Positions 1-64,000 of a DNA stretch of 64,000 nucleotides are shown in pieces. Below the pieces are notes generated by a model. It worked only from the letters and a program-made list of their open reading frames with translations. It was not told where the DNA came from and ran no database searches. The DNA lies in the NCBI GenBank assembly GCA_963708075.1, contig OY970194.1, positions 6,016,001 through 6,080,000 on the forward strand, read 5' to 3'. The translations under genes were made by a program, and so were the position numbers. The stretch is from Sedimentisphaerales bacterium (GTDB lineage Bacteria; Planctomycetota; Phycisphaerae; Sedimentisphaerales; Anaerobacaceae). Position 1 is the stretch's first letter, and the number at the start of each line of letters is the position of its first letter.

Positions 1-70
1 CGCTCGCCTTGCGGGGCCTTCGGACCCACTGCTCTTTCGATGTTATCTCCAGATGCGTAACTCGCAGCAT
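1..70 (-). CDS. 5' end of a possible gene running off the left edge (MLRVTHLEITSKEQWVRRPRKAS...)
   Basis: ATG at 70 on the minus strand after a GAGG purine tract; open to the window edge; divergent from the serpin. Confidence 0.3.
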   Translation of the reverse strand, partial: MLRVTHLEITSKEQWVRRPRKAS

Positions 71-193
71 ATCTTCCAACCTCAGAGCCTCATCCGACAG
101 CCAATTTCACGAGATGGCTTTCGGGCAGATTGTTATAATCGAGAGCATCGTGAAGTAGAAGCGGCGTTTCCTTGAAATCAGGAGGATTGAGAG

Positions 194-1516
194 ATGACAG
201 CCTACGGAATTGCACTCATGTCGATCTTGGCTCTTGTGGATAATGGCCCGGCCCGCGAGCCGAAGCAGGCTGGTCCCGACCCGGAGACGAAGCTCGTCGC
301 GGAAGGCAACAATCGGTTCGCCCTGCAACTGTATCAGAAGTTACAGGACGACAAGGGCAACCTGTTCTTCTCCCCCTACAGCATCGCCACGGCACTGGCT
401 ATGACCTACGCGGGGGCACGAGGCGCCACGCAGGAGCAGATGGCCCAGGTGCTGAGTCTCCCGACCGCGAAGCATGTAGCCCAGCCGCCCTCGGCTGGGG
501 AACAAAGGGTCACCCCCGGGGGCGGGGGTGCTACAGCGGCGGGGACATTGCAGTCTCGTGAGCCGATGTCCCAGGAGCAGCTCGCACAGGTCTTCGGCAA
601 CGTGATCAAGGACCTCAACACGCGAGGCGGCGGGGACAAGTACGAGCTTCGCATCGCCAACGCGCTGTGGGGCCAGAAGGACTACAAGTTCCTGCCCGCG
701 TTCGTAGGATTGGTCGAGAAGCAGTACGGTGGCACGCTGCGAAACGTCGATTTCGTTACCGCCGCGGAGCAGGCCCGCCAGATGATCAATGCGTGGGTGG
801 CCAAACAAACCAACGACAAGATCAAGGACCTCATCGGCCCGGGCGTGCTGGACGCCATGACCCGCCTTGTTCTGACCAACGCCATCTACTTCAAAGGCAA
901 CTGGGCCAGCCAGTTCGAGAAGGACCAGACGCAGGACCAGCCGTTCACGCTGCTGGAAGGGACAAACGTGCAGGCCCCGATGATGAACCAGCAGACTCGC
1001 TTCGGCTACGCCGAGACCGATATGCTGCAGGTGCTCGACATGCCCTACAGGGGCGACGAGCTCTCGATGGTGGTCCTGCTGCCGAAGAAGATGGACGGCA
1101 TCAAGGGGCTTGAGCAGGATCTCACGGCCGAGAGCCTCTCGAAATGGCTCGGCGCTATCCGCAGACGGCAGGTCATCGTCTCCGTGCCGAAGTTCAAGAT
1201 GACCAGCAAGTTCAGTCTCGCTCAGGTGCTGCAGTCGATGGGCATGGCCGATGCCTTCACCGACCAGGCCGATTTCACCGGCATGACGGCCCGCCGGGAG
1301 TTGTTCCTCTCGGCGGTGATCCACCAGGCCTACGTCGATGTGAACGAGGAAGGCACCGAGGCGGCCGCCGCCACCGGGGCTGTCGTGGGCGTGACATCCA
1401 TCGGCCCGGGCACGACGCCGGTCTTTCGTGCCGACCACCCGTTCCTCTTCCTGATCCGCGACAAGACCACCGGCAGCATCCTGTTCCTGGGCCGGGTGAT
1501 GAACCCACAGACCTGA
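194..1516 (+). CDS. Serpin family serine protease inhibitor
   Basis: NLFFSPYSI, LVLTNAIYFKGNW, hinge EEGTEAAAAT, FRADHPFLFLIRD...ILFLGRV; RBS AGGAGG. Confidence 0.95.
   Translation: MTAYGIALMSILALVDNGPAREPKQAGPDPETKLVAEGNNRFALQLYQKLQDDKGNLFFSPYSIATALAMTYAGARGATQEQMAQVLSLPTAKHVAQPPSAGEQRVTPGGGGATAAGTLQSREPMSQEQLAQVFGNVIKDLNTRGGGDKYELRIANALWGQKDYKFLPAFVGLVEKQYGGTLRNVDFVTAAEQARQMINAWVAKQTNDKIKDLIGPGVLDAMTRLVLTNAIYFKGNWASQFEKDQTQDQPFTLLEGTNVQAPMMNQQTRFGYAETDMLQVLDMPYRGDELSMVVLLPKKMDGIKGLEQDLTAESLSKWLGAIRRRQVIVSVPKFKMTSKFSLAQVLQSMGMADAFTDQADFTGMTARRELFLSAVIHQAYVDVNEEGTEAAAATGAVVGVTSIGPGTTPVFRADHPFLFLIRDKTTGSILFLGRVMNPQT
475..535. repeat. GTAG-type REP-like palindrome inside the serpin CDS
   Basis: TGTAGC-CCAGCCGCCCTCGGCTGG...CACCCCCGGGGGCGGGGGTG-CTACA: two hairpins with inverted TGTAGC/GCTACA ends. 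Confidence 0.75.
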
Positions 1517-1584
1517 GGTCGCGGAGCCATTCCTCACCGCTGCGGGGTGTGGTCGGAATACGGTGGCGGTCCATGTGATTTCTC

Positions 1585-1680
1585 GTAGGGCGAGCGTCCC
1601 CGCTCGCCTGTCTCTACAGCTTATGACCGCCGGAGATGTCGTGCGAAGACGCACGACAAGAGTGGCGAGCGAGGCTCGAA
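1585..1680. repeat. GTAG REP-like element
   Basis: GTAGGGCGAGCGTCCCCGCTCGCC hairpin, GTCGTGCGAAGACGCACGAC hairpin, degenerate GGCGAGCG partner. Confidence 0.55.
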
Positions 1681-1743
1681 TCCGCCACCGGATCCCGGTC
1701 GTACCCCCGCTGCGACCGGCGGCTAGAATTTGCAGGTTGCTTC

Positions 1744-1772
1744 TTGACTTGATACGGCCCGAATGGTAGCCT
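1744..1772 (+). promoter_or_regulatory. sigma70-type promoter of the arg operon
   Basis: TTGACT-17-TAGCCT with extended -10 TG. Confidence 0.55.
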
Positions 1773-1810
1773 CGAAGGTTTCTTTCATTTGGGTCCAAGG
1801 AGTATTTTCA

Positions 1811-2689
1811 GTGCAAGAAGCAATCGCAAAAGCCGGTGCTTTGATTGAGGCCATGGGGTACATCCGGGCCTTTCGCGGCCGCATTGTCGTGGTCAAGCTC
1901 GGCGGCAGCGTCCTTGACGACGAGGCCGCGCAGCGAAACCTCCTGGCCGATGTCGCGTTCATGTCCACGGTGGGCATGAGGCCGATCATCGTGCACGGCG
2001 GGGGCAAGGCCATCACCCGCGCGATGAGCGAGGCGGGTCTCGAGCCCGTCTGGGTGCAGGGCCGCCGGTACACCGACCAGCGGACGCTGAACATTGTCGA
2101 GCACGTGCTCATTCGCCAGGTGAACGAGCCCATCTGCCGGACGCTCGAAGAGCTTGGCTGCAACACGATGGGCCTGCACACGCTCAGCAGTTGCGTGCTG
2201 ACGGCCGAGACGCTGCGCCTGCCCGGCGAGGACGGCCGCAAGATCGACCTCGGCCTCGTCGGCAGGGTCACTGAGGTGAACGCCAAGCTGCTCCTCACGA
2301 TCTGCGGCGACGGCACGATCCCCGTCATCTCCTCGACGGCCATGGACCGCAGCGGCGGCAAACTGAACGTCAACGCCGACACCGCCGCCGGCAAAGTGGC
2401 CGCCGCCGTGGTGGCGGAGAAGCTCGTCATGGTCAGTGACACGCACGGCATCCGCCGCGACATCAACGACCCGGAGAGCTGGGTCTCCAGCCTCAACGAG
2501 GCCCAGATCAAGGAGATGATCGACGCCGGCATCATCACCGACGCCATGTACCCCAAGGTCGAGGCGTGCCTGATCGCCCTGGAGGCCGGGGTCAAGAAGG
2601 CGCACATCATCGACGGCAGGATCGACCACTCCCTGCTGCTGGAAATCTACACGGAGAAGGGTATCGGCACCGAGATCGTCAGGGGCTGA
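1811..2689 (+). CDS. argB: Acetylglutamate kinase
   Basis: VVKLGGS, IVHGGG, LNVNADT, AHIIDGRIDHSLLLEI; GTG start after AAGGAG. Confidence 0.95.
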   Translation: MQEAIAKAGALIEAMGYIRAFRGRIVVVKLGGSVLDDEAAQRNLLADVAFMSTVGMRPIIVHGGGKAITRAMSEAGLEPVWVQGRRYTDQRTLNIVEHVLIRQVNEPICRTLEELGCNTMGLHTLSSCVLTAETLRLPGEDGRKIDLGLVGRVTEVNAKLLLTICGDGTIPVISSTAMDRSGGKLNVNADTAAGKVAAAVVAEKLVMVSDTHGIRRDINDPESWVSSLNEAQIKEMIDAGIITDAMYPKVEACLIALEAGVKKAHIIDGRIDHSLLLEIYTEKGIGTEIVRG

Positions 2690-2887
2690 GCGTCCCGCCG
2701 AAACGGAAGCCACAAACGTGATTGTATTGAGGACAGATATTTTGTTTTCATTCGTTGTCATCGTGAGGCATGCGAAGGAGGGCCGAATCCTTGGGCAAGG
2801 GCTCAAGGAGTTGTTGAGGTGTTGCGCTTCCCTGGCGTGATGCACTGAGAACGAGCGAATGAACACGATGATCCCGAGAGGATTCTT

Positions 2888-4066
2888 ATGACAACACAAG
2901 AGACGATTGAACTGTTCAACAAGTACGTGATTGCCAACTATGGCCGATTGCCGCGGGTCATGGTCAAGGGCGAAGGCTGCTACATCTGGGACGCCGACGG
3001 CAACAAGATTCTCGACATGTTCCCCGGCTGGGCGGTCAGCGGCATCGGGCATTGTCACCCGAAGGTGGTCGAGGCCGTCTGCAAGCAGGTGGGCGAGCTG
3101 ATTCACATGGATAACACGTTCTACTCCGAGCCGCAGGGCCGCCTGGCGAAGATGCTCAGCGAGCGGGCGTTCGGCGGCAAGTGCTTCTTCTGCAACAGCG
3201 GGGCGGAGGCGAACGAGGCGGCGCTGAAGCTGGCACGGCTGCACACGGCCAAGCAGAAATACAAGTTCATCACGTGCGAGGGCAGCTTCCACGGCCGCAC
3301 CTTCGCGACCGTCACCGCGACGGCGCAGCCGAAGTATCACGAGGGCTTCCTGCCTCTGTTGCCCGGCTTCACCTATATTCCGTTCAACGATGTCACCTCG
3401 CTGGAGGCGGCGTTCACCGATGAGGTGGCCGCCGTGCTCGTCGAGCCGATCCAGGGCGAGGGCGGCATCAACATCGCCAGCCCCGAATTCCTGCAGGCGA
3501 TCCGCCGGCTGTGTGATGAGAAGGGTGCCTTGATGATCCTCGACGAGGTGCAGACGGGCATCGGCCGCACCGGCAAATGGTTCGGTTACCAGCATTTCGA
3601 CGTCGAGCCGGACATGATCTCGATGGCTAAGACCCTCGGCGGCGGCGTTGCGATCGGAGCGATGATGGCCAAGCCGGAAATCGCCGCCTCGCTCGTGCCG
3701 GGAAAGCACGCCTCCACCTTTGGCGGAAACTGTCTCGCTTGCGCTGCCGGCGCGGCGACCATCGAGGCCATCGAGGAGGGCAACCTGCTGCAAAACGCGG
3801 TCGAGATGGGCCAGTATGCGCAGGAGAAGCTGCGAGGGCTCAAGGAGAAGCATTCCACCATCGATCACGTCCGCGGCATCGGCCTGATGATCGGCATTCA
3901 GCTCCTCCGGCCGGGCGCCGACATCGTCAGCAAGTGCCTCGAGCGAGGCCTGAGGATCAACTGTACCCATGATACCGTCATCCGCTTCATGCCCCCGATG
4001 GTCGTCACGAAAGACCAGATTGACGAGGCGGTGGGAATCTTCGATAGCGTTCTATCCGAGGGTTGA
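2888..4066 (+). CDS. argD: Acetylornithine aminotransferase
   Basis: Class III PLP aminotransferase motifs NSGAEANE, SFHGRT, EPIQGEGG, DEVQTG, AKTLGGG; lies between argB and argF. Confidence 0.93.
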   Translation: MTTQETIELFNKYVIANYGRLPRVMVKGEGCYIWDADGNKILDMFPGWAVSGIGHCHPKVVEAVCKQVGELIHMDNTFYSEPQGRLAKMLSERAFGGKCFFCNSGAEANEAALKLARLHTAKQKYKFITCEGSFHGRTFATVTATAQPKYHEGFLPLLPGFTYIPFNDVTSLEAAFTDEVAAVLVEPIQGEGGINIASPEFLQAIRRLCDEKGALMILDEVQTGIGRTGKWFGYQHFDVEPDMISMAKTLGGGVAIGAMMAKPEIAASLVPGKHASTFGGNCLACAAGAATIEAIEEGNLLQNAVEMGQYAQEKLRGLKEKHSTIDHVRGIGLMIGIQLLRPGADIVSKCLERGLRINCTHDTVIRFMPPMVVTKDQIDEAVGIFDSVLSEG

Positions 4067-4980
4067 CCATGAACGACTTCATTGACATCAGCGATTGCTC
4101 CACGCAGGAGCTCCGGGAGCTGCTCGAAGAAAGCAGCTCGCTCAAGGCGTTCTACAAAGCCGGCAAGCGCGACCTGTGCCTGGCCGGCCGCACGCTGGCT
4201 ATGCTCTTCGAGAAGCCGAGCCTGCGCACTCGGATCAGCTTCCAGGTGGCCATGACCGACCTGGGTGGCCATCCGATCTATGTGAAACCCGAGGACATTG
4301 GCGGCATCGGCAAGCGTGAGCCAGTCAAAGATATTGCCCGTATCCTGAGCCGCTACGTCCAGGGGATCATGGCCCGGACGTTCGAGCATCAGACGGTGGT
4401 CGATCTGGCCCGGTATGCCGATATTCCCGTGATTAACGCACTGACGGACTGGTCGCATCCGTGCCAGGCGATGGCGGATGTGCTGACGATCCAGGAGCAC
4501 TTCGGACGCATCGAAGGGATCAGGATCGCGTACGTGGGCGACGGGAACAACGTGGCGCGCTCGCTGGCCTTCGCCGCCGGCAAGCTGAAGATGAAGCTGG
4601 TGGTCGCCTCGCCGCGCTGCTACGAGTTGGACGCCGAGACGATCGCGAGGGCCAACAGCTACACGCCCGATACCGTGCGACAGACCAGCGATCCCGTGGC
4701 AGCCGTAGCCGACGCCGACGTGATCTACACGGACACCTGGGTGAGCATGGGCCAGGAGAACGAGAAGGAGAAACGCCGGAAGGACTTCGCCGGCTTTACG
4801 ATCGATGCCCGGCTCGTTGCTGCGGCGCCGGGGCACGTGAAGATCATGCACTGCCTGCCGGCCTATCGCGGCTATGAGATCACCGACGACGTCACCGAGA
4901 GTCCCGGGTCGATCATCTTCGACCAGGCCGAGAACCGCCTCCACTTCCAGCGCGCCCTGCTCAAAAAGCTGATGGCGTGA
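4063..4980 (+). CDS. argF: Ornithine carbamoyltransferase
   Basis: FEKPSLRTR, HPCQAMAD, YVGDGNN, MHCLPA, QAENR; start 4063 (TTG) or 4069 (ATG). Confidence 0.95.
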   Translation: MTMNDFIDISDCSTQELRELLEESSSLKAFYKAGKRDLCLAGRTLAMLFEKPSLRTRISFQVAMTDLGGHPIYVKPEDIGGIGKREPVKDIARILSRYVQGIMARTFEHQTVVDLARYADIPVINALTDWSHPCQAMADVLTIQEHFGRIEGIRIAYVGDGNNVARSLAFAAGKLKMKLVVASPRCYELDAETIARANSYTPDTVRQTSDPVAAVADADVIYTDTWVSMGQENEKEKRRKDFAGFTIDARLVAAAPGHVKIMHCLPAYRGYEITDDVTESPGSIIFDQAENRLHFQRALLKKLMA

Positions 4981-6421
4981 TGCGGATTGACAGGCGCCGA
5001 GTGTCCTTGGCTCGGCGCCTTTTACTCTTCTTCTGAACGTGGCGTTTCAGCAGGCTGTAGGCGAGCAGGGGCAGCCGGAGGGACATATCTGCAATATCTC
5101 GCCTGTCGACCAGCCCGATACGCCAGGCCTTTCCGGCGATTCGCAGGAGTTGGGCCGGCGTGTAGAACTGCGCCCGGATGCGGTTGCGAATCCGCTTGAG
5201 CTCCGTCGGCCCGAACTTGTCTGAGAATACGTGGCCGCCGGTGGGATGGTAATAGTAGCCGGGTGTTGCCTCGACGAGGTCCTTCAATGGCGAGAACTTC
5301 TCGATGCGCAGCTTCTGGAAACTGATGGAGTCCAGCCCGATCTCCCGGGCGAACTTCGGGATGTAGAGCATCTCCTCCTCCGTTTCGCCGACGTTGCCGT
5401 AGATGAAGTAGCCGTGGAGGTGGAAATCATATTGTCTCAGGACGGTGAACGCCTCGCGGATCTGTTGCTGGGTGATGCCTTTCTGCAGTTGGCTCAGGAT
5501 TCGGTCGTGCGGCGACTCGATCCCAATGAGAAAAGTCCTGAAGCCCGCCTGCCAGGCCTTATCGAGGAGCCGGCGGTGCCTGGCGATGTCGACGCGGGCC
5601 TGGACCACGAAGGTTTTACGGATCTTGTTCTCGACGATCAGGTCGCATAGTTGCTCGGCCCGGCGCGGATTGGTCGCGAAATTGTCGTCGCTGAAGAGCA
5701 CGATATCGGCGGAGATCGTCTTGAGCTCCTCGATGACCGATTCGACCGGCCGCTCCGTGTACTCTCTCTTTTGCCCGAGCGGATTGAGACTGAAGGTGCA
5801 GAACTTGCATTTGAACGGGCAGCCTCGTGCCGTCAGCACGGTGTCGAACGTGTGCCGGGTGAGCCGAAGGCCATCGCGGGCGCACCAGTAGTCGTGCCTC
5901 CGGAGAGATCGATCCGGATACGCAATGTGCGCCAGGTCGGGCAGAATCGCGTTCTCGTTGTGGACGATGCGGCCGTCTCGCCGGTGGGAGAGCCCGCGGA
6001 TGTCCTCGCAGGGGACCCCTGTCACGATCTGCTTGATAATTTCCTCGCCCTCGCCGCGCACCACCATGTCGATGTTCGGGCAGCGCTCGAACAGGTGCTC
6101 GACTTCCTGCGTCGCCTCATGGCCCCCGGCAATGGTGGTGACCTCATCGGGCAGTTGAGCGACAAGATCGCAAACCCTGTCGAACCGCGATCGCCAACCC
6201 ATGGTGACGCACAGCAGGTCAATCTCGCGGCGGACGAACGCGCTGAGGGTCCGCGGATCACGGTATGCTTTCTCGTAGCCCAGATCAAGGATGGTCACCT
6301 TGTCCACGAGACCCTTCATGGCGGCCGCGATGTACTCAAGACCGGTCGGTGGAAATAGTTGCCGAGCGTCGGCGGCGTACCCGAAGTAGGGGTTCAACGC
6401 TAACACATGTTTGTATCTCAT
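4961..6421 (-). CDS. B12-binding radical SAM protein (copy 2)
   Basis: PPTGLEYIAA, GGHEAT, VVRGEGE, RGCPFKCKFC (CxxxCxxC), DDNF, GIES. Confidence 0.9.
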   Translation of the reverse strand: MRYKHVLALNPYFGYAADARQLFPPTGLEYIAAAMKGLVDKVTILDLGYEKAYRDPRTLSAFVRREIDLLCVTMGWRSRFDRVCDLVAQLPDEVTTIAGGHEATQEVEHLFERCPNIDMVVRGEGEEIIKQIVTGVPCEDIRGLSHRRDGRIVHNENAILPDLAHIAYPDRSLRRHDYWCARDGLRLTRHTFDTVLTARGCPFKCKFCTFSLNPLGQKREYTERPVESVIEELKTISADIVLFSDDNFATNPRRAEQLCDLIVENKIRKTFVVQARVDIARHRRLLDKAWQAGFRTFLIGIESPHDRILSQLQKGITQQQIREAFTVLRQYDFHLHGYFIYGNVGETEEEMLYIPKFAREIGLDSISFQKLRIEKFSPLKDLVEATPGYYYHPTGGHVFSDKFGPTELKRIRNRIRAQFYTPAQLLRIAGKAWRIGLVDRRDIADMSLRLPLLAYSLLKRHVQKKSKRRRAKDTRRLSIRITPSAF

Positions 6422-6605
6422 CGAGAGCGAATCATAGCCTGCGCAGCGGGCACCGCAAGTAAGGAAAATGCCTAGCGGAAACACGCCTCTGTACGTGTCA
6501 ATTGCGGCTGAATTGTGCGCAGTTTGTCATGTGAAGCGAAGCGTAATCGCGACATCTGCCGACAACCGCGGCGCCCTTGTCATTCGCAGCAGCAGCTCGA
6601 TGCTT

Positions 6606-8084
6606 TCAGGCATTGACCCCGGATGCAGGTTCGCGTCCGGCTTGACGTTGGTGATTCGCCGGGTTGCGCGGGACATCGCGTTTCTTCTTCTTTTGGCTGC
6701 GGCGTTTCATCAGGCTGCACGCCAGCAGCGGCAGATGCAGGGCCATGCTGGCGGCGTCTCGCCCATTGACCAGCCCGATGCGCCGGGCCTTCCGGGCAAT
6801 GTGCAGCAACTGTGCCGGACTGTAGAACTCCGACCGGATGCGGTTGCGGATTCGCTTGAGCTCCTTGCGGCCGTATTTCTCCGAGTAGACGGTACCGCCG
6901 ATTCGGTTGTAGTAGTAGCCCGGAGTGGACTCCACGACTTCTTTCAACGGCGAGTACTTCTCGATGCGCAGTTTCTGAAAGCTGATGGTGTCCAGCCCGA
7001 TCTCCCGGGCGAACTTCGGGATGTAGAGCATCTCCTCTTCGGTCTCGCCGACGTTGCCGTAGATGAAGTAGCCGTGCAGATGGAAGTTGTACCGGGTCAG
7101 AATGGCAAACGCTTCGCGGATCTGCTGTTGGGTGATGCCCTTCTGCAACTGGGTCAGGATTCGGTCATGCGGCGACTCGACGCCAATCAGAAAGACTTTG
7201 AATCCGGCTTGTTGTGCCTTATCGAGGATCCTGGGGTGCCTGGCAATATCCACCCGGGCCTGGACGACGAACGTCTTCTTGATCCCGTTCTCGATGATCA
7301 GGTCGCAGAGCTGCTCGCTGCGTTTGGGGTTCGTGAACATGTTGTCATCGCTGAAGAGCACAATGTCCGCGGTAATCGTTTTGAGTTCCTCGACGACCGA
7401 TTCGATCGGTCGCTCCGTATAGCTTCTCTTCTGCCCGAGCGGATTGAGGCTGAAGGTACAGAACTTGCATTTGAACGGGCAGCCGCGAGTCGTCAGGATG
7501 GTGTCAAATGTGCGACGGCTGAGCCGAACGCCCCGTTGCAACCAATAGTAGTCGTGTCCCCTCAGGGAGCGATCGGGATAAGCCAGCCCCGCGAGGTCGG
7601 GCAGCGGCTGGTTCTCGTTGTGTACGATATTCCCGTTGTCCCGATAGGAGAGCCCGAGGATTTCCCGGCGAGGCACATCCGCTACGATCCGCCGGATGAT
7701 CTCCTCGCCCTCGCCTCGCACGACCATGTCCACATTCGGGCATCGCTTGAAAACCTCTTCCACTTCCAGCGTCGCCTGGTAGCCTCCGACGACTGTGGGA
7801 ACCTCATCGGGCAGCCGGGAGATGAAGTCGCAGATGTTCTCGAACTGAGCGTCCCATTGGATGCTGATGCACAGAAGGTCGATCTCGGCCTTGATAAACC
7901 GGTTCAGGGTTTCCAGGTCCTGGTATGCCTTCTCGTAACGAAGATCGAGAAGCGTCACCTTGCCAACCAGGTCCTTCATGTTGGCGGCGATATACTCCAG
8001 GCCGGTCGGGGGGAATACCCCCAGGGCGGCCGTCGAACTCCCGAAATATGGATTCAGCGCAAGAACATGTCGGTATTTAGCCAT
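6606..8084 (-). CDS. B12-binding radical SAM protein (copy 1)
   Basis: Same architecture and CPFKCKFC motif; close paralogue of 4961-6421. Confidence 0.9.
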   Translation of the reverse strand: MAKYRHVLALNPYFGSSTAALGVFPPTGLEYIAANMKDLVGKVTLLDLRYEKAYQDLETLNRFIKAEIDLLCISIQWDAQFENICDFISRLPDEVPTVVGGYQATLEVEEVFKRCPNVDMVVRGEGEEIIRRIVADVPRREILGLSYRDNGNIVHNENQPLPDLAGLAYPDRSLRGHDYYWLQRGVRLSRRTFDTILTTRGCPFKCKFCTFSLNPLGQKRSYTERPIESVVEELKTITADIVLFSDDNMFTNPKRSEQLCDLIIENGIKKTFVVQARVDIARHPRILDKAQQAGFKVFLIGVESPHDRILTQLQKGITQQQIREAFAILTRYNFHLHGYFIYGNVGETEEEMLYIPKFAREIGLDTISFQKLRIEKYSPLKEVVESTPGYYYNRIGGTVYSEKYGRKELKRIRNRIRSEFYSPAQLLHIARKARRIGLVNGRDAASMALHLPLLACSLMKRRSQKKKKRDVPRNPANHQRQAGREPASGVNA

Positions 8085-8122
8085 GAACACAGTATAGGCG
8101 ATGAGAGTCCATCCGGCAACAA

Positions 8123-8198
8123 ATTACCATTTGCGAATTACGATTTACGATTGAGCATGGCCGGACAAATCGTAAATCATAATCCGTAAATCGTAAAT
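8123..8198. repeat. Period-7 inverted repeat (ATTTACG)n...(CGTAAAT)n
   Basis: ATTACCATTTGCGAATTACGATTTACGATT ... AAATCGTAAATCATAATCCGTAAATCGTAAAT. Confidence 0.8.
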
Positions 8199-8199
8199 C

Positions 8200-9987
8200 T
8201 TAGAGGGAGCCGTCTTTTCGCAGCAGGCCGCCCTTGGCGGAATCGACCGTCACGGTGAATGCACCGCTGCCCTGCACGATAAACTGCACGCGAGCCTCGT
8301 CCATACCGTCAACGGTGTCGAGCTCCACCCGCTCCGGCCGGGACTCGACAGCCTCGACCCGCTTGAAGAATCGGTCCATGACGCGTCCGGCGGAGATGAC
8401 CTTGATACCGTTGCCCCCAATGGAGACGATGTCTGGCGGGCTGATGCGATGGCGCACGTCGTGGGCGGTCCGCGTCGGGGCCAATCGCTGGTTCTCGATG
8501 GTCACCCAGACCTTGAACAAGCCGGGGCCCAGCGGCTCCGCACTCACGTCGCTGATGCGGAGCAGCGGCATCGTGCCCGCGTGGTAGAGCGTGAACGCCA
8601 TGTTCCGGTGGAGCTCCTCTTCGAGCAGGAACGACGGCGGCGTGCGGCCCCATTCCTTCCGGAAGCCCCCGATCTCGATGCGCCCGTACGTCGGATGATC
8701 GTATTCCCGCCAGGCGACCATGCCGTCGCCGAGCAGGACGTGCTTCATGAACTCGGCTTCGTCCTCGTCCGAAGGTGAGCCGTCCGCCTTGTACAGGTTA
8801 CGAGGCGTCCACATTTCGTTGGTGTACGCCAGGATGCCCCGGGCGCCGTAGAACCACGTGTCCTCGTCGCCCCAGGTCGTGTACAGGTCCTTCCAGGAGA
8901 TGATCGAACGGTAATAAGGCAGGATGCGCTCCCCGTGCCGGCCGATGAAGATCAGCAGCCGCTCGTCGGCGGGCTGCATGGCGCCGTTCTCGTTGCCGGG
9001 CCCGCGCAGGATCATGCCGCCGGAATTGTGGTAGCACTGGGCCGCGGCGATATTCGGGTGGGCCAGTACGAACTGTGCGATGGCCCGGCACTCCGGCTGC
9101 GAAAACGGGTAGTCCCGGGCCCCATACTGGATATAGCCTGGCTGCCAGTCGAAGGCCCAGTTGCGATTGAGGTCGTAGCCGCCCCGGCCGTCCTCATTGA
9201 CCCGGCCGTCGCCGTCATTGTCGGTTCCCTCCCAGCCGAGCAGGGTGAATTCGCCCAGCTCGTCATCCTTGGCCCGGATCATGAGGCACTCCGGATAATC
9301 CGGGTGACGTTTGTACCGGCCATGCACATCCTTCATGCGCATCTGGGTGATGACGCCGTCGCCGTTGAGGTCCTCGCAGTCGTCCTCGTCGCAGACGCCG
9401 TCCCTGTCGTTGTCGGTCGGCTGCGAGCCGCTGCGGCCGGACATCGCCCCGTCGCTGTCGTGCAGCCAGAAGTCCCGCCCGTCCGGGTTGACCATCGGCA
9501 CGAGGTAGAACGCGTAATCGTTGAGCAGGGAGGTCACCTTGTCCAACCGGCCGTACTGATGGCACAGGTACCAGCCCGTATAGGCGATCACTTCACCCGC
9601 CTGAACCTCGTTGCCGTGGATGTTTCCGTCGATGTACATCGCCGGCTTGCGGTCGGGATTGCCCACGTTGCGGGCGGTGACCTCCAGGCACCAGAGGTCC
9701 CTGCCCTCGGTGGATTTGCCGATGGAGTACAGCCGGGTCAGCTCGGGGAACGCCTCATGCAGCCGCGACAGGATATTCGCCAGGCCTGCGTGATCGTAGT
9801 GCCGGTTCCAGGCGACATCCACCTTCCGCTCGGCGGGGGCGCCCAGGGCGCCGAACGCATGATCGGCCGGTTTCAAAGGCTCCGCCTGTCCACCCGGCGC
9901 CGTCCCGGCTGTCAGTACGGCCGACGAAAGCACATATGATAAAACCACTACGTTCACACGCAAATCACTCTTGAGCGTTGACATCAT
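8200..9987 (-). CDS. Secreted M14 zinc carboxypeptidase
   Basis: SIGKSTEGRDLW, GNIHGNE (HxxE), NPDG, DLNRNW, YHNSGG; DxDxDG Ca-binding loops. Confidence 0.9.
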   Translation of the reverse strand: MMSTLKSDLRVNVVVLSYVLSSAVLTAGTAPGGQAEPLKPADHAFGALGAPAERKVDVAWNRHYDHAGLANILSRLHEAFPELTRLYSIGKSTEGRDLWCLEVTARNVGNPDRKPAMYIDGNIHGNEVQAGEVIAYTGWYLCHQYGRLDKVTSLLNDYAFYLVPMVNPDGRDFWLHDSDGAMSGRSGSQPTDNDRDGVCDEDDCEDLNGDGVITQMRMKDVHGRYKRHPDYPECLMIRAKDDELGEFTLLGWEGTDNDGDGRVNEDGRGGYDLNRNWAFDWQPGYIQYGARDYPFSQPECRAIAQFVLAHPNIAAAQCYHNSGGMILRGPGNENGAMQPADERLLIFIGRHGERILPYYRSIISWKDLYTTWGDEDTWFYGARGILAYTNEMWTPRNLYKADGSPSDEDEAEFMKHVLLGDGMVAWREYDHPTYGRIEIGGFRKEWGRTPPSFLLEEELHRNMAFTLYHAGTMPLLRISDVSAEPLGPGLFKVWVTIENQRLAPTRTAHDVRHRISPPDIVSIGGNGIKVISAGRVMDRFFKRVEAVESRPERVELDTVDGMDEARVQFIVQGSGAFTVTVDSAKGGLLRKDGSL

Positions 9988-10045
9988 AGCAACTATCTCT
10001 CACATAAGAACGGCCCGAACGCTGCGGCACCCCGATAATCTACTC

Positions 10046-11854
10046 TCATGGACGGGACTGATTTGTGCCTGTCTCATTCGTCTTGAGCAACTCGATGGTT
10101 CCTTCGGTCCGGCCGGCGAGTACGGAGATGACCTGGAAGCGGACCTCTTTCCGATCCGGCACGCGGACTGTGTAACGTGCTTTCGCCGTGCCGCCGCTGC
10201 CGGCAATCGGGGGCAGGACCGTCGTCTTCGTCCCGGCCAGGAAGCACTGCGGCTCGAGCTCCAGGACTACCCGCGTCGGATACACCTCCCGCGTCGTCTC
10301 CCCGTGCGCCAGCGAAGTCGGAAGGAAGCCCGTGTTGGTCACGAGGATCTCGATCTCATACAGCGAATCGGCCAGCAGGCGGCACCCGGTCCGGGCGACG
10401 CTGATTCGCGGCAGCCGCTGGGCCAGCTCCGTGAGGAAGTCCCCGTGTTTGGCGGCCAGGTCCACGAGCATGGCCACGGGCGGGTTCGTGCGGGCGAACG
10501 GCCGGTAGCCGCCCACCTCGACGCGCCGGCCGGGGAACTCGGGATGCTCGATCGCCAGCCACGCGACAAATGCATCCGGCGCGTGCTCGTCGAGCCACTT
10601 GAGCTGCTCGCGCTCCTCCTTGTTGCGCTTGTCGCCTTCCTTCTCGCGTTTTGCATCGGCCTTTGGGGCATTGGGATCGTTGGGCTCGGCGGGCTTCGTG
10701 TCTTTGGGTTCTTTATCTTTCGCCTTCTGGGCTTTCGAGATTGCGACGGCCAGGGCCGCATCCCAGGGTCGCGCCGCCAGCGACAGTCGGCCCCGATGGA
10801 AGTACATCCAGTCGCTGAAGGTGCCCGGCTCGACTGTGCATTCCAACTCCTTGTCGAGGCCGAGCTTTGTCCGATAGATCTTGCCGAGCGCCTCATGGTA
10901 GCCAATGTCCTTCTCATCGATGGCTTCCATGGGCTTGGCCCGGCCGGCCGATGCCGCACATTTCGGCGTCTTGCGCAGGTTGTCCGCCGCACCGTAGGTC
11001 AGGACAACGCCGACGTTCGGATGCGCGATCACGAAATCGGCGAGCGCCCTTGTCTCGATTTCGCAGACCGGATGGACGCCCGCCTCCGCGCTGAAAAACG
11101 CGTTGCCATACGGGAAATTGCGATTGAAATTGGTGCCGCCGGGACCGTCCTCATTCCACCGCTTGTCATGGTCGCTGTCGATGCCCTCCGGCAGCAGCCG
11201 CCAGCCGGGCGTTTCCCCCTTCATCGGGTCGGCCTTGAGCAGCAGCCGGTTGTCATTTGGGTCAAGGGCGTACTGGCCCTCCTTATCCTCGACTCGCATC
11301 ATGGTGATCAGGCCGTCGCCGTTGAGGTCCTCGCCGCCGTCTTCGTCCGTGAGCCCGTCGTGGTCATCGTCGAATGGCGACCCATTGACATTCATCTCGA
11401 TCCTCGGCTCGACAAAAAACCGCTCCACGGCATCCGGATTGAGGCACGGGACGACGTAGATTGTCGTGGTCTTGAGGAATTGGGCCTTGGCCGGCTCCTC
11501 GCGGTACTGCTTGAGCAGGGACTCGACCCAGGCGACTGCCGTGAAGGGTCCGACGAGGTCGTTGCCCTCGATGCCTGCGACGACGAGCATGGCGGGACGC
11601 GCGTTGTGATCCTGCTCGGCCCCGCCGCCGATGTCGATGAGCCAGACTTTGCGCTTCTCTCGCGACTCGGCCAGCTCGCGGACGCGGACGAGATTCGGGT
11701 CCTGCTCGCCCAGCCACGCCAGCCGCTCGCCCAGCGCCTTACAGTTGTAGTATTCCGCTCCCTGTGTTATCGCCGGCCCGGCCAGCAGCAGTGTGATCAG
11801 CACCAGCAAGGCCCGCCGCCCATACGATTCCATCGCAGACAGTTCCACGCACAC
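10046..11854 (-). CDS. Secreted M14 peptidase-like protein with degenerate Zn ligands
   Basis: NPDA, NFNRNF, EIETRALADF, DxDxDG loops; GIEGND in place of HxxE; alternative start 11833. Confidence 0.85.
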   Translation of the reverse strand: MCVELSAMESYGRRALLVLITLLLAGPAITQGAEYYNCKALGERLAWLGEQDPNLVRVRELAESREKRKVWLIDIGGGAEQDHNARPAMLVVAGIEGNDLVGPFTAVAWVESLLKQYREEPAKAQFLKTTTIYVVPCLNPDAVERFFVEPRIEMNVNGSPFDDDHDGLTDEDGGEDLNGDGLITMMRVEDKEGQYALDPNDNRLLLKADPMKGETPGWRLLPEGIDSDHDKRWNEDGPGGTNFNRNFPYGNAFFSAEAGVHPVCEIETRALADFVIAHPNVGVVLTYGAADNLRKTPKCAASAGRAKPMEAIDEKDIGYHEALGKIYRTKLGLDKELECTVEPGTFSDWMYFHRGRLSLAARPWDAALAVAISKAQKAKDKEPKDTKPAEPNDPNAPKADAKREKEGDKRNKEEREQLKWLDEHAPDAFVAWLAIEHPEFPGRRVEVGGYRPFARTNPPVAMLVDLAAKHGDFLTELAQRLPRISVARTGCRLLADSLYEIEILVTNTGFLPTSLAHGETTREVYPTRVVLELEPQCFLAGTKTTVLPPIAGSGGTAKARYTVRVPDRKEVRFQVISVLAGRTEGTIELLKTNETGTNQSRP

Positions 11855-12046
11855 GCGACCATCCTTAACAGAGCCCTTGTTGTCTTTGTACTGCCCATAC
11901 TCTAATGCGCAACCGCCCCCGTGACAACAAGCTACTCGACTGCGCCGGCGGCGACCGGCCGATGTGCCCCCAGACGCACTGCATGGATGCTCTGGAAAGT
12001 GCCACTGAGCTTCGCGGGGGTACTTGCCGCAATTACGACCAGGAGA

Positions 12047-12880
12047 TCAAGTCAGCCAGCTTTGAACCCATGGCAAGGGTTTGACGGATTCCAGCGTATC
12101 CTGGTCGGGACTCGGCAGCTGCCAGAAGAAGTCCAACCCGGCTCGCTTCTCCACTTCGTCAACCGTGGTCAGATAATTGAGTACAGGCGACGTGCGCGGC
12201 GCGGTTTGCTCCATGATGAAGGCGGCCACGTGCAAGGTGCCATGATCGCTGATGGCGACGATCTTCCAAAAGGCGCTCGGCACCGTGTGCGAGTCATCGC
12301 AGTTTGGCAGGGGCGGCATATTGACTTCGTAGATCGGGCCGGCCATCACCCACGCACTGCCGTGCCTGAGTACAAGGTCGCGGACCTTCGATTCGAGTTC
12401 CTCCCAGGGGCCTCTGTTCAGGTCAGGCCGTTGCGGCACGATGTTGCTGTAATAGTTCACCTGTGATGCAAATCGCGAGCCCTTGAATGCCGCCAGCGGA
12501 GCCAGATGGCCCCGGTCATAGGTTTTCTGATTTCGGTACGCATCCCGGTCTACCGGCTTGGCGGTCAGCGTCTCGGATGGCGCAAGCCACGGATCAGTGC
12601 GCCAGTTTCGTTCCAAGTCCAAGTCACCATCCACTTCGTGGCATGTCAGGTAGCAGCAGACCCAGTCGGCGAATTTCGTGGTGTCGTTGCTGCTCAGGGC
12701 GTACAGGTCTCGGACGATCAGGTCATTCGATGGCGGCGCGCCCAGCGGATAGCCATAGAAGAAGTGCTTGCAGTGAATCTCGGGCAGTGACGGCACGACC
12801 GTCTGGCCGGCGACTCGCGCCGCCGGGGCCAGCGCGGCTGAGAGAATCGTGATGGTCAGGATATAGCTTCGGCAATTCAT
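12047..12880 (-). CDS. Secreted DNA/RNA non-specific endonuclease (Serratia NucA type)
   Basis: Signal peptide, YDRGHLAP, SNIVPQ, LNRGPWEELE, VPSAFWKIV. Confidence 0.92.
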   Translation of the reverse strand: MNCRSYILTITILSAALAPAARVAGQTVVPSLPEIHCKHFFYGYPLGAPPSNDLIVRDLYALSSNDTTKFADWVCCYLTCHEVDGDLDLERNWRTDPWLAPSETLTAKPVDRDAYRNQKTYDRGHLAPLAAFKGSRFASQVNYYSNIVPQRPDLNRGPWEELESKVRDLVLRHGSAWVMAGPIYEVNMPPLPNCDDSHTVPSAFWKIVAISDHGTLHVAAFIMEQTAPRTSPVLNYLTTVDEVEKRAGLDFFWQLPSPDQDTLESVKPLPWVQSWLT

Positions 12881-12881
12881 G

Positions 12882-14051
12882 TCAAAACTTGATGACTGTC
12901 TTGAGACAATTATCCTTTTTATCCCTGAAAATACGGTAATAGTCGGGCGCCTGGTCCAGGGTGATTCGATGCGTGATGACGGCCGATGGCTTGATTCTGC
13001 CGTCGAGGATGAGTTGCAGGAGGGGGGCCATGTACTTGTGGACGTGGGTTTGGCCGCCGCGCATGGTCAGGCCTTTGTTGAAGAACGCGCCTAGCGGATA
13101 TTTATCCACGAAGCCGCCATAGACGCCGGGAACGGAGATGGTGCCGCCTTTACGGCAGGCCTGAATCACCCAGCGCAGGGCAGTTGGCCGGTCGGTTTCC
13201 AGCCTCAGCGAAGTCTTGACCGAGTCGTAGACGGCCATGAGACTGTCGCCGTGCGCTTCCATGCCGACAGCGTCGATGCAGGAATCCGGCCCATGCCCAT
13301 CAGTCAACTCCTTGATCTTCTCGAAGAGGTCTCTTTCTTCTTTATAATTGATAGGGGTGATTCGGTCGTCCGCCGCCTTCCTGAGCCGGTAGTCGAACCG
13401 GTCGATGAACAGGACTCTCCCCGCTCCCAGCAGCAAAGCGCTGCGGGCTGCGAACTGGCCGACGGAGCCCGCTCCGAACACCGCCACAGTGTCGCCTTCT
13501 TTGATGTCGCAATTTTCCGCTGCCATATATCCGGTGGGGAAGTTGTCGGTGAGCAGCACGGCGTCTTCGTCATCCACCTCCGGCGGGATCGCCACGGGGA
13601 TCTGGTCGGCGAAGGGGACGCGGAGGAACTCAGCCTGTCCGCCGGCGAACCCGCCGAACATGTGCGAATAGCCGAAATAGCCGCTTGGGGAATAGCCGTA
13701 CACTTTCGCCGCCATGGACGCGTTCGGATTGCTGTTGTCGCACAGCGAGTACAAGCCCTTTTCGCAGTAATAACATGCGCCGCAGGAGATATTGAAGGGA
13801 ACCGCGACCCGGTCCCCGTTGTGGAAGCGGCTCACCTGCCTGCCCGTATCCATCACCTCGCCGAAGGCCTCGTGGCCCAGAATATCGCCTCGTTCCATCG
13901 TGGGGATGAAGCCGTCGAACAGGTGCAGGTCGGACCCGCAGATGCCGGAGACCTTCACCCGGATAATCATGTCGGTCGGATCTTCAATCGCGGGATCGGG
14001 GACCTGATCGACATCGACGTGATGCTTGCCGTGCCAGCACAACGCTTTCAT
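12882..14051 (-). CDS. Zn-dependent alcohol/formaldehyde dehydrogenase (YbdR-like)
   Basis: GICGSDLH, LGHE, CGACYYC...C, GGQAEFLRVP, GAGSVG, CIDAVG. Confidence 0.9.
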   Translation of the reverse strand: MKALCWHGKHHVDVDQVPDPAIEDPTDMIIRVKVSGICGSDLHLFDGFIPTMERGDILGHEAFGEVMDTGRQVSRFHNGDRVAVPFNISCGACYYCEKGLYSLCDNSNPNASMAAKVYGYSPSGYFGYSHMFGGFAGGQAEFLRVPFADQIPVAIPPEVDDEDAVLLTDNFPTGYMAAENCDIKEGDTVAVFGAGSVGQFAARSALLLGAGRVLFIDRFDYRLRKAADDRITPINYKEERDLFEKIKELTDGHGPDSCIDAVGMEAHGDSLMAVYDSVKTSLRLETDRPTALRWVIQACRKGGTISVPGVYGGFVDKYPLGAFFNKGLTMRGGQTHVHKYMAPLLQLILDGRIKPSAVITHRITLDQAPDYYRIFRDKKDNCLKTVIKF

Positions 14052-14248
14052 AGCCAACCTCTGTCTGAGAATCGCCTTTGTCGTGCGAGATGATTCTGTT
14101 CGTGAGTCGCTCAGCCCTCTTCATATATCTGCCTGGTCCGCCACGCGATGAGGGCCTTGCTCAGATTGCCGCAGGAAATGGGAAACGTCGCCGGGGATGA
14201 AGGCTGGACATTGGTCTGCCGTTTGCTGAATCCAAGGTAAAGAAAAGG

Positions 14249-14277
14249 TTGCAGGAGGGCGGGGGGCGGGATAGAAT
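14249..14277 (+). promoter_or_regulatory. sigma70-type promoter of ahcY
   Basis: TTGCAG-17-TAGAAT. Confidence 0.5.
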
Positions 14278-14305
14278 TCCGGGTTTGGCTGGGGAAGAGA
14301 AAGGA

Positions 14306-15571
14306 ATGACAATGAAATATGACGTAGCCGATTTGGCATTGGCGCAAGAAGGCAAAAGAAGGATTCTGTGGGCGGATAACGACATGCCGGTCCTGCGGCA
14401 GATTCGCGAGCGGTTTTCGCGGACCAAGCCGCTGAAGGGCTTGAACGTTTCCGCGTGCCTGCACATCACGGCCGAGACGGCCAACCTGGCGCGAACGCTC
14501 AAGGATAGCGGCGCGAACGCGGTGTTGTGCGCGTCGAACCCGCTGAGTACGCAGGACGATGTGGCGGCCTCGCTGGTCAAGGATTTTGGCATTCCGGTCT
14601 TCGCGATCCGGGGTGAGAACCGGAAGGTCTATTACGACCACATCAACGCGGCCATCGACCACAAGCCTGTGATCACGTTCGACGACGGGGCCGATCTGGT
14701 CAACGAAATGCACATGAAGCGAAAGGACGACGCCAAGCGGATCATTGCCAGCATGGAGGAGACGACTACGGGCGTCATCCGCCTTCGGGCGATGGAGAAG
14801 CAAGGCAAGCTGAAGTTCCCGGTGATCGCGGTCAACGACGCCAAGAGCAAGCATCTGTTCGATAATCGCTACGGCACGGGCCAGTCTACGGTCGATGGAA
14901 TCATCCGGGCGACGGATCATCTGCTGGCGGGGGCGAAGGTCGTCGTCGCGGGCTACGGCTGGTGCGGCCGGGGGTTTGCCATGCGGGCCCGCGGCATGGG
15001 CGCCATCGTCATCGTCACCGAGATCGATCCGATCAAGGCGCTGGAGGCCGCCATGGACGGCTTCGAGGTCATGCCGATGTCGGAGGCGGCCCGGGTCGGC
15101 GACGTGTTCGTGACGCTGACCGGCAACAAGCACGTAATCCGGCCGGAGCATTTCCGCGTGATGAAGGATCGCGCCGCCGTCGCCAACAGCGGCCACTTCA
15201 ATGTCGAGATCGACATCCCGGGCCTCAAGAACATGAGCCGGAAGGTCAATCGCGGCGTGCGAAGGAACGTGGACGAGTATGTCATCAACAAGAAAAGACG
15301 CATCTATCTCCTGGCGGAAGGACGATTGATCAACCTGGCGGCGGCGGAAGGCCATCCCGCCAGCGTGATGGACATGAGCTTCGCTACGCAGGCCCTCCAG
15401 GCCGAATGGGTGGTCAAGAACCAACGCAAGCTGGAGGTCAAAGTCTATGACGTGCCGCTCGAAATCGAGGAGCGGGTCTGCCAACTGAAGCTGCAGGCGA
15501 TGGCGATTGGCATCGACGAGCTGACGCCGGAGCAGGTCGCCTACCTCGCCAGCAGCGGCGAAGGAACGTAA
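14306..15571 (+). CDS. ahcY: Adenosylhomocysteinase
   Basis: SNPLSTQD, EETTTG, KHLFDNRYGTGQS, GYGWCGRG, NSGHF, GHPASVMDMSF. Confidence 0.96.
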   Translation: MTMKYDVADLALAQEGKRRILWADNDMPVLRQIRERFSRTKPLKGLNVSACLHITAETANLARTLKDSGANAVLCASNPLSTQDDVAASLVKDFGIPVFAIRGENRKVYYDHINAAIDHKPVITFDDGADLVNEMHMKRKDDAKRIIASMEETTTGVIRLRAMEKQGKLKFPVIAVNDAKSKHLFDNRYGTGQSTVDGIIRATDHLLAGAKVVVAGYGWCGRGFAMRARGMGAIVIVTEIDPIKALEAAMDGFEVMPMSEAARVGDVFVTLTGNKHVIRPEHFRVMKDRAAVANSGHFNVEIDIPGLKNMSRKVNRGVRRNVDEYVINKKRRIYLLAEGRLINLAAAEGHPASVMDMSFATQALQAEWVVKNQRKLEVKVYDVPLEIEERVCQLKLQAMAIGIDELTPEQVAYLASSGEGT

Positions 15572-15696
15572 GATTTACGATTTATGATTTACAATTTACG
15601 ATTTGCAGATAGAAGCGCCGACTCACACCGCCTTGTGTCGCGCAACGGCCTTCGAAGGGCGAAGCCAAATCGTAAATCGTAAATGGTAAATGCTAA
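15572..15696. repeat. Period-7 inverted repeat (GATTTAC)n...(GTAAATC)n
   Basis: GATTTACGATTTATGATTTACAATTTACGATTTG ... CAAATCGTAAATCGTAAATGGTAAATGCTAAAT; same family as 8123-8198. Confidence 0.85.
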
Positions 15697-17640
15697 ATGG
15701 CATCCGAGACTGAAAAAACGCCGAAGGCGCCCAAGTCCTTTCTGACCATCGGCCCGACGCTGCATTACAGTCACAGCAACGTGCAGCGGTCGTGGCTGCT
15801 GGCGGCAGCCCTGTTCTCCATCACCTGCCTGCTGTGGTCCAGGATCGTGACGGGATCGTTCTGGACGTTCGATTTCCAGGCCCAGGCGGCCCCGGACTTC
15901 TGGCGTCTGGGCGAGGCGACGACAGCGGGGACAAGTATCTTCGAGTACCCCTGGCAGATCATCGTGCTCGGCCTGCTGATGGGCATCATGGCGGTCGTGC
16001 CCGTACTGATTGCGCAGTTGATGAGCTTCGGGCACAGCTTCGTGTTTCTGCTGGCGGTGTTCTTCCTGGCGAACCTGCCCGGATTCGCGACGTTTCTGCT
16101 GGTGAGCTGCTTTGCGGTGGCAGCGCGGCCGCTGCGCTTTCGCTCCCGCATCATTGCGATCGCCCTTTGCATGGCGCCGCAGCTTTTGTACTGGGGCCTG
16201 TTCGGGGCGGCCAAAGAAGTCGACACGTTCTCATGGGGTCTGTCCCTGGCCCCATGGATCTTTGCGTGGCTGGTGGGCATGACGGTCGCCGGGATCGTGC
16301 TGGCCGTCGGGCACTACACCCGTTACAAGCCGGGACTGACCTGGATCTTCACCACAACCACCCTGTTACTGGCACTCGGAATCTTCGAAGGGGCCGTGGG
16401 GTTTGACGAGCTGGATTACCAGTTCTACGTGGCGAGGAATAACCCGGAGGACGTCACCGAGTTTCGCGAGCACACCATCCGCGAGGCGCTGGACGAGACG
16501 GTGAACGTGGCCATCAAGCAGAAAGACCTCAGTATGAAGAAGTTCGTGGCCACGGAGCGCATACCACTGCGTGCGGAGATGAAAGGGGAGATCCTGATCG
16601 ACCTGAACAACAGCGATGAATGGCCGGCCTGGTTTGATTCCAAGGTGCGGGAGGAGTGGAGATACAAGGACAGGCGGAAATGGCTCATCGAGCAATACGG
16701 TTGTTTCATGCATCCGGAGAAGCCCTGGTGGATGCCGAGGTTCGTTCACGACCGAATCCTCCAACGGCGCTCCGCCAGCGAGCGCATGCCGATCGCCTTG
16801 TACTACAAGGCGATGGTCAATGAATACAGCCCGGACCTCCGGCAAATCAGGCAGGATGACCTGCTAGGCTTCTACTGTGACTACCCGCAGGATGAAGCCC
16901 TGCCCATTTGGGACGACCTCTACAGTATCGAGGCGTACAATAAGAGTCCCGAGTCGATTGAAGCGAGATGGCGGCTGGCCCGGCACATCGCGAGGCAGGA
17001 ATGGCTCAAGGAATCGAGGCTGATCGGGGAGCTGGATTACGCCAACAGCATTCTCGTGGAGGCGAACGAGATGCTCGAGCGGGAGCTGGCCCTTGCCGAG
17101 CAGACCCGGCCTGCGCCGCCGGACAACCTCTTCGGAGCATTTCGCCGACCCGCGCGGACCGTGCTGACCGTCGTAAAGCTGCGGGACCTGCAGCGACGCG
17201 TCCGGGAGCTCAAGACCCTCATCGGCGAGGAGAATCGCAAGGGCGCGGAAGGGGCTGTGCTCCGTCTGGCGAAGTTCGTCAGGCTGAACCCCCACAGTCT
17301 GGAGTACGAGCAGCAGCTCGATGCCCTGCTCGCGGACACCGGACAAAATGACGGGCTGCTGGACAACCTCCTGCTGGAAAAGGCCAAGCTCATCGCCGAC
17401 GAGCAAGGCCGGGGCCGGCGGCTCGAAGCCCTGCACAGGCAATTCCAGAACACCGACGGCGGCATCCAGGCCCTCTACGAACTCACACGCCTGAGGATCG
17501 AGGTTTATAAGCGCGAGCCCCGCATGGATAGCCTGCTGCCGGCCCGCGACATGCTGATGAGCTTCCTGAGCCTGTACCCCAAGAGCTTCTACGCGGACCA
17601 GGTTCGCAAGAACCTGGAGGATCTGCCGGGGCCGGATTAG
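15697..17640 (+). CDS. Membrane protein (about 7 N-terminal TM helices) with helical/TPR-like C-terminus
   Basis: Long ORF with hydrophobic N-terminal third; C-terminal FLSLYPKSFYADQV resembles TPR/BamD-like caps. Confidence 0.75.
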   Translation: MASETEKTPKAPKSFLTIGPTLHYSHSNVQRSWLLAAALFSITCLLWSRIVTGSFWTFDFQAQAAPDFWRLGEATTAGTSIFEYPWQIIVLGLLMGIMAVVPVLIAQLMSFGHSFVFLLAVFFLANLPGFATFLLVSCFAVAARPLRFRSRIIAIALCMAPQLLYWGLFGAAKEVDTFSWGLSLAPWIFAWLVGMTVAGIVLAVGHYTRYKPGLTWIFTTTTLLLALGIFEGAVGFDELDYQFYVARNNPEDVTEFREHTIREALDETVNVAIKQKDLSMKKFVATERIPLRAEMKGEILIDLNNSDEWPAWFDSKVREEWRYKDRRKWLIEQYGCFMHPEKPWWMPRFVHDRILQRRSASERMPIALYYKAMVNEYSPDLRQIRQDDLLGFYCDYPQDEALPIWDDLYSIEAYNKSPESIEARWRLARHIARQEWLKESRLIGELDYANSILVEANEMLERELALAEQTRPAPPDNLFGAFRRPARTVLTVVKLRDLQRRVRELKTLIGEENRKGAEGAVLRLAKFVRLNPHSLEYEQQLDALLADTGQNDGLLDNLLLEKAKLIADEQGRGRRLEALHRQFQNTDGGIQALYELTRLRIEVYKREPRMDSLLPARDMLMSFLSLYPKSFYADQVRKNLEDLPGPD

Positions 17641-17743
17641 GCGGATTGTGACACCGGCGAGACACGCAACCGTCTTATCGGTCTGTTGCGAGCACGCGTA
17701 GGCCCGGTAAAATCGACCCTTGCGTCACGGCATTGGGTTTGGT

Positions 17744-17771
17744 TTGACTTTCACACGAGTTTTCGTAAGAT
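17744..17771 (+). promoter_or_regulatory. Possible sigma70 promoter
   Basis: TTGACT-16-TAAGAT. Confidence 0.4.
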
Positions 17772-17835
17772 AACAGTAGCGGGCCGCGCATTTGGGGTGG
17801 CTCGCGACAGCAACGGACAGGCAGGGATTTCGATA

Positions 17836-18324
17836 ATGGCGGCGAATGATGCTCGATTCCATCCCCGTGTCATCGTGGTCGGGGATCGGCATAGCAGTTT
17901 TGCGGAGGAGGTGGGCCGTCTGGCTGCGGAATACGACCTCGCAGTAGCCTCGTGCGACGACATCTACTCGGCGGCGACGGAGTTGGCCGGCCATCCCGAC
18001 CGGCTCCTCATGGTTACCGGGATGTTCCGGCAGTTGACCCGGGGGAGAGGTGATTTCTTCGCCCTGGCGGAGCGCCACGGCGTACCCTGTTGCTGTCTGC
18101 TGGATAAACAAAGCGACGTGGAGCGGCACAAGATTCTTGCGGCCGTGCACCGGGGGGTCCGATTGGCAGGGGAAGTGGCCGACATCCGCCGGTTCCTCGA
18201 AAACCGGCTGGCGGCCGAGGGACATCGTGGCCCGGAGGCCGACGAGGAGGATTTCCGGGGGGAGCAGTTCCGTGCGACCGAGGATGAGCTCAAAGCGCTA
18301 TTGAGGCAGGAGACAAATGGCTAA
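17836..18324 (+). CDS. Hypothetical protein, degenerate receiver-like fold
   Basis: RVIVVGD start, alpha/beta pattern, acidic tail ATEDELKALL; overlaps the GGDEF gene start. Confidence 0.6.
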   Translation: MAANDARFHPRVIVVGDRHSSFAEEVGRLAAEYDLAVASCDDIYSAATELAGHPDRLLMVTGMFRQLTRGRGDFFALAERHGVPCCCLLDKQSDVERHKILAAVHRGVRLAGEVADIRRFLENRLAAEGHRGPEADEEDFRGEQFRATEDELKALLRQETNG

Positions 18325-19429
18325 CGGCACGGATCCAACATTGCCAGGCGGGGCGATAGGCGGGACTTCGTCCCGGCAGCCGGGGGTCCTGCTGGTCGGC
18401 GACGCCCGCAGGGCATTTGTAGATGCCGAGGGTGTGCATAATTATTCGTTCGAAGTGGCCTCGGGCCTGCTCGATGCGATGGACATGGCCGCCCGCGGGG
18501 ACTTCGCCGTGGTGGGCGTGGTCATGGACGGCACAGCGGGACATCTGTATGCGGCCCTGAAGGCTCTGCGCAAAGGGACTCACGCCCGCATTGTCCTGTT
18601 GGCACAGATGCACGAGGAGCCGATCGCCCGGCGGCTGGTGGAGGAGGGATGGGAAGGGGGCAAGCTCGCCGATGAGTACCTCGTTTGCCCAACCTTTCTG
18701 ACGCGGCTTTGCGGCCGTACGGCATCGGGAACGACCGGCGCGAGGACGCCATCGCCCGATGGACAGGAACAGCCTTCGCCCGCAGACACCCTGGCCCATG
18801 TCGATCCCGCGCAGTTGGAACAGAAGCTGCGGCATCTGGAATACCTCGCCACGACCGATGACCTGACGGACCTGAGGAACCGCCGGTATATCTGGGAGTT
18901 CGCCAGGCAGGCGCTGGAGCGTGCGAAGGTCAGCCACGGGCGCGTGACATTGCTGCTGTTCGACATCGACAATTTCAAGCACTACAACGACGTGTACGGC
19001 CATCTGGCCGGCGACGAGATCCTGCGGCAGGCGGGCATCCTGATGCGCCGCTGCTGCCGCCCGCGTGACGTGGTCGGACGCGTCGGCGGCGATGAGTTCG
19101 CCGTCGTGTTCTGGGACGACCCCTACAGGACCGGCGACCACTTGGAGCAGGACCGCCGCTCGACGGACACCGACCATCCGGCGGAAGCGATCTTTATGGC
19201 GAAGCGCTTTCAGAAGGAATTCGGCAACGCCGAGCTGCCTCTGCTGGGTCCTGAGGCCCAGGGTGTCCTGACCATCAGCGGCGGACTGGCCAGCTTCCCG
19301 CGCGACGGCTCCACCATCCACGATCTTTTTGAGCGGGCCGACATGGCTCTGCTCGACGCCAAGCGCAGCGGCAAAAACCGCATCTACCTCGTCGGCGAGC
19401 CCCAGAGCAACATCGCCGACATCCGGTAA
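18317..19429 (+). CDS. Diguanylate cyclase with receiver-like N-terminus
   Basis: TDDLTDLRNRR, FDIDNFKHYND, RPRD I-site, GGDEF, ADMALLDAKRSGKN. Confidence 0.92.
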   Translation: MANGTDPTLPGGAIGGTSSRQPGVLLVGDARRAFVDAEGVHNYSFEVASGLLDAMDMAARGDFAVVGVVMDGTAGHLYAALKALRKGTHARIVLLAQMHEEPIARRLVEEGWEGGKLADEYLVCPTFLTRLCGRTASGTTGARTPSPDGQEQPSPADTLAHVDPAQLEQKLRHLEYLATTDDLTDLRNRRYIWEFARQALERAKVSHGRVTLLLFDIDNFKHYNDVYGHLAGDEILRQAGILMRRCCRPRDVVGRVGGDEFAVVFWDDPYRTGDHLEQDRRSTDTDHPAEAIFMAKRFQKEFGNAELPLLGPEAQGVLTISGGLASFPRDGSTIHDLFERADMALLDAKRSGKNRIYLVGEPQSNIADIR

Positions 19430-19436
19430 AGTTGCC

Positions 19437-21433
19437 CTACCATCGGTAGTCCAAGGCGCCGCTTATGACGTGGACGGTCTTGTCTGCGTTGAAGCTCGTG
19501 TCATAATCCACGAATGCTCGCAGCCCCCGGGTCAACCTGATGCCGGCTCCCCCTCCGAGCATGATGCTATCCCGGGTGGCCGCCTCATCGCTGATATCGA
19601 ACGGGGCCGGGGGTGCGTCCTGAAGCCGGGCCTCGACTTCGGAGACGACATCGCCAAGCTCATGCACGAAGCGGCCGCGAGCTTGAACGATCGCGGTGCG
19701 GCCCTGTGGACCCAACATCAATTCCTTTGTCAGCTTGGCGCCCACGGAGACCTTGTAGGATTCGTATTGCTGGTCCTCGAAGGCAAGAGCGCTGATCCCG
19801 CCGGTCTCCACGTATTCATCGAGCTGCAGGAACGCGACCTGCAATGCGGCCAACGGCTGGACTAGCCAGGTCGCGGCGGGTTGCCAGTCAAGGCCGGCCT
19901 CGAAGTAGGCGCCCAATTCACGCCCGTCGAGATCACCCTCAAGCCGCTCGCCGATCACGTCAACCACTCGCTCCGTCTCTACGCCAATCTTGGAATACAT
20001 CAGCAGGGAGTTGAGGTACCACCCCGTCGCGCTGTAGCTGTTATAGAGGCCAAAGTGTGTGGTCGTCATGTCCGCCTCGTCGGCCAGCGTGTCGTAATCC
20101 ACCTGGCCGTCCGAACGACCTATGGTGATACCCCAGATGGACCGCTCGCTGGATTGACCCTCGATGCCCACGCTCTGGCCAAAGACACTATACGAGTAGC
20201 CGGTAGCGCCATTCTCGGTCTTCCTGTCGCCGGACAGCCCGTACAGCTTGGCCCAGGTTCCCCAGCCCTCGTTCGACGTGTCCGGACCCAGGTCCCACAG
20301 GAAGCTGTCCCAACTGCGATCGGTGGGCGATCCGATGCCGCTTTGCGGTTCGGCCATCGCCAGCAGCGGCGTGTCACTCAAGCCTTGCAGGTCCCTGGCC
20401 ACGCCGCCACGCGCGCCCTGGAGCCGGTTGGAAACGATTCCCATGAACTTGGCCGTATCGGTCGTCAGGATCGGTGCCAGCGGGGGCCTGCTCTGCCCGC
20501 TCAACTGGTCGTATGCAGTCCGCACCTCGTCGAGGGTCGGCAATTGCTGCAATGCGGCGGTTAAGGGGGAGCCGCCCGACTCGGCGATGGTCTGCAGCAC
20601 GATCCCCATGGCCTGCTGGTTCGGCGTCTGGCTAAACTCCGCATCGAACTGGGCTGCCGAGATTCTCAGAAGCACAAAGGGGCCCCCGTTCGGATCCGCG
20701 ATGGTCAGGTCCAGCAAGGCCGTGTCAGTCACACCGAGCGCACCCTGACGCTGTTCGCGTCGACGATCGTGTAGTCCTTCGTCCCTGTGATCGTCTCCGT
20801 GGGAAACACGTTGACTCTCCCGCCGACGGCGTTGACGTCGCCGGTCACAACGAGTTTATCGCCGACGGCGCTGTCGTTGACGTCCACCTCCAGAATGCCG
20901 CCCGGCTTGAACGTGAGGTCGCCATCGATGGTCAGAGTCCCGATCCCATCCTCCCCTGGGCTGATCGTACCCCAGTTGGTGACCGAAGGAGACTTCAATG
21001 TGCCATTGCCCGCGAGAGCGCCGTCGCCCCAGATGATCGTCAGTTGATTCGCGTCAACCCTGCCGGCCATGATCATCAGCAGAGCCGTCCCGCCCGCCTG
21101 TGTTCCGCTGCCGCCGATGAAAAGACCGGTCGAGTTCTGCCAGAGGGTGTTGGGGTCCATAATGATCACACGCGCCTCGCTGCCGGCAAGGTAGCCCATG
21201 TAGGCATTGACATCGACGACCTTGCTGTTACCGGACAGGATCATGGTGCCGCTGGCGTCGATTCCCACTCTGAGGTCCCCGGCGATATTCCATGGATCGC
21301 CACCCGTGAATAGTGGCTGGACGTTGCCGCCGGTGATGATTGACCCTGTGGCAGGATCAGCCGGAAGAAGCAACGAGCCGAGGCCAGTCAAAAGTACGCC
21401 GAAGACCGCGAGTTTTCTCATATCCACTCTCAT
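19437..21433 (-). pseudogene. Autotransporter (type V) split by a 1-nt frameshift near 20745
   Basis: 21433-20729 encodes signal peptide plus passenger (GTISPG..GTLTIDGDL); 20732-19437 encodes linker plus beta-barrel ending in YRW; one added base joins them. Confidence 0.8.
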
Positions 21434-21870
21434 GATTCACCTTCTGCGATTTATGGATCACCATTCATGATGTACGATTGGCCCAGGGCTCTCCTGAGCG
21501 GCGCGAATCATTACTCGTCGCTCCGGCCTGTACCCACATCACAAGTCGTACATCGTAATTCGGACATGGCAAGTCTAAGTCCATATCCCTCTATCGTCAT
21601 TTTGGCCCGCCGGGTGAGGAAATGAACCGTCCAAGCCTGTCAGTTCTGCATCAGGCGTCCGGGATTTGATGGCGGATGCGTCCGGCCACGGGATATCGGA
21701 CCATTGCCGACCTTCACGGGTTGTGCGACTACGAGATTGCCTGGTTTTGTTCGCAACGGCCGATAATGTCCCTTTGTGTCACTGCGAGCACCGGCATTGA
21801 CGACGTGCCCGGTCCCACGGCACAGTGCCTAAAACCTGCGCAGCCGCCAGGACTGGGCCCGGTCGTTTGG

Positions 21871-21898
21871 TTGACGGACAATGGCGGGGCGGTACAAT
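21871..21898 (+). promoter_or_regulatory. sigma70-type promoter of the ABC operon
   Basis: TTGACG-16-TACAAT. Confidence 0.5.
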
Positions 21899-21927
21899 CA
21901 GGCGAGTTTTCTCTTCGGGTGTGAGCG

Positions 21928-22839
21928 ATGCATGCGATTGAGCTGGAGCAGGTAAGTAAGTCGTTCGGCGTGGTGCGCGCGGTGGACCGGTTGAGCGTCT
22001 CCGTGCCGCAGGGGAGTGTGTACGGATTCCTCGGGCCTAACGGGGCGGGCAAGACGACGACGCTGCGGATGGTAATGGACATCATCCGGCCGGATAGCGG
22101 GGCGGTTCGGCTGTTCGGGCAGGGGGCTTCGTCCGTGGTCCGCCGCCGTATCGGGTACATGCCGGAGGAACGCGGGCTGTATCGCAAGATGAGTGTCTCG
22201 GCCGTGCTCAACTACTTCGGTTCGCTCAAGGGGCTGGCCGGGACCGACCTCAGGCGGCGCACGACGCAGTGGCTCGAGCGGATCTCGCTGGCCGAGCACG
22301 CGAAGAAGAAGGTCGAGGAGTTGTCGCGAGGGATGCACCAGAAGCTGCAATTCGCCGTGACCGTGATCAATGACCCGGAGCTGGTGATCCTCGACGAGCC
22401 GTTCTCGGGACTCGATCCCGTGAACCAGGACCTGCTGCGGGAGATCATCACCGAGATGCGCCGCGACGGCAGGACGGTCCTGTTCTCGACCCACGTGATG
22501 CACGAGGCGGAGCGGCTGTGTGACTTCATCGTGCTGATCGATCGCGGCCGCGTTGTGGTCAACGGGACCCTGGACCAGATTCGCCGCGGACACGAGTCGC
22601 ACACGATCTCCATCGAGCTGGAGGGCGACGGCGATTTCATCCATCGCCTGCCGCTGGTGCAGGAAGTGCGGCCGGAAGGACGGCGGTTGGACATCCGGCT
22701 TCGCGATGGGGCGGACCCGCAGGAGCTGCTCAAGGCGCTCGTCGAGCGGACGCGGGTGCGGGCGTTCGAGATCAAGCAGCCCTCGCTGCACGAGATCTTC
22801 ATTCGACTGGTCGGAGGGGACCGTGCAGAACATCTATAA
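21928..22839 (+). CDS. ABC-2 exporter ATP-binding protein (NatA/YhaQ-like)
   Basis: GPNGAGKTT, LSRGM, ILDEPFSGLDP, STH. Confidence 0.93.
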   Translation: MHAIELEQVSKSFGVVRAVDRLSVSVPQGSVYGFLGPNGAGKTTTLRMVMDIIRPDSGAVRLFGQGASSVVRRRIGYMPEERGLYRKMSVSAVLNYFGSLKGLAGTDLRRRTTQWLERISLAEHAKKKVEELSRGMHQKLQFAVTVINDPELVILDEPFSGLDPVNQDLLREIITEMRRDGRTVLFSTHVMHEAERLCDFIVLIDRGRVVVNGTLDQIRRGHESHTISIELEGDGDFIHRLPLVQEVRPEGRRLDIRLRDGADPQELLKALVERTRVRAFEIKQPSLHEIFIRLVGGDRAEHL

Positions 22840-24088
22840 AGTCGCACAGCGCGAGTTCCGCGAGACGGTCAGGACCTGGACCTTCATTCTGGGCATGGTC
22901 GTGTTGCCCCTGGCTCTGGGGGGCATGATCCTGTTTGGCGATCGGCTCGCCCCGGATCGCAACGCGCCCCGCGGGCCCATCCGGGTGGGCGTGACGAGCC
23001 CTTCGAGCGAGCTGTTCAAGCAGATCCAGGCCACATTTGACGGGTACAACCAGTCGCACCCGCAGGCTCCAATTACCTTGACGGCCGTGAATGCGGATGA
23101 GGGATCGGCCCAGGAGCAGGGCAAAGACATGCTGCGACAGGCCCAACTGGATACCTACGTGGCACTGGAAGGGGATCTGGAGGGCACGGACGGCACAGTG
23201 CGGTTCTACACCTACAAGCCGAAGTCGTCGCATATTGATGCGCTCTTCATGATCGAGGGTCTGCTTCGCGACGCGGTGGTCAGCCGGCGGTACGAGACGC
23301 GGGGCCTCGACCGCGCCGTCGTAAATGCGATCTCCAATGTTCCCATGCAGCGGGTCGAGCTCGGCGAGGAGGAGGGACAGGAGCAGGTGCAGGGCGAAGG
23401 CCAGCGGGTGGCCCGCATGATGGTCCCGTTCGCGTTCATGTACCTGATCTTCATCGGGATCATCAGCATGGGTCAGCATCTGGTCAGCAGCATCATCGAG
23501 GAGAAGAACTCGCGGATCATGGAGGTGCTGCTGTCGGTGGTCAGCCCGTTCGAGTTGATGGCGGGCAAGATTGTGGGGTTGGCCGCCGTGGGCTGCACGA
23601 TCGTGGTGCTGTGGGGCGCCGCGGGATACGCGGCCGCCATCTGGCAAGGCATCAAGATCGATATCGGCGTCGGCCTGATCCTGTGCTGCCTGATCTACTT
23701 CATCCTGGGATTCATCCTGTTCAGCGCGGTCCTGGCGGGCGTTGGCTCGATCTGCAATACGATCAAGGAGACGCAAAGCCTGCTCATGCCCGTCATGCTC
23801 GTCTTCGTCGCCCCGGTCGTGGCAGGCCTGAAAATGGTCCAGAATCCCAACGGCGAGCTGGCCCGCGTGCTGTCGTACGTGCCGCCGACCACGCCGATGG
23901 TGATGGTCCTGCGCCTCTCCAGCGGCACGGACATCTGGGCCGGTGAGGTCATCCTGTCGATCCTCGCCCTGGCCGCGGGCGTACTGGCGGCTCTCTGGGC
24001 GGCCGCCAAGGTCTTCCGCACCGGCATCCTCATGTACGGCAAGCGCCCCGCCCTCCGCGAAATCTTCCGCTGGCTGAAAGAGAAATAG
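22823..24088 (+). CDS. ABC-2 exporter permease (NatB/YhaP-like)
   Basis: IIEEKNSRIMEVLLS, LMAGKI, GILMYGKR; GTG start after GGAGG. Confidence 0.9.
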   Translation: MQNIYKVAQREFRETVRTWTFILGMVVLPLALGGMILFGDRLAPDRNAPRGPIRVGVTSPSSELFKQIQATFDGYNQSHPQAPITLTAVNADEGSAQEQGKDMLRQAQLDTYVALEGDLEGTDGTVRFYTYKPKSSHIDALFMIEGLLRDAVVSRRYETRGLDRAVVNAISNVPMQRVELGEEEGQEQVQGEGQRVARMMVPFAFMYLIFIGIISMGQHLVSSIIEEKNSRIMEVLLSVVSPFELMAGKIVGLAAVGCTIVVLWGAAGYAAAIWQGIKIDIGVGLILCCLIYFILGFILFSAVLAGVGSICNTIKETQSLLMPVMLVFVAPVVAGLKMVQNPNGELARVLSYVPPTTPMVMVLRLSSGTDIWAGEVILSILALAAGVLAALWAAAKVFRTGILMYGKRPALREIFRWLKEK

Positions 24089-24095
24089 CGGGATT

Positions 24096-24118
24096 GGCAG
24101 GGCTTGTCCCGCCGCTAC
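24096..24118. repeat. GTAG REP-like palindrome between convergent genes
   Basis: Reverse complement reads GTAGCGGCGGGACAAGCCCTGCC. Confidence 0.5.
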
Positions 24119-24129
24119 CCCTGGCTCTT

Positions 24130-25083
24130 TCAGCGATTCTTCTGTTGGGTGGCCATAGCGGCCTTGAGACCTTTGGCCAACTCCTCAGGCGGGCCCTTGC
24201 CCCAGAAGTGCAGGAAATAGAATGGTGGCTGGTCGCCGATCATGTGGTTATGCAGGGCGACAATGTGAATGTCGGCCTTGCGAAGGGCATGCATGACGGG
24301 CTGGACCTCGTCGGCGGCCATGATGAAGTCGCCGTCTGCGATCGCCTGCCTGGAATTGCCCGAGAACGATGCCCATGTGGTCAGTCCCATCGATCCGCCA
24401 ATGGGGACGCCGTCCATCGTGCCCGTACGGGGGAAAGTGAATTTGATCGTGGCCTTGTTGTCCTCGGCCTTGACGCCAAGGATCTTCTCGAGGGTGGGCA
24501 CGTCGAACGTGCCGGCCTGCTTGGGCACGTCGCCCAGGAAGTGGTCCCACGGCACCGGGTGTGTTCTGCGCACGGCCTTGATTGCATCCCATACCGCCTT
24601 GACAGCGCCGCCGAGCTGCTCCGGACTTCCGTGGCCCAGGATATGCATGAAGTAGACCGGCGGCCGGTCGAAGATGAAGTGGTTATGGATTCCCGTGATT
24701 TCGAGGCCATGGGCAAACGCGGCATCCATCGCCGGGGTGATTTCGTCCGCGAAGACTACAGTGTCGCCCATTACCATGGCCCCGCCCTTCGGCATCGCTT
24801 TGAACGCCGCCCATGATCCCAGCCCGGCCGAGGGCTCGAACGGCATGTTGTCTATCGTGACCTTCACCTCGTCGCGCGACCAGGCGATACGGACGACGCC
24901 ATCGGGCATCGTGGTTGCCTTGGTGCCTGCCGCACGCTCGATGGTCTCCTCGCTGAGCGGCTGGTTACTATCGGCGGTCGGCCGGTCCTGCCTTTGATCG
25001 GTGCCTGCTCCGGCAGCCCAGACAGAGACCGGCAAAAGAAACAAAACGCAGATGACGAGACGATGAGTCGTGCCTGTGCACAT
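24130..25083 (-). CDS. Secreted DUF1259 (LppY/LpqO-like) protein
   Basis: Signal peptide; two repeats with WAAF/WASF, GD, IHNH/LHNH and YFMH/YFLH. Confidence 0.85.
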   Translation of the reverse strand: MCTGTTHRLVICVLFLLPVSVWAAGAGTDQRQDRPTADSNQPLSEETIERAAGTKATTMPDGVVRIAWSRDEVKVTIDNMPFEPSAGLGSWAAFKAMPKGGAMVMGDTVVFADEITPAMDAAFAHGLEITGIHNHFIFDRPPVYFMHILGHGSPEQLGGAVKAVWDAIKAVRRTHPVPWDHFLGDVPKQAGTFDVPTLEKILGVKAEDNKATIKFTFPRTGTMDGVPIGGSMGLTTWASFSGNSRQAIADGDFIMAADEVQPVMHALRKADIHIVALHNHMIGDQPPFYFLHFWGKGPPEELAKGLKAAMATQQKNR

Positions 25084-25274
25084 AGGCCTATTCCCTTCCA
25101 TTAGATTATTGCGTTGGTAGACCCATTGAAATCGCGAACCTCGCCGCTCACTATAGGCTTTCGGCTTACTCGCGGCCCTCCGGTTGCCTATCCTGGATGG
25201 CACTTGCCCCGGCGCTCTGTCTCGGATATGCTCAGGTGCAATGACATGGACGAATCGATAGGTGCAATGGAAGT

Positions 25275-25790
25275 ATGAATCTGATTACTGATGTCAGTCC
25301 GCTGACGTGGGAGGCGTTGCTGTGCTGCTTCCTGTCGGGGCTTGTTGTTGGGCTGGAGCGCCAATTGCGGGGCAAGCCGGTCGGGATGCGGACGAGCGCC
25401 CTGATCTGCATCGGGACGTACGTGTTCGTCGCCATCACGCGTAGCATCTCCACGGAGATAACCGATCCATCTCGGATCACCGGCCAGGTAGTCACGGGTA
25501 TCGGTTTCCTGGGTGCAGGCGTGATCCTGGCCCGGCAGGGGGCCATCATAGGTGTCACCTCGGCCTCCGCGATCTGGATCCTGGCGGCCATCGGCGTGAC
25601 CATCGGCACGGGTTTCCCCTGGCTCGGGGTCAAGCTGGCCATCCTGACGGTGGTGATCCTCGCCGGCGTGGAGCTCGTTGAGACCCGCTTTGAGGCTCTG
25701 CAGAAGGGCGTGCACGGCGGGCTCGGGAAGAAACGGGGACATGAGCAGGAGCAGGGAAAACGGCCCCGGATGAGAGAAGTCTCCGAATAG
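25275..25790 (+). CDS. MgtC/SapB family membrane protein
   Basis: GLERQ, GMRT, DPSRI, VTGIGFLGAGVI, GVTSASAIW. Confidence 0.92.
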   Translation: MNLITDVSPLTWEALLCCFLSGLVVGLERQLRGKPVGMRTSALICIGTYVFVAITRSISTEITDPSRITGQVVTGIGFLGAGVILARQGAIIGVTSASAIWILAAIGVTIGTGFPWLGVKLAILTVVILAGVELVETRFEALQKGVHGGLGKKRGHEQEQGKRPRMREVSE

Positions 25791-25895
25791 CGCCCACCGG
25801 CTGTGACGATACGCAAGGAGGTCTTCGCCCAGCCGGATGGCAGATTTCAGATCACCGTGCTGCTGGACTTCTCCGAACGATGAAGTCCGCCCGGG

Positions 25896-27107
25896 TCAAC
25901 TGCCGAGGACTTCGGTTTGGGTGGGGCCAATGAGCCTGTAGCGAATGCCTCGCCAGCGGATGGTCTGACCGAACGCGGAGGAGAGAATGAACAGGCACAA
26001 CAGTGCCGACCAGAGCCAGCAGCCGAGGATGTCGGCGGCGGCGGCCCGCCAAAGCTGAGGCCCGTACTCGCTCAGGATCTGCATGGCCATCAACTGTCGC
26101 AGCATGGCGCGCAGGACCTGCCCGGCGAAGAAGAGCGCGGGGACGGCGGCGTAAAGAAGGATGTGCTCGGCGTGCGTGGCGGCGGCGTAGCCGGCCATGG
26201 CCAGGCCGCCCCAGAGACCCACGACCGACCCGAGGCTGAGGAGAAAGGCGGCCCACCACGTCCCGGGCACATAGACCCGCGCGATCAGGAATTGCCGGCG
26301 GGCAAACTCGTAGAGGCCCGACCACGTCGTATCCTCAAAGGACGGGACCAGGCACGTGGGCACGAAGGCCACTTTCATGCCGGCTTTCTTCACAGCATGG
26401 CTGAGCGAGAGGTCGTCGCTCAGTGTGCTCCTCCAGACCTGTTCCAGATTGAGCCGGTGGAAGTCCTCGGCACAGATCGCCATGGAGCCGCCCCAGGCGT
26501 GATTGAGCCGGCTGTTGCCGAGCAGTTGTGCCACAGCGGCATTGATCGCCGATATCGCCAGGCTTGCCAGGTTGTTCTTCGTGGGGACGAACCAGCGATA
26601 GCCGGTCGCCGCGGCCCGCCCGGGTCGGCGAACAGGCCAGACCAGTTGGGAAAGCCAGTCCTCGTGAACGCACACATCCGAATCGGCAAAGGCGAACACC
26701 TGCGCGCTGTCGGGCACGCGATCGAGGGCGTAGAGCAGATTGTGGATTTTCTGGCTGCACGAGGCCGATGGACCCGCAACGAGAATTTGAATATCGGACG
26801 CTTTCGACTCCCGGCCCAGGGCCTCCTTCAACTCGCATATCTTTGCATAGGCAGGGTCCGTCTTCTCTTCCACGACGAAGAACAGGCGGTAGTTGGTATG
26901 GTCCTGCTTGAGGAATGAGGCGATATTCGTCTGGAAGCGGGCATCCAGGCCCTTGCATGGGATGATCAAGGCGACAAGACGCTCCGGGATCGGCGGTCGC
27001 TTCTTTCCGTACCTGGATCGGGCGTAATGGTAGTTGCGCAAGGCGTAGTACGAGGTCAACAACTGTGCCAGTATCGCCACCCAGGCTATATAGATGTACC
27101 ACTGCAT
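25896..27107 (-). CDS. GT2/GT21 glycosyltransferase (ceramide glucosyltransferase/HpnI-like)
   Basis: IIPCKG, SQKIHNL, FADSD, AWGGSMAI, SDD, RQ, IRWRGIRY; TM segments. Confidence 0.85.
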   Translation of the reverse strand: MQWYIYIAWVAILAQLLTSYYALRNYHYARSRYGKKRPPIPERLVALIIPCKGLDARFQTNIASFLKQDHTNYRLFFVVEEKTDPAYAKICELKEALGRESKASDIQILVAGPSASCSQKIHNLLYALDRVPDSAQVFAFADSDVCVHEDWLSQLVWPVRRPGRAAATGYRWFVPTKNNLASLAISAINAAVAQLLGNSRLNHAWGGSMAICAEDFHRLNLEQVWRSTLSDDLSLSHAVKKAGMKVAFVPTCLVPSFEDTTWSGLYEFARRQFLIARVYVPGTWWAAFLLSLGSVVGLWGGLAMAGYAAATHAEHILLYAAVPALFFAGQVLRAMLRQLMAMQILSEYGPQLWRAAAADILGCWLWSALLCLFILSSAFGQTIRWRGIRYRLIGPTQTEVLGS

Positions 27108-27312
27108 CTCGAATCAACGGATTCCAATATAAACGCCGGCATCTAATCCGCCCCGCGCTCCTGTGTTGCAGGACCGCGGCTACAATACGCCAGATCACGC
27201 AGAAACACCAGACTATTTCATACGCACTGCGTCAATAAGCTTCGACATAGGACGCGAAATGAGAAGGTAAGAACGTGAGAGGACAGAAACGTCAGAGGGA
27301 ATTGAGCCCGGC

Positions 27313-28161
27313 TTACTCGATGGAGGCCAGAGGGATGATGGATTGGGTGAGCTCGTCGATTGCGCAGGTCTTGGCCAGATCGATCCGGAGCATGTGTCCA
27401 TGGTTGTGATCGGAGGCCAGGATGATGAGATTGTCGCCTGCCCGGCGCCATCCGTCGGGTTGAGGCTGGTGGCCCAGCACGAAGATATCCACGTCCAGCA
27501 GCCTGGCCATGTGATTGACGGTGGCCTGGCTGTGCCGGCGGCCCCAGGTCAGCAGGTACGCGGACCCGGGTTTTTTGCAGTCCTCAATGCGAAGGTCCCG
27601 CTCGAAGATCCCTGCATCAAACTGCTCGGCGAGCCGGTCGCTGGGCAGCGAGTGGGAGACCCAGATCCGGTTGGCGCATTTGACGGCCAGGGGCTGCGAG
27701 AAGAGGAACTGCCGGATTGCCAACTCGACATCGGCATGGGCAAGGCGGAATTCGCGTTCCAGGGCGGCGCTCATGGCCCGGTTCATCTCCTTGCCGTTCT
27801 TCATCACTTCGCTGCTGATGATGCACGCGGTGTCGTGGTTGCCCATGACGAAATGGACCTGGTCGGGGAAATCGAGCTTCCACTGGACGGCCTTGAACAG
27901 CAGTTGATAGGACAGGCAGCCGCCGGCGTCGTCTTCGGGTCCGCCGTGGATGATCTCCTGCAGGATGACGTGCCTGTCCGGCCGGCCGGCAAGGTTGGCG
28001 TAGGTGATGAGACGCTCCAGGTTTCTTCGATGCCCGTGGATATCGCCGCCGACAACCAGCGAGCCCCGAGCCGGCAGGTGGATGAGATTGCCACGCCGGA
28101 ACTTGTCGGTGTGGTTGGCCTGAATCCCTCTATTGAGCAGATCGATGATTGTTTGAGGCAT
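27313..28161 (-). CDS. Metallophosphoesterase (calcineurin-like)
   Basis: GDIHG, MGNHD, SHS, LGHQ. Confidence 0.85.
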   Translation of the reverse strand: MPQTIIDLLNRGIQANHTDKFRRGNLIHLPARGSLVVGGDIHGHRRNLERLITYANLAGRPDRHVILQEIIHGGPEDDAGGCLSYQLLFKAVQWKLDFPDQVHFVMGNHDTACIISSEVMKNGKEMNRAMSAALEREFRLAHADVELAIRQFLFSQPLAVKCANRIWVSHSLPSDRLAEQFDAGIFERDLRIEDCKKPGSAYLLTWGRRHSQATVNHMARLLDVDIFVLGHQPQPDGWRRAGDNLIILASDHNHGHMLRIDLAKTCAIDELTQSIIPLASIE

Positions 28162-29008
28162 TATTTCGATTCGCTTTTATCTTCCCGCCGAAGATGCTGT
28201 GGATCATCAGATCCAGCCTGGAGATGACGTCCATCATATTGTTGGGCCGCTCGGCAGGGTCCGCCTTGACGCAGTCCATGACAAGCTTGGACACACCGAT
28301 GGGGATCTGCTGCTTGAGCTCGTGCGGGGCATAGCATTTTTGCGGCTCGTACCGGCCCACCGTGGCGATCTTCTTGGGGATCAGCGTGGGGACGTTCTTG
28401 CCGGTCAGGGCCCAGTACATCGTGGCGCCGAGGTTGAAGATATCGGTCCGGGGCCCGAGGGTCTTGCGCTTGACCTGCTCGGGGGCGATATAGTCAGGTG
28501 TGCCCTGGATGCGAGACTTGGTGGTGCCGATGGGACAACTCTGGCCCAAGTCGATGATTTTGATCGCGCCGCTCTTGCTGATGAGGATATTGTTCGGCTT
28601 CATGTCGCAGTGGATGAAGCTGGCCTGGTGCATGGCGTTGAGGCCGGTGGCGACCATGCGAAAAACCAGCAGGACATCGCCCAGGCTCAGCGTTGTACTC
28701 TCTTCAAGCGTCTTGCCCTCGAAGTGCTCCATAGACAGGAGCATTTCGCGGACCTTGAACATACTGCGGATCTTCCGGAGTTTGTAGCATTTGCGGATGT
28801 AGGGGTGGTCGAGGCGCTGGGAGACCTTGTACTCGTTCTCGGTCTGTTCGAAAACGCGGTGGTCTTCCGGCTTCTCATAGATGAGGCGTTTGAGCGCAAC
28901 AAGCGTTCCGTCCGTCTCATCCGTGGCGAGGTAGATCGTGCTGCGAGCCCCGCTGCCGATCCGTCGGATAATTGTGAATTCCCCGACACTGAGGATATCT
29001 TTGCCCAT
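28130..29008 (-). CDS. Hanks-type Ser/Thr protein kinase
   Basis: IGSGARS, VALK, HCDMKPNN, DLG, GTPDYIAPE, DIFNLG. Confidence 0.93.
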   Translation of the reverse strand: MGKDILSVGEFTIIRRIGSGARSTIYLATDETDGTLVALKRLIYEKPEDHRVFEQTENEYKVSQRLDHPYIRKCYKLRKIRSMFKVREMLLSMEHFEGKTLEESTTLSLGDVLLVFRMVATGLNAMHQASFIHCDMKPNNILISKSGAIKIIDLGQSCPIGTTKSRIQGTPDYIAPEQVKRKTLGPRTDIFNLGATMYWALTGKNVPTLIPKKIATVGRYEPQKCYAPHELKQQIPIGVSKLVMDCVKADPAERPNNMMDVISRLDLMIHSIFGGKIKANRNNASNNHRSAQ

Positions 29009-29339
29009 ACCGTACTGAACCTAAGAGCCCTGCGGGTCAATAATAACAATCATATTTGTCTTAGATGCGCCTCATCGCTTCGGTGTTCCTCTAATTCCCG
29101 GCCGCACCCGATGAACGACGCAGCCACAAACGCGAACCCCTTGTGGCGACTCAACCAAAATACGCAAGCTGGGTAAATTAACCAGCAGGCCCATTCCTGT
29201 CCAGCATTGCTGTCACTTTATATATCGTTACAACGGGGACCCGAGATAAATCTTGACAAAAGCCTTGAAATTGGTTGGATGTTTAGAGATAATCATTCAT
29301 CGTCGTCGTGCGCTATGCCGATGGATGTGCCGATGCTAT

Positions 29340-29412
29340 TCCCCGATAGCTCAATTGGTAGAGCGGGCGGCTGTTAACCGCCAGGTCGTAGGTTCGAGCC
29401 CTACTCGGGGAG
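29340..29412 (+). tRNA. tRNA-Asn (GTT)
   Basis: Acceptor TCCCCGA/TCGGGGA, D-arm AGCTCAATTGGTAGAGC, anticodon arm GGCGG-CTGTTAA-CCGCC, T-arm GTAGGTTCGAGCCCTAC; CCA not encoded. Confidence 0.97.
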
Positions 29413-29561
29413 TTCCACCCAGCCGACTGTCAAACCAGCGTGTCGGTTACACCATCTGGATCATATGTGAGGGTGATATCAGCCTCACGCAAATTCGGTT
29501 TCTTTCCACTGCGCATCGTCCTGTGTGACCGGGGAAATGGATCACGAGGTCCGATAGTCCA

Positions 29562-29601
29562 TTCCCATCCCGGCTACTCCTTTCCCATCCCGGCTACTCC
29601 T
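29562..29601. repeat. Perfect 20-bp tandem duplication
   Basis: TTCCCATCCCGGCTACTCCT x2. Confidence 0.9.
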
Positions 29602-29775
29602 TCCGTGCATTATAAGTCCTTATATAGCAATGGATTAGTGAATGGCTCTGAGACCGCGGTCACCCTGATCTTATGCCGGTGACAGAGCCTGATTCGGCCC
29701 GGGCACGCGAGGCGCCCCGGCCAGGGGACAACAGGACCGTCGCGCGCCAACAGGGGCATATTTTCTTCCCGGCTC

Positions 29776-29804
29776 TTGACATGGATTGGCATTTGGGGTA
29801 AAAT
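29776..29804 (+). promoter_or_regulatory. Strong sigma70 promoter P1 of the fibre locus
   Basis: TTGACA-17-TAAAAT. Confidence 0.7.
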
Positions 29805-29861
29805 GCGCAATAGTGAGAAGTGTGTGATAGAGAAATTAGGCAAAACACAGAACTTTTTATA

Positions 29862-29890
29862 TTGACAACCTGGTTGCGGTATGGTAGTTT
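29862..29890 (+). promoter_or_regulatory. sigma70 promoter P2 of the fibre locus
   Basis: TTGACA-17-TAGTTT with extended -10 TG and AT-rich upstream tract. Confidence 0.65.
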
Positions 29891-30231
29891 TGGTAAATTA
29901 GCGAGCTGCAGATGGTGTGCAGTTCGTCTTGGCCGAGCGTAGGAACGCAGCAGATTCGGCCAAAGGTCAGGAAGGTGAGAGAGTGAGGAGGGTCGCATAA
30001 GCCGACGGATCCTCACGGGATCTGCGGCAAAACTCACTTCTCCCGTTGTCACGACGGATCGTCGAAACTCCCACGGATTGGATGGCCACCAGCGCGATTG
30101 ATGTTGGTGGCGTGCTCTCAGACAACTGAGTGAGTGGACTTTAGCGGAACGCCGTTGAAAGTGCGCACCAGACAGAAGTACGCACGGAGTGAGCAGTACG
30201 GGTGCGTGATTATTTTTGGGGGGCAAGAAAG

Positions 30232-30711
30232 ATGAGTAATCTGGCGAAGTTTCTCGCGATTGTCACCGTGTGGCTGGCGGCGGGCAGTGCCATGGGCAAT
30301 ACCCCGCCTCCGCCTCCGCCTATGGGCCCGGTACCGCCTTTCGTGAAGGTGACCATTCCCAAAGAACCGTTGCAGCTCGGGGATATCTGGTCGGGCGGAG
30401 CGTTTCAGGCCGGAGCACAGGTGAATGTCCATGTTGTGGCGAATTGTCCGTACCAGGTTGATGCTTCCTTCCGGGACCTCAAGCTCGGAACGAGCAATCA
30501 GGTGGTGTCGCCGGAGCAGTTGATGGTAGCCATCAACGGCAAGCGGACGACCCTCGGAGGACGGGTACCGATTGTCTCGTCACGACAGCCGACGCCGCTG
30601 GATGGTGTGGACATCCCGGTGGAACTGCAAGTGGGTGTGAACGATTTCATGAAGTCTCGGGCAGGCCGGTACAACGGGACCCTGGTAATAACCGTGATGG
30701 CTGTGCCATAG
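30232..30711 (+). CDS. Secreted fimbrial/pilin-like beta-sandwich protein (minor subunit candidate)
   Basis: Sec signal (..AGSAMG), poly-Pro N-terminus, VVANCPYQV, C-terminal AGRYNGTLVITV strand reminiscent of CS1/Csu pilins. Confidence 0.65.
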   Translation: MSNLAKFLAIVTVWLAAGSAMGNTPPPPPPMGPVPPFVKVTIPKEPLQLGDIWSGGAFQAGAQVNVHVVANCPYQVDASFRDLKLGTSNQVVSPEQLMVAINGKRTTLGGRVPIVSSRQPTPLDGVDIPVELQVGVNDFMKSRAGRYNGTLVITVMAVP

Positions 30712-31166
30712 CACGGAAGAGGGTGATGAAACAGGGCCTCACAGACCGGCTTCATCAAGCTTTGTCATGTGAATAGTGCTTTTGTAGGTTGCCCAGAACC
30801 TATGGAATGGTGCGATCCCAGGTAGAGGCCCCCCCCTGAAAAGGGACGGGGAGAAAGGAGGTAAGGTGATGACGAAGTGACATCTCGCAGGCTTCTATGA
30901 GCCTGCGGGTCGCTTGCGGGACTCGGCCCCCCTCGAGCGATAGGATGATGTCAAATGCCAAGTGGGAATGAAAATCGCAGGTCAAACTCAGGTGGATTCA
31001 GGGCCGCGATTACTCGGGTGTACAGCGGGCAAACCCGGGTGGATTGTACAACGCAGTGTTGCCCGCAGGAGTGTGCGGCGTAGGCACGTAGCCGAGCCGA
31101 AAAAACTGGGTGTAGCTCCTGTGGCTGTATCGGCCAATTCGGAGCGAGGGTTAAGTTAGAAAGGAA

Positions 31167-31631
31167 GTGAAGATGTTGAAGAGAAGTATTCTTGCAGTAG
31201 CTGTCGTTGCTCTGCTGGCCGTGGGCGTACAAGCTGGCGAAATCAAAACCCATGAGTGGCCCTGCACGTTCGTTGCCCTGGAAATCACCTCGATTCCAGT
31301 CGTGATGGACATTGGCTACTATGTCCGGATCAAGGATCAGGACAAGCTGCGGATCAAGTTGGTGCAGGATGAGCAGGACATCCACAAGTTCAAGGGCTGT
31401 GTGGATATGGTTGTCGAGAGCAACTTCAACCTGGTCCTGAGCGCGAGCATCAGCAAGACCGGCGCGATTGATGGCGATTATGCCGTCAGCCTCGATCCGA
31501 GCAGCGCCAATGCGGGCAGCACGACCGTGAAGGTCTGCGCGACCCTGACGAAGGCCAACCTGACCGGCCAGGCCGCCGGCACCAAAGATGTGCAGGTTGC
31601 GACCGTGAAGATTAAGGTGAAGCCTGCCTAA
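31167..31631 (+). CDS. Secreted fimbrial/pilin-like protein (major subunit candidate)
   Basis: Strong RBS AGAAAGGAAG, Sec signal (..VGVQA), VESNFNLVLSAS, C-terminal VATVKIKV strand, own terminator; start GTG 31167 or ATG 31173. Confidence 0.65.
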   Translation: MKMLKRSILAVAVVALLAVGVQAGEIKTHEWPCTFVALEITSIPVVMDIGYYVRIKDQDKLRIKLVQDEQDIHKFKGCVDMVVESNFNLVLSASISKTGAIDGDYAVSLDPSSANAGSTTVKVCATLTKANLTGQAAGTKDVQVATVKIKVKPA

Positions 31632-31710
31632 CGAAGCCGTACAACGGCTATGCTCAGGGCGACATGACGCCGTACTGGTGTTGATGATCGTCTCTGGGTA
31701 GGTGAATCCC

Positions 31711-31755
31711 AAGGGGAGGATGGACCTACAGGTCCATCTCTCCCCTTCTTCTTAT
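31711..31755 (+). terminator. Intrinsic terminator after the major pilin-like gene
   Basis: AAGGGGAGGATGGACC-TACA-GGTCCATCTCTCCCCTT followed by CTTCTTAT. Confidence 0.7.
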
Positions 31756-31976
31756 GTCTGGGTAAACGGCCCCCGCAGTCGAGTTCCCAGCTACCAGTCA
31801 GCAGGCATCACAGGTGGGGTTCGCGTGCACACGCATGATATCAGGACTGCTGCTCGGTCTCATTCACTTCCTCTGTCGTGTCCGCGAGGATCCAAAGGTC
31901 TGTTTTTGCCGATAAACCCGCCCCCTTCGATCGAGGGTGAAAATAGGGAAAATCGGCGGGATAGAGAGAATAGCCC

Positions 31977-32005
31977 TTGACAAAGCCTTTCAAATTTGGT
32001 AATCT
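31977..32005 (+). promoter_or_regulatory. sigma70 promoter of the chaperone-secretin operon
   Basis: TTGACA-17-TAATCT with extended -10 TG. Confidence 0.65.
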
Positions 32006-32282
32006 TGCTAATATCTTTCCAAGGCCGCCTACAAGATCAGCAGAGTGGTCTTGGGAGGGGGCGGCATGTAAGTTGGGGGTGACTCACGGAAATCACGAGA
32101 AACAGGACAAGTACCTTGTTTGGATTGCCGAAGAGGGGATGGAACTATAAATCCGGACATAGAAGGACTATGTAAGCCGCACGGCAAGGGGCGGTGGTCA
32201 AGGTATTTTTGTGAGGTGGAGCATGGTGGAGAAGGCTGGCAATCAGGTGACGCGAGCGGATGTGCACCTCTTTGAAGGTCGA

Positions 32283-34028
32283 ATGGCACGGGGGATCATG
32301 GTGGGCAGGACAGATATTACTCGGATTATCGGAATATTGGCAATCACGCTGCTGACCGGCAGTTCTGCATTCGGTCAATTCGTGGTTCAACCGATGAAGC
32401 TGCTCGTTCCGGCGCCTCCCGGCAGGCGAGCCCCGGTGCAGGTGATGGTGGAGAATACTACCCGTGACACGGTCCAGAGCGTGGACTTGCGTCTGGCGGA
32501 TATCACCCAGGACGCGAACGGCGTGTGGCAGGCTATCGAGCCGGACGCCCAGGTGGTCACTCGCCCCGACGGCGCCCTCATTGTCAACGTAGGGACGGAG
32601 AGTTACCCGAATCTCGTGGATATCTCAAAGCTGCGAAGCTGCCAGAGCTGGGTGCGTCTGACGCGGAATAAGGTGGAGATTCGGCCGCTGAACCGTGAGC
32701 CGGTCCAGTTGATCATCGACGTGCCGGCCGGCACGCACGGGTACTACTGTGCCGCGTTGCTGGCCCAGGCCCAACTCGGACAACAGATGGTCGAAGGCTA
32801 TATGTCGAACGTCGTGCTGGAGTTCGTGGTCCCGATCATCGTGCAGGTCCAGGGTCGGCTCGAGCGACAAAGCGTGCAACTGACCGACGTTGGCCTGGAG
32901 TTCCGGCCGCAGGATGAGAGGATAGAGCCCGCCACGCTCGTGAGTCTATCCGTCAAGAATGACGGCGGAACCTACTCCATGCTCCGGGGTTATGCCCGTG
33001 TCTGGGGAAAGCTGGGAGGACATTGGCGCAAGATCGCCGATCGTGAGTTCTCCGGCGACATCAGCATCATCCCGGGCGCGGACTTTCGTATGAAGACGGA
33101 TGTCGGCTGTGCGCTGGGCGCCGGCGACTACAAAGTGGAGGGATACCTGTTTGTCGATGGTGCACAAGGTTCCGGCTTCTCCAAGGAATTGACCTTTGCC
33201 GGCGATCCTCGCGTGCGTGGGCCGGTCAAGGGGCTCGGGGCATTGGACCTCGATCCGATGGAAGTCATCCTGGATATCCGGCCCGGTCAGACGCGGTCAG
33301 CCACGCTTCTGGTGGCCAACGCGTACGAGGAACCCATCGATGTCACTGTAAACGTGAGCCTGCCGGATCAGATGGTGGACAAGGCCACAGATATCTTGCG
33401 GGGCGACCAATTCGATTGCACCAGTTGGCTGAAGGTCGAGCCCCGGACATTCAGGTTGGAAGGCAAGCAGCGTACGAACCTGAAGATCCTCGCCGAGATG
33501 CCGGCCGATGCCACGAACCCGAGCTACTATGCCATGATTCGGCTGCACGCCAGGCATGTGGCGGACGGGCAAGAGGCGGGGAGAACGGACAGCCGGATAT
33601 GCATCCAGAACAAGGATACGCCCGGCAACATTCGGATCGAGTCGTTCCCGCTGCGGCTGGCGGAGTTGACGCCGAGCCGGTATTCGGTGGTCGCTCAGTT
33701 CGGCAACTACGGCAGCACGCACGTGCAGCCGACCTGCCGCGCGTACCTGAGCGCCGTCCCCAGCAACGAAGTGGTCAAGAGATTCAATCTGAGCAATGAT
33801 GTCCTCTCGCAGGGCGGGCTCCTGCTGCCTTTGGAGACCCGCAACTTCAGAGGGGTCATGGATATCTCGGGGATGGCCCCCGGGACGTATCGTCTGACGA
33901 TCATGCTGACGCACGATAAGGCGCAGAGGGCCCTGAAGCAGATCATTCTGGACATCAAGGCCACAGCGGATCGTAAGACGGTCGAGACAACTGAGATTAC
34001 CGGTGCGCCGGTCCAGATAAAACTGTAG
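32283..34028 (+). CDS. Periplasmic protein with two tandem PapD/COG3121-like fimbrial chaperone modules
   Basis: Signal peptide (..SSAFG); repeated pattern FVVQPMKL/LDLDPMEV, SCQSWVRL/DCTSWLKV, VPAGTHGYY/MPADATNPSYY, VKNDG/FGNYG, GDYKV/GTYRL; start could be 32298. Confidence 0.7.
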   Translation: MARGIMVGRTDITRIIGILAITLLTGSSAFGQFVVQPMKLLVPAPPGRRAPVQVMVENTTRDTVQSVDLRLADITQDANGVWQAIEPDAQVVTRPDGALIVNVGTESYPNLVDISKLRSCQSWVRLTRNKVEIRPLNREPVQLIIDVPAGTHGYYCAALLAQAQLGQQMVEGYMSNVVLEFVVPIIVQVQGRLERQSVQLTDVGLEFRPQDERIEPATLVSLSVKNDGGTYSMLRGYARVWGKLGGHWRKIADREFSGDISIIPGADFRMKTDVGCALGAGDYKVEGYLFVDGAQGSGFSKELTFAGDPRVRGPVKGLGALDLDPMEVILDIRPGQTRSATLLVANAYEEPIDVTVNVSLPDQMVDKATDILRGDQFDCTSWLKVEPRTFRLEGKQRTNLKILAEMPADATNPSYYAMIRLHARHVADGQEAGRTDSRICIQNKDTPGNIRIESFPLRLAELTPSRYSVVAQFGNYGSTHVQPTCRAYLSAVPSNEVVKRFNLSNDVLSQGGLLLPLETRNFRGVMDISGMAPGTYRLTIMLTHDKAQRALKQIILDIKATADRKTVETTEITGAPVQIKL

Positions 34029-34132
34029 CATGCCGCGGGGTTGGCATTTGCTTAAAGCAAGGCGCGGGATTGCCGATATTCGAACTGGCCGTGGGATGGC
34101 GTAGTTACGGCTGCTGAAAGGGACGTTGACCT

Positions 34133-37100
34133 ATGGCGAAATATATCGGTAAAACATTATCGGGCGGGGTGATAGCTCTGTGCGTAATCCTCCTGTTGAC
34201 GCCAGAGAGCCACGGCGTCGGCGGAAAGGCCATAACGCGCATCATCTCCGGAAGCGTCGGTGAGGCCGGCGTGACCATGCAGGGCTTCCCTGTGAGTCCG
34301 GCCCCCGTGACGGACGACAACGGCGTGTACAGCGTCGCGGTCAAGTATGGCTGGAGCGGAACAGTCACACCCACCAAGCCGGGCTACACGTTCGAGCCGA
34401 AGCAGCGCGCCTATTCCAACGTCATTGAAGACAAGAGCGGGGACGATTACGTGGCGACCCTGCAGACATTCACCATCGCCGGCACGACGGAGAAGCCCAA
34501 CGTGAAACTGCGCGGCCTGCCCGATGACCCGAACAGCGATGCCGACGGTCGGTACAGCGTCAAGGTGCCCTTCGGCTGGAACGGCACCGTCATGCCCGAA
34601 CTGAAGGGGTTCCGTTTCGAGCCGCCTTCGAAGGACTATACCACAGTCAACGACAACAAGATGAGCGAAAACTATGCCGCTCGGATGCAGACCTTCGCGA
34701 TCGCCGGTTCCGTCGGCGCCGAAGGGGTCGTGATGAAGGGGTTCGCCACCGAGGTGAAGACGAACAAGGACGGGATCTATCGCGTGGAGGTACCCTTCGA
34801 GTGGAGCGGAAAAGTCGCGCCCGTCAAGGAAGGGCATGATTTCACGCCCGAGTTCCAGGAGTACTCGGCGGTGACGGACAACTACGAGAACCAGGACTAC
34901 GTGGCGCACGTGTTCACATTCGAGATCTCCGGCAGCGCGGGTATGGGCGGCGTGCTCATGGCGGGCCTGCCCGGCGAGCCGATGACTGACCTCGATGGTC
35001 GATTCACGGCGACCGTGGAATATGGGTGGTCTGGAAAGGTCACGCCGACGAAGGCGGGCTACAGTTTCAAGCCCTCCGTCATCGAGATTACAAAGATCAC
35101 GGAGAACAAGCCGAACCAGGACTGCGCGGCGTCCATCAATAAGTACAAGATCTCGGGAACGACGGGGATCGGCGGGGTGAAGCTGACCGGTCTGTCCGAG
35201 GAGGTAACCAGCGGGTCGACAGGCTCCTATACGGCGACGGTCGAGTACGGCTGGAATGGGACCGTCACACCCGAAAAGGAAGGGTACACCTTCGAGCCGC
35301 AGAGCCTGTTCCTTGGCCCCGTGGAGAAGGACCTGCCCAAGCAGGATTTCAAGTCCAAGGCTGTGACATCCACCCTCTCGGGCAACGTCGGTCTTGCCGG
35401 CGTGGAGATGAAGGGCCTGCCCGGCCGGATCATCTCCCAGCAGGACGGGTCCTACACCGTCGAGGTCCCCTTCAAGTGGGATGGAGTCGTCACCCCGATC
35501 AAAGAGGGGTACACGTTTGACCCGGCCAAGAAAGAGTATACCGATGTCGCGGAGTCCGCGACGGCCGAGGACTACACGCACATGGTCAAGCAATACACCA
35601 TCGTCGGCCGCACCACGACCGACAAGGGAGCTCCGATTGCCGACGTGTTCATCATGACCGACAAGCAGGGCGTCTCGGCGGTGAGCGGCTCCAACGGCGA
35701 GTTCACCTTAAGCGTGGACCACGGCTCGCAGATCAAGATCACGCCGACGAAAGACGGGTGCACCTTCGTCCCGCTTGTGAAGGCGGTCGGGCCCGTGACA
35801 CAGAACGTGGCTAACCAACTCTTCTCCGGCAAGGTGCGGATGGTCGCCATCACAGACAGTATCGTGGTGGATGACGAGCCGGTGCAGGGCGTCACAGTCA
35901 AAGACAAGGACGGTACCTACTCTGCCGTCACCAATGCCAAGGGTATCTACTCCATCCAGGTCCCCTATGGCTGGACCGGCGAGTTGTTCTGGACCAAGCC
36001 GGGATTCGAATTCGATCCCGCGAGCGAACTCCATCAGAACATTACGGAGAACATTGACAGGACGGGCACGCAACCGGTGGCCAAGCCGAGTACCGAGCCG
36101 GCCGTCAAACCAGCGGTAGGCACGCCGGAGCCGGTTGTCAAGCCGGCAGGGACCACTCCGGGGACGACCACGAAGCCGGCGTTGACTGTACAGGAAATAC
36201 TGCGGGGCCAGAGCCAGAAGCTGCCCGAGGCCACGACGACGGTGGCAAAGCCGCCGGAACCCGCTGTGGCAGTCGACCCGGAGAGGGCCCTCCTTATCAA
36301 GCTGCTTGAGGATTACAAACGCAAGACGGGCGCCGTAGTGGACGTGAATACTGCTCTCGGAACGGCGCCTGTGATTCAGCCTGGCAATGTTCAGAGCAAC
36401 TTGGGCCCGATCGTGAGCGGGACCTTCGCCGGCAGCGTGCGCGATGTGCTGAGGCAGGTCATGCAGCAGACCGGGGCAAAGGTGTACGCGGATGCCACGG
36501 TCAAGGCCGAGCAGATCCAGCCGGTGCCGATCCAGGGCATGCCCATGGCGTCGGCTCTGCCGCTGATCCTGAAAGGCACGACCTATCAGTTCCGCCACAT
36601 CGAAGCGCCGGAGGAAGCCTGGCAGGTCTTCCGTGCCATCAGCAACAACTTTGCGGACACCGATCTGCGGCAGGCATTGCAGGATATCGGCGCCATGGCG
36701 GGGGTGTCCATCATCCCGGATGAGACCGTGACCGGACGCGTTTGGGCGGACCTGCAGGGGGTTCCTCTGGAAGTTGCCCTGGAGACGATTCTGGCCGGTA
36801 CTCCGTACGTGGTCAAGAGCACGCCGAACTACTACCTCGTAGCCGACCGCAAGGTTGACGGCAGCGCCTTTGACAAGATCAGTGAGACCCGCCGTGTCCG
36901 GCTCAACTACATCTCGCCGAACTCGGCCCGGAGCCTTCTGTCCTCGGCATTCAGTGCGTATGTCCAGGCCGAAATGGATCCGAACAGCCATACCGTGACG
37001 GTTACTGCTCCCGCGGCGCTGGCGGAACGCATCGCGGGGGAAATCAAAGCGCTGGACATCCGGCCGCAGCACGTGCTTCTTGACGCACGCATTGTGGCGA

Positions 37101-37900
37101 TGGATCGAGGCGACCTGTTGAACATCGGCGTCGAGTGGGGCATGCCCACCGCACAGTTGGGATTCTACGGAAACTCTATTGAGCGCGGCACGCGGCCTAC
37201 CGGAGAAGCTGACCCGGCCGGCAGTTGGCCCTGGGGCGTCTCGGTGGGGCTGTCTTTTGACAACACCTTCACCAACTCTCTCAACGCCGCCCTCAACCTG
37301 CTCACGTCAAACAGCAAGGCTGACATCATCTCGAGCCCGCAAGTCGTGGCTCGGGACGGCGAACGGTCCAGGATCCAGGCCATCACGGAAGAGTATTACA
37401 TGATGACCGCCCCGGTCAACCAGAGCATGTTCTACACGCAGTCGCAGCTTGAGACGATCAAGTCCGGCACGACGCTCGAGATCACGCCGCTCATCGGGGA
37501 CAACAATGACATCCGATTGGACCTGGCCGTCGAGGTCAGCGACAGCATCCCGCGAGGCCGGGGCAGCGATCTGCCCGTGGTGACGCGGCGCACCGCCCAG
37601 AACTCCGTGGTGATCCGGGACGGCGGTACGGTGGCTTTGGCCGGGTTGACCGAGAACCGCACGAGGGACACGGAGAAGCGCGTTCCCTTCTTCAGCAATC
37701 TCCCGGGCATCGGTGGCCTGTTCCGCAACAACGAGACCGACAAAGCGATGCGTGAAATCGCCGTATTCGTCACGGTGCGCATCGTGCCGGAGCACGGCAT
37801 GATCGCCGGACCGCTCCCCACGATGGGTCAGAACGGCGGGGTCATGCCGTCGGCCGGCGATTCGTTCTCGCAGGAACTGAAGGACAGTCTGCAGCGATAA
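34133..37900 (+). CDS. Secretin (type II/III secretion protein D family) with eight N-terminal beta-sandwich repeats
   Basis: C-terminal QHVLLDARIV, SSPQVVARDG, SGTTLEITPLI, DGGTVALAGL, VPFFSNLPGIGGLF, EIAVFVT; N0/STN-like FADTDLRQALQDI; N-terminal ~75-aa repeats. Confidence 0.88.
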   Translation: MAKYIGKTLSGGVIALCVILLLTPESHGVGGKAITRIISGSVGEAGVTMQGFPVSPAPVTDDNGVYSVAVKYGWSGTVTPTKPGYTFEPKQRAYSNVIEDKSGDDYVATLQTFTIAGTTEKPNVKLRGLPDDPNSDADGRYSVKVPFGWNGTVMPELKGFRFEPPSKDYTTVNDNKMSENYAARMQTFAIAGSVGAEGVVMKGFATEVKTNKDGIYRVEVPFEWSGKVAPVKEGHDFTPEFQEYSAVTDNYENQDYVAHVFTFEISGSAGMGGVLMAGLPGEPMTDLDGRFTATVEYGWSGKVTPTKAGYSFKPSVIEITKITENKPNQDCAASINKYKISGTTGIGGVKLTGLSEEVTSGSTGSYTATVEYGWNGTVTPEKEGYTFEPQSLFLGPVEKDLPKQDFKSKAVTSTLSGNVGLAGVEMKGLPGRIISQQDGSYTVEVPFKWDGVVTPIKEGYTFDPAKKEYTDVAESATAEDYTHMVKQYTIVGRTTTDKGAPIADVFIMTDKQGVSAVSGSNGEFTLSVDHGSQIKITPTKDGCTFVPLVKAVGPVTQNVANQLFSGKVRMVAITDSIVVDDEPVQGVTVKDKDGTYSAVTNAKGIYSIQVPYGWTGELFWTKPGFEFDPASELHQNITENIDRTGTQPVAKPSTEPAVKPAVGTPEPVVKPAGTTPGTTTKPALTVQEILRGQSQKLPEATTTVAKPPEPAVAVDPERALLIKLLEDYKRKTGAVVDVNTALGTAPVIQPGNVQSNLGPIVSGTFAGSVRDVLRQVMQQTGAKVYADATVKAEQIQPVPIQGMPMASALPLILKGTTYQFRHIEAPEEAWQVFRAISNNFADTDLRQALQDIGAMAGVSIIPDETVTGRVWADLQGVPLEVALETILAGTPYVVKSTPNYYLVADRKVDGSAFDKISETRRVRLNYISPNSARSLLSSAFSAYVQAEMDPNSHTVTVTAPAALAERIAGEIKALDIRPQHVLLDARIVAMDRGDLLNIGVEWGMPTAQLGFYGNSIERGTRPTGEADPAGSWPWGVSVGLSFDNTFTNSLNAALNLLTSNSKADIISSPQVVARDGERSRIQAITEEYYMMTAPVNQSMFYTQSQLETIKSGTTLEITPLIGDNNDIRLDLAVEVSDSIPRGRGSDLPVVTRRTAQNSVVIRDGGTVALAGLTENRTRDTEKRVPFFSNLPGIGGLFRNNETDKAMREIAVFVTVRIVPEHGMIAGPLPTMGQNGGVMPSAGDSFSQELKDSLQR

Positions 37901-37929
37901 TGAGATAGAGGATAGTGGAATGGTGGGCC

Positions 37930-38382
37930 ATGCCTGCCGTACGAACAGTGAGGAGTATCGAACCCGTGCAAGCTGGACATAGACACATACTGATGCTGCT
38001 GCTGATCGTGCTGGCGCTGGAGGCGGTGGGCTGTAGCAATGGGCCCCAATGGCCGGCGTTAGGACAAAGAGAACAATCCAGGGACCTGCAGGTGCAACAG
38101 CGGGTCGGCGGGCAGGCAATCGATTTGAAGGCCGACGAGGTCGTCCGCATCATGCGCCGGATCGGGCTCATCGATGACCAGATTCTGACCCTCGGTCCGA
38201 CCCTGCGCGACGCGATGCGGGCCACCGGAGCTGCCGCGCTCGTGCGCAGCGGACGGCCGGAAGTCGTGTTCGCTGTCAGCGACGAGCATCTGTTCGTCCA
38301 GTCCCGGTCGCAGGGCAGCTTCATCTACGACCTGAAGGAGAAGCGGTTCATCCCTGTCCCGCCAATGCCTGCAGAGTACTGA
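37930..38382 (+). CDS. Putative lipoprotein (pilotin candidate)
   Basis: Hydrophobic stretch plus lipobox AVG-C; directly after the secretin; start uncertain. Confidence 0.6.
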   Translation: MPAVRTVRSIEPVQAGHRHILMLLLIVLALEAVGCSNGPQWPALGQREQSRDLQVQQRVGGQAIDLKADEVVRIMRRIGLIDDQILTLGPTLRDAMRATGAAALVRSGRPEVVFAVSDEHLFVQSRSQGSFIYDLKEKRFIPVPPMPAEY

Positions 38383-38399
38383 TCGCAAACAGCTTCGTG

Positions 38400-38458
38400 C
38401 GGTGTGTCGCCCACACCGTTTTTGAACTGAAAGCACCCGGAGGAGGGTGCTTTTTTTA
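38400..38458 (+). terminator. Tandem intrinsic terminators closing the fibre operon
   Basis: CGGTGTG-TCGCC-CACACCG-TTTTT and AAAGCACCC-GGAGGA-GGGTGCTTTTTTT. Confidence 0.8.
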
Positions 38459-39376
38459 TGGCTTGGCGTCGGGGGGCGTGGCGGGCGGTAGCGGCGATAG
38501 AAGCCAGTAGTGCGCGATCCATTCGAGATCGTGGATTTCCACGGTTCCGCTGCCGTCGAAGTCGGCGGCGGCACGCTGTGCGGCCTCGGCGCTGTTGGGG
38601 TCGTTGCGGCGCCACTGCCGGGCGAAGCGGGCGAAATCCTTGAAGTTGACGTACCGGTCGGCATTCAGATCCGCAATGTGCGGAGTGACCGTGAGCGTGA
38701 CGTCGAGCTGGATCCTGCCGACGCCGAGGGCGTCGTCTCCGCCGATCTCATACTGCCCTCGGCCGAGCGTGCCGAGATACACATAGACCGGCTTGCCGGC
38801 AAAGGCGGTGACCTGGCCGGAGCGGGAGGAAGGCCCGTACGGACCGTTGACATCGTACCCGCACTCCACGCGCTCGAAATAGGAGTCCGCCTCAAGCCGC
38901 CAGTAGTACTCGCCCGTCCAGGTGTCCTGTGGCCAGGTCGCCTCGAAACGCAGGCTGCAAGGCGTGCCGGGCGGGAACTCGTCGATGGTAACGAACCCCT
39001 CCACGATGCCCTGGGCCTCCTGGTAGAAATAGGTGAACAGGTCCGTGCCCACCTCCTCCCGGAAGGAACCGCCAAGGTCCGTCGTCAGCACGATCAGGTT
39101 CGGATCGGTCTTGGCCGACGCGGCGATATTGATATCGAGCTTGCCGCCATACGGGAACTCATGCCAATACGCGTCCGCGTAGCTGCGTTCGTCAGGCAAT
39201 TCCTGGGAATCCATAACCGGCCAAGCCCCGACGTCGCCGAAGGGACCGATCCAGCCTCCCTCGGCCAAGGCTTTCGCCGACGTGGCGTAATCCAGCGTTA
39301 TGGCGCTCAGGGAATGGACGATCATCATGGAACCTATGCAGGGCAGCAGGACAAGCAGCCATCTTCGAGTTGACAT
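38456..39376 (-). CDS. Secreted protein with C-terminal dockerin-like (paired EF-hand) module
   Basis: Signal peptide; ADLNADRYVNFKDFARFARQW and ADFDGSGTVEIHDLEWIAHYWL. Confidence 0.75.
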   Translation of the reverse strand: MSTRRWLLVLLPCIGSMMIVHSLSAITLDYATSAKALAEGGWIGPFGDVGAWPVMDSQELPDERSYADAYWHEFPYGGKLDINIAASAKTDPNLIVLTTDLGGSFREEVGTDLFTYFYQEAQGIVEGFVTIDEFPPGTPCSLRFEATWPQDTWTGEYYWRLEADSYFERVECGYDVNGPYGPSSRSGQVTAFAGKPVYVYLGTLGRGQYEIGGDDALGVGRIQLDVTLTVTPHIADLNADRYVNFKDFARFARQWRRNDPNSAEAAQRAAADFDGSGTVEIHDLEWIAHYWLLSPLPPATPPDAKP

Positions 39377-39535
39377 ACTCCAACCTCCCGACCTATTTTC
39401 GCTCATATCCGCAGCGGCACAGACGCAAAATGGTGCGTCTCCACGGCCCGGTCGTGAATACAAGGTCCGCTAACCGCAGTATAGCTGTCGGACCTATCTG
39501 CAACAAGCCGAATCCTCTGGACTTTTGCCTTCGGC

Positions 39536-39575
39536 CTGGGCGCCATGCTTACGCGAGCGTAGACATGGCACCCAG
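39536..39575. repeat. REP-like palindrome (GGGTGCCATG family)
   Basis: CTGGGCGCCATGCTTACGCGAGCGTAGACATGGCACCCAG; related to 46420-46502. Confidence 0.8.
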
Positions 39576-39662
39576 CCGCTGCCGCCGGGTGAACACATGG
39601 CTCAAAATCTTGCGTCTTTATGGCTGCCGGGCGCGGTATAATCCGGCCGGGCATGAAGATGA

Positions 39663-41732
<2,070 letters not shown>

Positions 41733-41733
41733 C

Positions 41734-42876
41734 GTGAACGCACAGGACGAGAAGTTCATGCGGGTGGCTCTAAGGCTGGCGGAAAAGGGGATTGGCCTGG
41801 TGGAGCCGAATCCGGCGGTCGGGTGTGTCATCACCAAGGCCGGCCAGGAGATCGGCAGGGGCTATCACAAGCGGTTCGGCGGGCCGCACGCGGAGGTCAA
41901 TGCTATCGAGAACTGCAAGGCCCTTGGCTTCAAGACCGAAGGCGCGACAATGTACGTGACACTCGAGCCGTGCTGCCACCAGGGCAAAACCGGGCCATGC
42001 ACGCAAGCGGTCATCGCTGCCGGAATCAAGCGGGTCATCGCTGCGACGTTGGACCCGTCCGCTCACGCGAGCGGCAAAGGGGTCGAGCAATTGCGGCGGG
42101 CGGGAATTGAAGTGGAGGTGGGGCTGTGTGAGCAGGAGGCGAAGCTCGTCAACGCGCCATTCTTCAAGTTTGTCACGACCGGCAAATGCTGGGTGATCCT
42201 CAAATGGGCGCAGAGCATCGACGGCAAGCTCGCCTTCGTGGACCAATCGCCGGAGAGACGCTGGATCACGAACGAGGCCAGCCGCAACGACGCGCACAAG
42301 CTGCGTCGCCGCGCTGGAGCCATCATCGTCGGTATCAAGACGGTGCTGGCTGATGACCCCATGTTGACGCCTCGGCCGAGCAAGGGCAAGAAGCCCCTGC
42401 GGGTCGTCCTCGACGACTCGCTCCAAGTCCCACTGACGTGCAGGCTCCTGCGAACCACGAAGACCAGCCCCGTTCTCATCTACACCCGCGAGGAAACGGC
42501 CAAGGCAGACCCGAAAGCCGTCGAGCGGATCACGAAGAAAGGTGCGGAAGTGCTCACCTGGCCGGATACCCCCAGTGGCTCCAACCTGCCTTTCCTGCTG
42601 GAGTCGCTGAGCAAGCAAGGGGTCGCCCAAGTGCTCGTGGAGGGCGGCCCGACAGTCCTGGCCTCCTTCCTGAAACAGGACTTGGCCGATGAGATGTGCG
42701 TATACATCTCGCCGAAGGTTCTCGGGGCCGCCGGCGCCGCCTCGATCAGCGAGCCGATGGCGGACCTGGTACAAGCGCTTCAATTGAGCCACGTCAGCAT
42801 CAAAGCCTTTGGCAAGGATACTCGCATCAGCGGCATGCCTGTCCCCATGTTCCCGCCTGCGCCGGCTGAGCCTTAG
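41734..42876 (+). CDS. ribD: Riboflavin biosynthesis deaminase/reductase
   Basis: PNPAVG, HAE, TLEPCCH...PC, AQSIDG, LVEGG; GTG start 1 nt after the ligA stop. Confidence 0.95.
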   Translation: MNAQDEKFMRVALRLAEKGIGLVEPNPAVGCVITKAGQEIGRGYHKRFGGPHAEVNAIENCKALGFKTEGATMYVTLEPCCHQGKTGPCTQAVIAAGIKRVIAATLDPSAHASGKGVEQLRRAGIEVEVGLCEQEAKLVNAPFFKFVTTGKCWVILKWAQSIDGKLAFVDQSPERRWITNEASRNDAHKLRRRAGAIIVGIKTVLADDPMLTPRPSKGKKPLRVVLDDSLQVPLTCRLLRTTKTSPVLIYTREETAKADPKAVERITKKGAEVLTWPDTPSGSNLPFLLESLSKQGVAQVLVEGGPTVLASFLKQDLADEMCVYISPKVLGAAGAASISEPMADLVQALQLSHVSIKAFGKDTRISGMPVPMFPPAPAEP

Positions 42877-42978
42877 CGGACGCCGTGGACTTTGTGGACT
42901 CTGTGGACAAAGTGGACGCAGCGAAGTCAGCAGGGTGTCCATCTCGTCCACATCGTCCACAAAGTCCATGTTGTCCAC
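42876..42978. repeat. Period-9 inverted repeat: 5x GYGGAC then 5x GTCCAY
   Basis: Units at 42876/85/94/903/912 and 42937/46/55/64/73. Confidence 0.85.
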
Positions 42979-43056
42979 TCCTTTGCTCTGCTCCCTTCGG
43001 TCAGACCACAGGATGCGGCGCCATGCCTATTGCGGCAAATTCGCACGAGAATTTGT

Positions 43057-43085
43057 TTGACCGGCATGGCGGCTTACCGTATACT
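43057..43085 (+). promoter_or_regulatory. sigma70 promoter of an orphan RNA
   Basis: TTGACC-17-TATACT. Confidence 0.65.
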
Positions 43086-43089
43086 ATAG

Positions 43090-43220
43090 ATGTTGCGGGT
43101 GCATACGGAGATCTAAAGGTCTCGCAAGCGCAGCCGCGGTTTGGCGCACTGAGGCACATCGCGACAAGGAGACGGGCCTACAACTAGCTCAAACTATTCG
43201 AGCCCACGTCTCCTTTTTTT
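43090..43220 (+). ncRNA. Candidate small RNA or attenuator/riboswitch upstream of dxs
   Basis: Promoter upstream, closing stem GATGTTGC/GCACATC, terminator AAGGAGACGGGC...GCCCACGTCTCC-T7. Confidence 0.5.
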
Positions 43221-43386
43221 ATGCGCTCGCCGCAGCCGTTCGGGCCGCAGCTCAGCAAGATGGACGGAGATGCGGTTTTTTCACGTCGTGGCCCATTTTT
43301 TCAATCAAAACTGTGATTTCCCTGCATGGATTCTGCGCTTCGGGTACAATACGGCGGCCCTTTGAATCATTGGGGATGGGTTTGAA

Positions 43387-45345
43387 ATGAGCAGCAAGTA
43401 TTTAGAGAAGATCAATGGCCCGGCGGACCTGAGAAATTTGCAGGTGGCCGAGCTTGCAGGGTTGGCCGAGGAGATTCGGCAGTTCATTCTCGGCTCGGTG
43501 AGTAAGACCGGCGGACACCTGTCGAGCAATCTCGGCGCGGTGGAGCTGACGCTTGCGCTGCACTATGTTTTCGATTTCAAGCAGGACAAGCTGCTGTGGG
43601 ACGTAGGCCACCAGTGCTACACCCACAAGATCGTCACCGGCCGCAAGGCCGGCTTCGATCTGTTGCGCCACGCGGGAGGTATCAGCGGCTTCCCAAACCC
43701 GGCTGAGAGCGAGTATGACCTCTTCACCGTGGGACATGCCGGCACCTCCATCGCCACTGCCATCGGAATGGCGCTGGCCGAGCAGTTGAAGGTGAAGAAG
43801 GATGAGGCCGAGGCCAAGACGCCCCGTCGCGAGGCCGACAAGCTCAGGCCGCCGGCGCCGAGGATTGTCGCCGTGGTTGGCGACGCCAGCATCGTCAACG
43901 GCATTTCCTTCGAGGCCCTGAACAACCTCGGGCTGATCAAGCGCCAGATGCTCATCGTGCTCAACGACAACAACATGGCCATCGACGCGACCGTCGGGGC
44001 GGTGGCCAAGTACTTCTCCAAGGTCCGGCTGAGCCACACGTACGAAGATCTGCGCTGGACGACTAAAACGATCCTCGAACACGTCCCCGGCATCGGCCGC
44101 AGCGTCGAGGACGCACTCGAAAAGATCAAGAAGAGCATCCGCATGGTCGTGGCGCCGAGCCAAATGTTCGAGAGCCTCAACGTGCCCTATTTCGGCCCGG
44201 TGGATGGCCACGACATCGAAGCGCTCGTGAAGTTGTTCAAGACGCTCGGTCAGGTGGACCACCCGGTCCTGCTGCACCTGTACACGAAGAAGGGCAAAGG
44301 CTTCAACCCCGCCGACAAAGGGCCGACGAGATTCCACTCCACGGGCCCGTTCAAGATGAATGGCGACACCGTGGAATCGCCGGTCGTGGAGCACCCGCAG
44401 ACCTACACGGATGCCTTTGGCGAATCGCTGACCGCATTGGCACAGCAGGATGAGCGGATCGTGGCCATCACATCGGCCATGTGCGACGGGACCGGCCTCG
44501 TGGAGTTCCGTGAGAAGTTCCCGGACCGCTTCTATGATGTGGGGATCGCCGAGAGTGCGGCGGTGGATATCGCCGCGGGCCTGGCCAAGAGCGGCATGAG
44601 GCCCTTCGTGTGCATCTATTCGACCTTCCTGCAGCGCAGCTTCGACCAGATCTTCCAGGAGGTGTCGCTGCAGAACCTCCCCGTGGTCTTTTGCGTGGAC
44701 CGGGCCGGCATGGTCGGCTGCGACGGAGCCACCCATCACGGCCTGATGGATATCGGCTACCTGCGGATGCTGCCCAACATGGTTCTCACGGCCCCGGCCG
44801 ACGCTGTCGAGATGAAGCAGGCGCTGCAATTCGCCCTGGGCCAGGGTCAGCCGGTCGTGATACGCTATCCGAAGGACCTTGTCCCCCTCAATGAGTCCTT
44901 GCACGCGGCGTCGGAAAAGCCCTTCGAGTTGGGCAAGAGCATCGTTGTGCGGCGGGGCCGCAGACCCTCGCTGGCCATCGTCTGCTACGGCAGCATTCTC
45001 ACCGAGGCCCTGAAGGCCGCCGAAATGCTCAGTTCCGAGAAAATCTCCGCAGAAGTGATTAATGCACGCTTTGCCGCGCCGCTGGATGAGCGGTTCATGA
45101 GCCTGCTATCGACGGGCAAGAGCCTGATTACGGTCGAGGACCACTATCTCTCGTGCGGATTCGGCTCGGCCGTGCTCGAGCTGGCGGCCACCCGCGGCTG
45201 CGACCTGGGCAGGATTCGCGTGCTCGGTGCACCAAAGTGCTTTATCGGGCATAATTCTCGAAGCGCTCAGCTTATCCAGGCCGGCATTAATGCCGATGAA
45301 ATAGCTAAAACGGCCAAGGAATTGACCGCGAAATCAAGACAATAG
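43387..45345 (+). CDS. dxs: 1-deoxy-D-xylulose-5-phosphate synthase
   Basis: GGHLSSNLG, WDVGHQ, GHAGTSI, GDA..NDN, DVGIAE, IYSTFLQR, DGATHHG. Confidence 0.97.
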   Translation: MSSKYLEKINGPADLRNLQVAELAGLAEEIRQFILGSVSKTGGHLSSNLGAVELTLALHYVFDFKQDKLLWDVGHQCYTHKIVTGRKAGFDLLRHAGGISGFPNPAESEYDLFTVGHAGTSIATAIGMALAEQLKVKKDEAEAKTPRREADKLRPPAPRIVAVVGDASIVNGISFEALNNLGLIKRQMLIVLNDNNMAIDATVGAVAKYFSKVRLSHTYEDLRWTTKTILEHVPGIGRSVEDALEKIKKSIRMVVAPSQMFESLNVPYFGPVDGHDIEALVKLFKTLGQVDHPVLLHLYTKKGKGFNPADKGPTRFHSTGPFKMNGDTVESPVVEHPQTYTDAFGESLTALAQQDERIVAITSAMCDGTGLVEFREKFPDRFYDVGIAESAAVDIAAGLAKSGMRPFVCIYSTFLQRSFDQIFQEVSLQNLPVVFCVDRAGMVGCDGATHHGLMDIGYLRMLPNMVLTAPADAVEMKQALQFALGQGQPVVIRYPKDLVPLNESLHAASEKPFELGKSIVVRRGRRPSLAIVCYGSILTEALKAAEMLSSEKISAEVINARFAAPLDERFMSLLSTGKSLITVEDHYLSCGFGSAVLELAATRGCDLGRIRVLGAPKCFIGHNSRSAQLIQAGINADEIAKTAKELTAKSRQ

Positions 45346-45357
45346 GCTGAGAGAGCC

Positions 45358-46230
45358 ATGAGACAGGGCAAGTCTCGACCCAGACTGGTAATATTCGGCG
45401 ACCCGGCGCGAGGGCATGTCGCCGAGGCGATTGAGGAGTTCTCAAAGTTCCTCAAAGATAAGGCCGAGCTCGTCGCCATTTGCTATATCTGCGAATGTAC
45501 GGCCGAAGTGCTGCGGGAGATCGATTTTGCCGTGGTCCTCGGCGGCGACGGCAGCATCATCTCGGCCGCGAGGACCCTCAGCGAAGCCAAGGTCCCGGTC
45601 ATCGGCGTCAATATGGGCAAACTCGGTTTCCTGGCCGAGTTCAGCCCCGCGGAATTCAAGGACTGGTACCACGACATCATTTCAGGCAAGGCGCCGGTCG
45701 AGAAGCGGATGATGCTCGGCTGCCGGGTCTCGGAGGGACCCGAGGGCAGTCCGCAGCGGTTCTTCTCGAAGGCGATCAATGATGTCTATATCACGTCGGG
45801 GCCGCCCTATCGCGTGATCGAGCTGGATATCTGTGTGGACGGTCAGCACGTGGCCAGTTGCGTTGGCGACGGGCTGATCGTCGCAACGCCGACCGGCTCG
45901 ACCGCGTACAACTTGTCGGCCGGCGGACCGATTCTGGCCGGCTCGATGGAGGCGATGGTGATCACGCCGATCTGCCCCCACTCGCTGAGTTTCCGGCCGA
46001 TCGTGATCGATGCGGCCAGCGTTGTCCAGATCAGCGCCATGAGATTGAACGAGGGCACAAGCGTCTCAGTCGATGGCCAGGTCTCCACCGGCTTGTCCCT
46101 ACGGGATGTCGTCACTATCGCCAGGGAGAAGTGCAACTTTCTGATCGTGGATAATCCGACGCGAACGCGCTGGGATACGCTGGCGACGAAGCTGGGCTGG
46201 GCGAAAGGGCCCAAGTACGAGAGTGAATAA
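45358..46230 (+). CDS. nadK: NAD kinase
   Basis: LGGDGS, GKLGFL, ND, GDGLIVATPTGSTAYNLSAGG. Confidence 0.95.
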   Translation: MRQGKSRPRLVIFGDPARGHVAEAIEEFSKFLKDKAELVAICYICECTAEVLREIDFAVVLGGDGSIISAARTLSEAKVPVIGVNMGKLGFLAEFSPAEFKDWYHDIISGKAPVEKRMMLGCRVSEGPEGSPQRFFSKAINDVYITSGPPYRVIELDICVDGQHVASCVGDGLIVATPTGSTAYNLSAGGPILAGSMEAMVITPICPHSLSFRPIVIDAASVVQISAMRLNEGTSVSVDGQVSTGLSLRDVVTIAREKCNFLIVDNPTRTRWDTLATKLGWAKGPKYESE

Positions 46231-46366
46231 GCGGCCGCCGGATGGCGGCTGTGGCAGGATGCACGGCAGCAAAAGGATTGCGAACCCAAGGAGCAGTTGC
46301 CGGGTACTCTCTTCAGAGACACGGCAGAATGGGCTCTCGGAATAACGTGAGTACGGGAGTGATCGT

Positions 46367-48388
46367 ATGAGAGGTTCACAATCGACCGGATCGAGTCCTG
46401 TGCAAGTACAGATAGGGCTCTGGGTGCCATGCTTACGCTTGCGTAAGCATGTCTGCCTGTCGAGAGAAAGCATGTCCACGCAAGCGTGGACATGGCACCC
46501 AGCCATGGCGATCGCCGTGTGCCTGTCCCTTCTGCTGTTCGCAGGCGGCGCCTGGGCGTCCTACGGTACAAGTCCCGTCGGTTCGCCGACGCTGCCGCCG
46601 AGCAGCTACGAAGGGGGCCTCGTCGCAAATCCCAATCCGCTGGACAACAGCAGCAACTCAGTCATCACCGGCAACGTCCGGGGCGGAAAACATTTCCGGG
46701 GCCCGGTGCCCTATGACGCATCCACGAGTTTTCAGGCGCCGCTGGGCTCGACCCGGCTCGATTCGTTCCTGAGGTATTCGGCCGTGCCGGAGGAACTGGG
46801 CGGATATTCGCCCGGATACGACACGTTCTATTCCCCGACGGGGACGGCCTCGAAGATCCGGCCGGGACAGGGCGGCGTCTTTGCGCCGACGAGTCCGAGA
46901 GTGGCAGGGGGGATCGCGCAGTGGCGCTCCGACCAACCGCCGGATGTCGTGGATTTGGGCGATATCAGGCAGTCGTATACCTCCGTCGGCAAGGCGGCCA
47001 CCGCGACCGATGGCAGCCAGGAGTCCTGGCGAAGATATGGGAACTGGCCGCTGTCCAGAACGCCCGAACAGATGCAACAGGTCGTGTCCGACGAGTTTGG
47101 CCGGCTATTCGCCGATGACCCTGCGTCACAGCAGAGAGATCAACCCATAACATCCGAGGAATACCAGCTCCAGATGGAGCAATTCCGTCAGCAGCTCGAG
47201 AAGGTCACGGCCGATGCATCGAGGCTGGAGCAGTCCGTGAGGGTTGGTGACGCTCTGCCGAAAGACGCATCACAGCAGGCGCCGAGCGATCCTGTAGAAC
47301 TCACGGGTTTGCGCAAGGCTCTTGAAGGCGCGCCGGCGCCGTTGTCGCAGCCGCCGGACGCGGAACGCCGTAGCGACTCAGAATTAGTGTTGCTCAGGCC
47401 CGCGTCACTGATTCCGGGCACTCCGACAATCGATAGACAGGCGCAGACGCCTGATGCTGCCGACATCCCGGGTCTCATCGCGCCGCCCGCCGGTCCGAAG
47501 GGCAGCGCGACTACGGAGCCCCGAGGCTCGTCCCCCAGTCTGCAAACTGGTCCCGGGGGACTGGCCGCCGATGCGGCGACGCGGACAAATCGAATTGCCG
47601 AGCTGTTCCTGACGAGGGGGCAGGGCGGGACTGGACAGAGCCAGATGAACAGTGCCGGAGAGTTGCCTGCATTGCAGCGGATCAAGGAAACGGCCGGTGC
47701 ACTGGAGACGCCATCCGGTTCTATGTCGCGTGTGCCGACGAATGCGGCGGGCGATACGAGCCTGACGCCGGACCGCCTGGCATTGCTCATGGAGCAACTG
47801 CGCTCGACCTCGGGCGAGATGGACGCACTGGAAGGCGCCGATGCGAACAAGCCGGCGGCCGGCGAACTGAAGCCGTCGGATACACCGACCGACAATCAGA
47901 AGCACACAAAATACGAGGCACTCACGGCCGCCTCGCAGGAGAAGTTCGATCGCTATTTGAAGGCGGCCGAGCTGTACCTGCAGCAGGGCAGGTACTATCG
48001 CGCCGTCGAGTCATTCTCACTCGCCTCGCTCTACAATCCGAACGATCGGCGAGTGCACATCGGCAGGAGCCATGCGCTATTTGCCGCCGGCGAGTACGTC
48101 AGCAGCGCCACCTTCCTGGCGAAAGCGATCGAGACCGACCCGGGCCAGACCCTCACGAAGCTGGACCTGGTCAACGCGACCGGCGGTCCGGACCTGTTCC
48201 TGCGCCGCATCACCGATCTCGAGCAGTGTTCCGGCAAGACCGGCACGCCCGACCTGCAGCTCCTGCTTGCCTACATTTACTACCAGATGGACCGGCCGGA
48301 AGAGGCAAAGACAGCGATCGGCGCGGCCGAAAAAGGACTGAGCCACCTTCCTGCGGTCGACCTGCTCAAAGGCGCAATCACCAAGTGA
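46367..48388 (+). CDS. Secreted low-complexity protein with C-terminal TPR repeats
   Basis: Signal-like AIAVCLSLLLFAGGAWA, NSVITGNV.GG motif, TPR helices at the C-terminus; start 46367 (RBS GGGAG) or 46505. Confidence 0.75.
   Translation: MRGSQSTGSSPVQVQIGLWVPCLRLRKHVCLSRESMSTQAWTWHPAMAIAVCLSLLLFAGGAWASYGTSPVGSPTLPPSSYEGGLVANPNPLDNSSNSVITGNVRGGKHFRGPVPYDASTSFQAPLGSTRLDSFLRYSAVPEELGGYSPGYDTFYSPTGTASKIRPGQGGVFAPTSPRVAGGIAQWRSDQPPDVVDLGDIRQSYTSVGKAATATDGSQESWRRYGNWPLSRTPEQMQQVVSDEFGRLFADDPASQQRDQPITSEEYQLQMEQFRQQLEKVTADASRLEQSVRVGDALPKDASQQAPSDPVELTGLRKALEGAPAPLSQPPDAERRSDSELVLLRPASLIPGTPTIDRQAQTPDAADIPGLIAPPAGPKGSATTEPRGSSPSLQTGPGGLAADAATRTNRIAELFLTRGQGGTGQSQMNSAGELPALQRIKETAGALETPSGSMSRVPTNAAGDTSLTPDRLALLMEQLRSTSGEMDALEGADANKPAAGELKPSDTPTDNQKHTKYEALTAASQEKFDRYLKAAELYLQQGRYYRAVESFSLASLYNPNDRRVHIGRSHALFAAGEYVSSATFLAKAIETDPGQTLTKLDLVNATGGPDLFLRRITDLEQCSGKTGTPDLQLLLAYIYYQMDRPEEAKTAIGAAEKGLSHLPAVDLLKGAITK
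46420..46502. repeat. REP-like doublet (GGGTGCCATG family)
   Basis: CTGGGTGCCATGCTTACGCTTGCGTAAGCATG...CATGTCCACGCAAGCGTGGACATGGCACCCAG. Confidence 0.85.
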
Positions 48389-48398
48389 CGCTCGGCGC

Positions 48399-48809
48399 TC
48401 AGCCGACGTATCGAACCACGTACAGCCAGTTCGCGGCAAACAGAACCGACAATATCACCCACACTGCTGCTCGTTCCGCACGGGTCAGGAGAAGGCGAGG
48501 ACTTCTTCCTGTCAGCGCCCGAAGGAGAATCACAGCACTGGCTGTCCCGAGAAATGAAAAGAGCAGCGGATTATAGAGCCACGCCTGGATGGGGTGCCCG
48601 TGCAGAAACGCCAGTGTCCCCCGCGTGAAGCCGCAGGAGGGGCATGGCCAGCCGGCGAGTCGCTTGAACAGGCAAAGCTGGACTGTCACGCCGGCATGCG
48701 AGGCAAGAAGCAGAACAACGCCTCCGAGCGCCAGCCAAAGCGCCGGCAGGACAATCGCCCACCACGGCCAGTCCGGCCACCGCTTGAGCTGGACCCATTC
48801 GATTTTCAT
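48399..48809 (-). CDS. DUF2752 membrane protein
   Basis: CLFKRLAGWPCPSCGFTR...AWLYNPL motif. Confidence 0.85.
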   Translation of the reverse strand: MKIEWVQLKRWPDWPWWAIVLPALWLALGGVVLLLASHAGVTVQLCLFKRLAGWPCPSCGFTRGTLAFLHGHPIQAWLYNPLLFSFLGTASAVILLRALTGRSPRLLLTRAERAAVWVILSVLFAANWLYVVRYVG

Positions 48810-48824
48810 GGCCCCGATAGCATC

Positions 48825-49160
48825 TCAAACCGAAACGGGCGCTCCAGCCCCGATGACTATCGAGGCGATCAGCAGGATCATGCATATGGCTAGGACCATC
48901 AGTGTGAGCACCACGCTGATGATACCGCAGATCTTTCCTGCCTGCGTGAGCCCCCGGCCGGAGGAGTCCATTCTGCCGGCGTTCATCTCCCGGAGATCGG
49001 AATTGGCCAGTACCCATGCTATGATGCCGGCGACAAAACAGGAGCAGAGCAGACTGATGATGCCGAGCACCAGGATCACGCCGCCGCGATGCGGCCTCAT
49101 CGGTTGTCCTACTGGATACGCCTGCACGGGTTGGACAGGAGGTTGGCCGCCGGTTGTCAT
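48825..49160 (-). CDS. DUF4190-like small membrane protein
   Basis: PHRGGVILVLGIISL, GRGLTQAGKICGII; RBS AGGAGG. Confidence 0.75.
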   Translation of the reverse strand: MTTGGQPPVQPVQAYPVGQPMRPHRGGVILVLGIISLLCSCFVAGIIAWVLANSDLREMNAGRMDSSGRGLTQAGKICGIISVVLTLMVLAICMILLIASIVIGAGAPVSV

Positions 49161-49369
49161 TGTGCCTCCTTGCTCATCAGAAATCTCCACTTGTGGTTTT
49201 CATGCCGGTCTGCGGAAACCGCCGCAACGATCTCGCAGGTCAAGGCATACTGACATTCAAGCTACCGGATTATCTTCTTTGCGCCAAGCCGCAATTTGGA
49301 GATTGCTTGAGAAGGCCGCTGTGGTTTCGACGAGCCCCGAGTGTACTTGCCGTCCTTGCCTCAACCGGC

Positions 49370-49690
49370 TCAGGCTTTTCGGAAGACGGCGACGATGTTC
49401 TCCACTTCGACGACGAAGAGGCGGTTGTCGCCCTCGAAATCGACGGGAATGGCGCCTTTGGGGTTGAACAGGACCTTGTCGTACTTGCGCAGCGGAATCT
49501 CGGGCATGGTCTCGACCTCTGCCGAGACGGCTACGACGCGGCCGGTAATGGTGGGGATTTCAATGTTGTCGGGCAGCCGGATGCCGCCCTTGGTTTCTTT
49601 CTTGTCCTCGTCCTTGCGAATCAGGACACGCTTGCCTATGGGCTCCACCGTCTCGAACGATTCGGTTTCGACAGTCGGTTTCTTGTCCAT
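49370..49690 (-). CDS. groES: Co-chaperonin GroES family protein
   Basis: PIGKRVLI, TKGGIRLPD, GRVVAV, DKVLF, ENIVA. Confidence 0.85.
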   Translation of the reverse strand: MDKKPTVETESFETVEPIGKRVLIRKDEDKKETKGGIRLPDNIEIPTITGRVVAVSAEVETMPEIPLRKYDKVLFNPKGAIPVDFEGDNRLFVVEVENIVAVFRKA

Positions 49691-49762
49691 TTATGCTACC
49701 TTTGCACCTGACCAAGCTGTCATCTTCCAGCCATTATACATAGATTGTCCAGCTTGAAGGGG

Positions 49763-52132
49763 TCACTTCTTGGACGCTGCTGCCTTTTCGGGTTTGAACT
49801 GGGCGAGGATCTCCTTGGCCTGCTCGGGCGACTTCGGCGGCCACTGGCCCTCGGCCTGCATCTGCTTGAGCCGGTCGAGGCCCTTGATGCTGACGATGGT
49901 GCGGCAGCGGGGGAAGCGATTGCAGCCGAGGAACGGCCCGCGCTTGCTCTGGCGGACAACCAGTTCGCCCTGCTTGCAATTGTAGCATTTCACGCCCGTC
50001 GGCTCCGCCGGTGGCTTGGGCGGCAGGACGTTGCCCTGCTTATCCATCTTCTGCGTCGTCTTGCATTGCGGGTAATCGCTGCATCCGAGGAACGTGCCGA
50101 ATCGGCTCCGCTTGACGACCATGGGCTTTCCGCAGGCGGGGCACTTGTGCTCCGTGACCTGAGCCTGCACCATTTTGCCTTCCTTGTCACAGGGACAGGC
50201 GAATTTGCACTCGGGGTACGCGGAGCAGCTCAGGAATTTGCCATTCTTGCCGAACTTGTACAGGAGCTGCCGGCCGCAGTCCGGGCACGTGTACTCGCTG
50301 GGCGTGCTCTCGGCCTTGGCGTGCTTCATCTCCTTCTGGGCTGTCTCCAGGTTCTCCTTGAACGGCCCGTAAAAATCGCTCAGTACGCCCTGCCAGGCCA
50401 GGTGTTGTTCCTCGATCTTGTCGAGTTGCTCCTCCATGTGGCGCGTGAACGCGATGTCCATGATCCGCGGGAAGTACTCGTCGAGCTTGCTGGTGACGAC
50501 CTCGCCAAGGTCTGTGGCATAGAATTTCTTCTCTCGCTGCTCGACGTACCCGCGTTCCTGGATTGTGCTGATGATCGGCGCGTAAGTGCTGGGCCGGCCG
50601 ATGCCCTCCTTTTCGAGGGCCTTGATCAGCGAGGCTTCGGTGTACCGGGCCGGAGGCTTCGTGAAGTGTTGCTCGGGCCAGACGTCCACTGTCGCGAGCT
50701 TCTGTCCCACCTGGTTCGGCGGCAATTGCTGCTCGGCGGATGACGTCAGCCAGACCTTGTTGAACCCATCGAACACGAGCGTTCGGCCGGTCGCGCGGTA
50801 CATGGCCGGGCCGACCTTCGTAGGGGCGGTGATGCTCAGCGTGGTCACGTTCCACTTGGCCGACTCCATCTGGCATGCGACGAATCGGCGCCAGACGAGG
50901 TCGTAGAGCTTGAACTGCTCGTCGCTGAGGTGCTGTCGGATCTCGCTGGGCGTCAGATCGACGTCGGTCGGTCGGATTGCCTCGTGGGCCTGCTGGGCGG
51001 ACTTCTTCGATGCATAGACGTTGGGCTTCTCCGGCAGGTACTTGGGGCCGAACTGGTGCTCGATGTACTTGCGTGCCTCGCCGATCGCTTCGCCGGACAC
51101 GTGCGTGCTGTCCGTTCGCATGTAGGTGATCAGACCCAGCGAGCCCATCGACCCGAGATCGATGCCCTCGTAGAGCTGTTGGGCGACCGCCATCGTCCTC
51201 TTGGCACTGAAGCCAAGGCGGTTGGCCGCTGCCTGCTGCAGCGTGGAGGTGATGAACGGAGCCTGGGGATGGGTTACGGACTCCTTCGTCTCGATATCGG
51301 AGATTTTGAACTCGGCGTGCTCGAGCTCGCGGAAGACCGCTTCCGTCTCCTCCTTGGTGGACGCCTTGAACTTGTTGTCGCCGATCCTGTACAACTCCGC
51401 CTCGAAGGCGTTGTGCTCGGCGAGCCATTTGCCCTTCTCTTCAACCGTCGGGCCCTTGGCGTCGGGCGTCTTCGGCGTTACGAATTGGAGCCACTGGCCT
51501 CGGAAGTTGCTCTGCAGATCGGTCGTGAAGACGGCGGGGATCAGCCAGTACTCCTCGGCCTTGAAATCGTGAATCTCCCGCTCCCTTTGCACGATGATTT
51601 TGACGGCGACGGATTGGACTCGTCCGGCGGACAAGCCCCGCGTTACCTTTTTCCAGAGCAGGGGGCTGATCTCGTAGCCGACGATGCGGTCGAGGACTCT
51701 GCGTGCCTGCTGGGCCATGACCTTGTCCATATCAATCCGGCCCGGCTCCGAAAACGCCTGCTGGATCGCCGATTTCGTGATGGCGTTGAAGATCACCCGA
51801 TAGATGCGGTTCTCTGGAATCCCGAGGATTTGCGCAAGGTGCCAGGCGATGGCCTCGCCCTCGCGGTCAAGGTCTGTCGCCAGGTAGAGCTTGTCGCACT
51901 TCTTCGCCGCCGCTTTCAGTTGCGTGACGACGCGCTTCTTGCCCGGCATGATGTCGTACGTAGGCTCGAAATTGTTCTCGATGTCCACGTTGAGGCCCTT
52001 GGAGGGCAGATCGCGGACGTGCCCCATCGAGGCCTTGACGTCAAAATCCGGGCCCAGGTACCTGTTGATCGTCTTGGCCTTTGCGGGCGACTCGACGATA
52101 ACCAGCGATTTATGCGAATTTGAGCTTGCCAT
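49763..52132 (-). CDS. topA: DNA topoisomerase I (type IA) with C-terminal Zn ribbons
   Basis: IVESPAKAKTI, ATDLDREGE, SAGRVQS, ITYMRTDS, GIGRPSTYA, CxxC ribbons. Confidence 0.97.
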   Translation of the reverse strand: MASSNSHKSLVIVESPAKAKTINRYLGPDFDVKASMGHVRDLPSKGLNVDIENNFEPTYDIMPGKKRVVTQLKAAAKKCDKLYLATDLDREGEAIAWHLAQILGIPENRIYRVIFNAITKSAIQQAFSEPGRIDMDKVMAQQARRVLDRIVGYEISPLLWKKVTRGLSAGRVQSVAVKIIVQREREIHDFKAEEYWLIPAVFTTDLQSNFRGQWLQFVTPKTPDAKGPTVEEKGKWLAEHNAFEAELYRIGDNKFKASTKEETEAVFRELEHAEFKISDIETKESVTHPQAPFITSTLQQAAANRLGFSAKRTMAVAQQLYEGIDLGSMGSLGLITYMRTDSTHVSGEAIGEARKYIEHQFGPKYLPEKPNVYASKKSAQQAHEAIRPTDVDLTPSEIRQHLSDEQFKLYDLVWRRFVACQMESAKWNVTTLSITAPTKVGPAMYRATGRTLVFDGFNKVWLTSSAEQQLPPNQVGQKLATVDVWPEQHFTKPPARYTEASLIKALEKEGIGRPSTYAPIISTIQERGYVEQREKKFYATDLGEVVTSKLDEYFPRIMDIAFTRHMEEQLDKIEEQHLAWQGVLSDFYGPFKENLETAQKEMKHAKAESTPSEYTCPDCGRQLLYKFGKNGKFLSCSAYPECKFACPCDKEGKMVQAQVTEHKCPACGKPMVVKRSRFGTFLGCSDYPQCKTTQKMDKQGNVLPPKPPAEPTGVKCYNCKQGELVVRQSKRGPFLGCNRFPRCRTIVSIKGLDRLKQMQAEGQWPPKSPEQAKEILAQFKPEKAAASKK

Positions 52133-52367
52133 GCGCTATCATTCAATCCAGTGCCATCTGTAAAAGTGTCTGATAACAACCGCACCGCCGGGGGGAGAGT
52201 CCGCTATAAAACGGCCGACGCTGCTTTTCTACCGGCATTACCACGCGCAGGTTCGGCCCCGGCCCGAAGATTCCAACCCCTTATCGGCCGGTTCCCCGTC
52301 GGGATTTAGAAACGGACACATACAGAGCCACCCGGAAGATGTCAACAGAAAAAGAAGATGGGGGGAG

Positions 52368-52461
52368 GGGTGGCAGCGGCAAGCGCCAGCTTGCCGATGG
52401 CTCATGGATGCTGCGGAACGCCATCGGCAAGCTTCGCAGGCTGCGCTTGCCGCTGCCACCC
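52368..52461. repeat. REP-like long palindrome
   Basis: GGGTGGCAGCGGCAAGCG ... CGCTTGCCGCTGCCACCC with inner AGCTTGCCGATGGC/GCCATCGGCAAGCT. Confidence 0.8.
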
Positions 52462-52835
52462 ATGATTTGCATGGAATCTTGTGATGTCGCCGCCTCGGGT
52501 TGCCGAACAACATCCATAGGGCAACGTACTAATAGCGGTGCCTACAAGGGCTGAGGTTAAAAGTCCTCCTGTCTCAGCCCATTTTTTTTCGCCCCTTCCA
52601 AAACACCCTATGACTTGCAGGGGATTGCGCGAGGACACAGAGCCATTGACATCATCCGCAAGAGATTCTCCCAGAATTTTGTTTGTCCCGGTGAACTTCT
52701 TGTGGTATCCTCAGTAAATCGGAATGACTACTATTGAGATGCCAAGCATTACACAGGGCTGGGGTTATCTCGCTTTTCCTCTCCCTCCGCTCCTCAGCCC
52801 TGTTTTTTTTCCTTCGTCCCACAAGGGCGCTTTAT

Positions 52836-52863
52836 GTCATTGCGAGCGCAGCGAAGCAATTTC
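52836..52863. repeat. GTCATTGCGAG-type short palindromic element
   Basis: GTCATTGCGAGCGCAGCGAAGCAATTTC. Confidence 0.55.
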
Positions 52864-52898
52864 AGACGCATAGGACAAATAGGACCTATGTGGCGGGC

Positions 52899-53645
52899 TT
52901 ACTCTTCGTTATTGAGGAATTTGAGGAGTTCTTCGGGGATGTAGTCGTTGGCGAAGGCGAGGATGTCATTGATCTGGGCCTTGGTCAGGTCGGCGGGCAT
53001 CTGCTGGTTGTTGATATCGACGTTGACGATTACTCCATACTTGGTGTCATCCGGGGCGACAGGGGCTTCCTCCCGCCCGGAGCGCTGCAGGAAGGTTGGA
53101 CGCAGCTCGATGTTGACGTTTTTGCCATCGTTCGGTGCTTCGATCAGGATACGGATATTCGCCGCCTTCTGTCGCCAAAGATCGTACTTGAGCCCGCTGG
53201 CGATGACGTCGAGCGAATTGACGAACCCCGTGTCGAAGACGAACTCGTGGATGACACCGATCCGCGGCACGGTCCGCTCCGGGAATCTGGTCCGCAACTC
53301 ATCGTAGGCCTTGCGGAAGATCTTGTCCTTGTCGGAGATGTCCAGCTCATGCGGCCGGTCGATGTAAAGCCGCTCCGGGAACGTGAACACCGGGCCCCGG
53401 CCGGTCAGGATGAACGTGGGCAGCTCCACCCGCTTGGCGTTCGGCAGCAGGAACGTCCGCTGGATGCGCAGCTCCCGCGGGCCCGACAGCATCGTCTCAA
53501 AAGCGTCGGGGAACTGCTCGACCAGCCAGTTGGCGTAGTCCTGCAGCTTTGTGCGGTCCTGATCCGGCTGGATCGGCGGACGCACGTCCACCCCGTACTT
53601 CACGATATGCTGCGATATCTTCTCTTTGTCAAACTGATAGTTCAT
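52899..53645 (-). CDS. Hypothetical protein (weak TIGR04255-like pattern)
   Basis: 248-aa ORF with host-like codons; VPRIGVIHEF and IVNVDINN segments; RBS GAGGG. Confidence 0.7.
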   Translation of the reverse strand: MNYQFDKEKISQHIVKYGVDVRPPIQPDQDRTKLQDYANWLVEQFPDAFETMLSGPRELRIQRTFLLPNAKRVELPTFILTGRGPVFTFPERLYIDRPHELDISDKDKIFRKAYDELRTRFPERTVPRIGVIHEFVFDTGFVNSLDVIASGLKYDLWRQKAANIRILIEAPNDGKNVNIELRPTFLQRSGREEAPVAPDDTKYGVIVNVDINNQQMPADLTKAQINDILAFANDYIPEELLKFLNNEE

Positions 53646-53796
53646 TCTTTCCCTCGGCCGAACACACGAACCGGCTGAAGTCTACCCGGCCGGCCCCCGG
53701 AAGTCAAAGAAAAGCCTCGTGTCCAGTCTCGCTCGGGTGCGGTCGGCATTCGGTGGCGGATTTGGATTCCAGCCGACACAAGAGCGCAGCCCAGTC

Positions 53797-54012
53797 TTCT
53801 TTCGCCCCTACGGGGCTTTGAGATAGGATTGACTATCGGTACCCACCGTTGAAACGGTGGGCTAGTGTCGATCGCCCCCGTGGGGCGGACGGGCCGACGC
53901 AAGAGGACTGGAGCGAAGTCCAAGCCCGCAGGGCGATAGAGAATAGCCCAGCGATTGATCGCTGGGGAACCGGGGCCGAGGACAAAAGCCAGTCCCATAA
54001 GGGACGAAAGAG
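53797..54012. repeat. Composite REP doublet (inverted triple-hairpin units)
   Basis: GCCCCTACGGGGC, CCCACCGTTGAAACGGTGGG, GCCCCCGTGGGGC / GCCCGCAGGGC, CCCAGCGATTGATCGCTGGG, GTCCCATAAGGGAC. Confidence 0.75.
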
Positions 54013-54071
54013 GCGCAGTCCGCACACGGCGGCTACACGCCGCCACCAAATTCCGACCACACCCGTTTCGC

Positions 54072-55631
54072 TCAATACCGTCGGGTACTGGTCTTCGTAT
54101 TCTGGGTGGCGTTGACGAAGAAGTAGCGCAGGGCGTCGATGGGATGATCGTAGATGCCGTCTTTGAAGGGCAGCTCGCCGGTGGCCGCCCCGGTGGCATC
54201 CGGGTAATGGTAGCATTGCAGCGCCTCGATCAAGCGGGGGCAGCGGGGAGAGATGACCAGTGTGCTCTTGCCTTCGCCGCAGCGGATGGCCCGGCGGATC
54301 AGCTCGATACCCTCAAGGATGCTGCTTCGGCGGTAACGCGTGGCGATCCCGAGGGTGCGCAGCTCGCGCACGGCACTCGTGCCGGTGACATCATTGGAGC
54401 CGGCGCCGGCGGGGTCGCAGAACGTGGCCGTGACCTGCTCCTCGGGGCAGGGCGTGCGGGCCTTGATCTGCTCGGTGTGGGCGTCGATTGTCGCCCGGCT
54501 GCGGACGTACTCGTCAATCACTCGCACGACGCCGTCGTGGTCCACCTGAATCCACAGGCACACGAAGGGGTTGATGAAGCCGAAGTCAAGCGTGCGATAG
54601 AGCGGCAGGTTCGGATCGTAATCGACCGGCCGGACGTGAATGGCCGGATCGAATTCGCTGAAGACCACGTTGTCCAGCGAGGGCTTGATGCAGAGCATCT
54701 CGGATTCCCAGCCGGCCCGGCTGCTGCGACGCATCTGCGTGATGCAATCGTCGATCTTCAGGTAGCCGCAGGCTGATCTCGCCCGGCCCTGGCAATCGCC
54801 CGACAGGGGACACTGCGAGCAGTTGCGGCCGATGCATTTCTCGATGGTCTCCCACAGGCACCACTTGAATACAGGCACGCCGCTGCTGGTGGCCGCCGAG
54901 ACTTCTCTCTGCATGATCCCGTACGGCCGGTGCATTGTGCTGATCAGCTCCATGGCTGCCGTGATGCGGTCCGTGCTCTGCGTGGTGAACTTGGCCGCGG
55001 CGAAAACATTGTCGTCGAACAGCTCGACCTCATCGCACCTCAGCTTCTGCACATGCTGGCCGCGCACGCTCGTCGCCGACTGCGTCAGAACCTCGACCCC
55101 CGAGCCATTGCCGAAGCGGCATTTGCCTTTGCGCACCGGCCCGGCCAGAGACTCCTCGAATCCGCTGCGGAGAAACCTCGTTAGATATTCATACATTCGT
55201 CCCGATTGCTCGCCGGAGCCGCCGAGGATGCGAATCTGGCAATCCGGCTTGAAGACCGCGTCCAGCAGCGTTGCCACCGCCGCCAGTTCCGTCTTGCCCC
55301 CGGCACGATTCGCCCAGACAATGGAATCGCCGGATTGATGATTGTTGATGGATGATGGATGATTGGAGGCGGAGGGCGGACAGTCTGAATCATCCTTCAT
55401 CAATAGTCCATCATCCATCGAAAAGCTGTGCCAGAGGTAATCCATCGGGCTGCTGTGTCCCGGGCAGATGCGCACGTCCGGCACATCGACGCCGAGAAAC
55501 ACCTTCACATAGTTCCTGAGGTCCTCCCGCGTCCCCGGCCGCATCCGCCGAAGCGCCGCGATCACGTCCGGCCTGTTTGCCACGTCACGATCAAGAGCTT
55601 GTTCCACCTGCAATGATGTCGTTTCTTTCAT
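54072..55631 (-). CDS. Phage terminase large subunit-like protein (ATPase plus RNase H-like nuclease)
   Basis: Walker A ANRAGGKT, SVRG, Walker B LRCDE, ISTM, TLDFGF, FCDPAG, DHPIDALRY; RBS GGAGG. Confidence 0.82.
   Translation of the reverse strand: MKETTSLQVEQALDRDVANRPDVIAALRRMRPGTREDLRNYVKVFLGVDVPDVRICPGHSSPMDYLWHSFSMDDGLLMKDDSDCPPSASNHPSSINNHQSGDSIVWANRAGGKTELAAVATLLDAVFKPDCQIRILGGSGEQSGRMYEYLTRFLRSGFEESLAGPVRKGKCRFGNGSGVEVLTQSATSVRGQHVQKLRCDEVELFDDNVFAAAKFTTQSTDRITAAMELISTMHRPYGIMQREVSAATSSGVPVFKWCLWETIEKCIGRNCSQCPLSGDCQGRARSACGYLKIDDCITQMRRSSRAGWESEMLCIKPSLDNVVFSEFDPAIHVRPVDYDPNLPLYRTLDFGFINPFVCLWIQVDHDGVVRVIDEYVRSRATIDAHTEQIKARTPCPEEQVTATFCDPAGAGSNDVTGTSAVRELRTLGIATRYRRSSILEGIELIRRAIRCGEGKSTLVISPRCPRLIEALQCYHYPDATGAATGELPFKDGIYDHPIDALRYFFVNATQNTKTSTRRY
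55333..55419. repeat. Period-7 inverted repeat inside the terminase CDS
   Basis: GATTGAT GATTGTT GATGGAT GATGGAT GATT ... AATC ATCCTTC ATCAATA GTCCATC ATCCATC. Confidence 0.75.
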
Positions 55632-55711
55632 AGAGATGTCCTCCAAATCTGGTATCATGGTTCTTGGTCATTGTGATTGTCGAAAGACAGGGAATCAGGA
55701 AGGGCACACGC

Positions 55712-55975
55712 GTGACCGCTGACTACATGGATTTTCTCTCGTTGATGGTCCAAGTGTGGGGCGTGATCGCGGTGGTGGCGTTCACCTTCTTGTGCCGGCG
55801 CAAGAGATGGGCTCCTGCACTCGGGATCATCATCGGCTTCTTCGTTGATATTCTGGCACTGGGCGTCCTTACGGGTGGAGGCCCGGAGATGTGCTTTGGG
55901 TTTGTTCTATTTCCTCTTTGTGGCTGGCTCATTTCGCGAGCGACACTAGCAATCGCTGGCCCTCGCCGACAATAG
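55712..55975 (+). CDS. Small membrane protein (3 TM)
   Basis: Hydrophobic ~87-aa ORF; start GTG 55712 or ATG 55727. Confidence 0.5.
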   Translation: MTADYMDFLSLMVQVWGVIAVVAFTFLCRRKRWAPALGIIIGFFVDILALGVLTGGGPEMCFGFVLFPLCGWLISRATLAIAGPRRQ

Positions 55976-55994
55976 GGTATAACCACCTGCGTGC

Positions 55995-58900
55995 CTATCG
56001 GCCGGACTGGTGAACGCGGAAGTGGCTGGCGGTGGCGGGCTGTAAGTCGATGGAGATGCCCTCATGGAGTTGTCCACCGGTGTACATTTTCGGTGATTGA
56101 GACGTGGCCTCGTAAACCGGGTAATCCGTGTCGGCTTCTACGCTCCACCATTCGGGGAACTGGTTGATGCGCGGCCAGTCAACAGGCATGTGCAGGATTG
56201 TCTTGTGGCGGGGGACGTCGAAGATGAGTCTGCCCTGCCAGGGCTTGTCGGCCTTGAGGGCGATCCGGAGCACGTCGGCGGAGAGGTCCGCCCCGAATAT
56301 CACGTCCTTGCGCCAGGGTTGGATAGTGACGCCCTGGGTTTTCCAGAGGCAATACATGATCGTGGTTCGGGCGAAGTTGCCGTCGCCGTGCCAGCCCTCG
56401 ATGACGCCGTTGGCTTGCTGGATCTTCCACATCACCTGGATCTCGCTGTCGAGCCAGTCGGCCACGCCGGGCACGTCCTCGCGGTTCAGCAGGTTCAGAG
56501 CGCTCTCGATGGAATCGGCATATCCATCGGAGCTGGCGCCCTCCCACGGGTACGAGCGGTAATGCTCGCTAAGATTGGACATCGCCTTTCGTGTGGCTTG
56601 GCGATAGGCCTCTGTGCCGTCAATCAGAAAGACGGTGTAGAAGCCGTTGAAATCATAGCCCCAGGTGTCGGCGAGCCCCGTGTCGTGTTCGCCGGTCTGC
56701 GGGTTGACCCAGTTATAGAACAGGCCATGGTCATTACGTCCGACCTCCAGAATGCGGTCGAGCATCTCGTGCATCAGTTCTTCGTAAGCCTTCTTCTTGT
56801 CGGGCCGGGCAACGTGGACCGCCGCATACAACTCGCACAGGCCCGAGACGATCTCACAGCCGTGATCTCGCAGCCGCAACCGAGTCTCGTTGCGGGTCGG
56901 ATGGTGGTCGCCGAGCAGGTAGTAGTCGCCGAGGCGGATGGCCCAGTCCAGGTACTTCCTGTCGCCGGTCAGCCAATAGACGCGGCAGAGCGCCTGCAGA
57001 TTGTCGCCGTTGACTTCCTGGTTGGTCGAGACGATCTTGCCATAGGGTGTATCGACGAGCGCGTGTTTCCAGAGGTCGTCGAGCATCTGGATCATTCGCT
57101 GCGACCACGGGCTGGGGCCGAGCCATTCCGTCAGCGGCACGAGGCCGTCCTTGATGTACTCCGACGTGCCGAAGATGATCCGGCCCAGGTCCGGCTCGGC
57201 ATCGGCAAAGCCGCCTTTCGAGAAAGAGTACGTATCCGCCATTGAGTCGATGCGACTGGTGAGCTTCGTCTCCGCGCGGAGCATATCGAGCATGCGGCCG
57301 TCGAACATCGGCCGGTCCGTCAATGCCGCGGTCAGCACCATGAACGGGTAGTTGTCGGCGGCGCTGTCCTGCGCATTCCAGATGTCCTTGCTCTGAGTCA
57401 GGTTCCGCGGGATCAGGCCTGTCTTCGGGTCGGCGTGTTTGAGCCAGCCCTCGACAAATCGGTGACAACGGAGGAAACCCTCGTTCGCGAGCTTGCCGTT
57501 CTCCAGAGCCTTGCTGAAATCGTCGTTACGAGCTATCTTTCCGACGCCGATTGTCGCCAATTCCTTCAACTCCGCCAAGTGGCTCTCATAAACGCCGCGA
57601 GGGGTGGCGTTATGCTGTTTGCACAGGGAGGCGGCCATGCCGACGACCTCGCCCATCATGCCGCAGGTCCGCATCACGCGGACGGTGCCGAGGGCCACGT
57701 GCGTCACGCTGATGTCACGTCCGGCCATGAAGAGATTCTCGACGTTCCGCGAGTAGAAGCAGCGGTAGGGGATCGGATAGGGCCGGATCGCAGGTGTCTT
57801 GCAGATCGTCTTGAATTCCTGGCCGGGGAAGTACTTCGAGTTCGCCGGGTCCGGGTAGTGCAGGTCGATGGACCACGTGGTCGTGACGAATGCATCTGGA
57901 TATTCCCACTGCTTCTGGACGTCCTGCTGTGTCAGGATGATATCGCCGAGCAGCCGGCGGGACTCTCGCTTGCCCGCGACGTGGGCGACCCAGGACAGCT
58001 TGCGATTGGCGTATTTGGCTTTGTCCTTGCTGCAGTTCTTCAGGAACGCCCAGTTGCCGTAGATCGCGCGAAGCGAATGATCGCGGATCGACTCGATCTC
58101 TGTGATCTGGTCATTGTTGAGCCCGGCTTCCCAGTTCCAGTCGCCATGCGTGGTGCGCTCGCAGCTTTCCTCCGTGAATTGCAGCGCCCAGGGACATTCG
58201 AGGAAGGGGGCGGGCTCGTTCGTCTCGACGGCGTACCATTGGACTGAAGCGCCCATGGTCATTTTGTCGGGTGTTTCAGGAGCCATGGACTCGCCCGTCT
58301 GATCCCGGTTTTCCCGACCCATGCGATAGTCCGCGCCGGCCAGAAAGCCGATCGTGCCGTCGCCCGTGCAATCAGCGAACAGTGGCGCCGGGAAGCAAAG
58401 GTCCTTCGAGGTCTTGAGGTCCCTGGCGATCACGGCGGTGATACGATTGCCCTTCCTGTCCACCCGGTACGCGTGGGTATTGAGGAACAGGCGGACGTTG
58501 GGCTCCTCCTGCACAATACGGAGTTTCTTATCGTCGTTATAGAACGCGACCGGCCGGGCATTGCCCTGATTGCCGGGGTCGAGTTCCTTGACGACGTCGC
58601 CCAGGCGAGGATAGGGCGGCAGATTGATTCCGCCGTTCAGATGCACGCGGACATCCGAGCTGTTGTTGCCGCCGAGGACGGGCCGGTCCTGGATCAACGC
58701 CACCCTCAGCCCCAGGCGTGCGGCCGAGATCGCCGTGCAGGTCCCTGCCATGCCGCCGCCGACAACGACGAGGTCGAACTTCCCCGCATATTCCGGCCCT
58801 TCCGGCAGGCCCAGTGCCTTGTGCCGGAAGGTGGCCATCTCCTGTCCCTCGTTCGGCGGCACGAAATCCGCGTCACTCGCAAACAGGACAGCATCGCAGC

Positions 58901-59351
58901 GGCCCTCGAACCCGGTCAGATCGTGCAAAGCGATTTTCACCTTGTCGGTCTTGATCTCCACCATGCCGCCGTCCTGCCAGTGCCACGCAGCGCCTTCGAC
59001 GCCGAACGCGGCTTGCAGCGGCGTGCCGTCAATGAGCAGTTGGAATCTGCCCGGCGCGCCGGGGGCGTTCCATGTCGCGACCCAGTCGCGCGTGCGGACC
59101 CAGACACGGTACTTGCCGGTCTCCGGGAACGTGACGGCCGTGACGGCATCCTCGACCGGCACGCCAAAGCCGTGTGCCAGAAAGTACGCCGAGCCCATCT
59201 GGTCCATGGATTGCTGATTCACGACCCAGCCGCCAGCATCGTCAAAGGCCTCCGCCTCGATCAGGACGTGTTGACCCGCAACAGCTCCGGCACAACAGGC
59301 AAGGACCCAACACACAGCCGCAAGGGCATACGTTCGCTGGCGTACCATCAT
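55995..59351 (-). CDS. Secreted FAD-dependent oxidoreductase fused to a C-terminal (alpha/alpha)-barrel glycosidase-like domain
   Basis: Signal peptide, IEAE domain, VVGGGMAG, LGGNNSS, DCTGDG, RESRR, RVMRT; second half WNAQDSAADNYPF, RLRDHGCE, EGWHGDGNF. Confidence 0.8.
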   Translation of the reverse strand: MMVRQRTYALAAVCWVLACCAGAVAGQHVLIEAEAFDDAGGWVVNQQSMDQMGSAYFLAHGFGVPVEDAVTAVTFPETGKYRVWVRTRDWVATWNAPGAPGRFQLLIDGTPLQAAFGVEGAAWHWQDGGMVEIKTDKVKIALHDLTGFEGRCDAVLFASDADFVPPNEGQEMATFRHKALGLPEGPEYAGKFDLVVVGGGMAGTCTAISAARLGLRVALIQDRPVLGGNNSSDVRVHLNGGINLPPYPRLGDVVKELDPGNQGNARPVAFYNDDKKLRIVQEEPNVRLFLNTHAYRVDRKGNRITAVIARDLKTSKDLCFPAPLFADCTGDGTIGFLAGADYRMGRENRDQTGESMAPETPDKMTMGASVQWYAVETNEPAPFLECPWALQFTEESCERTTHGDWNWEAGLNNDQITEIESIRDHSLRAIYGNWAFLKNCSKDKAKYANRKLSWVAHVAGKRESRRLLGDIILTQQDVQKQWEYPDAFVTTTWSIDLHYPDPANSKYFPGQEFKTICKTPAIRPYPIPYRCFYSRNVENLFMAGRDISVTHVALGTVRVMRTCGMMGEVVGMAASLCKQHNATPRGVYESHLAELKELATIGVGKIARNDDFSKALENGKLANEGFLRCHRFVEGWLKHADPKTGLIPRNLTQSKDIWNAQDSAADNYPFMVLTAALTDRPMFDGRMLDMLRAETKLTSRIDSMADTYSFSKGGFADAEPDLGRIIFGTSEYIKDGLVPLTEWLGPSPWSQRMIQMLDDLWKHALVDTPYGKIVSTNQEVNGDNLQALCRVYWLTGDRKYLDWAIRLGDYYLLGDHHPTRNETRLRLRDHGCEIVSGLCELYAAVHVARPDKKKAYEELMHEMLDRILEVGRNDHGLFYNWVNPQTGEHDTGLADTWGYDFNGFYTVFLIDGTEAYRQATRKAMSNLSEHYRSYPWEGASSDGYADSIESALNLLNREDVPGVADWLDSEIQVMWKIQQANGVIEGWHGDGNFARTTIMYCLWKTQGVTIQPWRKDVIFGADLSADVLRIALKADKPWQGRLIFDVPRHKTILHMPVDWPRINQFPEWWSVEADTDYPVYEATSQSPKMYTGGQLHEGISIDLQPATASHFRVHQSGR

Positions 59352-59384
59352 CGGCGCCTCCCCAGTGGGAATCGATTGTCACAT

Positions 59385-59440
59385 GCAGGCAACCCCTGTG
59401 GTTGCCTCTTCGTCAGGGCAGGCACGGGGCTTGCCCCTAC
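59385..59440. repeat. GTAG REP doublet overlapping the rpiB stop
   Basis: Minus strand GTAGGGGCAAGCCCCGTGCCTGCCC...AGGCAACCACAGGGGTTGCCT. Confidence 0.65.
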
Positions 59441-59904
59441 TTCTTCGGCGGGAAGGGCTGCATCGAGCAGTTGTCGAGCTCGGCGATCTTCTGGACGCGC
59501 CGGGCGTGGCGGCCTCCGTCGAAGGGCGTGGCGAGCCAGATATCGATCATTTCGAGGGCCAGGTCGAGAGAGACCGCGCGGGCTCCGATGGATATGGCGT
59601 TGGCATCGTTGTGGGCCCGGCTGAGCCTGGCCCCTTCTTTGGTCCAGCACACGGCACAGCGGATGCCGCGGACCTTGTTGGCCACGATCGTCTCCCCGTT
59701 GCCGCTGCCGCCCATCACGATTGCCCGGTCACACTCGCCCTTGGCGACGGCCAGGGCCGCCGGATAGATGAAATCCGGGTAATCGCACGCCTCGGCCGAG
59801 TAGGTCCCAAAGTCCGTGACCTCGTGGCCCTTCTTGGCGAGATACTGCTTGATCTTTTCCTTATACTCATACCCTGCGTGGTCTGTACCCAACGCGATCT
59901 TCAT
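59437..59904 (-). CDS. rpiB: Ribose-5-phosphate isomerase B
   Basis: GTDHAG, DYPD, GGSGNG, ANKVRGIR, RAHNDAN, GGRHARR. Confidence 0.95.
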   Translation of the reverse strand: MKIALGTDHAGYEYKEKIKQYLAKKGHEVTDFGTYSAEACDYPDFIYPAALAVAKGECDRAIVMGGSGNGETIVANKVRGIRCAVCWTKEGARLSRAHNDANAISIGARAVSLDLALEMIDIWLATPFDGGRHARRVQKIAELDNCSMQPFPPKK

Positions 59905-60062
59905 CGTTGCTCCTTCATTCTCAGCACATTCTCACGCTAAAAGCCCAATGTAACGGCCCGGACGACGGACTGCAACCGCAAACCTCGCCTCGAAAAGCCG
60001 CCAATGGGGCAAAAATCCCTTCCTTTCCGCGGGGATATGCCCGCGGAGTCTCGGGACAAGCG

Positions 60063-60091
60063 TTGACATTGAGGGACGGGTGACGTATATT
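60063..60091 (+). promoter_or_regulatory. sigma70 promoter
   Basis: TTGACA-17-TATATT followed by RBS AAGGAG. Confidence 0.65.
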
Positions 60092-60114
60092 ATAGGCGAA
60101 AGGAGCGGTGAGAA

Positions 60115-61662
60115 ATGGGAACGAAATCAGGTCACTATGCTGGTTTGTCGGCCACGGTTGCCCTTCTTGGTGCTGTTCTATTGCTTGGAGGCGTGCAGGC
60201 GGATTCCGTCTTCAGCCAAGCAGGTGGGACGGCGATAGTCGACGTATGCGAGCCGACCGCTCGCGCCGTGGACTTCAACGCGGATGCGACGGTCAACTTC
60301 CCGGATTTTGTTCGGCTGGCTCAGCACTGGCGAGATGTCAATGCCACAACTGATGTCGCCCCCTGGCCGGCAGGGGACGGCGTGGTGGATTTCAACGACC
60401 TGTCGGTCCTTACGCGGTTCTGGCTGCAGGATGCGGCACCCCCGATCTACATCACATGGCTGGGACATGCGAGCGTCCGAATTGCACAGAAGGATTTGGT
60501 GATCTATGTCGATCCGGTGGACATAACGACGTCGCCGAAGGATGCAACACTGATCCTCATAACGCACAGTCACGCCGATCACTACTCAGCCGCTGATATC
60601 AGCAGGGTAGCCGGGCCCACTACACAGATCATCGCACCGGTCGGCGTGGCTACGAACCATGCTCGCAGACAGTCCATCGCTCCGGGGCAGACCATTGAAC
60701 TGCCGAATGTCCGGATCATCGGGGTCGCCTCGTACAACATCAACAAGTCGAATCATCCCAAGGCCAACAACTGGGTCGGCTTCATCGTGCAACTTGGCTC
60801 CAAGCGCATCTACTGTGCCGGCGATACCGACCTGACGCCGGAGATGAAGGCCTTGACGGATATCGATGTCGCGTTCCTGCCCGCCGGTGGAACGTACACG
60901 ATGACAGCCGCAGAGGCCGCCGACGCCACGAAGTATTTCATGCCCCGCTTAGCGATCCCGTATCACTGGGGCCGCAGCGTCGGCACGCTCGCCGACGCAC
61001 AGTTGTTCGCGAAGAATGCTGCCTGCAACGCCAAGGTCATGACCAAGGGCGAAACGATCAGCTCCGACGATTGGAACAAGGATTTCTCGATGGCGGCGCA
61101 CTGGAAGCTGGACGAAGCCTCGGGCAACGTCGCGCGGGACAGCAATGGCAGCAACCATGCGACCCTCAACGGCGGGCCCGTCTGGAAGCCTGCCGATGGC
61201 AAGATCGACGGCGCGCTGGAACTCGACGGGGTCGACGATTACGTCAGCACGCCATTTGTCCTGAACCCCTCAGGCCAGGCCTTCAGCATCTTCGCCTGGA
61301 TCAGGGGCGGTGCTGCCGGGCAGGTAATCGTCTCCCAGCAGAACGTGGCAAACTGGCTGATGGCAGAGGCCTCGGACGGTGCCCTGTTGACGGAACTCAA
61401 TGGCGCCGGGCGCACCGGCAAGCCCTTGAAAACCGCTGTGGTCATTACGAACGGCGAATGGCATCGCATCGGCCTTACGTCGGACGGCACAACCCGGACT
61501 CTCTACGTCGATGATATCGAAGCCGCCAAGGACACACAACCCGGCTTGATCGGCTCGACCGCCGGCTTGTACATCGGCGCCGGCTGCACCCTCGCCCCCG
61601 GCACCTTCTGGTCCGGCCTGATCGACGACGTCCGCATCTCCAACCGGGCAGTCAAACCGTAA
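60115..61662 (+). CDS. Secreted dockerin-like + metallo-beta-lactamase-fold hydrolase + LamG protein
   Basis: DFNADATVNFPDF/GDGVVDFNDL, WLGHAS, THSHADH, AGDTD, PYHW, AHWKLDE, LYVD, IDDVRI. Confidence 0.85.
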   Translation: MGTKSGHYAGLSATVALLGAVLLLGGVQADSVFSQAGGTAIVDVCEPTARAVDFNADATVNFPDFVRLAQHWRDVNATTDVAPWPAGDGVVDFNDLSVLTRFWLQDAAPPIYITWLGHASVRIAQKDLVIYVDPVDITTSPKDATLILITHSHADHYSAADISRVAGPTTQIIAPVGVATNHARRQSIAPGQTIELPNVRIIGVASYNINKSNHPKANNWVGFIVQLGSKRIYCAGDTDLTPEMKALTDIDVAFLPAGGTYTMTAAEAADATKYFMPRLAIPYHWGRSVGTLADAQLFAKNAACNAKVMTKGETISSDDWNKDFSMAAHWKLDEASGNVARDSNGSNHATLNGGPVWKPADGKIDGALELDGVDDYVSTPFVLNPSGQAFSIFAWIRGGAAGQVIVSQQNVANWLMAEASDGALLTELNGAGRTGKPLKTAVVITNGEWHRIGLTSDGTTRTLYVDDIEAAKDTQPGLIGSTAGLYIGAGCTLAPGTFWSGLIDDVRISNRAVKP

Positions 61663-61692
61663 GCAAGCTGAAGGCGACCTGCACGTCTCCTG

Positions 61693-64000
61693 TTATCTTC
61701 GTTGGGATGCAGGAGATGCCGTTTCTCCAGTGGACTTGGGGGGCTGTCGGCGGGAGTCATCGGGCAATTGCAGGACGAACTCCTTGCCGGCGTCTTCTGC
61801 GCCGCCGACCTGGTAGGGCACATCGTCCTCGGCATAGATCGGTCCCCGTCTGTTGAAATCGGTCACACGGAACTTGCCTGCGGAGTGAGCCGGCAGGCTC
61901 ACTGTGACAGAGCCGGTGCCAAGCCTGGGATGTATCAACGTCCGCTGAAAACCGCTCTCGAAGATGCACGCGACGTACGCGTCCGGAGCGAGGTTGCCCT
62001 TGTTATCGACGACCTTCACGACGACTCGTACGCCGGGCGGGAACTTGACCCGGCCCAGATCCAGGACCTGGCCCTGTTTGAGCGTGACGGTCCCGAGATA
62101 GGCCGGAGCCAGAGTTAGTTCGCGAGAGGACATGGTCAATGTGAGCTTCGCGTCGGCCGGGACGTAGAGGCTCTGTGTGGCATTCGGCTGCAGACTCCGC
62201 GTGTAGAACAGGCTGATATCGGGGGTCCCCGGAGGTCTGGCCATGAAGTCGTCCTTCCAGGGCGGCTTGGCACCGGGCGGAGAGGTCCAGTCAAACCAGA
62301 CGTCCTGTATTCCGTTGCCATAGCCTGGGTCGGAGACGACCGGATGAATGAGCACCTTCGCGGCGGGGACCAGCTTCATCAGCGGTACGTTAGCCACGCC
62401 ATTCGCATCCGGCTCAAGCCATCGGCGCTCCCGCCCATCGAATCCGCGGCCTTCGGGAAACACAGTGAATTCAAGCGATTGTTCGAGGCCGAGGAAATCC
62501 GGTGCAACGGCCAGGAGCGAATTCCACGAAGATTCGAGGTTCTCGCTTCACAGGCAGCGTGAATCGCCCGTCTTCATCGCTTTGCGTCACATGAATGATC
62601 TTTTGCCAGGTATCCTCTCCCGGACGCGCAAAGATGCTCTTGATCGGCGCCAGCGCTGGGTGGGCCGGATCGATCCGCGGTCCCAGGGCACGTATGGCGG
62701 CCCACTGTTCGCTGGTCAGGCAGGCGGGGTCGTATTCCGGCGTCCCTTCCGCGCAAGATGACGACACTGGCAACGGGTTGACCGGTGATGGCATGGACGA
62801 CTCGTCCTGTGTATATGACATCGGCTTTCTCGATTCTGTTGGGGCGGAATGTGAACACTGTGGACGGATCGTTGACCTCCACCGGCTCGAAAGTGTAGAG
62901 CTTGCGATCCCATTCGGCCTCGGCGTAATATGTCCCCGCCATGAACTCCCGTTCCTCCGAGGGCTCATCATATGGGCGTACGCCCATCATAGTTCGACCG
63001 GGAGTTCTGATCTCAATCGTGACAGCCTTCAGCCGGTTCGGATCGGTCACTGGACCTTCTTCGTCATGGAAGATCATCGTGGGAAATTGGTGAGTCTTGT
63101 CCTCCGGCCGCAATAGCTTGATCGTTCCCACGTCTATGGCCCCATCGTGGCCGCGCCGCATGGGGAATGAGTCTATCCGACCTGTACGACCGTCGGACAC
63201 TGTTGCGCTGAAGTAGCTCATGTACGAACTCCAGCCGAGGCCCGATACGAAGGTGAATTGAAAGACCCCGTTGGCGTCGGTCACAATTGCTCGGTTAGAG
63301 TCCTGGTAGAGGAGTTGGGGCGATGCGGCGGCGGTCTCCCGGGCCGCCCAATCGCGTAACTGTCGCCACCAGTCGTTCGTCTGGGAAGGTGGGTCCGCTG
63401 GTGAGTAGGTGCGGTAGGTTTCGACGAAAACGCCGGGCATCGGCTCGCCTGTATGTCCGTCCACGACCCGCCCGCGATAGATGATTGGCTTGGGCGCCTT
63501 GACCACGATAGCTGTTGGGCTGTCGGTGGTCAGAACGACGTCGGCGAACTTGAAGTGTTCGCCCCATCGTGCGCTGGTGGCTTGCAGCACACCCTGGGGC
63601 AGGGCAACGCCGTCCTTCCACTGTTCGTATCTGAGTTGGCGCCACGGCCGATCATCTCGCATGAGAGTCAATCGGATGTTCTTGAGCTCGTCCAGGCTCG
63701 TGACCGGGCCTTCGGCGTACTCGAAGGAGAACGTGTGAAAGTACTCCTGTGCGTCCATGGCTGTCAGGACGACCGTTTGTTTCGTCCCTGCCTGAATGAC
63801 AATCGGTGTGTCCTTACCCGCCTGACGCAGGTTTGACGCCAGGGGCGGCTCGATCTCCAGGTAATACCGGGTGCCGGCCGGTGGCAAGCCCTGCAACTCA
63901 AGCTCTTCCGTCATCATCGGCGAGCAGATTGTAAACTGCCCATTGGCGTCGGTGACCACACGGCTGCGCAGAACTGAAGGATACACGTCGTTTCCGTCGG
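61693..64000 (-). pseudogene. 3' part of a large carboxypeptidase-regulatory-like repeat protein interrupted by two frameshifts (~62755 and ~62520)
   Basis: Repeats VTDANGQF, YRGRVVDGHTGEP, YTGRVVHAITGQP, SDEDGRF continue across three frames; gene begins beyond the window. Confidence 0.6.

Follow-up and report, generated by a model that had tools for sequence, protein, structure and literature searches.

The locus analyzed here lies within a window of 64,000 nucleotides from the genome of a Sedimentisphaerales bacterium (Planctomycetota; contig OY970194.1) and, in agreement with the preliminary description of this DNA, encompasses five genes on the forward strand that encode a minor pilin-like subunit (P0001; 30232-30711, 159 aa), a major pilin candidate (P0002; 31173-31631, 152 aa), a predicted periplasmic tandem chaperone (P0003; 32283-34028, 581 aa), a secretin (P0004; 34133-37900, 1255 aa) and a small lipoprotein (P0005; 37930-38382, 150 aa), with signal peptides and the lipobox assigned by eye. 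The previously noted boundary elements are also present: a sigma-70-type promoter-like site (29776..29804, +) that fits 11 of 12 consensus positions and is the top one of 9 sites in a promoter scan for which 3.4 were expected, and two terminator-like hairpins with U-tracts (38399..38457, +; z -2.7), which are absent from the terminator scan. A possible internal promoter upstream of the chaperone gene (31977..32005, +), read by eye and without an entry in the promoter scan, combines a perfect -35 hexamer and a 17-nt spacer with a weak -10 element. The five genes are co-oriented, but with intergenic gaps that include 461 and 651 bp, they do not form a single tight operon.

The first of these gaps (461 bp) contains a conserved, structured non-coding leader of about 380 nt (30786..31162, +), located upstream of the major pilin gene, that the preliminary description overlooked. 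Its identity is 73-75% in all 5 relatives compared, while the flanking genes reach 61-70%, and it shows compensatory changes in 27 of the 95 predicted pairs, a count reached by none of 500 shuffles, with slid controls yielding 5-14. It has no match in Rfam at E <= 1, and a complete copy precedes a solo pilin paralogue as well. RNA contigs from four runs in four studies cover the leader and the major pilin; these runs were selected using this very stretch, and the contigs cannot rank expression. Among the contigs listed, none bridges the leader and the pilin gene by 31 letters per side, and the cover of the other cassette genes is thin and carries no weight.

Both small proteins had been described as Sec-exported and pilin-like. 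For P0002, the model (pLDDT 83) predicts an incomplete Ig fold whose N-terminal extension is free, the mature residues 1-29 that follow the signal peptide (assigned by eye) being unpaired in front of a six-strand Ig-like core, rather than a complete, non-polymerising domain. P0001 and P0002 share no detectable kinship (probability 0.2). None of the cassette pilins scanned matched a pilin family of Pfam; searches for known pilin families in NCBIfam, and in the PDB sequences with the major-pilin profile, likewise retrieved nothing above the cut-off. Foldseek searches with P0002 returned nothing at E <= 0.001, with the PapG pilin domain, CfaB and CS17 as the top rows, all weak (E 1.6e-3 to 6e-3), and in structure comparison VIA gave Z <= 7.1, inside the background range. 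The nearest named Atlas cluster is SCPU (PF05229) for both P0002 (score 0.90) and P0001 (score 0.94, 65% of members), and the family profile of P0001 has its best PDB match, a weak one, in FimG (E 0.05). P0001 is encoded by a single-copy gene that immediately precedes the gene of the major pilin in 10 of 20 relative loci; P0002 has five full-length copies in the genome. The donor-strand profile finds no match in P0001 which, judging from its sequence, appears to lack a donor strand and is therefore a candidate cap or initiator.

Additional pilins and tip proteins are dispersed across the genome, and 16 large secreted proteins terminate in an acceptor-only pilin domain and are candidate tip adhesins. 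One PEP-CTERM protein is a circularly permuted pilin in which the pilin core comes first and is followed by the pilin's N-terminal motif (of its 6 occurrences in 9.45 million residues, 4 are in pilins); the permuted strand is found in this single protein and scores 0.1 bits against the donor-strand profile, and a search of 60 genomes of other genera gave no full-length homologue of the protein. The pilin domain also occurs within an anti-sigma factor and hence is not restricted to fibres. Of the 35 genomes chosen, 24 are pilin-positive, and 23 of these encode the chaperone as well; the other 11 lack both.

The model of P0003 (pLDDT 87) consists of four Ig-like domains that make up two WxLIP/PapD-like two-domain modules, with no C-terminal helix or membrane anchor seen. 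Profile comparison detects the internal duplication (domains 1 and 3, probability 98.5, E 2.8e-15; domains 2 and 4, probability 93.7, E 1.9e-7); a direct BLAST comparison of the two halves is not significant. The fold matches WxLIP (9i1y) with Z 17.0 (rmsd 5.6, 242 aligned), YadV, SafB, EcpB and CupB2 with Z 11.7-12.7, and CsuC and CfaA within Z 11-13, and the family profile retrieves WxLIP also by sequence (E 3e-7). PapD_N (PF00345) has no match in P0003 or the homologues scanned, and of 11 homologues, one passes the cut-off of DUF916 (PF06030) and five score below it, with no match in P0003 itself. Accordingly, of the two PapD-like modules that had been proposed, the duplication and the chaperone fold are borne out but not the PapD assignment by sequence: P0003 is a tandem duplicate that is closer to WxLIP/DUF916 than to PapD. 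A Foldseek search with the whole protein is dominated by ASH-repeat and complement proteins, and only compact two-domain rows were used.

The two modules differ in one element: a long hydrophobic donor hairpin is present in module 1 only, where the alternating positions 175/177/179/181 are hydrophobic in 93-99% of 122 sequences, whereas module 2 is polar there. The predicted complex of module 1 with the pilin scored 0.52 (best control, 0.01), with contacts that agree by at least 72% between runs and a partner pLDDT of at least 70. The mark for such scores was reached by 116 of 157 solved pairs and 2 of 215 mismatched pairs, with 18 of the 157 solved pairs and both mismatches reaching it at 0.60 or under, and the pass may stem from likeness to solved WxLIP-WxL or chaperone-pilin complexes; the prediction weakly suggests that the chaperone binds the pilin.

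The identification of P0004 as a secretin is straightforward, with the Pfam Secretin domain (PF00263) at residues 1057-1218 (E 2.6e-34) accompanied by Secretin_N, above the cut-off, and STN. The protein comprises eight prealbumin-like repeats of about 75 residues, a linker, the STN/N domains, the secretin domain and a 37-residue tail; the N-terminal repeats are missing from most of the distant cassette secretins. A CooC_C match in these repeats (E 1.3e-8) was considered as a borrowed usher C-terminal domain and discounted because this fold is widespread, an unrelated protein of the genome carries the repeats too, and most distant secretins lack them. All NCBIfam scores fall below the respective cut-offs (GspD 156/351 bits, PilQ 141/284, SctC 91/238, MshL 93/250). 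In an unrooted tree of fragments cut by a cassette-derived profile, with non-cassette rows from six planctomycete genomes only and T3SS and phage secretins absent, the cassette secretins form one branch apart from the T2SS, T4P and Tad secretins of the same genomes (bootstrap 100 and SH-aLRT 98 for 23 versus 33 rows; SH-aLRT 99 for 29 versus 35 rows). P0005 has a conserved lipobox cysteine (by eye). In 18 of 20 relative loci, its gene immediately follows that of the secretin, and the remaining two loci are truncated by contig ends. The presence of the lipoprotein, which is of a TPR type in some loci, accompanies a secretin tail of 39-80 residues, and P0005 is a candidate pilotin.

The five genes are a conserved unit. 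In genome loci that encode the long form of the chaperone (413–581 aa), a secretin gene is adjacent in 35 of 35 cases, two of these loci ending at contig edges before the secretin domain, and an usher in 0 of 35; the linkage is seen in both gene orders, although the loci of relatives are kin rather than independent observations. Thus, as had been anticipated, the secretin travels with the pilin and chaperone genes and not with T2SS or T4P genes. Among 46 metagenome loci, three pairs of which are near-duplicates, 12 extend for 3 kb or more beyond the downstream end of a whole chaperone gene; in 10 of these 12, a same-strand secretin follows within 1.7 kb, and in 2, an opposite-strand secretin lies beside a second chaperone. 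By contrast, short-chaperone loci of the same family contain an adjacent usher-like barrel in 4 of 4 cases in the phylum sample, one of them above the Pfam Usher cut-off, and a single 334-aa chaperone has neither a secretin nor an usher in the 4 kb downstream. Contrary to what was originally implied, the cassette is not limited to planctomycetes, given that it is found also on a Rhizobiales-like contig and that chaperone homologues are encoded in cultured Alpha- and Gammaproteobacteria, among them Roseinatronobacter bogoriensis (WP_100319116.1) and Halorhodospira sp. 9622 (WP_238642297.1). At E <= 0.001, 1,692 chaperone clusters were retrieved, short usher-linked forms included; a scan of genome contigs yielded two loci only, and plasmid searches with two chaperones gave no match.

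As originally reported for the locus, no usher was detected, and the search of the entire genome (a single contig, 92.8% complete by markers) recovered none either, be it by PF00577 (E <= 1) or by either of two divergent usher profiles. Profile searches of 12 distant cassette genomes likewise found no full-length usher. Because PF00577 failed to recognize 3 of the 4 usher-like barrels and most same-genus ushers, a still more divergent usher is possible. Of 23 same-genus relatives, 11 encode a real usher elsewhere in the genome; in the 9 of these loci that were fetched, it is accompanied by a short chaperone of its own and, where the contig reaches (8 of 9), by its own pilin. One match of a divergent usher profile represents a second type of usher. 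The weak matches of the divergent usher profile in five relatives are C-terminal domains, and two proteins of the ~967-aa class among the weak usher-profile matches look like TonB-dependent receptors.

The conventional partners of secretins are missing from the locus as well. In line with the preliminary description, neither an ATPase or platform gene nor a class III prepilin motif or usher turned up in the locus or near it; 95 loci are devoid of a platform gene, and in the 35 genome cassette loci, ATPases and prepilin motifs are also absent. In this genome, 12 of 14 secretin loci are located within 15.3 kb of an assembly ATPase; the cassette secretin is 465,686 bp away from one. Other secretins are present in every genome checked, which, like the separate usher operons of same-genus relatives, counts against the exit route proposed below.

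The cassette was compared with the closest known systems. With chaperone-usher pili (class 5 CFA/I and CS1, archaic Csu, type 1 and P), it shares Sec-exported Ig-like subunits with a free N-terminal strand, predicted here, a soluble periplasmic chaperone with the two-domain fold, candidate acceptor-only tip adhesins, and the lack of an ATPase in the locus. Unlike in these pili, a secretin and a lipoprotein take the place of the usher, the chaperone is doubled, related to WxLIP/DUF916 by sequence profile and without a PapD_N match, and further pilins and tip proteins are encoded at scattered sites in the genome. The closest chaperone both by fold and by sequence profile, ElrE/WxLIP, belongs to the WxL/Elr pilus of Bacillota, for which donor-strand exchange without an usher has been described, as proposed here for the cassette, in single-membrane hosts with a membrane-anchored single chaperone and sortase anchoring; in the accessible portion of that report, the system is called confined to Bacillota and the word secretin is absent (10.64898/2026.10.17.759780). 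The cassette differs in having a soluble, tandem chaperone and an outer membrane to cross, with no WxL Pfam domain among the cassette proteins scanned and no sortase substrate among the five genes. Usher-free strand exchange with PapD-like chaperones has also been described for the Pam pili of CPR bacteria, including an acceptor-only, single-domain tip pilin, PamT, that resembles P0001; these pili differ from the cassette by membrane-anchored chaperones, the lack of an outer membrane and two-domain pilins, and 'secretin' occurs 0 times in the text available (PMC13278184). P0004 shares the secretin domain, STN and N domains with T2SS GspD, T4P PilQ, Tad RcpA, T3SS SctC and phage pIV, and the adjacent lipoprotein, likely a pilotin, is another similarity to secretin machines. 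Unlike these, the cassette has no linked ATPase, inner-membrane platform, prepilin or needle, and its secretin falls below all NCBIfam cut-offs and into a separate branch among the sampled secretins (T3SS and phage not in the tree).

The gene linkage, the folds, the lack of a detectable usher and the separate secretin branch are the observations on which our interpretation is based. Most likely, the cluster builds a thin surface fibre of interlocking subunits, as chaperone-usher pili do, with the secretin in the usher's place. The subunits would cross the inner membrane by Sec, as their signal peptides suggest, and module 1 of the chaperone is predicted to lend a strand to the incomplete pilin fold. 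The fibre would start with an acceptor-only subunit, be it P0001 or a large adhesin whose gene lies elsewhere. On the model of the usher pathway, the N-terminal strand of the incoming pilin would then displace the chaperone, the linear chain would enter the secretin channel, and the folding energy of strand exchange, rather than an ATPase, would drive the process. The extra chaperone module and the secretin N-domains might replace docking by the periplasmic domains of the usher, and the lipoprotein would pilot the secretin. We infer both fibre formation and passage through the secretin, and assign a probability of roughly 0.6 to the explanation as a whole, namely, a strand-exchange fibre that is fed by the chaperone and exits through a dedicated secretin without an ATPase. 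In the literature, we found no description of a secretin as the exit route for a strand-exchange pilus. The fold of the small proteins, the fold of the chaperone, the search for a cognate usher and the company kept by the secretin, set beforehand as the grounds on which the hybrid chaperone-secretin pathway could fail, all came out in its favor computationally. The 'stalk-like appendage' suggested along with it is unsupported and was dropped because a literature search on appendages of Sedimentisphaerales gave nothing relevant among the papers listed.

Several other explanations deserve consideration. The strand-exchange fibre could be real with the secretin partnering a T2SS/T4P motor and platform encoded elsewhere that push the subunits or the fibre out. 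Such help in trans is possible because, among the 26 ATPase and 32 platform matches in the genome, several are in clusters without a secretin, and in 1 of the 46 metagenome loci (L168), a PilT/PilB-like ATPase is encoded 3.6 kb past the secretin. Nevertheless, we regard this scenario as unlikely given the 35 genome cassette loci devoid of an ATPase, platform gene or prepilin motif, a secretin branch of its own across distant hosts, which is hardly expected for a partner of varied motors, and a second orphan secretin in the genome that is available to the secretin-less clusters. A scenario in which single subunits leave passively through the secretin pore and assemble outside the cell, as curli/TasA-type fibres do, with the chaperone only keeping them soluble in the periplasm, appears distinctly unlikely: we know of no driving force for motor-less export of an incomplete pilin released from its chaperone, and the acceptor-only tip proteins imply ordered growth from the base. 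In favor of this possibility, none of the genes at the locus was recognized as coding for an anchoring subunit, the N-terminal repeats of the secretin are absent in most distant cassettes, and ElrD has been described, in the available part of the report, to polymerise in lysates without other factors (10.64898/2026.10.17.759780).

The small proteins might instead be self-contained Ig domains, such as surface-layer components, periplasmic scaffolds or sensor ligands, with the secretin serving uptake or some other export. The weak pilin fold matches, the occurrence of the domain in an anti-sigma factor and a PEP-CTERM protein, and the weak pass of the complex prediction all fit this explanation, which we nonetheless consider improbable because the conserved N-terminal strand is unpaired, the chaperone is homologous to WxLIP, ushers are present in sister loci of the same chaperone family, and pilin and chaperone are found or missing together in all but one of the 35 genomes. 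Finally, an ordinary chaperone-usher system with an overlooked usher elsewhere and the secretin as a passenger is highly improbable. Although Pfam misses divergent ushers and 11 of the 23 same-genus relatives do encode one, the three profiles are negative in a single-contig genome, the 12 distant cassette genomes lack a full-length usher, the secretin linkage is universal in the long-chaperone genome loci and holds in both gene orders, and those ushers that were found come with their own chaperone.

The acceptor-only tip-adhesin candidates, the permuted pilin, the pilotin-like lipoprotein, the structured leader and the proteobacterial chaperone homologues are new here. We consider the odds to be about even that, more broadly, the cassette represents a new pilus pathway with a new class of secretin, an ATPase-free and platform-free one that is both assembly site and channel, in which assembly is powered by folding, tip cargoes encoded across the genome are recruited via a C-terminal acceptor domain, the major pilin is controlled by a previously undescribed 380-nt structured RNA, and which is spread across several two-membrane phyla as an alternative to the usher. 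The textbook view for two-membrane bacteria is that strand-exchange pili depend on an usher, and secretins on an ATP-driven inner-membrane machine. The cassette would break both rules, and the swap is apparent from the sister loci, in which a chaperone of this family is paired with a real usher. If the interpretation is correct, a function could also be assigned to numerous secretins and small hypothetical proteins that now lack one, and the C-terminal tag, which may load cargoes of 300-800 residues on the fibre tip, could be of use for surface display. If the proposed pathway is real, which the chaperone homologues in cultured non-pathogens make testable, a plain gated pore can substitute for the catalytic role of the usher, and the cassette would be the simplest system in which to ask how a secretin gate opens.

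The five open reading frames of the preliminary description, their upstream promoter and the pair of terminator hairpins were all borne out at the locus (window 29776-38458, plus strand), which encodes a minor pilin-like subunit (30232-30711), a major pilin candidate (31173-31631), a tandem chaperone (32283-34028), a secretin (34133-37900) and a small lipoprotein (37930-38382). Its intergenic gaps, 461 and 651 bp long, point to more than one transcription unit. It is flanked by a tRNA-Asn gene directly upstream (29339-29413) and a convergent dockerin-like gene on the other side, and its near-average GC content does not indicate recent transfer. In the genome, a single 7.5 Mb contig (marker completeness of 92.8%), the chaperone, minor subunit and lipoprotein are each encoded once, and the major pilin is present in five full-length copies, the four solo ones being 37-79% identical (G000:C1:7386059-7386899, 5882474-5883036, 945620-946063 and 4209777-4210205).

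The pilin-chaperone-secretin linkage proposed in the preliminary description holds across genomes: the long chaperone adjoins a secretin in all 35 loci from the relatives, the phylum sample and two further records. The chaperone is present in 28 of 61 related genomes, this one included, and in the 20 relative loci the secretin is always adjacent; the lipoprotein is found in 18, the remaining two ending at a contig edge. Both small genes are retained in the same order in 10 of these loci, with the major pilin alone in one, divergent pilins in two and the upstream end of the contig reached in seven. Phylum-wide, 17 of 401 genomes yielded a chaperone match; among 17 loci from the 16 matched genomes other than this one, 13 combine a 413-569-aa chaperone with an adjacent secretin, in either gene order, and four combine a 276-316-aa chaperone with an adjacent usher-like protein of 950-1080 aa (one passes the Pfam Usher cut-off and one is split over two frames). 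Among 46 metagenome loci, 34 are too short to show the neighbor of the chaperone; in the other 12, the secretin is on the same strand in 10 and on the opposite strand, beside a second chaperone, in two. One cassette contig from a metagenome has its match in a Rhizobiales cluster; close homologs of the chaperone, known from chaperone sequences alone, occur in Roseinatronobacter bogoriensis and Halorhodospira. In two loci (L183 and L184), two long-chaperone units face each other and share a single secretin.

The gap before the major pilin gene contains a 380-nt element that is 73-75% identical in five relatives, compared to 61-70% for the flanking genes, and has no match in Rfam. Both sides changed in 27 of the 95 predicted pairs among 10 sequences, a count reached by 0 of 500 shuffles (slid controls, 5-14); we regard this evidence as good rather than conclusive, since one alignment served both to derive the structure and to count the changes, and its sequences are related. 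One solo pilin is preceded by a full copy of this leader and one by a partial copy; another partial copy (G000:C1:4899884-4900036) is not followed by a pilin. RNA-library contigs from four studies cover the leader and the pilin in close relatives, which indicates presence only. Fair conservation (59-68%) is likewise seen in the spacer between pilin and chaperone (31632-32282), where a further regulatory element may lie.

The chaperone is predicted to consist of four Ig-like domains (pLDDT 87, from 92 sequences), domain 1 being homologous to 3 and domain 2 to 4. The best fold match of domains 1-2 is WxLIP of Enterococcus faecium (Z 17.0, rmsd 5.6, 242 aligned residues), also the sole match at E <= 0.001 (E 3e-7) of a 122-sequence chaperone profile among PDB sequences; classical pilus chaperones rank next against either half (Z 11-13), tied with eukaryotic ASH/MSP domains. 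The family comprises 1,692 clusters at E <= 0.001 and 254 at 1e-30. Module 1 alone has a long F-G hairpin, whose alternating hydrophobic residues are conserved in 93-99% of the sequences; the equivalent strand of module 2 is polar. We infer that module 1 is a strand-donating chaperone and that module 2 has a different job, perhaps docking.

In the model of the mature major pilin, six strands form a sandwich and residues 1-29 stay unpaired; this segment carries alternating residues that are invariant or nearly so. Foldseek ranks the PapG pilin domain, CfaB and CS17 highest for the model, all at E > 0.001, and the fold comparison (VIA Z <= 7.1) stays inside the background range; SCPU, the archaic-pilin family, as the nearest named Atlas clusters (0.90 and 0.94 for the two small proteins) is a lead only. 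The predicted complex of module 1 with the pilin scored 0.52 (best control, 0.01), passing a mark reached by 116 of 157 solved pairs and two of 215 mismatched pairs, where scores of 0.60 or less belong to only 18 solved pairs and to both mismatched ones. The runs share at least 72% of contacts, with partner pLDDT of at least 70. The model weakly supports binding of the pilin by module 1, and the pass may be explained by likeness to solved complexes.

Natural variants of the pilin support the strand logic. An acceptor-only pilin domain closes proteins of 383-880 aa, several with a beta-helix domain, in 15 of 16 regions taken from 13 relatives and in one region of this genome; these proteins stop 1-7 residues past the domain, the same layout as in tip adhesins. 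A candidate tip adhesin of this pilus is a secreted 647-aa beta-helix protein (L090:4915-6855 = G000:C1:4102914-4104854), conserved genus-wide with a payload of varying size. In a PEP-CTERM protein (L091:4213-4908 = G000:C1:1529212-1529907, minus strand), the pilin core is followed by a linker and then by the motif that begins mature pilins. This motif, a pattern picked only after being seen in this protein, occurs six times in 9.45 million six-frame residues (four pilins, the PEP-CTERM protein and a 72-residue frame), and the donor-strand profile gives the strand just 0.1 bits. The protein, a single case, resembles a pilin that is circularly permuted and self-complemented, and it could also act as a fiber terminator or anchor.

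In a 63-row secretin tree, all 27 cassette secretins fall on one side (SH-aLRT 94), together with a degenerate long-branch secretin fusion from this genome (G000:C1:6504123-6506546). Support for the cassette split was 100/98 in a second tree, lacking this fusion, two other long branches and eight close cassette rows and including four metagenome rows, and 99 (SH-aLRT) in a third, with six more cassette rows and two long branches restored; all trees are unrooted and free of T3SS, phage and proteobacterial references. Domain borrowing from the cassette locus seems common in this genome. Repeats of the type at the N-terminus of the cassette secretin occur in a protein behind a sigma/anti-sigma pair (L093:3422-5404), which, like the fusion, reuses a piece of this secretin. 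A zf-HC2 anti-sigma factor whose periplasmic part contains TPR and a pilin domain (L092:2819-4378 = G000:C1:1894818-1896377) possibly senses the pilin or chaperone state, or merely borrowed the domain. Of the 26 loci with the lipoprotein, 25 have a secretin tail of 39-80 residues and one is unparsed; among 13 parsed loci lacking it, 11 have tails of at most 9 residues and two a 52-residue tail plus a different small lipoprotein. This correlation, limited by the confinement of all lipoprotein-bearing loci to one subclade, fits a predicted pilotin that would bind the secretin tail. TPR proteins take a similar position in some cassettes without the lipoprotein. Two cassette secretins (L167:8598-10340 and L169:5054-6799) carry a C-terminal extension of ~170 residues, suggestive of a small outer-membrane beta-barrel.

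In the mechanism that we favor, at a probability of about 60%, subunits would enter the periplasm by Sec export and be primed there by the chaperone; the tip subunit would go first, strand exchange would take place where the secretin faces the periplasm, and the linear chain would be extruded by folding energy. The usher pathway does not need ATP, and a secretin lumen of ~6-8 nm has room for a chain ~2-3 nm thick. A motor acting in trans is an alternative of low probability. In agreement with the preliminary claim that the secretin is unlinked to T2SS/T4P machinery, the nearest ATPase is 465,686 bp away, and the 95 loci scanned yielded no platform gene, a single ATPase (L168) and three prepilin motifs, each of which lies in an usher locus. 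Within this genome, 12 of 14 secretin loci have an ATPase within 15.3 kb, and one other has its nearest at 267 kb. Type IV filament systems are unusually numerous here (15 secretin, 26 ATPase and 32 platform matches), and an orphan secretin (G000:C1:5741013-5742920) adjoins the ribosomal S2/EF-Ts operon. Somewhat less probable than a distant motor is export of monomers with assembly outside the cell. That no fiber forms is improbable.

The least probable alternative, to which we give very little weight, is a hidden usher. The preliminary expectation that no usher accompanies these genes held for this genome, where none was detected by PF00577 or two divergent usher profiles (three profiles because Pfam missed most same-genus ushers), but not for the genus: 11 of 23 same-genus relatives encode a genuine usher, which we counted against the secretin route. 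In nine such loci, the usher follows its own 315-346-aa chaperone, and eight also hold a pilin matching neither cassette pilin profile; therefore, the genus has both portals, each with a chaperone and pilin of its own. Downstream of a 334-aa chaperone at a contig end (L101), there is neither usher nor secretin. Divergent usher operons of two kinds (L094-L100, L102 and L103; L035-L038), mostly missed by Pfam Usher, encode a pilin, a short DUF916-like chaperone and a 950-1200-aa barrel; several seem, by eye, to be placed just after a tRNA gene.

We found no secretin-linked pilus in the literature on secretins with PapD, DUF916 or fimbrial chaperones, a coverage mostly outside subscription journals. 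The main texts on the Elr (WxL) pilus (10.64898/2026.10.17.759780) and the Pam pilus (PMC13278184) do not contain the word 'secretin', and their supplements could hold secretin-linked homologs. The cassette system would work like a chaperone-usher pilus, yet lies outside that family, and is a member of none of the WxL, T2SS and T4P families. The system is real and conserved; we rate it as a new variant of strand-exchange pili, and there is an even chance that it represents a new class of secretin machine.
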